Under the pieces are notes generated by a model. The model was not told the origin of the DNA, did no database searches, and was given only the letters and a program-made list of their open reading frames with translations. Shown here in pieces: positions 1 through 64,000 of a DNA stretch of 64,000 bases. The DNA comes from Felis catus (Eukaryota). Positions within the stretch are counted from its first letter, which is position 1, and each line of letters opens with the position of its first letter. The stretch spans positions 82,770,001 through 82,834,000 of the forward strand of contig NC_058385.1 of the NCBI RefSeq assembly GCF_018350175.1. Reading direction: 5' to 3'. The position numbers were made by a program, and so were the translations under genes.

Positions 1-1
1 C

Positions 2-1428
<1,427 letters not shown>

Positions 1429-3149
1429 CGTGTGGCTGTCCTGTGGTACAGACCGGGGTGGGGACTCCCCAAGCACCCGGTGTTCTCTTTTTGGGAAATA
1501 AACAGGTGTTTTGTTTTCAGCTGCTGTTAGGGCTCGTGGCCCACTGTCCGCTGTCCTTTTGGAGCTCCTAGGCACGTGGACAAAAAGCTCTGTCTGAGGG
1601 CCTGGCTTTCCCACATACCTCCTTCCTGGAGGGCACTGCCCTGGTCCCCTTGCTGCTGGCAGGAATGAGGGCCCCAGCCGGCACATCAGCCTCCAAGGAG
1701 AGCCTCGGGTGCACACTGGGCTTGGCCTCTGGAAATGGCACGTGTAGACCCTGCCCTGGCCCCAGCCCCACGGGCATTATGGGAGCTCCCTGCGTATCAC
1801 AGTGGGAGGCAGGGTGCCGGGTAGGAGGAAACGCTGTGGTGGGTATGGCTTGGGGCCTGATGGGATCTGAAGTGCCCGGAGACCACACTGCTCTGTCTTC
1901 AGCGCTGGAGTTGAAAGCGCAAAAGGGCTTGAGCTGGAGCCCTGCAGAAAAGCCCTGGGGCATGGGGAGTGGCCCCGCCCAGCTTCCCTGGAGCCGACTG
2001 GCCCAGGCCAGCCACCCGTGAGAGGCAGGGGGTCCGAGGTGGAGCGGTAGAGCCCCACCCGGCATCGCCTAGGAGCGGGCGGGCCACATACGGAGACCTC
2101 TGAAAGGAACTGGAATGTCTAGTGTCCATTCTGGAGGGGAGAAAAGCAAAATGTTGCTTTTCAGGGTCACATCAGGTCAAGAGGCAACTCCTCGAGGGCC
2201 AAGGCACCCCTGCCAGCACCTGATGTGGCGGCTAGACCAGTCAGCCTCCTACCGGCCTCAGTGTGGAAGGAAGGCAGAGCTGCCCCGCCTGGGGAGTCCG
2301 CTCAGGACCCGTGGCCCTTCGGTGTCACACCCAGAACGGTGGGTCTGGGAGGAAGCTCTAGCCCCCAGACCCAACCCTCTGTGGGTCACTGCTGGCTCTC
2401 TGCTGAGGGGGCCACGTGCTCTTTGTCCAGCATTGTTGGGGGTGGGGGTGCAGCATGGGCGTTGGAAACCCCACTGGGGCCAGCAGCCTGTCTTTGCCCA
2501 CTGTTCCCAAGTCCAGCCGGAACCTCTGGTCCCTTCAATGTTGAACAAACTGTTCTGCCCCGCCTCCCCCGGGGCTGGGAAGAGACTTGCAGCCCCCAGC
2601 CTCCCAGCGTGCCTCCCAGGCTGGCTTCTGTCAACCCTGTGCTCGGATAAGTCACAGGACAAGAGTCCTCCTGTCTTCTAAGATGCACAAAAACCTCTGT
2701 TTTGCCTTGGTCTGTTGTCTCTCTCTTTGTGAGCTAGTATCCCTTCCAAAGGATTCCAGAATCCCTCCCAAGCCTTTTCCCCAGGCTTTGGCCTTGATCA
2801 GTCACTTAAAGCACAAATCATGAAAATCTATTAAATCAGGGAACACACAAGTGGGGGCAGAAGCACAGAGATCATCTCAACTGTATTCTGAACTTGTGCA
2901 GAACTCTTTGTACAAAAACTTCTGAGACCATGGGAATGACAGAGTTGGTTTGTCAGGAAAGCAGAATTTCTATTCCGATTTTCAGCAATGTCACTTGTAC
3001 AATACATTTCTTAAAACTAGGAAATGTTAGGCTGTGGAAATGTAGGTCAGGGGTATAGCGGTGAGTATAGGTCATACATAAACGCTCTACTTGATGGAGT
3101 GGTAGGGCCTGTACCTTGAACCCAGTATCTGTTCTCTGGAGTCATACAG

Positions 3150-3515
3150 CCCAATTTTGAATCCTGTGCTTTGAGGTGTGGCCACGTGACTATGCTGTGG
3201 CCAGCAGGATAAACACAAGCTTCCAGGGTGAACACCAAGCAAAGACCTCACCCAGAGAGACTGGCCCTCTGAGCCCCATCCTTTCTCTTGCCCACAGGGA
3301 TGTGGAACTGATGGTTGGAACGTGAATTGTGTCTAGGACCTGAGGTCCAGCCCGTGTCGAGAATGGATGGAGAGGAGCAGGGACTCCCTGGGCTTCACAC
3401 AGCCCTGGGTTGCTAAACTGGGCTTCATCTACTAGAGAGGGAAACAGACTTGTACCGTGTGTAAGCCACTGTCATTTGGAGTTTTCTGACACTCAGATCT
3501 AGTTCCAACCAATAC
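3150..3515. mobile_element. Probable old MLT1 (ERVL-MaLR) LTR fragment
   Basis: The end resembles a MaLR LTR (gtaagccact...ttggagttttct...aataca). The sequence is degenerate and the boundaries are approximate. Confidence 0.4.
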
Positions 3516-4863
3516 AAGAGGGACCATTGCTGAGCCCAGCTCACGTGAGGACTCAGAGTGGAGGGTGTCCGCTGGGTGAATTTGGGAGTATTTCACTATT
3601 GTGTTGATAATCAGTACTTAATAGTACATACTCCTTTTTGCTTGCTTTCTAGGCCCCAGAACAGAAGTGTCATGGGGGGGGGGGGGTGGCAGGAACACTG
3701 TCTTATCTCCTGCTACTTTTCCAGCTCAGGGCCAGATACACAGTAGAATGTTCATCTGTATTTGTTGAATGAAGGGAAATCAGAGGGAGACGACCTGGAG
3801 GCCCAGAAGGAGGCTCCAGGGGGCAGACCTGACAGCTTTCGCAGGGGCTAGAGGATCGCCTGTGCTGGGAGGTGGGGTGAGCACAGGAAGGTGAGGTGAA
3901 GGCCCCAGCCGGCAGGCCACCCTCCACCCACGTAACACCCGGCAGCCTCCCCACAACCGGGCTCCGTGCAGATGCTCTGCTCGGCCCTGGGACGCCTCTA
4001 GCAACTCACCTCGGTGTCCCAGACTTCCTGTGCTCTTCTCAAGCCATTTGCCTGGTTACCCCCGCTCCCCCCGCGGCTCCAATGTAGACAACTTGGGGAC
4101 CGCTCTGGACACCATTATCCAAAACTGCTTCTGCAAGCCCCAGCTGCCTTCATACCCCCACTCAGGTCCTGTCTCCTGCTTCCTGCCAGGCCCCAGTGTG
4201 TCACCTCTGCCTCCTGAATGTGTGATGGTCACCTCTAAGTCACAGTATTCAACCTGAACACCTCCCACCCCACATACACCTTCTCCCCTAGCACGCTCGC
4301 CCAGGCCTGGACCCAGGGTCAACCTAGGGGGTTGCCCATCTTCAGGGGATGCCCATCGCCCCCAGGATAGAACCAAACTCCCCACCTTGGTCTCCAAGGC
4401 CTGTGCTTGCTCCTTTTCAACATTGTCCTTGCCCCAAAAAGCAACCTGTACCCTACTTCTCTCCTTCCAGCCCCTGACACCATTAATCTACTTTCTAATT
4501 CCAGATTTGCCTAATCTGCACTTTAATATGAATGCCCTCATACATATGTGTCACAACTTCCTTTTTATGGCCAAATAATGTTCCACGTAATGGACATGCC
4601 ACATTCTACCCATTTATCAGTTGATGGACATTTGGATTATTTCCTCTTTTTGGCTGTTATGAACAATGTGCCTATCAACAGTCATGAGCAAGTTTTTGTG
4701 TGGACATATGTTTTCTCTTGGGCATACACCTAGAAGTGGAATTTGGAGCTCGAAATTTTCTTCTTAGCACTGCTTTTGATACATCCCGTATGTTTTGTTT
4801 TTATTCACCTCATTTTCTAATTTTTCCTGTGATTTCTTTAACTGGCTATTTAGCAATATGTTA

Positions 4864-5025
4864 GGGGAGCTTGTGTGGCTCAGTTGGTTGAGTATTCGAC
4901 TTTGGCTCAGGTCATGATCTCACAGTCTGTAGGTATGAGCCCCACATCAGGCTCACTGCTCTCAGTGCAGAGCCCTCTTTGGATCCTCTGTCCGCACCCC
5001 CCCCCCAAAATAAATAAAACATTAA
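4864..5025 (+). mobile_element. Can-SINE (degenerate)
   Basis: tRNA-derived head gtggctcagttggttgag and an A-rich tail. Confidence 0.8.
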
Positions 5026-5149
5026 AAGTAATATGTTATCTAACTTTCACATATTTATGAATTCCCCAAATTTCTGTTATTGACTTTAAATTTCATTCTG
5101 TTGTGGTGAGAAAACGTATTTTGTATGATTTTACTACTTTTAGATTTAC

Positions 5150-5345
5150 TGGGTAGCTCAGTTGGTTAAGCGCCTGATCTTGATTTAGGCTCAGGTCATA
5201 ATCTCAGGCTTCCTAACGTGAAGTCCTGTGTCGGGCTCTGTGCTGACATAGGGGAGCCTGCTTGGGATTCTCTCTCTCCCTCCCTCTCTGCCCCTTCCCT
5301 GCTCATTCTCTCTCTCTCTCTCAAAATAAATAAACATTAAAAAAT
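5150..5345 (+). mobile_element. Can-SINE
   Basis: Head gggtagctcagttggttaagc, a (CT)n tract and an aaataaataaacatt tail. Confidence 0.85.
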
Positions 5346-5657
5346 TAGTGAGACTGGTTTTATTTTCTAACATATGGTCTGTCCTGAAGAATGTTTCATA
5401 TGCACTTGAGAAGAATATGTACTCTTCTGCTGGAAGAGTGGTTCATTGATGTTTAAGTCTAGTCGGCATTGTTCAGTTTTTCAACTCTTCTTTGCTGAGC
5501 TTCTGTCTAGTTCTATCAATTACTGAAAGTGGAATATTGAAGTCTCCAGTTATTATTGTTAAATTGCCTACTTCTCCTTTCCATTCTGTCAACTTTTGCT
5601 TCGTGTATTTCGGGGCGCTGTTAGGCAAACATATCTATACAATTGTTAGGTCTTCTT

Positions 5658-5882
5658 GGGGCGCCTGGGTGGCGCAGTCCGTTAAGCGTCCGACTTCAGC
5701 TCAGGTCACGATCTCGCGGTCCGTGAGTTCGAGCCCCACGTCGGGCTCTGGGCTGATGGCTCAGAGCCTGGAGCCTGTTTCTGATTCTGTGTCTCCCTCT
5801 CTCTCTGCCCCTCCCCCGTTCATGCTCTGTCTCTCTCTGTCTCAAAAATAAATAAACGTTAAAAAAAATAAATTAAAAAAAC
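5658..5882 (+). mobile_element. Young felid SINEC_Fc-type element with 19-bp TSD
   Basis: GGGGCGCCTGGGTGGCGCAGTC...CT tract...A tail. The TSD acaattgttaggtcttctt lies at 5639-5657 and 5883-5901. Confidence 0.95.
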
Positions 5883-6089
5883 ACAATTGTTAGGTCTTCT
5901 TGAGGAGTTGGTCCTTTTTTCATTATGAAATGTCCTTCTTTAATTCTAGTATCAATTTTTGTCTTAAAGTCTATACTATTTGATATTAGTATAGCCACTC
6001 CAGCTCTCTTTTGATTACTGTTGGTATGGTATATCTTTTTCCACATTTTTACTTTCTACTTGTGTCTTTGATTCTAAAGTTTGTTTCTT

Positions 6090-6470
6090 GGGGTGCCTGG
6101 GTGGCTCAGTTGGTTAAGCATCTGACTCTTGATTTCAGCTCAGGTCTTGATCTCACAGTCATGAGTTCAAGCCCCGCATTGGGCTCTGTGCTGGGCACAA
6201 AGCCTACTTAAAATAATAATAATAATAATAACAATAAATAATAGAGTTTGTTTCTTACAGGGGTGCCTGGGTGGCTCAGTCAGTTAAGCATCCAACTCTT
6301 GATTTCAGCCTAGGACATGATTTCATGGTTCATGAGATAGAGCCCCGAGTCCAGCTCCATGCTGACAGCATGGAGCCTGCTCAGGATTCTCTCTCTCCCT
6401 CTTTCTCTACCCCTCCTGCTCCAGTGCATGCGTATGTGCACACTCTCTCTTAAATTAAAAAGAAATAAAG
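6090..6470 (+). mobile_element. Two tandem Can-SINEs (6090-6243, 6260-6470) at one target site
   Basis: Two ggggtgcctgggtggctcag heads. The target motif ttgtttctt occurs three times (6081, 6248, 6472). Confidence 0.9.
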
Positions 6471-6574
6471 GTTGTTTCTTACAGACACCATACAGTTGTG
6501 TGTGTGTGTGTATAAAATCCATTATGACAATCTCTGCCTTGGAATTGGAGACTTTAATCCATTTACATTTATTA

Positions 6575-6686
6575 TTTTTTTAAGATTGTATTTTTAGGTA
6601 AACTCTACACCCAGGGTGGGTCTCCAACCCTCAATCCCAAGATCAAGAGTCACATACTGCCACCAACTGAGCCTCCCAGGTGCCCC
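6575..6686 (-). mobile_element. Short Can-SINE, antisense
   Basis: A T-tract followed by gatcaagagtc...ccaggtgcccc. Confidence 0.75.
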
Positions 6687-8099
6687 TGGTAGGTTTACTC
6701 TTTCAGCACTTGGAATATGTCATTCTACTGCCTTTTGACCTCCATGGTTTCTGATGTGAAATAGGTAATTTTATTGGGGATCACTTGTATGTGATGAATC
6801 ACTTCTCTTTTGCTGCTCTCAAGAGTCTTTTTCTTTGGCTTTCAACAATTTATGATGTGTCTAAGTATGGATCCTTTTTAGTTTATCCTACTTAGAGTTC
6901 ACTGAACTTCCTAGATGTGCAGATTCATGCTTTTCATCAAATTTAGGAACTTTTCAGGCATTATTTTTTCAGATATTCTTTCTGCCCCTTTCTCTTCTCT
7001 GTTCCTGAGAATTATGCATAGGTTGGTATGCTTACTGGTGTCCTACAGGCCTTTCATTTTTCATGTTGTGGTTTTAGAAATCAGATGCCAGGTTTTGTTG
7101 TTGCTGCTTGTAGTAGTTGAACTCGTGTAGTGGTTTTTCTGAACTTGTTCTGTCTAGTCTGTAATGTCACGTGTAGCCACTAAAGTTCCTATGCTCAGCT
7201 GATGATCGGACAGAGATTTTCTTAAATGCCTAAAATCCATAAACTTCCCAGTCTTTCCCAAATAGCTCTGTGTACTTGTTGGGGCATATGCCTTTCAGCA
7301 CTAAAGCCCCCTGTTTGCAACTGTCTGAGGCTCCACTTCCCTTTGTGCAGAGCCTCAAGGCCAGCCAGAGGTAAGCATTTGATGCTTTTTCAGGTCTTTC
7401 ATGTGCCTGTGCACACCCTATTTATGTTTGTGACCTTCTATATTCCAGAAATATGTAGGGCTTTTGAACATCCCTGTGGACACTGTATTCCCCAGCTCTT
7501 CCTTTTAAGCTTTTTGGTTACTCTATTATCAGGTGCAGCTGTTATCCATTGCCCCCCGCAGCTTTGAAATTACAACTTGCCTGCAACTGCCTTCGGCAAA
7601 CATCCTCAGGGCATAGACCATTGGCCCTAGGCAAGCTGAGTGAGCTTTGTAAGAGGGGTCTTCCAGGGAGCCCTCAGACAAGTTAAATCATGGCAATTAT
7701 TTGCAAGGAAGGTGTTCTGCTCCCTCTACAGGATTATGTCTCCCTGCTCCATTCTACCAGGAATGTGGGCTGTAATTTCCAGGTTACCACTGGGCTGAAG
7801 AGTAGCCTTAACCAGAACACCGCAAAACTCACTGTTCTTACCGAGATTCAGTTTTCTTCAATAAACACTGTCGGGATGCTGCACTCCTTTAACTTCCAGA
7901 GTTCTGAAAAAGTTGACTCCAACAACTTCTGCTAGTCTTTTCCTTGCTTTTACAGAGGGAAGGGGATGCAGATTTTCCGAGGTCCTTACTCCTCCATTCT
8001 CAATGAAGGCCGACCGTAATTTTTTGAGGGACCCTTGGCTGTCATAGTCACGGCTCCTGCATCTGACAGTTTCTGGGTAATAATAAGTGCCTAATAAAT

Positions 8100-10915
<2,816 letters not shown>

Positions 10916-11970
10916 CCCTGCCCAACGTCTGCTTGCCGTCTTGCCTGAACAGGCCCGCAAGCCAAGGAGCCACCCTGGACCTGTTCAGGCCTCAGCTGGC
11001 CCGCTTGGCCAAGCTCCTCTTTCTTTGGGACAAGAGGGAAAGGGGCAAGAGACCAGGTTCTAGCTCCAGATCCTTCAGCCCCCATCATGGAAATAAATTA
11101 AGTTTCTCAACACATGTTTGAGCTATTGTGTGATGGGAGCACACGTTTGCAGGGGACTCTGGGACTAAGACCTTTGCTCTCGAGCTGTCAGGGTTGTCCC
11201 ATGCAGTGTGACCGACACCGCCGTGTACAGGCTGGGGACTGGGAGGTGGCAGGCAGCACTGGAGGTGGGGAAGGGAGGCAGCCGGCAGCAGTGCTAAGGA
11301 GGCAGAGCTAGGCAGAGGCCACCCAGAGTGTGCTGCTGATCTCTTGGCTGGACAGCTGGAGGGGGCAGGGTAGAGGTGTTCTGGGACAGCACCTCCTGGC
11401 AACCCACAGGGCGGCTGGGGTGAGTCTGGGTCAGACAAACGAGGCAAGCAGTAGGAGTAGGCTGTGAGGGCGAGGGGAGGGTGGCGGTGGCAGCACTCGG
11501 GTCCTAGCTTCTGAGCTTTTCTTGTCCCCAGGAGGGAACGTGAGGGGCATCCTGGCTGGAATAGCCTAAGACTGGTGGCCACCGGGAAGGGCAAGAGCCA
11601 GGTGGAAGCAAGGAGAGGGTGTGCCTGAGGGTTTCCGGGTGGACAACAGGAGGCATGGCCAGGTGTTAGGGAGGGGGCTCTGTGTGCCTTGGGTTCTGGG
11701 AAGAGATCTCAGCCCCATGTGTTTCCAGGATCTCTGGGATCTGGAGGCTGAGTATAGTCACCTGGGCCTGGTTGGGTTGTCCCACCAGCTGACCACCAGG
11801 CCCTGCCTCTGCCAAGTTGAGTCCCAAGGGGGCGATGCCCACACTCCGTCCTCCCAGCAGATCGATCCGCACAAAGGCACGAGGAAGGGGTACTCAGCTG
11901 GCTCAGAAGCGCCTTTAATGACTCCAGATTGTGGCCCCTCCACAAACCTGGCTTGACCCCTAGCAAGCAG

Positions 11971-14900
11971 TCAGCAAAGGTCTCCTGAGAGTTTTAGGAG
12001 GGGGTCCAGGGACCTTGAGCCTGGAGGGACAGGGCCATCCTCTCTCCTTGTGACCTGGGGGTGAGGGAAAGATAAGTCATTCTGCTTGTCCTATCCCCCT
12101 GCCCATCCCCCTCCCTTCCTCAGCCTCTGGTACCTTTGCCAGCGGGGTGGAAACTGCAGGAAGGGGGTCCCAAGTGCAGGGCTTCTGGGTGCTGCACATC
12201 TCACAGCCGGGTCGGCTGGGAGCATTGATGAACGTGCAGGAAGGGCAGGACCAGCCAGGCTGTGGAAGTGGGGAAATCGTTGCTGCTTACCCTTTTCCTT
12301 CTGGTGCCCAGAGAATCCCCGGCCCAGGGTGCCCAGTCCCTCACCTACCTGAAGGGGGCTGGGGAGGCTGGAGGTGGCTGGCAGAGGAGCTCTGGGCTGC
12401 CCCAGTGACTGAGGAAACAGGCGACTTAGTTCCCCATCCATCTTCTGGGGACACTGAGGGCTGCGTCCTGTGGAAGAGGAGGTGGGGCTCAGGGGCGTGT
12501 CGGGCTGCGCCTCCCCTCCTCATCCCATCCACACCAAGGACTGACCTGGGGCTTCTCGCGGGGCTGAGAGCAGGTAGAGGAAAGCGGGGTCCCCATCCCG
12601 CTGGACCCCGTAGGAAGCGAGGCTGCGCTCGGGCACACACAGGCGCCGCCCAATGACCCAGCGCTGCACAGCTGGTGGGAAGCCAAACTCCGAGAACACC
12701 TGGGGCCGGAGCATCAAGGCAGCGTCACTCGAAGGCCCCTTGCCCCGCACAGGGCTCCCCCCGACCCCATGCTTACCTGCTCCTGGAGGGTCGCAATGGT
12801 GCAGTGGGGGTGAACGTGCAGCGAGACGTGGGCAGAGGACGCGGCGTCCTCAACCGTCACCTGTAGCCTGGGCCAGAGTATAGGTCAGGAGGGAGGACGG
12901 GGACCCGGGAGGGCTAGGATGGCAGGGTAAAGAAGACCTCACCTGATGGGGCCAGGAGGGAAGCAGGCCTCCTGGAGCTGGACACTCAGAGCCACATGAT
13001 GTCGGGCCAGGGTGGCCGCTGCTTGGGCTGCCCCCTTCTCGTCCCCACCCTCGATGGCTTGGGCCAGGCGCCCCACCAGCTCTTCTGCAGGGAGAGACAA
13101 AAAGCCATCAGGGCTGAGCACAGACTGCTGCTTCCAACCCCCTCCAGCCACCTGCCTTTACCTTTCTCCGTCAAGTCTCCAGGGCTCCAGCAAAGATCCA
13201 CCTTGGGTTGTGGGGCCCGGAGTGTGGGCACTCCAGGGGGACTGGGTGGGGAAACAGGGCACATTTCTAGGCCCAGGGCTTGGGGCAGGCTGCCTAGGAG
13301 GGAAGATGAGGGCTGGGCTGGGGTCTCCTGTGACTCGGCCCCCAAGCCGAGTTACTCACCCAGGCCTCTGCTGACCAGGTGTCCGGGACTTTTGCCACCT
13401 CCTAGCTCACAGCCCATTCCCTGGCGTTTGGCCACACATTAAGCCAGGCCTCCCCCCACCCAATCCTGGCCCTCAAAAACCCCTAAAAGGTTCCTACCAA
13501 CTCCTCTCAGAGCTGAAGCTGCACTTGGCTTTTCCTTGCTCTGGAATGCTTCTGCATGCTTCTACTGTCTAGCCTCACCTATGCCCCTCCTCCAAAGAAG
13601 CCAGGCCACTTCCCTTGGCCTCTACATGCCCTCTAAGCCAGCCAGGGATGCTCCCTTGGCCTCACTGCGGAACCAAAACAGGTCCTCAGAAGCCTGCCCC
13701 TTCTTGCTCACCAGGAGGCCTGCAATCAGGTAGTCTCTTGGTGCCCTCAGGGACACCCCTCCTCTCAACTGGCTCTACCACCAGCACAGAACACCTCGGG
13801 CTGCTCCCATCCCCAGAAAACCCCCTGGGCCACTGCCTGGCGGGGCACCTGTGTCTCCCCTTACCTTCCTCCTGAGGCCCAGCCTACCTGTCCTGCAGCT
13901 CCTGTGACGACCTCAGGCCCTCAGTGTTCTGAGCTATCTGCCCACTGTGATGAACAGGACCCCTGAGCACCCAGGACCAGGCCTGGCCCAGCCCTGACCT
14001 AGTCCCAAAGATCACACACACATACACACACAATACACACACTTGCCTCGGGACTTTGGTGCCTGCTGCTTCCTGGCCACGTGGGTGTGATCACACGAGG
14101 ACCTTCGAGTTTCATTCAACCATCACCTTAATGAGACTTTCCCTGCCACCCAATTTTAAATTGCAAACCCCTCCCGGGGCACCTGGGTGGCTCTGTTGGT
14201 TAAGCATCTGACTCTCGATTTCGGCTCAGGACACAATCTCACAGGTTCGCGAGTTTGATCCCTGTGTTGGGCTCTGTGCTAACAGTGTGGAGCCTGCTTG
14301 GGATTCTGTCTTTCTCTCTCTCAAATAAATAAACTTAAAAAAAAAAAAAAGATGTGCGTAAATTGCAAACTCCTCTCTTCTATTCTTCCACCACCTGGCA
14401 GAATTTTACTTGTTTTCCAACTTAAATGTTTTGACGCACAAGGTTACACTAGTACCAAGTATACATAGCGATTCCAGAAGCCTGTATGCTATGCTGTGTG
14501 CACCACAAGTCTATGCTTACCAATGTTATATGTTCTCCTCTCTGGAAATTCAAGTCCCAAGAGGGCAGGAAGTCCAAGTCTCATTCCTGCTAAGTCTCCA
14601 AGGCCTAACATGCTCAGCACAGAGCGGGTGCCAGGGTACACATCTGATGAACGAACGAACGAAGGACGTCTTTCTCCTTCTGCAAGTGCTGTGTCGTCTG
14701 GGCCTCTCTTACGTTGCGTAGTAAGGTTTTCTTCTTTTCCCTCTGGCAGATCTTCGGACACATCTGCGGGCCCTTTCCTTTCCTTTCCTTGCTGCATTAT
14801 CTACCCGTCAGACCCTCTCTTGCTTCTCTCTCCTGGTGACCTGGGTTGAACTTTTCTACTGCCAGTCTTTACCTCTCCAGAGCCCCACCCCAGCCAGATC

Positions 14901-15240
14901 CACCTGGTTCTTCTCCCCACAGATGTGTAAGAACCTAGCCACCTCCATTCCCTTCCCCGTAGGTCCTCTGTCTAGGAGTTCCATAGTACCTTGTTTCTCC
15001 AGCTTTCTTTCTCAACCATGAATTCTTCCATTTAAAAGCCATGAAATCCGGCCAATTCCATCTCCTAAGCATCTCTGAAAACACCCTTCTCTCCAGCCCT
15101 ATCTGCTACACCACCCCCACACAAAGGGAGGTCTCAACCAGCCTTTTACTTTTTTTTTTAATGTTTGTTTTTGAGAGCGAGAAAGAGAAAGTGCGCACGC
15201 ACGCGGGGGGGGGGGGGGGGGGGAGGGAGGGAGGGGGAGG

Positions 15241-15292
<52 letters not shown>

Positions 15293-16410
15293 CAAAATCC
15301 AAAGCAGGCTCCAGGCTCCGAGCTGTCAGCACAGAGCCCAATGCAGGGCTGGAACCCACGGACGTTGAGATCAGACCTGAGCCGAAGTCATACACTTAAC
15401 CGACAGGCGCCCCTCAGCCAGTCTTCAGTAGCTCGAATCTGAACCTGTCACTCTCCACTGAGTACATTTCCATGCTCCTGATGCACTCCTCACCCAGACC
15501 CTGAGGGCCTGCCTGCTGGGCCTCCACATCTGTCTGCTACTCCAGGCTCCAGCTTTTCAAGCTTTCCAGCCTGTTCTCCTTTTCTCCACCTTCTCCCTCC
15601 TGGGAGCCTTCCCAGGACCCAAAAGGGGATACGGTGGGCCCAGCTTTCCCCACTCCTTCCCCCATCCAGGCCTGGGGGGCTTGGGCTACTTTCGTTCTCT
15701 CCCAGCACTCGCAGTGCCCGGCCAGCCAAAAGGAGTCTTCGCTCCAGAGCACTAACCATTCTGTCCCTCCATGGTGGCACCTCGGACTAGAGCTGCCCAC
15801 CGCTGAGCTTCCTGAGGGTTGAGGAAGTGCAGGCTGAGGGTCCCAGGCCCTCCTGGCGGGGGCTGCAGCTCATGCTGGCTGGGACCTCGGACCGTGTAGG
15901 AAACTGACTCCAAGGGCCACTCCAAACTGACCTGAGGAAGGGGAGAGTGCGGGCTCAGTGCCTCCCGCCAGCACACCCTGCATGATGACCAAAGGAGCAC
16001 GACGTAACATTTACAGGCCACGTGCCTAAGACCCTTACTCCTATCACCTTAGGAAGCCCTCACAGAACTCTATAAAGATAGGTAGCGGAGCATTTACCCC
16101 CACTTTACAGGCGAGGAAACGGCAACAAGGGAAAGAGAACTGCTCAAGGGCACAAAGCTGTCTAGCGGAGGGGACTGGCCCAGGGCCCCGCGCCCCCGCC
16201 GCCCCCACTCACCGCGCCGGGTCCCGAGCCCAGCAGCTCCAGCCGGAAACGCCCGGGCCGCTCGGGGTCCGCGCTCAGCTGCAGCCTGCGCAGCTGTGCC
16301 TCGGCGTCCGGCCCCGCGCCCAGCGGCCTCACCGCGGCGTGCACAGCCAGGAGCACCGCGGCCGAGTCCGGGTCCGAGGCCGCCGCCGCGCCACCCGCAG
16401 GCGGCGCCAT
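11971..16410 (-). CDS. SHARPIN: SHARPIN, LUBAC subunit (PH-like, LTM, UBL, NZF), about 406 aa
   Basis: Exons 16410-16213, 15931-15757, 13293-13162, 13084-12943, 12867-12777, 12699-12546, 12467-12349, 12259-12134 and 12054-11971 are all GT-AG and in phase (1221 nt). Motifs: [21 protein letters not shown] and [13 protein letters not shown]...CEMC. ATTAAA lies at 11919-11914. Confidence 0.96.
14175..14350 (+). mobile_element. Can-SINE in SHARPIN intron 2
   Basis: Head ggggcacctgggtggctc, poly-A tail, and the flanking repeat aaattgcaaac. Confidence 0.9.
15150..15413 (-). mobile_element. Can-SINE, antisense, with poly-G, (GA)n and (GACA)n expansion
   Basis: T-tract, aagcaggctccaggctccgagctgtcagc, ending caggcgcccc. 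Confidence 0.9.
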
Positions 16411-17560
16411 CTCCTGTCCGGCCCCGACCCCCAAGCCCGCTTCCGTGGGCTCGGGCCCCTGAGCGCCTCCGCCGACCGGAAACTGGGGCCGCGAGCCTGG
16501 GGTTCCGGCCGTGGCCAGAGCGTCGGGGCCCGGCTCTGACCCTCCTGTCTTACCCAGGATGGACACGACCTAGAGGCTCGGCGGGCGGGGGCTGCAGCCG
16601 AACGGTCCGCGTCTACCCCCCGCGCCGGTCCGGGGCTAGACGCTATTCCCAGGCTCCTTCCGAGCCGCAGGTTGCCCGGCGGGCGGGCCCCGCGTTGGTC
16701 CGCCAGCCACTCCTGGGAAGGCGGGCTGACACCAGGGGCGGGATGAGCGAGGAGGCGCAGCCAATGAGCGCCAGGAAGGGAGGTGGGATCGCACGGCCTC
16801 GAAGAGTGACGGACAGGCAGGGCAGCCAGTAGACGTGGACGGTAGGAGTGAACGGCGGGAGACGCCCCCAATGGCTAGCCGAGCTCTCGATCCCGGCGGC
16901 TGGACCAGGCCATTCAGGGGCGGGGGGCCGGGCCTTGCGGACGCTTGTTGTTGTCCGGCCCGGGGAGGCAGAGGTTGCTCGCTCGGTCCTTTGCTCTCTC
17001 GGGCCTTCTGTGGCGGTCGGCGGGCAGGTCGGTCGCGATAGTCGGTCGCCTTCCAGGGGCGAGGCTATGTCGCGGTGGCAGCCCGGCAGGGCCGGCAGGG
17101 CCGGGAGTAACGGGACGTCGTCGCGGAGCTTCTTCCCCCGGATACAGTGCGGCCCGAACGGAGGCCGCGGCGCCGCCCTCCGGTCCTGAGGAGCCCGAGC
17201 TGCCCGGAGCCCACACCGCCTCCTTACCCGCGCCGAAGTCAACCGGCCAGACCCGGCCCGGCCACACTGAGCGCTGCGCAAGCAGGTAGGTGTCCGCTCT
17301 GTGACCGGCGCCGTGTCGGGGCCTTCAGAACTCCAGCCCCCAGCGGTCTTCGCGCCGGCGAGCGTGCGCGCGTGCGCGAGTCCCTGGGCGCACTGCCTCC
17401 TGGGATTTGTAGTTCTCCGCGACTAGGCTGGGGTTTCCCTTAGCCCGGCGGAGAGGCGGGTGCGGCCAGGCTGACGCTGGAGCGCTAGCGGCCGGCCGAC
17501 CGGCCCTTCGGGGGTCTTGGTGCCTGCCTCTGTTCCTTGGCGTCACTAATTTACGAAGAA
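16160..17560. promoter_or_regulatory. Bidirectional CpG-island promoter SHARPIN(-)/MAF1(+), including the MAF1 non-coding exon 1 (donor after 17285)
   Basis: Head-to-head genes. CCAAT at 16761 and 16868, GC boxes, NRF1-like GCGTGCGCGCGTGCGC (17362-17377) and ZNF143-like TGGGATTTGTAGTTC (17401-17415). Confidence 0.85.
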
Positions 17561-18139
17561 ATTAGGCGCGGGGAAGAACGGAGGAAGCCTATGGCTCTCC
17601 TCTTTACCTGGATAGAGAGCCTGTAGAACAGGGAAGAGCGCTGCGCCCAGGTGACCGCAGGGCCCCAGCCCCAGCCCCAGGTGTCCTGGATCCTAACCCG
17701 GTGCGGGTTATTAGCCTAGCTGAGGAGCTTGGCCGGAGGGGTACTGCAGGAGTCCCGCACTTTTGGGGGCTCACAGTGACCCTCACCCCTAACGGTGGAG
17801 GAGGCTCTTCTGTCGCGGTGGGCAGTGTCCAGGGAGATAAACCAGAGGCCCCAGCATGAGCAAGATCTTTGGTGCGCCCCAGGTATGGGGACGGGGAGAG
17901 GGTTGGCCGAGCCAGAGCCTCAGCTCACCACTCTCAGGTAACAGGATCTAATCCGCCTCTCCTATCAGCGCGGAGGGCTTAGGAGTAAGCCACAGGAGGG
18001 ACCCGGCTTGTTTACAGCGGCTCCACTTACCCGGTTGGGAGGCCAGAGGCTGAGCCCTAGGGGCCAGATACTCATGGACCGGTCTCCCACCCTCAGGCAG
18101 CACTAGCCCCTCTGAGCGCAGGACCCCCTCCCCAAGGAC

Positions 18140-19600
18140 ATGAAGCTGTTGGAGAACTCGAGCTTCGAAGCCATCAACTCGCAGCTGACAGTGGAGACTG
18201 GAGACGCCCACATCATTGGCAGGTGAGGTGGGGGGTTGTGTAGGCTGGTGTCTCAGAGACCCTTGAGTTGAACCTGATGGGTGGCATGCTCCGTGGTCCC
18301 ACGTGCCCCTTGCAGGATCGAGAGCTACTCGTGTAAGATGGCGGGAGACGACAAGCACATGTTTAAGCAGTTCTGCCAGGAGGGCCAGCCCCACGTGCTG
18401 GAGGCGCTGTCTCCACCCCAGACGTCGGGCCTCAGCCCCAGCAGGTAAGCTGCCGCAGAGCGCGCCTGCTGTGGGCTGTGGGGTTCAGGGCAGTGCTGGG
18501 CTGATGCTTCTCTCTCTGCAGACTGAGCAAGAGCCAAGGTGGTGAGGATGAGGGCCCGCTGAGCGACAAGTGCAGCCGCAAGACGCTCTTCTACCTGATT
18601 GCCACGCTCAACGAGTCCTTCCGGCCTGACTATGACTTCAGCACAGCCCGAAGCCATGAGTTCAGCAGGGAACCCAGCCTCAGCTGGGTGAGGGTCAGGT
18701 GGGGGGAGGGACCCGCAGCCCCACAGCTGTCTCGACTGTCCTTCCGACTTATAGTGGCCCCTGGGTTCTGCCCAGTTCATGCCTCCCGTTCTGCGTCCTA
18801 GCCAGTCCCAACCGTGACCATCCTAGGTGGTGAACGCAGTCAACTGCAGCCTGTTTTCGGCCGTACGGGAGGACTTCAAGGCCCTGAAGCCGCAGCTCTG
18901 GAACGCAGTAGATGAGGAGATCTGCCTGTCCGAGTGTGACATCTACAGGTAGGCCGGCATTCCTGCAGGAGGGCCGTGGGTGTATGTGGCACTTGGGCCT
19001 TCATGCCACTTCTTGCCCCACGCTCTGCAGTTACAACCCGGATTTGGACTCCGACCCCTTTGGGGAGGATGGCAGCCTCTGGTCCTTCAACTACTTCTTC
19101 TACAACAAGCGGCTGAAGCGGGTCGTGTTCTTCAGCTGCCGGTCCATCAGGTGGGCGCCTGGCCGCCTCCTTTCCCTTAGCCCCTGCTTTCTCACATGCC
19201 ACTCCCCCAGCTGTACCCACCCCGCTCCTGACTTTGTCCTCCCTGGGGTCAGCAACGGGTCAGGGACAGGCAGTCCTAAGACCCGTTCCCACACCTCCCC
19301 CAGCGGATCCACGTATACTCCCTCGGAGGCCGGCAACGAGCTAGACATGGAGCTGGGCGAGGAGGAGGAGGAAGAGGAGGAGGAGGAAGAAGAGAGCGGA
19401 AGTGGAGGCAGTGAGGGCGGACCCGAGGAGACCAGCGCCATGGAGGAGGACAGGTGTGTGACGGTGGCTGTGACCTGGCTCTCTCTAGCCAGGGGTCGAT
19501 AGCACAGAGTGGGTGCCTCTCTGCCTGACCTCCTGGGAGTTGGCTCTGGAAGCTCACTGTGTGCCGTCTTCTGCCCAGGGTCCCGGTGATCTGTATGTGA
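18140..19600 (+). CDS. MAF1: MAF1, repressor of RNA polymerase III transcription, 263 aa
   Basis: Exons 18140-18222, 18316-18444, 18522-18687, 18827-18948, 19031-19150, 19304-19453 and 19579-19600 total 792 nt. Motifs: [36 protein letters not shown] and an acidic tail ending VPVICM*. AATAAA lies at 20096-20101. Confidence 0.98.
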
Positions 19601-20139
19601 GGACGAGGAGCAGAGGCCCCAGCTTCGTTCAGCTTCAGCCAGTGCCTGGAACCCTCACTTGAGGGTGCCCCAAGGCCTCCCCAGCTGGTGGTCGTCCCGG
19701 GGCTTGCCAAGGCTGCAGCGCCGCCCAAGGCCACGCCCACCTAGCCCTTTGGCTCCCGCCTGCAGACGTCTGCTCACCCCCACGGGCTCCAGCTGCCCAT
19801 GTTGTGGTCAGGCTGGACAGCACAGGGCCTGGTGGGAAAAGCCACTGCCCTGCCCCGACGAACTGACACAGGCAGGGACAGCTGGACTACAGAGTTTATT
19901 TTTGTATTTCGTGCCGGATCAGGCCTGGGCCTGCACACTCCAGCCCAAAGGGCCCGAGACCCAGTAAGCAGGCCCCTGTGGTCACCACGCCGGGCTTGGC
20001 CAGCCCCTGACGCCCACCTGTACCACCCTCCCCCCGTACCCTGCCCGTTGGGCAGCGTGCACTGAGTGTCACTTTGCTGCAGCTGGTTTGTTTCCAATAA
20101 AAAATTTCTGTGATTTAGTGGGGACCTGGGCTCCGTGCT

Positions 20140-20240
20140 GCGTGTGGGGCGGGGTCTGCGTCAAGGGCGGGGCTACCGCCTCCGGTATCCTAGCAACGGT
20201 CCTTGGGGCTGTTGAGCCGCCCGGACCTGCAGAGGCCAAA
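20140..20240 (+). promoter_or_regulatory. WDR97: Compact WDR97 promoter with GC boxes, CRE half-site and RFX X-box
   Basis: Two GGGCGGGG boxes, TGCGTCA (20157-20163) and GTATCCTAGCAAC (20185-20197), 44 nt before the ATG. Confidence 0.6.
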
Positions 20241-23200
20241 ATGGAGACCGGAGTGTCAGATGTCAGCAACCCCTTTTCAGTAGAAGGTGACAGCCTGATC
20301 CTGGATCTCGACTTGTATGATGCCGACAGCTATGACGTCCCGGATCCAGGGCTGCTCAAGGAGAAGAATGGTGAGGTGGCCTGGCCTCGGCGCCCCAGAT
20401 CCCCACGTGACAGGCCTCACTCAGGCACCGGTTCTGTCTGCCGCGACACAACACTCCGTGGGGAGTCCCCTAACCTGGCGAGGCACTCGGGAGGGCCCCT
20501 GGCGGCCTCCAGCCTCCAGAGTTTGGGGCCCAAGACCACACACCGACAGTGTTTCCACTGCTGACCCGCAGAGTCGTTTTCGGAGCCAGTCCCAGGGCTT
20601 TTTACCAGCAGCTTGCGGTGGCAGAACATGACCCCGCGCGCCCGTGCCCGCCAGCTATGGCTACTCCTGCGTACAGGCCTCCGTGACTTCGTGGAAAAGG
20701 TGGGGCTTGCCTGTGGCACCTGCCTCGAGGCCTCTTTTCTGGCCCGTTTCTTCCCCTCGCTGTCCCTAGGACGCCCCCAGCCCGGATCCACTTGGCTCCC
20801 CTAGGCAGGGGCACTACCTCTCCTCCAGCACCCCCCCTCCCCTAGCTGAATGCAGGCCTGCTCGCCCCTGCCCGCAGGAAAAGAGAGCCGAGCTGTGCGT
20901 GGGCCGCTTGACACACGGGCTGGAGCCGCTGCGCCACCTGACGGTGGCAGCTGGGCTGCGCTCGGTGGCGCAGGACCCAGCGGGCAGACGCTTCGTGGTG
21001 CTGGATGGTGCGGGCCGCCTGCACCTGCACAGAGAAGACGGCTGGGCTTACGAGAAGCTGTGTGCCCCAGCAGTGCTCACGGGGCTGGTGGCGGTGCCAG
21101 GCCCTCTGGGTGCTGTGGGCCGCTTCGTGGGCTGGGGCCCCGAGGGGCTGGCCATACTAAGGCCTGACCTCAGCCTGCTGTGGCTGAGCAAGCCAGGGGT
21201 GGGCAGGGTGCCGGGCCACCAGCCCGTCTGCTGTCTGCCGGTGCCCAGCCTGGGGCTGTTGCTGGTGGCAGAGGAAGGCGGCAGCCTGGTGCTTTGGAAG
21301 TTCCGTTCAGGAGGCCGCTGCCTGGTGCCGTGTGGGTCACCTCTGCAGCTGCCACCAAGCCCTGCAGGTGCAGTCACCCGTTTGGTTCTCGGGCCCTTGC
21401 CCTCCCACCAAGCCCCATGCTGCTTCGCGGCCTGTGGTTCGGCTGTGCTCACCTTTGCTCTGGACAGCTGGGCTCTCATAGACGTGCGCCGGGACCTGCA
21501 TAAAACGTGAGGGGTGCCTAGGGACGAGGAGCAAGGTGGGGTGAGAGAGGACGGGTGAATCCAGGAGGGAAACAAGTCAGGGAGTGGCGCCGGGGCTCAC
21601 ACACCAGGGGGTGCTGAGTCTGCGGAGGCCTCTCTTCCCCTTCAGCACCATCTCGGACCTGGCCTACTGCAAGGAGGTAGAGGCCATGGTGACGGCTTCT
21701 CGCGACAGCACAGTGAAGGTGTGGGAGGCCGACTGGCAGGTCCGGATGGTGTTCGTGGGCCACACAGGTGCGCCATACCACTTAGGCTCTTGAGGCCCGT
21801 TCCCTCTCCACCCTGTGTGAGAGCTCCGGCGGTCGGGAGTCTCCGTCAGCCCTTCCCCGAGCTTCTCTGCGCCGGCTGCATCCCGGGCCGCCCGCTCCCC
21901 TTCCCTGATCCCCTGGTGCCCCTCCCACAGGCCCAGTGACAGCTGTGGCCGTGCTGCCGAACACCGCCCTAGTCCTGTCAGCCTCGCAGGATGGGACGCT
22001 GCGCACGTGGGACCTGCAGGCGTCAGCACAGGTGGGCGAGGTGGCGCTGGGCAGCCGGGGCCGAGGGGTGCCATCTGGGCACGTGAACCGCCTGCTGGCG
22101 CCCGCTGGCCCCGGCTGGCCAGTGCTCTCTTTGAGCGCGAGCAGCGTGGAGCTGTGGCTCCTTCGCGAGCTCTACTCGCCGTTGGCGCAGCTGTCAGCGC
22201 CGGTGCTCCACCTGCAGACCGCGCCCGCGCTGCCCGCGCCCGCGCCCCCGCCGCTGCCTACGCGCCTTGTGTGCGCATGCGCCGATGGCTCGGTCTACCT
22301 CGTGTCGGTCGCCACCGGGCGCACGGTGAGCGCGCTGCTGCTCGAACCGGAGGACGGCGCAGCCTCGCTGCTTTATTGCCTACCGCGCGAAGCACTGTGG
22401 CTGCTGACACGCGCCGGACACCTGGTGTGTGCCAACGCTGCACGATGCCCCATGCGCGTGCTAAACCGGGTGTGCCCGCCCCCGGCCCCTGCGCCCAGGC
22501 CCTGCTGCCTGCACCTATACAGCCACCTCACGGACCCCAGCAGCGCATTCGCCAGCTGGCAGATCGTACGCCGGCATGGGGGCGAGCTGTGCCTCAGTGA
22601 CCTGGCCCGACCCCGGAAGGACAAAAACCGGTGGGTGCCGGAGCCGCCCACGTGGGGCAAGGTGATGGTGCCCGCGCCGACTGGCTGATGTCATGCGTAG
22701 GTACCTGCCCGTGGTGGGGCACACGGATGGCACCCTATCGGTCCTTGAGTGGCGCTGGTCGAAGCCCGTCTTCCAAACCGAGGCACACAGCCCGGGCCCC
22801 GTCACCGCCATTGCATCTACCTGGAACTGCATTGTGTCCTCTGGTCAGCATCTCTCCTCCCCCCAGGGGGCTGGCCTGGGAACCCCTTCCCTCCCCAGAC
22901 AAAGGCGCAGTCCTGCCTCCCACCTGAGCAGGCGGAGACTTGACCGTGAAGATGTGGCGTGTCTTCCCCTATGCTGAGGAGAGCCTCTGCCTGCTGCGAA
23001 CCTTCTCTTGCTGCCACCCGGCAACGGTGCTCTGCGCTCTGGGGAAGCGGGTGACTGTGGGCTTTGAGGACCCAGACAGCGCCACCTACGGCCTGGTGCA
23101 GTTTGGCCTGGGCAACAGCCTCCGCTACGATCACCGGCCCCAGGATGACCCCACGGACCACATCACTGGTGAGGGGCAGGCCAAAAATAAAGCCCAGGCC

Positions 23201-26200
23201 ATCCTCTGGTCCTGGTCCCTCACGCTGAGCCCTGGTCCCTCAGGCCTGTGTTGCTGTCCCACCCTCAAGCTGTATGCCTGTTCCAGCCTGGACTGCACCA
23301 TCCGCATCTGGACAGCCGAGAATCGCCTGCTGAGGTGGGTTAGGGCTGGGAAGTGGGGGGGAGGGGGTTGGGAGCCTGTCGGCAGCCAGCAGGGCTCCCC
23401 TACCTCTGCCCCCAGCAGAGCCCAGAGGCTGGACAGGGGAAAGGGGGCTTGCCCCTGCTAGTGTCTCAGTTTCCTCCTCTGGAGCAGGGCTGGATTCTCG
23501 CCCTGGCCACTCCCTCCAGGCTCCTGCGGCTGAATAGCGCCCCTCAGGCCCTGACCTTCTGCAGCGACAGTGGGGACCTGGTGCTGGCTCTGGGCTCCCG
23601 ACTCTGCCTGGTGTCCCATAGGCTCTACCTGCCCACATCTTACTTGGTTAAGGTATGCAGTGGGCACAGGATTCCTGGGCAGAGTGAGGCTGCTGTGGGC
23701 AGACAGGCCCCCTCAGGCCAGAGCTGTAGGTTTCTTTCTCCTGTTCAGAAGCTATGCCGGAAGGTCCCTGATGTGGTGGATGACCCTCCCCTGCCACTGA
23801 CCACCCAGGAGTCGCTGACCTCAGCCCAGCTGCAGAGGCTCGCCAGCCTACGTGGGGTGGCCAGTCTTAGGTCTGCTGGCCCAGCTGAACTGTTCTAGAG
23901 GCCCCTGCCTAGCTCCCCCGAGTCAGGGCCTAGCTGCGTGCACCCAGCACGGGGACCCAGAGCTCCCAGGCCACTTAGACCACCCCAACCTGTCCCAGCC
24001 CTGGCATCCCCACTCCTGGCTGTTGGGCTGTGTTCTGACAGAGGCCTGGCCATGCCCACCCCCAGGTGCTGGTCCCAGCCTCTACCCAGTCCCCCTGGTG
24101 ATGACAGCTAGTGTCCCACCTGTGCCCATCCCTGTCTGCAGCACGGACTTGTCTTTCATCCATCACCAGACGGCCACACCTCAGCAGCCAGTGTTGGAGG
24201 AGGTGGGGTGGGTCCCAACCCCCAACCCCCAACCCCCAACCCCCTCACCGTCCCAAAGCCCCAGCCCTGCAACCTTCCCTGGGCTCAGGCCACTCTCCTT
24301 CAGCCCCTGGGGCAGGCGTGGGATCCCGTGGCTGTCTGGAAAGCAGATGGCAAGACTGAAGGAGGAATGGGCTGACCCCTAACCCCCACCCAGGACCTAG
24401 AAGCCCTAGTCTCCCGGGATGAAGACCTTCAGATGCTGAGGCTGGGGCTGGTGGTCCCGGCAGCCCAGCCCCCACCCTCCTGGCAACAGCGGCAGGAGGC
24501 CTTTGACAACTATCTGCATCTCATCTATGGCCCTGGCTTGCTGGTGGGTATAGAGCCTCCCCAGCCTCAGCCCAGACTCCAGCCCCTCCCTTCACCCCGG
24601 GGCCTCACCCCTCACCCCTGCCTATCCCTTTTGCACCCCTTCCAGGGCATGCATTCTGGAAGAGAGTCCCAGCAATGGAGTACTGTGACCCTCACACTGG
24701 AGAGAGAGACCTGCGACGTGTGTGCCTCGCCCACAGCTGCCCTCAGTCTCAGGCAGGCTGAGGTCTGCACCGAAGCCCTAAGGGGGCCGGCAGCCCGCCC
24801 CTTGCAGGACCTGGGGACCGGGGGCCAGCGCTTCGCCCCCCCTCCCCGAGTCCCCTTGCCCACCCCCCACCCCCACCGGGGGGTGCACAGCAGGGCCTCC
24901 CAGGTAAGGCCTCCCGCCCCTCCCACCTCGACCCTGCCCCCATGACCCTGCCCCCCACCCTGCGACTCCTCCTCCCTCACCTCAGCTGCTGGCCCGCTCC
25001 TCTCTGAGCGGCAGCCTGGGCCTCAGTCTGGACCTGCAGCTGCAGTTGGAGCGGCTCCGAGGGGAGAAGCCTGTGGTCCCGGGCCTACCATCCCCCCACA
25101 TACAGCACAGGGTGAGGCGCCCAGGCGGGTGGGTGCTGCCCACCCAGGAGCAGAGCTGCAGGGGCACTGGGGGCCCACGCTTGGCTCTGAGCCCCTCTGC
25201 TGTCCCAGATCCCCCTCCTGATGAAGAGGCGGCCCGAGGAGCTCCTCTCCAACCTCCGAGGCTTCTTTCCTGCCACCATTCAGCCCTATGAGGTAAGGGT
25301 CCCTTGCTCTCTCTGGTGGCAGCCTTCTCACGCACCCCATCGTCCCTCTGCTGCAGACCTCCTGGTCTAATCTGACCTACGAGCCGCCTGTCGCCCTCCC
25401 CCCACCTCCTGGCCAGCCCAGCCGTGGTGCTATCGTCTGTGGGCCCTGACTCCTTGCTTTCTGGGGGCCAGCGGCCAGAGGGCCAGAGACTCCCAGCGAA
25501 GACACTAGGCACAGCCAAGGCCTCTGCCAGCTCATTGTGCCGGCACACCTCCTCCCCAGTGAAAGTGCTGGGTGAGCAGATGCCATACGGACTGTCTGGA
25601 AGACCAGAGTCCTCTCCCTTTAAAGGAGCAGAGGCCACAGGAGCTGGCCCCTTGCACTCTGCCAGCTTCCCAACGTCTCCATCCCAGACTCCCTGCACAC
25701 GCTGGCACTGTCATCTGCCCGGGGCGGGGGGGTGGGGGGGTGTCGCCGATCCTTCCTGCAGCCGTGCCATCTACCCAAACCCTCAGCCCACCTCTCCAGG
25801 CTCCTAGCACCAATTCTTATGGACATCCCGGTTCCAGGGCTGGGGGCCAAGTCCCGTGGAGAGGGTGTGGGGGTGTCAGGGCTCCCCAGAGGCTGCCCAG
25901 ATTTCCTCCTCAGTCGTCACAGCTGATGCCTCCCTTGACTGTCCTTCCACCTGGTTTCTAAAGGTTCTCTTTGCCTGTCTGAGCATTTTGGGTGTTGACT
26001 GAGAAAACAGGGAGTCACGATCCGGGTAGCACAGATTTGGTAGCAACCCAGATTGAGTCCTGTTGACAAGCAAAAGCCAGGGGTCTTCACTCGCAAATTG
26101 CAGAGGCATTAGGGAACTCACACAGGTTGCTTTCTAAAAGTTGTGGTTAGAAGATGTAATCACATTGTACACGTCACTGCTTTTCTGGGCACTTTAGTCT

Positions 26201-29200
26201 GGTTACCGGAAACCAGTTTTCACAGAGTGTCCTTTTTTCGCAAGATTTTATTTTCAAGCCCAGTGTGAGGCTTGAACTCACAACCCTAAGATCAAGAGTT
26301 GCACGTTCTACCCACCCAGCAGCTAGAGTGTCCACTTGCGCCCGAGAGCTCAGGGCCGCAGTCCACTGTTGAGCCTCTGCCCAGCTCCATGCAGTTCCTC
26401 TTTCAAAAGGAGGATGAAGTTTTAGTTCCCGGTCTGTACGGTCCGGGGGTGTTACACAGGTGCACGTGGACGGGGGCACGAGCCCGGTTCAGCTCCCGGA
26501 GACCCGGCCGCGGAGCTGGACTGGCCACTGAGCGGGGTGGGAGGGCGGGTGGAGTTCGGGTTCTCAGCCCACCCCGCCGTGTCCACCTGCAGCCCTCGCG
26601 CAGGCCCGTCCACTTCCCCGGCAGCGTGCCCAACTCCGTGGTGCTGCAGCAGATGTGGCCGCACAGGGAGGTCAGCGGCCTCGGAGCCCCCGCCCCGCTC
26701 ACCAGCCACGGCAGACACCAGGCAAGGGAGGACCGGGGGGCTCGCTCCTGGGCTCTGTGGAAGGGGGCCCGAGTTCCCGCGGCATGCCAGCGGCCACCCG
26801 TGCTCTCCCCTCTGCAGCCAGGTGGGAGCCAGGACATGTGGCTGCCACGACGGCGCGGGAGGCAGTGGCACACCAAGTGGCAGCAGAAGCTGATCCGGTG
26901 GTTGGGGGAAGAGGAGGCGGAGGAGGAGGAGGACGACGACGAGCTGTATCTGGACTGGGCCTCCGACTCCCTGAGCCCACGCGGGCACCTCTCCGAGTTG
27001 GAGGAGGCCAAGGTAGGCACCCACTAGGCCCCGGGGCTGCCAAGGTCAGGAGCGGAGAGGGGGGCCTGCAGCTGCTGCCGCTGCCCCGCAGAGCCCCGAG
27101 GATTGGACCCCGGAGCCCTTGCACTCTCGTGACGCCTCCGCCGGGACCCAGGCCTCGAGCGGCCCCTCGTACCCCTTCAGGCGCTCGCTCTGGGAAGAGC
27201 GCTACGGCCATCTGCCCAGGTTTCTGCAGTTTTTCGTCTGCCAGAACTGGTTCAAAAAGCTGTTCCCCATCTTCAACCTGAAGGTTCGGGGGTCTCGGGC
27301 ACCTGGGAAGCACAGGCTGGCGGGGAGGTGGACAGTGCAGGGAACAGGGCCTCGGCGCTGGGTATCACAGGTGTATCCCGAAGTGGGCACGGTGGAGGGC
27401 CTGGCCTCGCTGCTCATGGACCTGCTGGACGAGGCCTCCTGGGCAGACCGCGTGCACATCCTGGGAGCGCTGCTGCGGCTGCTGCCTGACGTGAGCAGAG
27501 ACCTCTGTAACCGGCTGCGGGGCATCCTGGAGCGCTTGCTCAACCTGGACCAGCCCCCCAGCCTCGTGGTGCGCCCCTGGCCCCGCCCCCAGCCCCGCCC
27601 CCAGCCCCGCCCCCCGGCCCGCCCCGGGCCTCCAGCACCTACCCGGCTGCTTCGCCCCTCTGCGCTCAGGACCAGACGCAGAAGCAGTTCGTGATGCTGG
27701 CGTTGCAGCTCCTTCTGGTCTGCTCCCTGGAGTCCCACGAGGTGGTGCTGGAGCTCATGTCCTACTTCCTCTACTCGCCAGCCTCCTGCCGGTGAGTTTT
27801 GCTCCCTACTCATCCTCACCACCAGCTGAGGAAGGCTTCTGGATAAGCTAGCTGCTCACCACTGTCCCAGGCCCTGGCTCAAGAAGCTGCTCGAAGGGCT
27901 AGGCCTTCAGGATCCGCAGGGCTTCCTGTTCAAGGAGATGACGACCTGGGTCCAGGGCCCGGACGCCAACTGCAAGGCTGCACTGCGCCAACGCTGCTGC
28001 CAGAAGCTGGAGGAAATGATGGAGCGGCTACAGGTCCCGGTGGATGGGGGGGGGGGGGGGGGCGGGCAGGCCACTTGCCAGTGGAGCCTCTTGTCTTTTC
28101 CCTAGGCTTTTCCCAAGTCGGGGTGGGGGGGATCCAGGTACGGCTGGCTGGCTCTTCGGCTTGCTCTGTGCCTGTGCTCATTGGTCCTCTCCTGTTGTCC
28201 CCCAAACCCCCATCTCTGGGGATCTTCCTGCTCCTCCCCAGGAAGCAGTCTGCAGCCAGGTCTGGAGCTTGGGGCCAGGGGCAGCACCACTCAGGCCTCC
28301 CTGCTGGGGGAGGGAGAGCCTCTGCCTTGGGCTTGGCGGCATCTCCAACTGGCTGTTTCCCCCACAGATGGAATCCTTGCAGCCTTCTGTAGTAGCCGAG
28401 TTGTCAGAGGTGCTGCCCAAGGTCTCCAGGACCTCGGCACTTTACCCTCCTCCCAAGGAGGCCCCGTCTCAGATTTCCGTGCTTTCTGGGTCACCTTTTC
28501 ATGTCTCAGTGACACCCTCAGCCCATTCCTGGGCCCCCTCACTGGTGGTCTCACCTGGGGAGCTGGACGTGGCCACCCTTGAGTCCCAGGCCCAGCAAAT
28601 GCTTCCACCAATGTGCTTCTGGCGGACCAGACGCACGCTGTCAGAGACACTGCGACACTTCTGCCCCTCGTCCGAGGTCCATTTGCACCCCTCAGTACCC
28701 ACTGCGCTGCCGGATAAGCCACTGCCACTGGAGCAGACGGACTGGTCACAGTCGCAGATGCTGGACCTGGGGCCGATCGATGCGCTCAACTTCTTCTGTG
28801 AGCAGCAGCGGGCCCGGCAGCAGAGTCCCCTGCAGCAGGAGCCCGAGAGCCCATGCCTGAGCTTGCGCCCACCTGTGCCCAACACAGTGCTACCACAGCC
28901 CTGGGATCGCTGGTGAGGGGGCCACCAGGCCGGGACAGGGCCTGTGTGGGGCAGCTGAGGGGCTGACGGGGCCAAACCCACTTCCTTACCCCTCCAGGCA
29001 CTATCCTATCCTCCGGCTTCAGGAGGCCAAGGTCCAGAGGTCTCCGATGAGACTAAGAGGTGAGTAGGGACAGGGGGAGAACCAGACCTTGACTTCCACC
29101 TCAGCCTGAGACCTCACTGTCCTGCTGGCCCACAGGCCGGATGCCGTCCCGGCTCCGGGTGGGCAGTGCCCTCCATGGCTCCATCCGCATGCTGAAACTG

Positions 29201-29338
29201 CCCCTGCCGAGGGTGGACATTCGTCCCTTCCCCCCGGCCTGGCCCAGGCCTGCTCGTCCGCTGCCCCCACTGCTCCTGCAGCCTGCTTTACAGCGCTACT
29301 TTCTGCCAGATGACACGAACCCTGACAGCTACAGTTGA
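20241..29338 (+). CDS. WDR97: WD repeat-containing protein 97 (KIAA1875), 24 exons, about 1640 aa
   Basis: Phase-consistent exons: 20241-20370, 20572-20699, 20878-21506, 21646-21767, 21931-22630, 22701-22843, 22932-23168, 23244-23334, 23520-23652, 23749-23870, 24142-24202, 24394-24543, 24646-24903, 24986-25111, 25209-25292, 26593-26721, 26818-27012, 27092-27283, 27371-27568, 27670-27791, 27871-28033, 28368-28912, 28998-29059, 29136-29338 (4923 nt). WD40 motifs: TASRDSTVKVWE, GHTGPVTAV...SASQDGTLRTWD, SSLDCTIRIWT. Synteny fits, and AATAAA lies at 29420-29425. Confidence 0.9.
26245..26320 (-). mobile_element. Can-SINE fragment in WDR97 intron 15
   Basis: cttgaactcacaaccctaagatcaagagtt. Confidence 0.65.
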
Positions 29339-29769
29339 CCAGGCTGGTGGCCCCAGTCTCTTCTTCCCTCCAGCCTGGAGTCAGGAAGCCACTTTGCAGC
29401 CAACTGTTCTCCCCCTAGAAATAAAGTCCAGAGGTCGTGGCCAGAAAACTGGGTGCCACCTTCATCTTTGGGGGCTGCAAGGGTGCACGGGGTGGGGGGG
29501 TCCTGCTTGTGTCTTGTGAATCTCCCAGTGGCCAGCTGCATGTGCAAGGCAGGAGCCAGGGCCACGCTGGAGTCTGGCATGGTCAGCACTTGGGGGGGGG
29601 GGGCGGGGGCTGTCTGCCTGGAAAGGGGCCTATCCCATGCGGGCATGTCCCTGCTCAGGCACTCAGCCAGCGTTTGTCAGTAAATTACTGAGGTCAAGAT
29701 GGGAGTGGGAACTTGTGGGCCAGCAAGTGGCCAGGCATGGAGGGAGTGGGAGGGTCTAGGTGGCCACAG

Positions 29770-29771
<2 letters not shown>

Positions 29772-29821
<50 letters not shown>
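29772..29821. repeat. (GT)25 microsatellite
   Basis: A perfect dinucleotide run. Confidence 0.98.
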
Positions 29822-29823
<2 letters not shown>

Positions 29824-30486
29824 AAGTGTAAGGGAGGGGAGCCTGCAGTTGTTTGCCGGAGGTGAGACCAGAATCTGTTGGTGCCTTGGTTACCCTTGGG
29901 TTGGAAGGGAGAGGAATTGATGGAGTCCCATGTGCTTTATTCAAGAAGCAATAGAGGGACAGCAACCCTTTGGACCCTTCTACCTGAAAATTGTCAGGAG
30001 ACATACCTTGTATGTGAAGTCTCAGAGGGCTCAGAGGGCCTTGGCTTCCTTCTGAGCTGTCGAAAGCTCCCAGGACACTGGTCAGACAACTCGTAGGGCC
30101 CAGGTGTGCACTGGCTGTGGGGTGTGCCTTTGCGAAGGGTCAGTGTAGCTTTTACATCCTTCTTTTGGGCCGTCAAGCAGCAGTTTGTTTCCTGTGAATG
30201 TTTTCAGCCTCCGACTTTAGAAGTTTCTTCTCTATGGCTTTCTGGTTAGAATTTGTCCGCAACCCGCCCGCCCCAGGCCCTGAACTGTGCAGGGGCTCTT
30301 GTTCTGGGGCTGCCAAGAGGGTGGCCCTTTCCTCGCAGAGTAGGGCAAGAAGCCCCAGGACCTTTGTATAAAAAAATCCATGCCAGCTAAGACAAGGACC
30401 AGGAGGCCTAGGGCGGTCTGCTGCTACAGGTGTTTCATGCTTTAAGTTACAAAGCCATTAAATTCTTTTTAAAATACCAACATGAG

Positions 30487-31156
30487 AGAGGCACCTGGCT
30501 GGCTCAGTTGGTAGAGTGTGTGACTCTTGAACTCAGGAGTTCAAGCCCCACATTGGGCATAGAGCTTGAGAAAATAAGTAAAAATAGATATATTTGTAAA
30601 AATACCAACATGAGAGGGTCGTCTAGGTGGCTCAGTCACTTAAGCCTCTGACTCTTGGTTTGGGCTCAGGTCACGATTTCAGTCAGGAGATCAGTGCAAA
30701 GTAGCACAGAGCCTGTTTGGGACTCTCTCTCCCCCTCTCCCCCTCCCCCACTCCCCCACTCCCGTGCCTTCCCACGAACTCTTTTTTTAATGCTTATTTT
30801 TGAGAGAGAGAGAGAGAAGGAGATACCGAATTTGAAGCAGGCTCCAGGCTTTTCTATATCAGCACAGAGCCTGACCTGGGGCTCCAAACCCACAAACCAC
30901 ATGATCATGGCCTGAGCCGCAGTCCGACGATTAACCGACTGAGCCAGCCAGGCGCTCCTCAAAATAAACATTTAAAAAATGAAAATATATCATGACCAGG
31001 TGGAGGTTACGTCAGGAAATACAGGCTGGTCTAACATTAGAAAGTCAACCAGGGGCGCCTTCCTGGCTCAGTCTAAGGAACATGCGACTCTTGGTGCCGG
31101 GGTGTGAGTTCGAGCCCCACACTGGGGGTAGAAATTACTTAAAAAAAAAAAAAAAG
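30487..31156. mobile_element. Can-SINE cluster: + (30487-30600), + (30617-30980) with nested - copy (30783-30959), + (31052-31156)
   Basis: SINE heads and tails are present. The TSD aaaataccaacatgagag flanks the first copy, and the nested antisense copy splits the second before its A tail. Confidence 0.85.
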
Positions 31157-31269
31157 TCAAAGTAGTGGACCATGTGACTCTTCCAGTGAGGATAGAGCTC
31201 TACCCCACCCACGATGGAAGAGGGGCCATGTAATCCGTCAGCTACCACTGGCTGGTTGGTCCCCCTAGG

Positions 31270-32200
31270 ACCGGGGTCACACCACATGCGACGATTCCTT
31301 GCGGGCGCCTCCAGGGCCACCCTCGGCCGCGGCGTGGGGCTGGGGGCGGAGCACGCAGTCCACAACGCGCAGGCCCTCGGTGTGGCTCCGCCTCCGGGCG
31401 CCGGCCCCGCCTCCGCACGCCGACCCAGCCCCGCGCGCGGAGCGGGCAGCCTCCCGACTGGTGGCTGCGGCTTCCGTTCCTCTGACGGGCCGGGTCTCAG
31501 CCCGGGTGGCGGCTGGGGTGATCCGCGCGGGCATGGAGGAGGCCAGGACTGGCGCGGGCGCGTTGGCTAGTGGGCTAGCTTCCGCAGGGTCGCCGATGCC
31601 GGAGGCCGGCCTGGAGGCGGAGGTGGCGAAGCTGCTGCCCTTCCTGGCGCCCGGGGCGCGGGCGGACCTGCAGGCGGAGGCGGCGCGGCACGTGCTGGAG
31701 CTGACCGGCTCCGGGCCCGGTCGGACGCTGCTGGCCGGCCAGGCGGCTCTGCTGCGGGCGCTGGTCGAGCTGGCCGCGGCCCCGGCCCCGGCCCCGGCGC
31801 GCGACGCCGCTCGCGCCCTCGTCAACCTCGCTGCCGAGCCCGGCCTGCACGAGCCGTTGCTGCAGGCCGAGCCCGAGCTGCCTGCCCGCCTGCTGGGCCG
31901 CGCGTTGGATCCACAGTGGCCCTGGGCCGAGGAGGCGGCCGCCGTGCTGGCCAACCTCAGCCGAGAGCCCGCGCCGTGTGCCGCGCTGATGGCAGCGCTG
32001 GAGGTCGCGGAGCCGGGGGAGTCAGGCCTGGGGCGGCTGGTGCGCGCGCTGTGCACGCCTGGCTACAACGCCCGCGCGCCCCTGCATTACCTGGGGCCAA
32101 TGCTCTCCAACCTCAGCCAGCGTCCCGCGGCGCGCGCCTTCCTGCTGGACCCCGACAGGTGAAGCCCGGGGCTCCCGCGGGGAGGGGGTGGAGGTGAACA
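31270..32200 (+). promoter_or_regulatory. HGH1: HGH1 CpG island (promoter and exon 1)
   Basis: High CpG density and GC boxes upstream of ATG 31533. Confidence 0.8.
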
Positions 32201-33309
32201 GGGATGGCACTGAGCGATCCCTTCCTTCAGGTGCGTGGTCCAGCGGCTGCTGCCCCTTACCCAATTCCCAGACTCCTCCGTGCGCAGGGGCGGGGTGGTG
32301 GGGACTCTCCGAAACTGCTGCTTCGAGCATCGTGAGTAGGGGTGGGGGTGTGGCGTTTGGGGGGATGAGACGGAGAGATGGCTTTGGGGCCCCGCTAGAC
32401 TGACCCCCGTTCCTGTTCCCCCTCCCCCCCAGGACACCACGAGTGGTTGCTTGGGCCCGAGGTGGACATTCTCCCTTTCTTGCTGCTGCCCCTGGCTGGC
32501 CCCGAGGACTTCTCCGAGGAGGAGATGGAGCGTGAGTGGCTTGGGCGGAGCCTCAGGGTTCGCTGGGCAGAAGGGGACGCCAGTGGGGGGGGGGGGCGGG
32601 GGGAGGGGGAGAAGATGCCCAGGGCTTGACCTGGCTGAAACCTTCCAGCCAGGGAGTTGCTGAGCACGAATGGGGCTTACCCAGGTTGGGTCCGGCCTGA
32701 TGCCTGGTGCTGGCACCCAGTGGCTCGCACACACACCCCTAGGGCTGCCTGTTGACCTGCAGTACCTGCCGCCAGACAAGCAGAGGGAGCCTGATGCCGA
32801 CATCCGAAAGATGCTCATTGAAGCCATCATGCTGGTGAGCAGAGGCCCTGCTGTATTCATGCCGGCTCCTAACATGCCACACACGCGCGGCACCCTCATA
32901 TCTGGATAACCTTTGCCCTCTCTCAGCTGACAGCCACAGCACCTGGTCGGCAGCAGGTGAGGAACCAGGGAGCCTACCTGATCCTGCGTGAGCTACACAG
33001 CTGGGAGCCGGAGCCCGACGTGCGGGTGGCCTGCGAGAAACTCATTCAGGTGGGTGCGGGGTTGGTGGGGAAGGGGGCGGGATGTCCGGGGTGCGCCAGC
33101 CCCAGCTGCTCACCGGCCTCCCCTGCTGGCAGGTGCTCATTGGGGATGAGCCAGAGCAGGGCATGGAAAACCTCCTGGAGGTGCAGGTGCCTGAAGACGT
33201 GGAGCAGCAGCTGCGGCGGCTGGACCGCCAGGAGCAGGAACAGCACACCCGGGAGCGGTCAGAGGAGCTGGCTCCGGAGCCACGAGCTGGAGGGGCTACA
33301 CCCACCTGA
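31533..33309 (+). CDS. HGH1: HGH1 homolog (FAM203A; eEF2 co-chaperone, ARM-like), about 405 aa
   Basis: Exons 31533-32158, 32231-32331, 32433-32531, 32743-32834, 32927-33049 and 33133-33309 total 1218 nt. Motifs: KLLPFLAPGARADLQ, RRGGVVGTLRNCCF, LQYLPPDKQREPD and YLILRELHSWE. The likely AATAAA lies at 34495-34500. Confidence 0.95.
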
Positions 33310-34588
33310 GCTCCGGGCCTTCCCGCAGCCAGCTGTGGGCCTCTGGGTCTCCTTGCTCAGAGGTTGTTCCCTGCCGAGAGGTCTCTAGGGTGAATGTCCA
33401 GTACGCCTGGGAGGGCGAGGGGACCTCTTTGTGCCCCGTGACTTCCAGCAACTCCGGTTGCTTGGAGCAGCGCTGGTCAGTCAGAGCTAGCCGTGCTCCA
33501 GGACTCTCAGGTGCCTCCAGGAAGATGGCTCACGGGCGGGACGGATAAACAGTGCAAGCCTGAGCAGCCCCGAGGGCACTGTGGGGGTCTGTGCATCGGT
33601 GGGCGTCCAGGTATAAGCAGTGCCCTTTGCTGCCAGGCCCACCCCAAGTCCTCTATTCTGGGGTCCTCAACGTGCCCTGCCTGAGACCCAGCCTCAAAGG
33701 ACTGACCTCGTGAGACTTTCAGCATCAGTCTGTCCCGGGATCTCCTAGGGCTGTGACCCCCTGGTCTGTCCTTGGAGCGCTTGCTGGGCGCTGTGTTCCC
33801 ATCATTCTCTCCACCTTCCTGCTTGACCTGTGCCCCAGGACGGCCCTCAGCCCCTTGCTGTCTTCTCTGGCCCGCCCTGCTGTGACGTACTTGCTGTCCG
33901 CTCTGATCGGGCCCTGTCCTTGGAAGGCTCTCTTGAGCGTCCGAGCCCTTTGCCTGACACACTCAGAGTGTCTCTGTGATGTGCCTGCATCCTCGCTCCT
34001 AAGCAGACCTCTCCCCTTCCCGCCCTTTGTCACCTTGGAGCCTCCTATGGGCCCAAGAACCTTGTCCTTCCCCAGCTCCTTGTGTGGTCCCTCAGTTCTA
34101 AAACTGCCACACCAGGCCTGGCAGGGGGTCAGTGTGGCCCTCCCCCTGCCGCGCTCCTTTCCCAGGGCCATCTTTGGCACAGGATTCCAGAGTCCTGGCC
34201 TTCCCAGGCCCCTTGCACTCTGGCACTGGAGTGCGGCTGCCGCGAGAGCTCCCAGCACCCCCCACTCCGCGTGTCCTCAGTCCTGGCACTGCCTGCAAAG
34301 CTGGGGGTCCACTCCGGTTCCTCCCGTTGAGGCCGGTCGCTTCGCGGGTACGAGGTATCTCTTTCCTCTCTGGTACTCTCTGTAGTTTTCCTCTCCTCCC
34401 AACTAAAAACGTGGCGCGGAGGTGTGTTCTCCCGGGATGGTTCCCCGTGGCTGGTTGCCCTTCCTGCACAGAGACATCCACATCCCCTCCGCAAAATAAA
34501 CGCTTTATCTGGCCTCGCCTCTGCCCACCCATGCCAGGTAGTGCCCAGGCGTGGTCCTGATGGCAGATGTGGAGCTCCGCGATAGGAG

Positions 34589-37210
34589 CTACCTGGAGGC
34601 GCCTACCCCCAGGCTGGCTGTCCTCGCGCTCCAGAGCCCCAGCTGGGCAGAGCCTGCACCTCTTGGGTCGGCCTCTGCGGCCCAGGCGGAGGCCCGGAAG
34701 CAGTGCCGGGGGCGCCGCCTCGGAGGCTCCGAGTCTCTGCCGGGCTCCGAGTGCTCAAGCTTAGCTGGCTTCTCCGCAACTGACAGCAGTGGGGGATCAG
34801 GAGGGGCGCCGAGGGGCCAGCCACCTGCCCACACCCCCTTCCCAGGGCCCCCACCCTACCTGGCGGCATCCTGAGCGTGGTGCCAGAGAGCGCGTGCGTG
34901 GCGGGCAGCATCCAGCAGTGCGCGGCCAGCTGCTGCAGGCCCAGGCGCGCACACGGGCGAAGCTGCAGCAGGCCCCGGATCAGGTCCCGGCACTCTGTGG
35001 GTGAGGGCTCACAGCTGTGGCCTCCCACTGCCCACTCTCTTCCCCCCCAGCTGCGTCCATCACCATCAACCACGCTGGCAGCGTAGAGGAGTCAGCCCAT
35101 TCGGACCCCCCAAATGCCCGGAGGGAGTCAGTGCTTCACCATCGTGAGATCAGGGCACGGAGAGGGAGGGCAGCGTGCCCTGGGCTGGTGCAGAGCTCGG
35201 TGGGGCCGCTGCCTTTCCAGGCAAGGAGTCTGAATCGGGGCGTCCCCTAGCCCAGCTTCCCTGTCCCCTGGTTGCTGTGGTCCATTTACCAGCCTGGGTT
35301 GGGGGTGGGGTGCCAGGTCAGTCTCCCATGCCACTCCCTCCACGCAGCATGACCCTTCTCTGGACCCAGGTCTCTCTTGCCTACTTTCCAGGCCCGTGCT
35401 GGGGCTCGGGAGGGACACAGGGTGTCCTCATTCACCTGGGGACATGCCCAGCCTGAAGATGGGGCCATGGTGCATCAGGTGCAGCATGCGGTGGGTCTGG
35501 TGCTCCTTGAAGGGCAGCTTCCCGGTCACCATGGCATAAAGGATGATGCCCCTGGGGGCACAGGCTCCTCAGGGCGTGCCCCCTCCCCTGCCCTCCCGCG
35601 GGTCCTGCCTACGATGGGGTGCCTGCGGGCGCCACTCACAGGCTCCACAGGTCAGCCTGCTCCCCATTGTACTTGCTCATGAGGATCTCCGGGGCTGTAT
35701 AGGCCACGGAGCCACAGAAGGTGCTCGGCAGCGAGCTCTTGAGGCCCCAATGGCTGGCGAAGCCAAAGTCTTTGCAGTGGGGAAGGGGTGGGGTGGGGTG
35801 GGGGTTGGGCACAGGGCAGGCAGTCCCCCAGGTGAGGAGCAGGAGGGCGAGAGAGCGAGGGCTCGGGCGGGATGACTGGGGGGCAGACGTGGCGTGTGTA
35901 GGTTTCTGCAAGTGCAGCTGTGGGCAGGGGTGGGGCTGGGCCTCCTGGGAGGGTGGAGGGTCCAGCTGGGTCACGAGTCAGGATAATCTAGGGAAGAGGG
36001 TAGGGGCTGGGCCAAAGGCTCACAGGTCAGCTTTAGGAGGCCTCGGTCATCTAGGAGGGTATTCTCGCACTTTAGATCCCTGCATGGGGAAGGGGAAGAG
36101 GTGCTGGTCCTGGGCTCAGATGGGTGGCCTCTTGATGCGGGTGTGGGAGCAGGCTGCGAGGGCGGCAGCGCCCTCACCGATGCACAATGCCGGAGCTGCG
36201 GCAGTGGGCCACGGCACTGACGAGCTGCCAGAACAGTCTGCGGGCCTCCTCCTCATCCAGCCCCGGGCTGCAGCGGCGTTCCGACACCCAGTTGATGTGT
36301 TCCAACAGGTCGCCGCGGGCTGCCAGCTCCAGCACCAAGTAGGAGCGCTGGCTGTTCTGGTAGGTCTCGTACAGCTGCACCTGCCGGGCCCCCACCCACC
36401 TGCTGTCACCCAAGGAGGGGCTGTCCGGTGCATTGGATCAGGGTCTCGGGATGGGGCTGAGCCCCAAGCAGAGGGGTCCTGGGTGGAAGAGGGGTTGGGC
36501 CTGGGCAGCTGGAATGGTGACGGCTGGCAGCGGGGGATGGGCAGGACGGGCACAGGCTGGGTCGGGGCCTCTGCCTACCACATTCAGGTGCTTATAGGTA
36601 GCATTGAGTGATGATATTTCACGAGGCAGGAACTTTTGGGAAAACTCCACAGGGGCCTCGGCAGTGGAGATGATCTTGATAGCCACCCGCAGGGGTGGGG
36701 GGTGGCCGTTGTGTGTAGACCACAGCCCCTGGAGGGGGACACGGACAGGCCCCATGTCCTTTGTGCACATTGCCAAGCTTGGCTGGGGTGAGGTTGGGAA
36801 GCAGCACCCTCGGGGGGCAGTGTTGGCCTTCCCCTTCTTTCCTGGCACTGATGTGCTCAAGGGGTTCTGGAACTGGGAGTAGCCAGCTTGCAGGAGCCTT
36901 GGCCTCCAGAGAGGATGCCAGATCAGCAGGAAGGTGCCTCAGCGGGGTTAGGACAGGGCCCACTGGGGCTGGGCTAGAGGGCGGTGGCCGAGCCTGCTGC
37001 CCACCTCACCATGGCATGGTGCTTGCCCCGCGGGTCGGAGGCCAGCTTGGCGTGCTGCATGCGCTCACATGTGGCACAGGCCAGGTAGACTTTGGAGAAG
37101 GCCCCAGAGCCAATCTTCCTGGAAGAGAGCAGGTAGCCATTGTCCCTGCATTCACGCACCTGCTCCATGAAGTTTCGCTGGCCCAGCTTTCGCCTGGCAC
37201 TGCCCTTCAC
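34589..37210 (-). pseudogene. TSSK5: Testis-specific serine kinase 5 ortholog; frame intact but with inactivating lesions (pseudogene or pseudokinase)
   Basis: Exons 37210-37010, 36686-36579, 36380-36178, 36079-36024, 35769-35640, 35551-35436, 34994-34860 and 34779-34589. Kinase motifs: IGSGAFSKV, VAIK, KFLPRE, HRDLKCEN and STFCGSVAYTAPE. Lesions: GTG at the ancestral start, GG acceptor at 36688-36687, and DFG splicing to YFG. Confidence 0.85.
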
Positions 37211-39069
37211 GGAGGGCAGGGTGCCATGGAAGGGGGCAGGGCGGTCCAACTCACTGCAGGGAGTTGGGGTCAGGGAGCAGGGCTGAGGCCTGACTTGTGT
37301 CAGATGGGCTAGGGCGACAGGGCTGGAGGAGGCTGATGGGACCGGGGCAGAGGCCAGGCAGTGACCAGGGCTGAGAGCTCAGGGTGGGAGGCTAACACAG
37401 CCGTGGACTGGTGTGGGGCAGGGCAGACTCTGGGAAAGCAGGGGCAGATTCTAGAATGGAGGGTTCTAGAGCTGCCCCTGCATTGTGCCCTCAAAGAGGG
37501 GTGTCCTTCTCTCCCCCAGGACCTGCCTTCCCTGAGAACGTCTTGCTGGAACCAACCTTGTCCCCTGTAGGGCCCACTCTTTGTGGGGTGAGAATCCTCG
37601 AGGCACGGTGAGGCCTCGATGGGCCATCTGAAATGTGACTGGCCACAGGGACCTTTAAAGAAGCTTGTGGGGAGCATGTGGGGAGGGTAGCCACAGGAAG
37701 GCAAGCAGGGTCTCTAAGGACATCAAGAAAGAAAAGGAAGCACAACACACACTAGCAACTGTTTCAGCGAAGCCCCCTCATGCTTTGAGAGGGTACCAAG
37801 GTGGCAGCCAGGCGGGCTGCCAGAGAGGCTGAGCCAGAAGGGCATTGGGTGGGAGCCCTCTGGCTTTCTTCTGCTGTGGCCTAGAAGCTTCTCTCACCCA
37901 GGCCAAGGTCTACTGCAAGAGGCCTTGCCCCAGAGCTCTCTGGAGACTTGGACACATCCCCAAGGCAAGCAACAGTCCCTGGTCTGAGCCCCCACCTCAA
38001 ACCCTCCAGCTCTAGGACACAGTAGCCAACGTGGTCGGCCCTTCTTCCCCTGGCCTCCAGAGTCTTCTCTGGGCACCGTTGCCCTGGGCAGTAGCAGCTA
38101 ATGTTCCTGAGCACCTGCCTTATGCCAGGCACTGCCCTAAGGAGTCACAGGAGCTGTGGCTGCCACCTCCCTCAGCCCTGCTTACTGTTCACAGGCCGTG
38201 CCCAACATGCCCCATCCCATGGTAGGCGTTCACATCCGGGGGCTCAAACCGGATCACCACCAAGTGATTCCTGTTTTACGGGTGACAGTTTGGGCAGTGG
38301 AGGTTCAAACGTGCAGCCTTTCTGCTCTGAGCTAGAGGGCACAGTGCTATGGGCTGCTGTCCTGGAGACAGCAGGAGAGCCTGGGTCTTGGTGGAGGGCT
38401 TGGTGAATCTGTGGACTTGACTTGTGCCCCACCGGGATCCACAGCGGTCACAGTGTGCCTGTTGCAGTGAAGGCCTGGGGACGCCCTGGTAGGACGGACC
38501 CATTTTCTTATCCCTGTTGGACCAGAGCCGCCTTAGAGTAGGCTTCTGCTTAATATTCCCTTGCCCACCCACCGCCCTTGTTTGGCAAGTTGCCTGCGAC
38601 ATGGAAAATGGGCAGACTAACAGGTTCCTTGCTGACGGAGGGGGTAGGAAAGAGAAATGGCTCCTGGTTTCAAGCAGAGGGGCTGTTATTCAGGCGTTAG
38701 GTGTTAGCAAAAGGGAAAACCGTGTGGCTCTGGCCAGGGGTGTCTGTGCCTCTGAGTTGCTTCCGTGGAGCCGGGGAACCATGCCCCTCTTAGCTTCCCA
38801 ACTCCCATCAGTGCCAGAACACAACTGGAAGCCAGTGAGAATTGTGAGGAGACAGGCAGGACCCCGCTCTATCCACCCTCCCTTTGCAAAGTCTTTCTTG
38901 CCCTCCCCTCTCTGTACCCTCAGTCATTCATCAATTCTATGAAATTTATTGAGCACCCATCATGTGCCTGGCTTGGTGCTCAGCACTTGGGAGCAAGTCA
39001 CAGACATGGGCGTTTCTCTCATAGAACTTCCAGTTGTAGAAAGGAGATTGGCATTAATGTAGGAAAGCT

Positions 39070-39530
39070 GGAGTGCCTGGGTGGCTCCTTCCGTTAAGCA
39101 TCTGACTTCAGCTCAGGTCATGATCCACGGCTGGTAGGTTCGAGCCCTGCTTCAGGCTCTGTGCTGACAGCTCGGAGCCCGGAGCCTGCTTCGGATTCTG
39201 CGTCTCCCTCTCTCTCTGCCCATTCCCTGCTCGCACTCTGTCTCTCTCAAAAATAAACATTAAAAATATATGTAACGTGGGGCGCCTGGGTGGCTCAGTC
39301 GGTTAAGCGTCCGACTTCAGCTCAGGTCATGATCTCACAGTTACTGAGTTCGAGGCCTGTGTCGGTCTATGTGCTGACAGCTCAGAGCCTGGACCCTGCT
39401 CTGACCCAGCTCAGAGCCTGGACCCTGCTTTGGATTCTGTGTCTCCCTCTCCTCTCTCTGTCCCTCCCCCACTAGTGCTCTGTCTCTCTCTCTCTCAAAA
39501 ATAAACATTAATTTTTTTTAAATATATATA
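39070..39530 (+). mobile_element. Two tandem Can-SINEs (39070-39265, 39279-39530)
   Basis: Two heads. The second is flanked by the TSD atatatgtaacgt and has an internal 23-bp duplication (39378-39400 and 39407-39429). Confidence 0.9.
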
Positions 39531-40499
39531 TGTAACGTAATAAAGTCAAATGACAGCTGTGATGTGTGCTGGGACAGCCTGTGCCCTTGGGGCGTGAAGT
39601 CTGGCTGAGGCTGGGGAGGGGGGCAGAGCCAGAGGGCCATGCTGGGCACTGGCCATGGGGTGCTGAGGCAGGGCTTGGTAAGGAAAGCGAGTCCTCCAGA
39701 TGTGAGCTTCCAAAAGGCCTGCCTCCTGCACTGCCCTAGCAACTTCTAGATGCTGTGGTCAGCCGCTCCCCCTTTCACCCAGTGACGGGCTGGAGTGGTT
39801 AGTGCTCTTCCTGAGGAGCCAGCCCCCCTCTGCAGAGCACCTCACCTCACCATCAGCCTTCTGGATTCTGTCCCTGTCTTTTGGGTTCCATCCCTGCAAC
39901 AGAGCAAACTGAATGCCTTCTCTCTTTGGACAAAGAATGTCCCTCCCTGCACTGTTCAGCAGCCACCCTGCCCCAGTGTGTGCAGCAGGGCCCCTACTTT
40001 GCACCCCACACCATCACCCACAGCTCTCTGCAGACACAACCTGCTGCAAGATGAAGACATTTGTTGGGCCCTGGATGTTGTGCTGTTGGCCACTTCCTTC
40101 TCAAGTCGTTCTTCTCACTTTCTGAGCTTCTGGAACGCCACTCTTTTTTTTTTTTGGTTAGACAAGTCTACATGATTTCAGCCTTTGAGGGTGTGCAGGT
40201 GCCAGTGTCCCTGCCTGGGGTGCAGCTCTCTCCCAGCTTCTTCCCTTCTGAGTCCGAACACACCTCCTTCCACCTGCCAGCTGCGCCGCCTCACAGTGCT
40301 TGGTGTGTCTTGTTTGCTTATCACCTATCTGCTCTTCTCTCCAGAGCCCCGGGTCCCCAATGCAGAGACCTGCTCATCTCGTTGGCCGACTAAACGTGCA
40401 TCTATCTGTTCGCGGAGGAGTCGGCGGCCCCGGGGTCTCTGGATATTTGTTGCGTGTTCAGTGGGTGCATTCCTGTGTGAGAGATAATAGGGCACGATA

Positions 40500-41600
40500 C
40501 TGCTCGTGTGTGTCCAGGTTGGGTCCACCTGGCGTGTGCGCCTGGACAGGTGTACGTTTGCGAGGGGACTGGCTTTGAGCACCGTGACGCGCCGAGCCCG
40601 AGTCCCCGGTGCGGCCCCCGGTGCGTTCCCCGGTGCGTGGAGCCGCGTGCAGACATCTTTGAGGTGTCAGTGCCCAAGGAGGACAGAAACAGACTGGGGG
40701 AGGAGGCCAGGTCCCGGGCGGAGGAAGAGGGAAGTGCACGCCCCGCGCCTGCGCAGTGACCGGCCGCACCCCTAGCGGCCAGCTCGGCCGCGCTCGGGCC
40801 CAACTGTCAGCAGCTGTGGGCTCTGGGCGACCGGGGGCGGGGCGGAGCACGAGGCGGAGTTTGCGCACTCCTGCTCTCTGGGGCCTGGTGGGCGGGGTGG
40901 AGAGAGGGGGAGAGGGACGCGACTCCGGCCAATGAGCGCAGAGATCGTGTGGGGGCGGGGCCGGACTGCCGCGCGCCGGGCCGCGGTTGGCGGAGGGCGG
41001 CGGGGGCGGGCTCGGCGTGCGGCCCCGCCCACTCCGGTCCGGGGCTTGGCGGGAGGGCGGCGCCCGGGCCGCCGCGGCCGCAGCTTCTCAGGTAAACGGC
41101 GACCGGGAGTCGGGGACCGGCGGCGCTCGCTCGCAGAGGCGCCCCTCGGGGGAACCTGGGCCCGAGAGTCTGGGGGCCACCACCCACGGCCGGGCCGCGC
41201 GGGAATCCAAGTCGGGAGGCGCCTCTCCAAGGTCAGCGGACGAGCGCGAGGAGGGTCCCGGGCGTCGCGGGGCCGAGCCCGCCCCCTTCCCTGGGCTCAG
41301 GTGCGTCCAGTCCCCGGAGGAGCCTGATTTGCCGCGTCACAAGCCGGAAGAGGCCCGGCTGCCTGGCCCCTCACCTTCCTCACGCAGATTCGGGATGCCG
41401 AGTCCGGTGCCCGTGCCCTCCCTGGGAGGTGTGAGGTCCGCGCCCCTGCTCCCCGCCGCGAGGACACCGGGGTGTCCAATGGAGCAAGCCAAGCCTGAAC
41501 TCTGAGAGCCCCAAAGCTCAGGGGGCATTGCATTTCCGATTTCTCCGACATTCAGGGAGGCGGTCCGGAGCGGGGAAGTAATTTGTCCAAAGTCACGAGG
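40500..41600 (+). promoter_or_regulatory. MROH1: MROH1 CpG-island promoter and non-coding exon 1 (probable donor after 41091)
   Basis: CpG island with ETS GGAAGT (40730), NRF1-like GCGCCTGCGCA (40745-40755), CCAAT (40929-40933), GC boxes and the donor CAG|GTAAAC. Confidence 0.75.
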
Positions 41601-44299
41601 ATTATTGGTCACAGAGTGTAGGTCGCAAAGCTGGAAGGGCCGCAGGAAACCCAGCTCTCAAGTCCAGGGGAGAGCTGGGTGGTGCGCGGCCGGGGCTGGC
41701 CCCCAGGCCCGGATGCTGGGCTCCGACCTTCCTGCAGTGCAGCGGTAGGCCCCCAGGAGAGGGCTCTGTCGGAGCGAGCAGGGCTGGACTGAACACACTT
41801 GCACACTCTCCCCTTCGCCAGCCTAGCCGAGGTGGGGGCGGGGCTGACCCGCTCAAGCGAGCTGAGTACGAGGGGTGGGGGGCCACAGAGGCGTGGCTGT
41901 GTGGCGGTTGGGGAGGGGCAGGTGGGGCTGCGGTGGAGGCTGGCTTTGGGGCAACAGTCTTGGAGGCAGCGACCACCTTGGAAAGGGATGGTGGTAGGGG
42001 TGAGAAGAAGAGGGTCAGTGAGCGGACCATAGAGTGCCCGGCCGAGGTGGAGAAACAGGAAGGGGTGGTGCTGGTTCCTGGCCCAGATATCTGAGCACCT
42101 GGTGACAGGAAAACATGGCAGGTGGGTTGGGGGCCATGGACAGGTCAGGGGTAAAGGTGGTGAGTTGAGTGCTAGAGCTGTCGGGGTTGAGTGGTGGCGC
42201 CTGGTCCAGATGGGGATGCCCAGCGGGCACTGGGCCCCAGGAGACCCCCGTGGGAAGCGCCAGTCATGCGAAACTTCAGCAGCGGCTTGACTGTGATGTG
42301 GTTCCATCTCACGCCTGTAGTCCTGGCAGCCCAGGGGCCTGAGCATGCTGCTGTCCGCAGCGTCCTCCTTTCCAGGCCTCAAGCCGTCGTGGTTCAAGCG
42401 GGCCGGGGTCTCCCGTCTCTCCGTGGTATCACAGAGGAGTGACCGGAGTTGAGCTCACTTGGTTACCTTGAAACCAATATGCAGGCTGCCGGCTTGTTCA
42501 GACCTGCACCTCAGTTTCTCATCCCCCACCCCCCACCCCCCCCGCCCCGGGGCTGTTAGCTGCCTGCAAACATGGTTGGATCAGAGGTGGCACCTGCATT
42601 CATCGCTAGTCCCCTGTGCTTGGAAGCAGGTGTTTGCGCTTAGTTTTCAGGCCTAGGGTCCGCTGAGGCCCAGGTAAGCAGTCGGGTTGAGGCTGGTCTG
42701 CAGCCGCAGATCTCGTGAGTCCCATGAGCCAAGTTATTTGATCTCCTTGGGGTGGGGGCTCCAGGAAAGCCCCTGTGGCTTCTGGCCGGTGCTTAGGGGA
42801 TACCGGCTGCCGGAGTTACAAGGACTGTGGTTTCTTTGCCGAGCTGAAGGGCTACCTGGCTTTGGGGGTTTGCATGTGAACCCAGTGACACAGCTTGGCA
42901 TGACTAACGTTGAGAAATAGCGTAATCAAGTGACTGTGAGCAATGAGCCGTGGACTGCTTCTCCCAGGTCATCAGCCCACGTCCTTGTTGGTAACTCTGG
43001 AAGTCTATTCTTCCTCTGGCTCCTGTGCTAGAGGGGAAGTCCCTGGGCCTGCTGCGGGGGTGGGGGGCATTCCTGTGACCCCGCAGGGTGTCCTGACTTC
43101 CCAGTCTCCCACACGCCTGTCAGGTGGACTCATGGCTGCCTCTGGGCAGTGGTGCCCATGGCCTCCTCACCTCCCATGCCCCCTTCTGACACTTCGCTGC
43201 AGTTGGCCCAGCATCTCAGTGCCCTCCGCGTGCCACGTGGCAACCATAATACACCTGGGTGCCCTTCAAGCCAGGGGCTTGGACTCTGGGCTTGGACGGC
43301 ACCTGGTCGGCTTACTAAATGCGGTTCAGTGACTGTTTAGTTGAGGTGAATGAGGAGGAAGCCGCTTCTCCGCTTCGCTACAGGGTGTAGGATGCAGACA
43401 GGGAGACCCTGCCCTCGTGACCTCTGCGGGTGCTTCAGGGCGTGGGTCCCGGCTGGGTCCCGCCCTGCTGTTACCTAGCGATGTGTCTCTCTCTGTGTGC
43501 GTTAAAAGAGATGGTGCCTCTAAGGAACCGCCCGGGCGGCCAGTGCTCGGCACACGCTGCCCGTGAGATGCAGGGTGCCTTCCAGACCCTTCCTTGTCTC
43601 TGCACCCTCTTCCCCTGCAGAGCCTTCGTCTTGGTTTGCCATCAGCAGTCTGCTCGCCGTTGGTTTGTCTTCATAGAGAGCAGGGTCTGTGCTGCTGTCC
43701 CTGTGGGTCCAGTGTCAGCACACGGGCCACCCGGCCTGGGGCAGGGGCAGCGGACGGGACCCTACAAAACTGGTCTTGCTCAGCTGGGCACACTTTCCTT
43801 TTCCGTTTGATGGTCAAGCTCTGCTCCTCGCACTGTGGTTCATACGAATGCACCTACCCACCACTTTCTCTCATTGGTTGTTTTTGTTTTTTTATACAAA
43901 TCTGACCAGATCTCTGATTGGTATTTGTGTTTCTTCTAACATCTCTGTGCACTTGTGTGAGGGTTTCTGTAGATAGAAGGTGGGTGTCAGAAGACGGGTG
44001 ACGCGATCGCACGGTGTGACCCTTAGGGCTCTCAGCAGATGTCCCACAGGCTCTGCTGCCTGTCCCCGCTGTGCAGTGACTACGGCACCGATGACGTCCG
44101 ATGCTGGTGGAGCAGCAGGCCTCCCTGCAAGCCTTTCCCTTGTGACACAAATGGAGCCCGTGCCCGAGTCCTGAACTAAGCTGCCTGCCAGTGCGGGGGA
44201 GGCCAGGGCTTGCCCCTCTGCCGGCTGTCTCTTCTGGAATTGTGTACCCTCTTTGTCCATTTTCCTGCTTGTCATCCTGATGTAGGTGAGCTCCTTTGC

Positions 44300-47200
44300 A
44301 TGTTAATGTGGGACACATTTTCCTCTTGTTACACCTGTTGTGAGTGAGTTGTCCTTCTTTCTCTTTTGTTTACCTTCTGCTCTGGTGGTTGGATGAGTTG
44401 TGTGCGCACGGAGGCTTGTGTGCTTAGGTATAAGTACGTATATGGTTTTCAAGTCTTATGTATGCTTTTGACCTTCAGAAACTTTAAACTTTTATATTGT
44501 CAAACTGAGCAATGTTCATTAAGGTGTCTGTGTTTTTGTGTGGGGCTTAGAACGTCCTTTTCTACTTCAAGATGATAAAATATTTACCTATATTTTCTTT
44601 CTTTTTTAAACTGTATTTATTTAAGCAATCTCTGTATTCAGTGTGGCGCTCAAACTCATGCCCCCAAGGTCAAGAGCCACATACTCCATGGGCTGAGCCA
44701 GCCAGGTGCCCCTGCCTGTATTTTCTGCCAGGACTTTTACATTTCATTTTTCCATTTAACTCTTATGTGCATCTAGAATTCGTGTTGGAATAAAGAAGGA
44801 TGTGGGGAGGCTAACGTTTTCCCTAGTGTTTAGCTATTTCAATGCTATTTATTGACTAATCTGTCTGTAGGATGTAAAACCCTTTCTTGTATAATACGTT
44901 TACCTCCTTATTGGTGTTCATTTCTGGACTTTCTATATAGTTCTGTTGATTTAATACACTTTAATATAAATCCTCCTGTTCATATACTTTAAAAAGTTTA
45001 ATTGGCTATTCGTGTATGTTCATTCTTTTTTTAAGTTTATTTATTTATATTAGAGAGAGCCAGCGAGCATGTGAGTGGGGAGGGGCAGAGAGAGAAGGAG
45101 AGAAAGAATCCCAAGCAGGCTCTGCACTGACAGTACAGAGCCCGATGTGGAGCTTGAACTCACAAACTGTGAGATCATGACCTGAGCTGAAATCGAGTCA
45201 GCTCTTCAACCGACTGAGCCACCTAGGCGCCCCCGTGTTAATTCTTCTCTATGAATTTTGGAACCATTGCATCAAGTACCCTCCAGTATCCTGAATCATA
45301 TATTTACACATTCAGAAAGTTGACAGTTTTACAATATTGAATCATATGGAAGGATTTTGATTTTATTCCTTCAATGAGCAGTATTTAAAAAAATTCTGTG
45401 CACACTAAGGGTAAAAACCAAAACTTTTTCCCTTGAAGTGCAGTGGAGAAGACAGGGAAACTGGAACATACAACTGATCTTATATTCATCGTGTGAACAA
45501 AGGGTTGTGGGAACATCCCATCACTTGCCGGAAGGTTGGGTGAGCAGGAGTCCCGTGGTAGAGGCCAGGCAGGACGTCCTTGCAGAGGTGCTGAGAGTCC
45601 AGGCCGTGGCCAGGGGTTTGCAGGTGGCCAGGACACCTAGAACGTAAAGGACGGAGAAAGAAGCAGAGAGGGGTTTGGGCCTGGGTCTGGGTCACGACAG
45701 CCCATGGTGAAGGCGTTAGGTTCTGTGGGCAGCAGGAGGACTGGTAAGTCGCGGTGAGGCCTGCTGGGGTCAGCGTTTGTAAAGGTCAGCACTCTGGGCA
45801 CGGAGGAGGCGTGTGGGGGGGTGGCCCAGGCAGGACGGTCCATGAGACAGGCGGGGTACAGGACCTCAGTGGGGCAGTAGGGCATCTACCGCCTGAGTGA
45901 AGGGCAGAAGGAGGGGAAGGAGGGCAGTGGGGGGTGCTGATGTTTATTACACTGTGTCTGTCACCGAGGGGTGTGACTTGGTGCCATTAATTTCATTCCC
46001 TTAACAGTGTATTCAAAGAGGAGAAGTTTTTTGATGAATTTAAGTTTATCAAGTCTTTTTTTTTTTTTTTTTTTTTTTTGCGTAGATTTTGCTTTTGGTG
46101 TCAGTCATGGAGATTTTCTTCTTCTTTTTTTTTTTTCCTCCCTCAGAAGTTTTACAGTTTTAACTTTTACATTTAGGTCTGTAAATCATTTTGAGTTTTT
46201 ATACGTGGTGTGAAGTTTAGACTGAAGTTTTATTGGATGCAGATGCCCAGCTGTGCAGCACTATTTGTTGACGAGACTATCCCTTCTCCCCTGAATAGAC
46301 TTTATACCTTTGTTAAAAATCAATTGGCCATATAAGTCTTGATGTCAGGTAGGGTACGTCCCCCAGTTTTTTTTTTCCAGAAGTGTTCTGGCAATTCTAA
46401 GTCTTCGCACTTTCAGATGAATTTTAGAATTAGTTCGTCCATTTCTACAAAAAGCCTGCTAGGATTTTGACTGGAATGCATTTGTAGATCCATTTAGGAA
46501 CAACTGATATCTTAGCACAGTATATCTCTCCATTTATTTAAGTTTTCTTTAACTTTTTAAAAATTTTATTTTAGCGCGTGAGCGGGAGAGAGGGGCTGAG
46601 GGGGAGAGAGAGAATCTTAAGCAGGTCGCACGTTCAATGTGGAGCCCAATGCAGGGCCCGATCCCATGACCCTGGGATCATGACCTGAGTCGAAATCAAG
46701 AGTCAGATACTCAACAGACTGAGCCACCCAGGAGCCCCTATTTTTCTTTTTTTAATGTTGTATATAATTTATTCATAGTGAAAATATTATATACATATAT
46801 ATTTTTTAGCTTACATCTAAGTTAGTTAGCATATAGTGCAGCATGATTTCAGGAGTAGATTCCTTAATGCCCCTCCCCCATTTAGCCCATCCCCCTCCCA
46901 CAACCCCTCCAGTAACCCTCTGTTCTCCAGATTTATGAGTCTCTTATGCTTTGTCCCCTTCCCTGTTTTTATATTATTTTTATTCCCTTCCCTTATGTTC
47001 ATCTGTTTTGTCTCTGCTGTCAGCACAGAGCCTGACATGGGGCTTGAACTGATGAACCATGAGATGATGCCCTGAGCTGAAACCGAGAGTTGGATGCTTA
47101 ACCAACGGAGTCCCCCAGGCGCCCCTGATGTATTATTCTTCTTATATGTTATTGGATGATTTGATGAAATATTGTTAAGAATTTTTACATTTGTGCCTGT

Positions 47201-48420
47201 GAGGGATATTGGACTATGATTTTCATTATTTGTAATAACTTTACCTGCTTTTGTTATCAGAATAATGCTGGCCTCATAGAATCAGTTGGGAAGTATTCCC
47301 TTGTTTTCAATTTTCTTGGAAGAATTTGTGTAGAGTTGGTATTATTTCTTCCTTAAATGTTTGGTAGAATTCCCCCAGGGAAGTCATTTAGACCTTTCAT
47401 CTAGAACTTTCTCTTTGGGAGGATTTATTTTTTTATTTTTTTAAGTTTATTTATTTTGAGACAGAGGGAGCAAACGGGGAAGGGACAGAGAGAGGGAGAG
47501 AGAGAATCTCAAGCAGGCTCCGCACCACCAGTGCAGAGCCTGATGCGGGACTCAAACTCATGAACGGCGAGATCACAACCTGAGCCGAAATTGGACGCTT
47601 AACTGAGCCACCCAGGTGCCCCTCTACGGGAAGATTTTTGACTTTTTAAATTTGCCGAGATTTGTTTTAATGCCCAGAATGTAGTCAGTCTTGGTTAGCA
47701 TTCCATGTGCTTTTGGAAGGAATATACTACTTGTGATGAATGGATGGTTCTATAAATACTACTTAGGTCAAGTCGGTTGACAGTATTGTTCAGGTCTTCT
47801 GTCCCCTTACTGATTTTCTGTACAATTGTTTTGTCAGTTATAGAGAAATCTCTGCTGTAATTTCTATTTTTCTATTTCATTTTGCATTTCTATTCGTTTT
47901 GGCTTTGTGATTTTTGAAGTTCTGCTATTAGGCACATAAACGTTTAGGATTGTTATGCCTCTGAAACCTACTCTGTCTATTCATATGGTTACTCCAGCTT
48001 TCTTGCAACTGGTGTCAGCCTCGTTTTTCTTTACCCACCCTTTTAACCTCTTTATGCTAACATGTGTGGTCTTTCCTGTGGTTTCTTGTGAAATACAGTT
48101 ATAACGGCCTAGCTGTCCTTGTCTATGAATTCTTCTGCATCGTTTCTGGATCAGTTTATATTGACTGATTCATTCTCATTGTGGGTTGTTTTTGTTTTGT
48201 TTTGTTTTATGTTTTTTGTTTTTTTTGTTTTTTGTTTTTTTGTTTTTTTGTTTTTTTTTTTGCTTCTTTGCCTGCCAAGTAATTTTCTGCTGGATGTCAG
48301 ACATCATTATTTTGCCTTGCTGGTGCTAGGTATTTTTGTGTTGCTATTATTCTTGAACTTTGCTGGGATGTAGCTAAGTTACTTGGGAACAATTTGATCT
48401 TTTCAGGTCTTTTTTTGTTT
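44300..48420 (-). mobile_element. AT-rich antisense L1 fragments with antisense Can-SINEs (44600-44712, 45025-45234, 46555-46739, 47425-47622)
   Basis: L1-like phrases (ttagaattagttcgtccatttctacaaaaagcctgc, aatgctggcctcatagaatcagttgggaagt) and SINE ends caggcgcccc/caggtgcccc. Confidence 0.8.
46745..47125 (-). mobile_element. Chimeric element: Can-SINE 5' half fused to carnivore L1 3' end
   Basis: On the - strand the SINE head (47125-47016) joins directly to L1 3'UTR sequence (acaaaacagatgaacataaggg...ggaatctactcctgaaatcatgctgcactatatgctaactaac), followed by an A-rich tail. Confidence 0.75.
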
Positions 48421-48445
48421 TTATTTATTTAAAAAAATTTGTTTT

Positions 48446-49113
48446 GGGGCGCCTGGGTGGTGCAGTCGGTTAAGCGTCCGACTTCAGCCAGGTCACGATC
48501 TCACGATCCGTGGGTTCGAGCCCTGCGTCGGGCTCTGGGCTGATGGCTCAGAACCTGGAGCCTGTTTCCGATTCTGTGTCTCCCTCTCTCTCTGCCCCTC
48601 CCCCGTTCATACTCTGTCTCTCTCTGTCCCAAAAATAAATAAAAAACGTTGAAAAAAAAATTAAAAAAAAAATTAAAAAATTTGTTTTAAGCTTTATTTA
48701 TTTTTGAGAGAGAGACAGACAGGGTGTGAGTGGGGGAGGAGCAGAGAGGGAGACCCAGAATCCGAAGCAGGCTCCAGGCTCTGAGCTGTCCGCACAGGGC
48801 CCAACACGGGGCTCGAACCCACGAACCATGAGATCATGACCTGAGCCAAAGTCGGCCGCTTAACTGACTGAGCCATCCAGGTGCCCCGCTTTATTTGTTT
48901 TTAAATGTTTATTTATTTTTGAGAGAGATATATATAGAGAGAAAGAGAAAGTGTGAGTGGGGGGGTAGCGCAGAGAGAGAGGGAGACAGAGGATCTGAAG
49001 TGGGCTGCGAGCTGACAGCAGAGAACCCGATGTGGGGCTTGAACTCACGAACCATGAGATCCCGACCTGAGCTGAAGTCAAACCCTTAACTGACTGAGCC
49101 ACCCAGGTGCCCC
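48446..49113. mobile_element. Three-SINE cluster: + (48446-48680), - (48690-48887), - (48889-49113)
   Basis: A young + copy with TSD aaaaaatttgtttt sits in the tail of a - copy. The outer repeat ttcaggtctt lies near 48402 and 49114. Confidence 0.9.
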
Positions 49114-49364
49114 TTCAGGTCTTACTTACTTTTAGCTTTGTTAGGTGAGAGCAGACAGCGTTTAGCCTATGGCTAATTTTATTTTTTTACCAAGGCAAAA
49201 CCCTTTTGAGTGCTCTTCCCAATACTCTGACTTTTGACGTTTTCCCCTTGGGCTGCTGGGAACAGCCCCGTTCCTGGTCTGTTGTGAGTTCTGGCGATGT
49301 TTCTGCTGGGTTTTTTGGGTAGTTCTTTCCCTGGCTTTGGTAGTTTTTTCTCAGATATGGTGCT

Positions 49365-49951
49365 TGAATCAGTTTTCTGTTGCTGCTATGATAAGTTACC
49401 ACGGACTTAGTGCCTTAAATGATGTATATGTATTATCCTAGAGTCCCTGAGAACTTTAGGCTGGAGGCAGTAGGGCCGTGCTCCTTGCTGGGGTCTCTGG
49501 GGAGAATCTCTCCTGCTCTTTCACGTTGTTGGCACAATTGGTTCGTTGTGGCTGTAGGACCGGAGTCCCTGTTTCCTTGCTGGCTGTAAACTAAGGGACA
49601 CGTCCGGCTTTTAGAGGCCACCCAAATTATGTGGTCCAGAGCCTCCTTCCTCTGTCTTTAAAGCCAGCCGGGGGGGGGGGGGGGGGGTTGAATCCTTCTC
49701 ATGCTTCAAATTTCTCCTCCTCCTCCTCCTTCCATCTCCTCTCTTTGCCCCGCTGGGAGGGGTTCTCTGCAGTTTAAGGGTTTATATACACCCTTTCGCT
49801 AGTCTCACCCACATAAGCCAGGGGAGTCCCCCCACCTCAGGGTCTGTACCCTTAATCCCATCTGCTGAGTCCCTCTTGACATGTAACATATTCACAGGTT
49901 CTGGGGGTGAGGACATAGGCATCTTTGGGGACATTACTCTGCTGCCCAGCA
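49365..49951. mobile_element. MLT1 (ERVL-MaLR) solo LTR
   Basis: The ends tcagttttctgttgctgctatgataagttaccac and tattcacaggttctgggggtgaggacataggcatctttgggg are typical of MLT1. Confidence 0.75.
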
Positions 49952-50854
49952 CTGACCAGTAAGTCCGCCAGGACCCTCTGCAGATCTCTAGAGTTCTCTG
50001 TGGTGCTAGAGTCTATAGACTGGCAGGACCTAGGTCTCCCAAGATGCTCCCAGTTGTCTCAAGCCGGGGGTATTGCCGGGTCCCGGTGATTCCTCCTCAG
50101 TCTGGATGCACCCTCCGGGCCGTGAGCTGGAGTGGCTACAGGGCTCCCGTCCTTCATTTCCTGACGTCTGTCACCCTGAGAACTGCAGGTCCATGTGTTT
50201 CGTCCAGCTTTTTAGTGGTTTGGGTCAGGAGGGCAGTTGGTCCGTTACTCCCGTCTGGGCTGGGAGCTGAAGCCTCTTACACTTATTCCTTACTCTTTGC
50301 TCCTGTTTGAGTTGGGTGCACGTGGCCTTTTGCACTTGTAGGAAGAGCGTTTCGAACTTGGACTTTGAGTTGGTTTAACCCTGTTTCTTCCTGGGTAGTG
50401 GAGACAGGCAGCCGTGTCCCCTCTGGGGACAGCCGCTTGTCTCGTAGATGCAGACCAGGTCTAGGCATCGGGATTTGGGTTCTGTCTGAGCATGTGTCGC
50501 CACTGCCTTTGAGAAGATCTTCGGATTCTTTCTGGAACCTGCTGCCAGCATACTTCATACCCTGCCTGATGGCTGCGACCTTTCAGCCCTTCATCCTTTG
50601 TGGGTTTGGGTTTTTTGGCCGCCTTCTTGCTCTGCCACAAGTGAAATGTGTGTTTCTATTTCTTGTTTTCCTTGTTACTTTTAGATGCTTTCCAGGAAGA
50701 AAGGGGAAACACCTTGCTGATGCCAGCGTCTTTGAACCAGTGTCTTCTCCTTCTGCTTTCTCTCTGCCTGGGATTCCTGGAGATTTCTGGTTTGCTAATT
50801 TTATCTTGTTTTCTAGTGTTCTTGTGGGTTTATTCTTTTAAAACTTGCATCTTC

Positions 50855-50975
50855 GGGGTACCTGGCTGGCGCAGTCGTGGAGCGCGGGACTCTTGATCTC
50901 GGGGCTGTGAGCTTGAGCCCCATGTTGGATGTAGAGATGACTTAAAAGTAAAATCTTTTTAAAAATTGAAAAAAA
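50855..50975 (+). mobile_element. Short Can-SINE
   Basis: Head ggggtacctggctggcgcagtc and TSD acttgcatcttc. Confidence 0.85.
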
Positions 50976-51137
50976 GTACTTGCATCTTCTCTGGTCATCT
51001 CATTGAGGTTTTGGTGGGGCACGTGTGTGTGCTTGGGCCGGTCTGCCTTCCTGGGCATGTGTGGTGTTGTCACTCACTTATAATTCTGCCACCACTCGCC
51101 CCGGGATTTCTCACTTCCTTCCTTCCTGTGTCCGTAG

Positions 51138-51216
51138 CCAGATGAGTGTCCTCTTGCTTGGTTAGGGCCAGGTCATGGCACCTCCTCTCTCGTCTCTGTC
51201 CTTTTATGGATGAGAG
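51138..51216 (+). other. MROH1: Probable non-coding exon 2 of MROH1
   Basis: A strong pyrimidine tract with TAG acceptor at 51137 and GAG|GTGATC donor at 51216, in unique sequence. It resembles my recollection of the human MROH1 leader. Confidence 0.55.
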
Positions 51217-51924
51217 GTGATCAGGGAAGGGTCCAAGATGGAGGTGACCCATCGAGGGGTGGTGGGATTGCCAGCTCACGGAAGACATCAGTGTTAGAAA
51301 GCCGTCAGCTACAGCGCCGAGGGCCTGAGGTCCCTCTGACCTTATAGGACCTTGGAGAGCCTCACGTAGGTCCGAGCATGGCCCTGCGCTGAAGAGGCAG
51401 GGGCATTTGCCTACTGGTGGGTTTTACTCTCGGGGCCCATCTGCTGCAAGGGCTGCCTCGAGGCGTGTAGTGCCTGAAAGCCACGTCTCTCAAATGCCAG
51501 GGGCGGTTTGGATGGTTGGTTTCCTCTGCCAGTGAACCCGCCAGACCCCATGCTGCCCTTCCAGCGTCTCTCGTTGTGCTAGAATTCTCAGGCACGGGGT
51601 GTCAAGCCTGTGGTGATCCGCCTTGTCCTTGGCTCTCGGGGACAGGTTTCCCTGCTGTGCACAGACTGCGGGTGACGGGTGACGTCAGCCTCGTGCGCGC
51701 CCTCTCTCGTTTACAGAGTGACGGAAGCTGCTGTAGGTGGAGTCGGGGGGCACGTCTGCCCCTCTCACCGTGCGGGCTCACATCACCCTGGCCGGGCTGC
51801 CGGGTGCGGCAGAGGGGAGCTGGGAACCGTGGGGGGAGGGCGCCTTCCGCCCTCTGTGACCGCCATCCACCGTGTGCCAGATGGCTCCCTCGCGAGAAGG
51901 CACTGATGTCCTGTTTCACGCCTG

Positions 51925-52131
51925 TTTTTTTAAGCTTACTTATTTATTTATTTTTGAGACAGAGAGGGAGAGAGTGTGTGAGCAGGGAAGGGTCAGAGAG
52001 AGAGGGAATCCCAAGCAGGCTCTGCGCTGTCAGCACAGAGCCTGATGTGGGGCTCAATCCCATAAATCGTGAGATCATAACCTGAGCTGACATCAAGAGT
52101 CGGCCGCTTACCCGAGCCCCCAGGCGCCCCT
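51925..52131 (-). mobile_element. Can-SINE, antisense
   Basis: T-tract, aatcccaagcaggctctgcgctgtcagcac, ending caggcgcccc. Confidence 0.9.
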
Positions 52132-52257
52132 GAAATCGTGGTTTATACAAACACGGTGACGGCCTGTAAACCGAGGACTCTTACGGTTTAAATGTGTTTT
52201 CGGTTACTCCAGGTTTGAGAAGAAGCTGCCCGAGCCGACGCCGGTGAGGCGGCCGAG

Positions 52258-55200
52258 ATGGCAGAGCCCTACGTGAAGAGTGAGTGAGTGGGCTGGGCAG
52301 GGACACGGGGCAGTGGAGCGCCTGCCAGCTTGGAGTCTGGGACCCGGCCGAGCGTGGCGTTGAGTGAACGGGCTTTGAGGGAGGCACTGTCGCGTGGTGT
52401 GAACAGGCTCTCTCCGAGCTCGCGGTAAAGAAAAGAAAACGAGGTCGTCTGCGTAGCTGCTGAATCAGAGGGGGCCGATTGGGCTGCAGGCTCCGTGTGG
52501 TGTGGGGAGTGATGTTTGCCGGGTGAAGGGGGCTTTGTGCTCTGAGTAGGGGGGCCCTGTGCCTCTGCCCCTTTCTACACAAGACCTGGGTCCCGCAGCC
52601 ACCCTGGCTGTCCACCCTGTCCCTGCCCCCAGGGCCAGCGGTTTGCTGAGGCGAGGGGAGAGACGTCCTCGCCCCACAGAGCGCCTCCCCCAGAAGTGAG
52701 GATCCATAAGCGCCATTCGCAGGCCCCGGGCCCTGGGCTCTGGGGACACTGAGGATGGCAGGGTCCTGTCCGGGGGCACCGAGCCGGAGAGGTCTGGCTC
52801 TGAGTGTGGAGCATTGACCAGCAGGGATGGGATGGTGGAGAGTTGTCTCTGGGGGCAGGTGGCAGACCTCAGGTGCTGCCCGGTGTGGGGCAGATGGCCA
52901 CCTAGCCCTGAGTCTATAACACCTGCCTTTTACAGCAGCCACGGTCGGGGGGGGGGGGCGGGGGGCACGAAGCAAACACAGCCTGGGACGGAAGGTCAGG
53001 GGTTAGCCAGGGTGGCCTCGGAGCAGCCGGCCGGTGGGTCCCAGACAGAGACCCTGGCGAGCAGGCCGGAGGGAGGCAGTGTGCGTGCAAGAGTGCCTCG
53101 GGTGTGTGCGGGCGAGGTGTACAAGGTGGCCAGGCGGTGGGGCCTGGGGGAGGTTGCTGGGGCAACGGGAAAGTACAGGGGTCGGGGAAGGGGGAGGCGT
53201 CCTCCAACTCACAGGCCGAGGAGGTGGCTGGCGGGGTCGGCCGGGCCTGAGCACGCACGCCGGGCTTTGTCTCTGTAGAGCTGTCCACCGTCCTGCTGGA
53301 GGCCATCACCGACAAGGACCCTCTGGTGCAGGAGCAGGTCTGTGGCGCCCTGTGCGCCCTCGGAGAGGCGCAACCAGCGGAGGTGCTCCGAGCCTGTGAG
53401 GAGTACCTGTGGCAGCACGAGAAGGTATTCCCTGCCCGTGGCTGGCGGGTGTCGGGGGGTGAGCCGCTCCACTAGGCGCTCCGGGGCCCTTGGGGCGGGG
53501 TCTGTAGGGGAGGGATGGCTGTAAAGCCGGGGTCCCGGTTGCTGTGAGTAGAAAGCCGCCCCTTCCGGTCCCAGTTCCCCCGACATGGGGCATTTCCAGG
53601 ACACGCGAGCCGCCTCAACTTGTGGCCTGTGGGTCCGTCCCGTCGTGGGGGCACCGGGTGGGCACGTCAGGCGGTCAGCCGCACAGCATCCAGCTGCTCA
53701 CAAGCCCAGGCTGTGTTGGCGTCCCCGCTCACTCGCTGGGTCGAGGACGGACAGCTCTCCTCGCCGGGGTCTGTGCCGTCTCCCAAGGGAGAGAGAGCAG
53801 GCCACTCGCCGTCAGGGACCGCCAGAGGAACGGGTGGACGAGCGCGTGAGGGAGGGTGGAAGGCGTTCGAAGCGGGGCCGCCCGCGGAGCCCGGGCCCTC
53901 TCCCTCGCCGCCCTCCCTCGGACCGCGGGCCCCCCGTGCTGGCCGTGCCCAGGGCCGCCCTGCAGGGACGCGGGCGTGCCCGTCGGTGCCGCAGAGGAGG
54001 CTGGGAGCCAGCTCTCTGTTCCGGAGTCGCCGCCGGCCCCGGGTCTGAAGTGGTTGTGTGCCGGCTCTAGTTGTTTTCGGTGTGCTTTGGGCCCTTCCTC
54101 GGAGGGAGAGGCACTTTCACAGCCTTAAAAGACCAGTTTTCCTTGTGTTTGATCTAATACTTTGAGGTGGGAAAGGGGATCTCTGTACGGCAGGAGCTAC
54201 TTCTCTCTCATGTGGGACCGCCATCTCCTAGGCAGTAGGTCAGTCCCACCGGGCGGCCACTGAGCTGATCATATGGCAGCTTAGGGCCACCCCCCCCCCC
54301 ATCCCAGCTTTGGCTCTCTTAGCCTTTCTGGCCTTTTATGTGCGCGTAGGCACACTAGGGCCGCCCGTGGGGACTGTGCATAGAGCGAGTGGGGAGAGTG
54401 CACGCTCGTGCTCGGGCGCGGTGCGTGTCCACCGCGGCTCTTCCGTGGCTTCATGGAGCTTCGCGCGGCTCGCATGCCGGGAGCTGGCCCTCCCGTGTGT
54501 GGCTGAGAGCCTCTGTGATTGTTAGCGACCCATACGCAGCAAGACGTCGTGGGCTTCGTGCTGGCCGTTTTCTAGCTCATCTAGGATTTTGCACTTCTTC
54601 CAGCCTTTTCGGTTTCTTTCACCACTTTAAGAAGAAAGCTCTCCCTTTCACGTTTGCGTGTTTGCAGTAAAAGTATATGAAGTGGGAAGTTCTGTCCTCT
54701 CGACTGAGCTCCTCGCCAGGCACCTCTCTCTGCCCCTACGCCGCCCCCCCCCCCGCCCCCACGTCTTGCCACCTGCCTGGCATCCTCACACCGTGCGTTA
54801 TGGGGTTTCACCTCCCACTGACTCCCTGGAAGACGCGTGGGCGGGGCGCACACGGGGACAGACCGTCCCTGCACGGTGGCTCTCAGGCCCATGGGCGGGA
54901 AGTGGCTGGCGGAACAGAGGCAGAAGTAGTCGTCTGGGTCGGTCAGGGTCACTCCAGCACGAGCAGGCTTGGGTCTCTCACAGTTCTGGAGGCCGGGAGT
55001 CCGAGATCACGGTGCCGGCAGGTTCTGTGTGCGGTGGGGACCCGCTTCTTACTTCATAGGCGGCCTCCTCCTCCTCACCCTGTCCTCACACGGCAGAAGG
55101 GAGGAGGGAGCTCTCTGGAGCCTCTTTAGAAGGCACTAATCCCACCCCTGAGGCTGCACCCTCCTGACCTGCTCGCTTCCTGAAGACCCTCCTCCCAATA

Positions 55201-58200
55201 CTGTCACCTTGGGGTTAGGTTTCAGCACAGGCATTTTGGGGAGACGGTTTGTAGCAATAGCAAAATCAAACTTTGAACTGGTAACTAAAGGTTTTCTTCT
55301 GTTTGTTCTTTTTTTTGGCTGGTTTCAACTTCATGCATTCGTGTCTGGTTTTCTGTAGAATCTCATCCTAACACAAGGGAGGTCTTTCGTTTGTTTTTTA
55401 CATGTTTGTTTATTTATTCCGAGAGAGAGACGTGTGTGAGAGTTTACTTGGCGCTGAGTTATTCTGCTAGGGGTTAAAATCCCAGCGTGCTCGGCAGCGA
55501 GTCGACTCCTCCACTGACCCAGGTCAGGACCTCAGACGGGCGCTGGTAGTCACCTCGTGCATCGGGACCACGTGGTGACTGTCCGACCTTTGCGTCCCGT
55601 GGCGAAGGTCCTTCCTGCAGATGACCCGGCGCGGGTTCTCAAGCAGCTCTTGAGCAGAACCGGTCAGCGCTGGGGGGAAGGCGGGACGATGGGCTCGCTG
55701 GCAGCACGTGAGAGTGTGGAGCCGGAAATCTCCCACGCCCGCTCGGGGCCGGTCCCTGGGCCACCCCAGCGCGGTTCCCGCCCTGCTCAGGTGACAGGCC
55801 CGTGGCTTTATCACCGCGTGCCGCGGAGCACTACATCTTGTTCTGATGGGGCTAGTGTTCTGCCCGTTGAACTTTAAGAGCAATGTAAAATGGAAACAGA
55901 AAACCTTTTTCTTTAAAAATAGGCGACTGTTGGGGCGCCTGGGTGGCGCAGTCGGTTAAGCGTCCGACTTCAGCCAGGTCACGATCTCACGGTCCATGGG
56001 TTCGAGCCCCGCGTCGGGCTCTGGGCTGATGGCTCGGAGCCTGGAGCCTGTTTCCGATTCTGTGTCTCCCTCTCTCTCTGCCCCTCCCCCGTTCATGCTC
56101 TGTCTCGCTCTGTCCCAAAAATAAATAAAAAACGTTGAAAAAAAAATAAAAATAAATAAAAATAAAAATAGGCAACTGTTGCGATCCCTATCAAAATCCC
56201 AGGGATGGTTTTTGCAGAAATAGAAAAAGCCATCCCAAAAGTCAGATGAAACCTCAAGGGATCCTGAACAGCCAAAACAGTCTTGAAAAAGAACAAAGCT
56301 GGGGACTCACACTCGTTGACTTCAAGGCTTACTACAAGGCCGCTGGAGCCGAACACCACGGTGGAGACCGGCCGAGAGACGGGGCAGAGAGACGGGGCAG
56401 AGAGACGGGGCAGAGAGACGGGGCAGAGAGACGGGCGTAGAGACGGGGCAGAGAGACGGGGCAGAGAGACGGGCGTAGAGACGGGCCAGAGAGACGGGCA
56501 GAGCGACGGGCGTAGAGACGGGGCAGAGAGACGGGACAGAGAGACGGGCGTAGAGACGGGGCAGAGAGACGGGCAGAGCGACGGGCGTAGAGACGGGGCA
56601 GAGAGACGGGCAGAGAGACGGGGCAGAGAGACGGGCATAGAGACGGGGCAGAGAGACGGGCAGAGCGACGGGCGTAGAGACGGGGCAGAGAGACGGGCAG
56701 AGAGACGGGCGTAGAGACGGGGCAGAGAGACGGGCAGAGAGATGGGCGTAGAGACGGGGCAGAGAGACGGGGCAGAGAGACAGGCAGAGAGACGGGGCAG
56801 AGAGACGGGGCAGAGAGACGGGCGTAGAGACGGGGCAGAGAGACGGGGCAGAGAGACGGGCAGAGAGACGGGGCAGAGAGACGGGCGTAGAGACGGGGCA
56901 GAGAGACAGGGCAGAGAGACGGGCGTAGAGACGGGGCAGAGAGACGGGCAGAGAGACGGGCGTAGAGACGAATGCAATATGCAATAGAGTCGAGAGCCCG
57001 GGAAAAACCTTTGTGTATGTGGTCAAATGAATTTTGACGCAGTTTATCACCCGGAGAACAAAAGCTAACCCTGGAGCTTTCCCCCGGGAACCTGAGGCAG
57101 GGTTCGTGGGATCTGCTCGTCCATCTAGAGGTGTTTACCATCTGCGTTGGCTCCTTTCAGGAACGAAAATCGTGCCCACGGGTGGGCCCCACAGTGCAGG
57201 AGGCTGCTGGTGGCCTCCGTGGGAGGGAACCCCTGCTTTTACAGAGAGCCCTCCACCAGCCCAAGTCGCCTGTCTTTCTGGCCCCTTTTCCTCCGGTCGC
57301 CCAGGCTCAGTCCTGTCCCGGCACAGACCAGGGCACCGCGTGCTGCCGTGTGTGCCGGACCCCCCTCCGCCTGGATGCCCCGCTCCTGGGGGCGGGAGGT
57401 CCTCACGGGAAGGCCGGTCTTGGTCTTTCCCTGCCCCCTGCGTGTTTCTTGCCCTCCCCTCCGGTCTCCGTGAGCGCCCCGGGGCTCCCGGCCCGATGGA
57501 GCCTCTCCCTTGGCCGCGCCCTGCTCCGTTCACCTCACCTCTGCTGCGGTCCGTCCTTGCAGCGAGGCACCTTGGCTTCCTGGCCCCGGACCCCGCTCCC
57601 AGCCGTCACCACACGTCCTCAGTTGAGGCGAGGATGAGTGCCAGGTGGGGCCACGGCTGCCAGGTGCCGACGAGGACTGTGTCTGGGCGGGTGGGGGCCC
57701 CACCCGGAGCCGGGGAGGAACCCTAGGACAGGGCCGGCAGTGGGCAGTGCCGTGTCATTTTACCGGCCAGCCTCAGCCCTTGGGGTGAGGTCAGAAGCCT
57801 GGGGAGGGGTGTGACAGACAAGGCCCCCTCGGGGCGGGGCGCGCCTGAGTGAGGAGAGGGCCTGTCAAGCAGTCTCCTCTGACCGGTCTCCCTGGGGAGC
57901 CCCAAAACTTCCTGGTGGCAGCAAACTCTGTCGTGATAGGACCTCTCGGGGCAGGAGAGCTTCTGGCCCGGAGACCCCGGCCACGGCACGAGGGTCACCA
58001 TCTGTTCACTGCGGGTGTTGCACAGAACACTCCTGGCACCTGCTGACGACCTCGTGCCCTCACCCGCTTCTCACGGTCCTTTCCTGTGCGAGGCCCCGAG
58101 AGTCTGGGGGCATGAGGAGTGGCCAGGCGTGCCCTGACCTCCCGCGTTGGGGCAGCCAGGGGTGACTGTGAGTTGAGTCACCCCTATAGAGAAAGCAGGT

Positions 58201-61200
58201 GTCAGCAGGCTGCCTGGGTGCGAGCTCCCCTTCCGGGACCTCCCTCGATGGTTTCTCTGGTCAGTTGGCACATCCTTACCGGACGATGATCCTGAGGGCC
58301 ATGGAGACGGTCGTGAGCAGTCACATCAGTGACCTGGACAAGGACATGGCCAGGGCTGTCATCTTTCTGGCCTCCAGCGAGATGACCAGGGTGAAGGTAT
58401 GGGGGGCGCCTGCCTGCTCGGGGAGGGGAGCTTCTTTCCTAGGACTTTGACCCGAGCGCATTGGGAACGTGGGCTCGCATCTGGCTGCCTTGAGCCGGCC
58501 GCCCCTTCCTGCACACTGAGTGCCCTGCTGGGATGGGGAGGCCCGCCCATAAGTGTAGAGGTGGAGCTGGAGCAGAGACAAACTTCTGGAGGTCTCAGGG
58601 CAGACGCAAGGGCACCGGTGCCGGCCCCCCAGCGCGAGGAGGACGTTGCCAGGCTCTGCGCGGGGCCGGCTCCCGGTGGCAGCACTTTCCTCTCCCTGCA
58701 GGTGGAGGGGGCAGGTGCTCGGCTCCTGGGGGGAGGGGGGAGCAGGGGATACTGGGGGAGGGGGCTTGGGAGAGTTCTCTAGCAGGTGCTCACGGGGAGC
58801 CTGAGAACAGGGCACGACGTCCCATTGTTGCTTCTTGGGCAATTTCAGGGTGAGGTCCTGTGTCCCTTGCTTGATCGGGGCATCAGTGCACGTTTTCGGG
58901 GCGGGGGGTACAGGACTTGGTGTGTGACTGGCAGCAGGCTGCCAGCAACGTCCTGGTGGCTGTTGGGAAGCAGTTCATCGGCCTGGTGATGGAGGAGGTG
59001 CTGAGCAAGTTCCAGCCTGGGGCCCTGCCGCACTACTTCGTCGTGCAGACCCTCGCCAACCTGGCGGCTTCCAACGGTAGGCTCCGCCTGGCCTGTCCCC
59101 ACCGGCATTCGGAGCGAGTGGGGGGGGGGGGAAACCTCTCCACCACCCGCCCCGGGCCGTGTGGCCTGGGGGCCCGGGGAGGGTGCACGGCGGCCAGGCC
59201 AGGTGAGGCGGGGGTTCCCTGACGCACCCCCCCCCCATTTTGCAGTGTTCGGCATGGTGCCCTTCCTGACGTCCATCCTGAGCACCATGCTCCCCATGCT
59301 GGGCATGGCCAAGCACGATACGATGAGGGTGGCGTTTTGCTGTGGTAAGATGGGGTCTCCGGGGCGGGGGCTGGGAGCCGCCTGCCCACCCCTTGGGTCT
59401 GGGGAGGGTCATGAGTCCTCTGGGCGGTGGAGGAGGGCTGAGCGGCCCTGGGTGACTACGGACGTGTGGGCGGGTGGGCACTGCTACAGGCGGGGACTCG
59501 GCCCGGGCGTCCGGCTGCTTCTGTCCGCTGGCAGGGGCCCCTGTACCTCACAGTGCGGTTCCCCGAGTCCGGGACACTTGAGGGGGCGGGGGTGCGGGAA
59601 GAAACCTCCCCAGAGCCGCAGAGATTTCCCACATCTCTCCCTGCTCAGTACTGGGCATCTCCGAAAGGGGTCCTTACTCCCCTCCCTCCCGGGTCTGCTG
59701 CCCTCTGTGCACTCAGCAGGGACGGCTTCTCAGGGCGGGGTCCGTGCACGGTGTGGAAGGGGTGTGGGGGGGATGGCTCCTCACGGCGAGCCTTTCGAGG
59801 CAAGGGAGGCGTTCCTGTTGGGAGGAGGGCAGAGGGTCCTGAAGCGTGGAAGGTGCCGTGGGCGGCTGCGCCCACATTGCGTGGCTTCCTCTGGAACGCC
59901 CGCAGCCCTGGCACTGAGTGGGGAGCAGGGCTCCGGTTAGGAGGGTCCTCGGTAAGGGAAGGGTGTGGTGACTGGACAGGGTCAGGGCACCTGGAGCTCA
60001 GCTGAGGGCTTGTCGGGTACTTGCCGGCCGGCCTGCTGCCCCCACTCCCTGCCGTGTACTTGGGGGCACCTGGGGCCTTTCACAGCAGCATACTGGAGCC
60101 CGGGACCCTCGTCTGCCCCACTCGCGGGGGCTTCGGATCCTGGGGCCCCGGGGAGGGGCTCCAGCTCCTGCCGGCCGTCCTTACGGCCCCTTGCTCCCAT
60201 GTCCCTTGTCCCTGCCACGGCCTCCTTCCTGTCTTCTTCTCACGCGCTCCTCCCACCGCGGGTGATGGCAGACTCCCCGGGTTAAATTGTAGGAACCCTC
60301 CTTGACCTGGTTTCGGGTAACGAGAATTTTCGTCAGGGTCCTGGGACAGCTGAGCCGGGGATTCCCACCGGGCTGGAAGGCAGAGCAGGACCCAGAAGGT
60401 GGGGCGTGGGGATGTGTTTGCAGGTGCTGGAAGCAAGGGGGGGTGGGGAGCTGGGAGGTCACCTAGGACGGCGCATCCAGGCTAGAGGGGGAGTAAGGAG
60501 ACCCCGCGTCGCAGCCGAGGGCTCCTCGGGAAGGACACAGCTCCATCCCTGCAGCTGCCGAGGCCGCGAGCGGGGGGCCGGTCCGAGGTGCCGAAGAACC
60601 GACCCTTCTAATGCCACTGACGGTTTTTACCGCGTCCGCGTCCGTCGTGTGTGAGCAGCATTCGCTCTGCACCGGACGTGCTGTCTGCAGGGCACGTGGT
60701 GCTCTCCGCTGACCGACGCTCCCCCGCCTGCCGTTGGAGGAGAGAGCGGCCCTTCCCGCTGGCATGGTGGGCCGTGAGTGGGCCGAGGCCTCCCGTGTCT
60801 GCTGGCCCAGGGCCACGAACAGAAGTTGGTGCCCCAGGGTCCTTCCCGGTTGCATCTGCTGACGCTGTGGTTGGAGGGAGAAGAGCCAGAACGCCCAGAG
60901 GTGGAGACGGCGTCCCCCGGACAGCCGGTGCGCGGCCAGCCTGACCACACCGTGTGGCACTGAAGGTGGCCCCGGATTGCTGCCCGCGACCAGCGTCTCC
61001 CAGAGCGACGGCGGCAGCAGCATAAACAGAGCTCTAAGACCTGGGCGAGCAGACAGTCCAGGGAGAAGAAAACGGGCACAAAAGACCAGGCATGATGACT
61101 CCCTCGGGGGGTGAGGTGAGAGTAGGGCGTGTTGCCGGGAAGTAGCCGCATTCAGGGAGTACAGCTGAGCTTCTCGGGGTCAGAGAAGCGACGACAGATG

Positions 61201-63637
61201 GCAGCGAGAATGGAAGAGAAGGTCGAGGAATGCCCCAGAAAATAGAGCAAAAATGCGAACCTGGAAAACGGGAGACAGGGGGAAGGGGTGGCAGGCCAGG
61301 CCACGAGGCCTCATTCAAGTAACAGATGCCCCGGAGCTGCGGCTTCCAGAAGGAAGGGACCTCCCAGCGTCCACACCAAGACACTTTGGTGGGGAAAGTG
61401 GTCCGAGAGGACACAGAGGAATGGGACGGCCTTCTCCCCCGCCGGCGCCTTGCCCACGGCTGTCTGAGTGGCGTGGCCCTGTCGGGCGTGGCCGGGGGAG
61501 ACCCGGGGTGCCGGCAGCAGGTAGAGGTCGGTCGGTGACCCCTGCCTGGAGAAGCGGAAGGCCCCGAGGGAAACGAAGCTGGTATGAAGTGAGCTGGCCG
61601 CCCCGGCGCTGTTAGCAGGGGGAAGACCAGCCGTGCGCGCTTCTGGAGGAGAGGGGCCGGTATGCGAGAACTGCCCTTCTGCCCCAGGTGTGTGTGCATA
61701 ACGGATTAAAAAGGAAAACCTAGTAACAACCTGGGGGGCTCGCTTCCTGCTTCCGGCCACTCCGGCAATAGAGTGGCCCGTTTTCCTGAAACGCCTCGCT
61801 ACAAGGTGCCGAGAGACGCAGGTCCGTGAGCGGCCTCCTGACTACAGAGCTCAAGGAGGCCAGAGCGTCGGGTGGACGGGGAGGAAGAGGGCCGGGGCTG
61901 CGTCCCTCCTCCAAGCAACAGGGGCCGTGCGGCAGGTGGGGACGCGAGGCCTCCTCGTGCTCTGGTGGGGCCGGAGTCTGCCCGGGCTGGACCCTCCAAG
62001 AGCCCCCCTCCTAAGCAGAAGGGCGGCCGGTGGCACAGGAGTGCTCCCTCCGGGAGGCGATTTTCTTCTAAAAGTTGTTGGGGCGCCTGGGTGGCTCAGT
62101 CGGCTGAGTGTCCGACTGTGATTTTGGCTCAGGTGCCGATCCCTGGGTCATGGGATCGAGCCCCACATCTGACTCCGCAGTGAGTGTGGGGCCTGCCTGG
62201 GATTCTCTCTCCCGTCTCTCTCTGCCCCTCCCCTGCTCGCACAAGCACTTGTACACATGTGAACTCTCTCTCCCTCAGAAAATTTTTTCTTTAGCTTCTG
62301 TGTCTTGGGAACTTGTGGCTGTGATTGCCGTCACATACACACAGGGATCAGGCTTGTTCTCTCTGTCGGACTGGGGAGCCCCGGCTGAGAAGTTAGCTGT
62401 GTAAGTGGCCCGGGTGAGAACCGTGAGAGCCGTGCTGGGCAGGGGCTGGTTCAGTGCCCCCCCCCCCCCCCAGCTCCTCCGCTGCCCTGCCCTTCTCAGG
62501 GCTGCGTGACAGGGGCCTGGCCTCGCCTCTCTCCTCTTATCCCTGTCCTTTCCTTTGGCCCCGGGTTCAGCCCTTGCTGACCACTCGTAGGTCTTCATCT
62601 GTGCGCAGACTTGCCCACCTGGATGTCCCCAAGCACAGCCACTTTCGTAGACACCACTGTCTCGGCCCGCCCTGCCTCAGCCCGACACTCTGCACCTTCA
62701 GTGCCCTCCCACGCCCCCTGCACCCGGGACTTCTGGGCACAGCGACCCTTGCAAACTGTGCATCATTTGTGTCTGTCTGTGAGGGGTGAGGTGGGCACAG
62801 CACCTCCTCTTTTTGCCTCGCGGTGGGCGCTGTGAACCGAGGCCGTTTGGGGACGTCGGTGTCTGTGCCAGGTCTGTATGGCTGCTGTCACACAGTGCCA
62901 CTTAGAAATGCAGGGCGCCTGGCCAGCTTGGTCGGTGGAGCGAGTGACTCTCGATCTCAGGGTTGTAAGTTCGAGCCCCACGTTGGATGTAGAGATTACT
63001 TAAAAATAAAATCTTTGAAAAAAAAAAAGAAAAAGAGAAACGTATTCTTACGGTTCTGGAGGCCAGAAGCCTGAGATCAAAGTGTTACTCGGAGCCCTTC
63101 CTGGGGGCTCAGAGGGAGACTCTGTTCCTTGTCCCTCCCCCAGCATCTGGAGGTGGGCCCCAGACTGTGCCCTGCTGTCACTCTGCCATCTTCTTTGTGG
63201 TCTGTGTTCTCTCTTCCCAAGACACGGTTGTGTTGGATTTGCGGCCCACCCTACCCGACACGGTCACATCTTATGTAGTTATCCCTGCAGAGATCCTCGT
63301 TCCCAGAAAAGGTCCCTTCCTGAGATTCTGGGACGGACGTGGATGTGGAGGGACCCTCATGCCGGCATAGTCCCGGAGCCCCGCACTTAGCCCCGGTCTC
63401 GGGAAGGTGTCCTGCGGGGCGGGGGGGGGAGGGCGTTAGAAGGGGCGGCGGTGCAGGCGTATTACAGCCACCCGCCCTGTGGTAGCTCTGCAGCACTTCA
63501 GCGAGAGCACCCTGGAGTACCTGGCCAACCTGGACCAAGCCCCAGACCCCACGGTCAGGAAGGACACCTTTGCCACTGACATCTTCAGCGCCTACGACAT
63601 CCTCTTTAACCACTGGCTACAGAGCCGTGAGGCCAAG
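52258..63637 (+). CDS. MROH1: Maestro heat-like repeat protein 1 (HEATR7A), first 6 coding exons; continues beyond the window
   Basis: Exons 52258-52279, 53279-53424, 58265-58396, 58914-59076, 59246-59344 and 63486-63637 are in phase. They give MAEPYVKKLSTVLLEAITDKDPLVQEQV...WQQAASNVLVAVG...FSESTLEYLANLDQAPDPTVRKD. Confidence 0.93.
54930..55256. mobile_element. MLT1-like LTR fragment
   Basis: tctcacagttctggaggccgggagtccgagatcacggtgccggcagg...aatactgtcaccttggggttaggtttcagca. Confidence 0.75.
55932..56163 (+). mobile_element. Young felid SINEC_Fc-type element with 17-bp TSD
   Basis: Near-consensus body. The TSD aaaaataggc(g/a)actgtt lies at 55915-55931 and 56164-56180. Confidence 0.95.
56181..57040 (+). 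mobile_element. L1 ORF2 fragment interrupted by a minisatellite
   Basis: gcgatccctatcaaaatccca...gcagaaatagaaaaa...agccaaaacagtcttgaaaaagaacaaagctgg...gacttcaaggcttactacaagg on the left. L1 resumes at 56971 with aatagagtcgagagccc...tgtatgtggtcaaatgaattttgac. Confidence 0.85.
56364..56970. repeat. G-rich minisatellite, about 47 units of 12-13 bp (GAGACGGGGCAGA / GAGACGGGCAGA / GAGACGGGCGTA)
   Basis: A directly visible tandem array with interspersed variant units. Confidence 0.97.
61000..61800 (+). mobile_element. Probable ancient HAL1/L1 ORF1-like remnant
   Basis: The purine-rich stretch gaaggtcgaggaatgccccagaaaatagagcaaaaa...gaaaacgggagac resembles the HAL1/L1 ORF1 coiled-coil region. It is highly diverged. 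Confidence 0.45.
62079..62285 (+). mobile_element. Can-SINE
   Basis: Head ggggcgcctgggtggctcagtcgg and a CT tract. Confidence 0.88.
62863..63370. mobile_element. MLT1-like LTR with nested short Can-SINE (62912-63035)
   Basis: ggctgctgtcaca...[SINE]...tattcttacggttctggaggccagaagcctgagatcaaagtgt. Confidence 0.75.
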
Positions 63638-64000
63638 GTACAACCTCTGCAGTCTGTCGGAACCCGTGGCCTCACCCTGCCGGCTGCCGTCTCCCACCCC
63701 TGAGCTCGGCCCACCTCCACGAGGCCTGAGCCTCGTGTGCCGTTTTGCAGGCTTTGGGGGAGGGGACTGCGGGGAGCAGGGTGGAGACAGCTATGGACAC
63801 ATGCTTCCCGGTGCCCGGTCCGTGTCCCCTCCCCCACCCCCCACCCCGGCTCGGGAGGTGGGAGCCTCTTCAGGGAGTGGAGGTGTCCTGTGTGAGGTCT
63901 TCCCAGAATATGGCTTGTTTCCTGCCCTCCGACCTCACTCTGCCCGGAGGCTCCCGGACCGTCCGGGTAGCGGGCTGAGCTGAGGCGTGACGAGTCCCCT

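Follow-up and report, generated by a model that had tools for sequence, protein, structure and literature searches.

Cat TSSK5 is probably a unitary pseudogene in early decay, with tyrosine in place of the DFG aspartate

The TSSK5 gene of the domestic cat raises the question of whether a kinase gene with an open frame and a lost catalytic aspartate is on its way out or has become a pseudokinase. The initial annotation of the 64,000-nucleotide stretch of Felis catus DNA analyzed here (the window) read the DFG motif as YFG across a splice junction and left two explanations standing, a recent independent loss in felids or conversion into a translated testis pseudokinase. We propose that cat TSSK5 is a unitary pseudogene at an early stage of decay, with a probability of about 0.8. 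Constraint would have been lost near the base of the living cats, with lineage-specific lesions following, and the Asp-to-Tyr change would have arisen late on the cat line.

The gene has eight exons on the minus strand, from position 37210 to 34589 of the window (Table 1). Its closest named relatives are TSSK5 proteins, with which it shares a long insert between the Gly loop and the VAIK motif. Exon 3 gives a 99% match to Felis catus TSSK5-like proteins in a protein search, and the kinase domain is about 88% identical to that of dingo TSSK5 (34 differences in 274 positions). Upstream of TSSK5, on the plus strand, lie MAF1, a WD40 gene, and a DUF383/DUF384 gene, as identified by Pfam matches (Maf1, WD40, DUF383/384) at 18.9–33.4 kb in 4 of the 84 open reading frames scanned. 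We take the WD40 gene to be WDR97 and the DUF383/DUF384 gene to be HGH1; MAF1, WDR97, and HGH1 followed by TSSK5 on the opposite strand is presumably the mammalian gene order.

DNA and protein searches of the cat genome, in which the best candidates were scored, returned this single TSSK5 locus, and there is no second functional copy among those candidates. The genes that we take to be TSSK1-, TSSK2-, TSSK3-, and TSSK6-like keep HRD, DFG, and an APE-type motif, and these intact paralogues may cover the role of TSSK5 in the cat. No extra compensating TSSK copy was seen among the top own-genome matches, for which 8 of 12 loci were translated, TSSK4 being left out.

Table 1. Features of the cat TSSK5 gene, in window coordinates
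Feature	Position	Strand	Remarks
Exon 1	37010..37210	-	From the orthologous start (GTG); L61P (dog numbering) and a one-codon deletion near 37052
Lost intron-1 acceptor	36687..36688	-	AG replaced by GG, immediately ahead of the VAIK codons; unchanged in covering runs
Cryptic-acceptor extension	36687..36728	-	42 nt, in frame; pyrimidine tract and CAG; 14 residues before VAIK
Exon 2	36579..36686	-	VAIK and alpha-C region
Exon 3	36178..36380	-	Ends in HR of HRD; E146D and H165R at panel-invariant columns
Exon 4	36024..36079	-	Catalytic loop; I179T (ENTLL), codon 36060-36058
Last base of exon 4, T	36024	-	Opens the Tyr codon; -1 position of the intron-4 donor
Exon 5	35640..35769	-	YFG; activation segment with L205P; APE; one-Lys deletion (MSK-Y)
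Exon 6	35436..35551	-	P254T, common to cat, lynx, lion, and tiger
Exon 7	34860..34994	-	In frame in cat; site of the putative Pantherinae 5-nt duplication, ~34987-34976
Exon 8	34589..34779	-	To the stop codon, as in RefSeq cat isoform X2

The annotated change of DFG to YFG is borne out by the junction itself. Exon 4 (36079–36024) ends in T before the donor gtgagc, and exon 5 (35769–35640) opens with AC TTT GGC. With the exons joined by coordinates, the junction codon is TAC (Tyr), and the spliced peptide reads LKLTYFGFAS. The tyrosine aligns with the DFG aspartate of MARK4 (8xfl) in HMMER. Among 134 TSSK5-like proteins, the first position of the motif is D in 118, Y only in cat, and G only in lynx, with no match to the motif pattern in the other 14. 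RefSeq isoform X3 of Felis catus and the UniRef cat model already contain YFG. The catalytic loop, for its part, reads HRDLKCENTLL, so that ENTLL indeed stands in place of ENILL.

The unspliced frame does show the misleading DFG, at 35770, that had been pointed out. An assembly error or a mis-called junction, with a true transcript encoding DFG, might therefore be suspected, the more so as an in-frame GC site at 36042 would restore the aspartate while deleting six residues. However, base 36024 (A on the plus strand) is the same in all four contig sets of genomic size, which come from four studies, show no difference from the window across 3.1 kb, and may in part derive from the source animal itself. 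It is likewise unchanged in runs X16 and X17, so that all six covering runs agree; X19 and X24 have no coverage there, and 8 of the 24 listed cat runs were examined. Run X17 represents a different haplotype, with three SNVs and one 3-nt insertion relative to the window, yet it has the window's bases at the start codon, in the intron-1 acceptor, and at 36024. Near intron 4 there is no GT donor and no AG acceptor that would restore the aspartate in frame, and a transcript retaining the intron would run into a stop in the frame of exon 4. An error of assembly at this base is excluded by the agreement of the runs, and an artifact of either kind, largely refuted by these two lines of evidence, is extremely improbable.

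The contigs of X16, X17, and X19 continue through the introns without splice joints and are DNA-like. In run X24, of unknown tissue, there were no splice joints in the five reads placed from the roughly 2/100 of the run sampled. Run X17 carries two coding variants that clouded leopard also has, Val for Leu at 34929 and the 3-nt insertion at 34660. In run X19, one contig of depth 4 has Arg for Leu at 34982, which may be an error.

Joining the exons confirms that exons 1–8 contain no stop or frameshift. The claim that the Gly loop, VAIK, HRD, and APE persist holds at the DNA level, but the splice acceptor before VAIK is lost (GG), and inclusion of VAIK in the product depends on the cryptic acceptor. 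The active-kinase features kept are the Gly loop, the VAIK Lys, the HRD Asp, the catalytic Lys and Asn, and APE, and the Pfam Pkinase score is 187 bits versus 205 for dingo. The DFG aspartate binds the Mg ion needed for phosphotransfer. Its loss, taken with this established kinase chemistry, supports the earlier prediction of a dead kinase, and any full-length cat TSSK5 product is predicted to be inactive.

Lesions are also found at the beginning of the gene. The orthologous start codon is GTG at 37210, unchanged in the covering runs, and the next in-frame ATG, at 37168 (MEQVRE), lies 14 codons on, still ahead of the Gly loop GSGAFS and the kinase domain. Valine occupies the orthologous start in the models of all five felid species that cover it; methionine occupies it in the two hyenas, dingo, stoat, and ass checked. 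The GTG start lies within the span of a short out-of-frame ATG frame (window 37229–37209) that runs for six codons before TGA. All three RefSeq cat models use the cryptic acceptor 42 nt upstream of the lost one, which adds 14 residues, and the UniRef cat and lynx models bypass the intron-1 acceptor and lose VAIK. Farther along, the cat protein carries P254T, L61P, E146D, and H165R, all at columns invariant in the orthologue panel described below, and additionally I179T, L205P, and two one-codon deletions.

The T at 36024 likely weakens the exon-4 donor as well: the computed duplex of this donor with U1 is −4.4 kcal/mol with T versus −8.3 kcal/mol with G, and by the same computation the donor is the weakest of the seven in TSSK5. 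Exons 4 and 5 together measure 186 nt, so that the frame is kept if both are skipped. Two of the three RefSeq cat models, isoforms X1 and X2, skip both, and the catalytic Asp, DFG, and APE are gone as a consequence; such a product cannot act as a kinase. Weakening of the donor fits this skipping, and we infer that base 36024 may be its cause in these predicted models.

The evidence from other species consists entirely of predicted proteins rather than DNA. A pattern scan of metagenomes for TSSK5 DNA of felids or other mammals gave 0 matches, and a profile scan of metagenomes gave 77 loci, none of them mammalian TSSK5 by identity (best segment ≤58%). The tyrosine is not common to felids, as lion and tiger keep DFG and lynx has GFG (D191G). 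The change to Tyr would thus be a late hit and not the loss event, because lion and tiger retain the aspartate and lynx has glycine. Lion and tiger have lesions of their own, namely K175E (HRDLK to HRDLE), Y214C, E218D (APE to APD), and L239R. The lynx model changes frame near 36266, and TSSK5 of the Iriomote cat is annotated in two pieces. In tiger, snow leopard, jaguar, and clouded leopard, the models read the beginning of exon 7 in another frame and then return to the kinase frame. When the snow leopard and clouded leopard peptides are modeled on the cat sequence, a 5-nt duplication is the only single indel of 1–8 nt that fits. The predicted models therefore imply a putative 5-nt frameshift in exon 7 of the four pantherine species. 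The two fitted duplications lie one base apart, which a single event with an additional substitution, or else two separate events, would account for. The lion model does not reach exon 7. The RefSeq models of snow leopard, jaguar, and clouded leopard start within intron 6 (window 35285–35142) and are joined from there to exon 7, which points to an exon in the intron or to an internal transcript.

As to the marks of a unitary pseudogene, the cat gene has disabling lesions in a splice site, the start codon, and a catalytic residue. Its frame is open, and a stop or frameshift appears to be present in lynx and Pantherinae.

The extent of remaining constraint was estimated in two ways. In the first, intron and flanking DNA that some felid gene models happen to translate served as the neutral control, with segment ends trimmed, which lowered the counts in both classes. 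Residues of in-frame exons differ at 19/260 positions between cat and lion and at 24/299 between cat and tiger, compared with 14/169 non-coding codons. The exon/non-coding ratios are 0.88 for lion and 0.97 for tiger (Fisher p 0.71 and 1.0), with wide 95% intervals (0.45–1.71 and 0.52–1.82, respectively) that are also compatible with partial constraint. For cat and lynx, the exon differences are 21/235 versus 4/89 in non-coding codons (p 0.25). Exon divergence between cat and Panthera thus appears to be at the non-coding level, within these wide intervals.

In the second, differences were placed on the 139 of 276 kinase columns that are invariant in 33 non-carnivore TSSK5 orthologues. This panel was hand-picked from complete-looking models, and visibly broken ones, for example those of hamster, mole rat, whales, flying fox, and New World monkeys, were excluded; in the pairwise counts, a mask covered modeled or frame-shifted stretches of lynx, lion, polar bear, and panda. 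Felid pairs place 39–50% of their differences on invariant columns (cat–lion 10/22, cat–tiger 11/26, cat–lynx 9/23, lynx–tiger 17/34), the share expected by chance being ~0.5; these pairwise paths pool the cat branch with branches already frameshifted, and the figures refer to felid pairs and not to the cat branch alone. The corresponding counts in other carnivores are 2/27 for dingo–stoat, 2/18 for dingo–otter, 0/15 for stoat–otter, 0/7 for stoat–mink, 5/21 for stoat–badger, and 0/3 for dingo–fox. Over six contrasts, Fisher p values for the felid pairs are 0.003–0.014 against dingo–stoat and 0.035–0.075 against dingo–otter. Dingo and raccoon dog, conversely, place 6 of 11 differences on invariant columns, which runs counter to this contrast. 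The cat itself departs from the panel at five invariant columns, versus a leave-one-out median of 1 (range 0–4) within the panel, and lies below badger (6), walrus (6), and raccoon dog (7).

These data bear on the possibility that the Felis gene is a pseudokinase under selection. Its frame would have been kept open by use of the downstream ATG and the cryptic acceptor and by skipping of exons 4 and 5, and its kinase-dead or core-less product would act as a non-catalytic scaffold in spermatids, a newborn pseudokinase arising from one base that hits both the DFG aspartate and splicing. The open frame over eight exons, the retained Gly loop, VAIK codons, HRD, and APE, and a kinase score that indicates a degenerate motif within a retained fold are all consistent with such a protein; every cat lesion preserves the frame, and RefSeq lists the gene as protein-coding. 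However, the amount and the placement of the changes look neutral, and L61P, H165R, L205P, and the loss of a splice site are unlike what a conserved scaffold would show. The catalytic core is absent from two of the three RefSeq models, sister lineages carry frameshifts, and neither purifying selection nor a degenerate state conserved among relatives was found. STRAD, ILK, and TRIB are selected pseudokinases without the DFG aspartate, in which a kinase fold is combined with a degenerate Mg-binding motif and one degenerate state is held by purifying selection across species. In felid TSSK5, by contrast, each lineage has a different lesion, some with frameshifts. Of the two explanations initially offered, loss of the gene in felids is therefore supported, and a selected pseudokinase is disfavored by the non-coding-level divergence and the differing lesions of other felids; we consider it improbable.

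Decay of the gene could also have taken place several times within Felidae, separately in the Pantherinae, lynx, leopard-cat, and Felis lines, so that the cat gene would have been functional until recently and the Asp-to-Tyr change would be the inactivating event. No frameshift, stop, or catalytic lesion is common to all felids examined, and the GTG start and P254T could be tolerated. On a fixed tree, moreover, the terminal branch of the cat is short (0.024) compared with that of lynx (0.092). Against separate losses, changes at invariant sites are shared as a mosaic (L61P and L205P by cat and lynx, H165R by cat and Iriomote cat, K100R and Y118S by lynx and Iriomote cat), a pattern to be expected had constraint already slackened in the felinae ancestor, and protein change is elevated on both subfamily stems (0.020 and 0.046). 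We regard separate losses as unlikely, to about the same degree as the selected pseudokinase. In the same tree the felid stem measures 0.016, which is short next to 0.046 for the Panthera stem and ~0.044 for the distance between the felid root and cat. The felid stem is the longer in duration. Because it is short in protein change despite this, the branch lengths and the living species tentatively suggest that relaxation began near the felid crown radiation, separately from hyenas and meerkat.

Under the preferred reading, unitary gene decay, selection on TSSK5 probably lapsed near the origin of the living cats, and each felid lineage would then have gathered its own lesions. In the cat, G-to-T at 36024 would have been a double hit, removing the Mg-binding aspartate, and with it phosphotransfer, and weakening the exon-4 donor. 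The weakened donor would favor in-frame skipping of exons 4 and 5 and thereby deletion of the whole catalytic core. The product of any cat transcript would be a dead kinase carrying the 14-residue insert or else a fragment that lacks the catalytic core, with no detectable selection acting on either. That the cat frame is still open is probably due to the shortness of the gene, the recency of the loss, and the in-frame escape routes provided by the downstream ATG and the cryptic acceptor.

Compared with its mammalian orthologues, cat TSSK5 is alike in its TSSK5-like best matches, its kinase-domain identity to dingo, and its neighbors; it differs in lacking the DFG aspartate, the orthologous ATG, and the intron-1 AG, and felid divergence looks unconstrained. 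The initial annotation took mouse TSSK5 to be intact, and its sequence does keep every motif, with one private departure at an otherwise invariant column. Li et al. 2011 is reportedly the source for inactivity of the mouse protein. Two reviews, as far as their excerpts go, call it possibly inactive or non-functional (PMC7401350, PMC12024862), so that intactness stands for the sequence and is in doubt for function. Human TSSK5P, in the excerpts of PMC2864566 and PMC7401350, resembles the cat case in that the gene affected is the same, is single-copy, and has no replacement at the locus. It differs in having a premature stop after 101 codons, whereas the cat frame is open with missense and splice lesions. 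Since dog, horse, and mouse are intact, the cat loss is likely independent of the primate one. The public cat models (XP_006943518.1, XP_044905454.1, XP_044905455.1, and UniRef A0ABI7VT69) derive from the same locus; they are named TSSK5-like or serine/threonine kinases, and the names seen carry no flag for loss of catalysis. No report of felid TSSK5 loss was found among titles and abstract openings; supplements of large gene-loss screens, outside that scope, may list it. Literature on knockouts and on pseudokinases, viewed at the same level, showed nothing about TSSK5. Primate loss and the presence of YFG in public cat models were already known, and the likely independent loss in cats is, as far as those titles and abstract openings show, new here.

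Cats would add a likely independent case to the known primate loss of TSSK5, and as decay is also hinted at for hyenas, meerkat, bears, seals, whales, and New World monkeys, TSSK5 becomes a candidate for a repeatedly lost sperm kinase. Repeated loss would weaken the idea, put forward in the excerpted text of PMC7401350, that primate-specific TSSK1B was needed as a replacement for TSSK5. Species without TSSK5 could serve as natural knockouts to be tested against sperm traits, and database entries that list cat TSSK5 as an ordinary kinase can be flagged. That one base affects both DFG and a splice donor is a neat detail of local interest.

Several other carnivores have altered TSSK5 models. Spotted hyena, striped hyena, and meerkat show 13, 19, and 9 departures at invariant columns, striped hyena has LRD in place of HRD, and the two hyenas place 12 of their 27 differences on invariant columns. 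On these predicted proteins, decay in hyenas and meerkat is likely separate from that in cat. Polar bear and panda show 14 and 8 departures at invariant columns. In walrus, HRD has become HWD, and the model reads PPPLR before VAIK, as if the intron-1 AG had been lost there too; the seal models are truncated.

Outside carnivores, cetacean models are degraded or without the catalytic exons, with 20 departures at invariant columns in vaquita, and those of blind mole rat, Chinese hamster, and black flying fox look disrupted. TSSK5 proteins of New World monkeys (capuchin, titi, tamarin) bear on the age of the primate loss, which may be older. An amniote origin of TSSK5 is stated in the excerpted part of PMC7401350. 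Gar, salmonids, coelacanth, axolotl, and skate also have proteins that bear the name TSSK5-like; if this assignment by name is taken at face value, TSSK5 would be older than the amniote origin given there.
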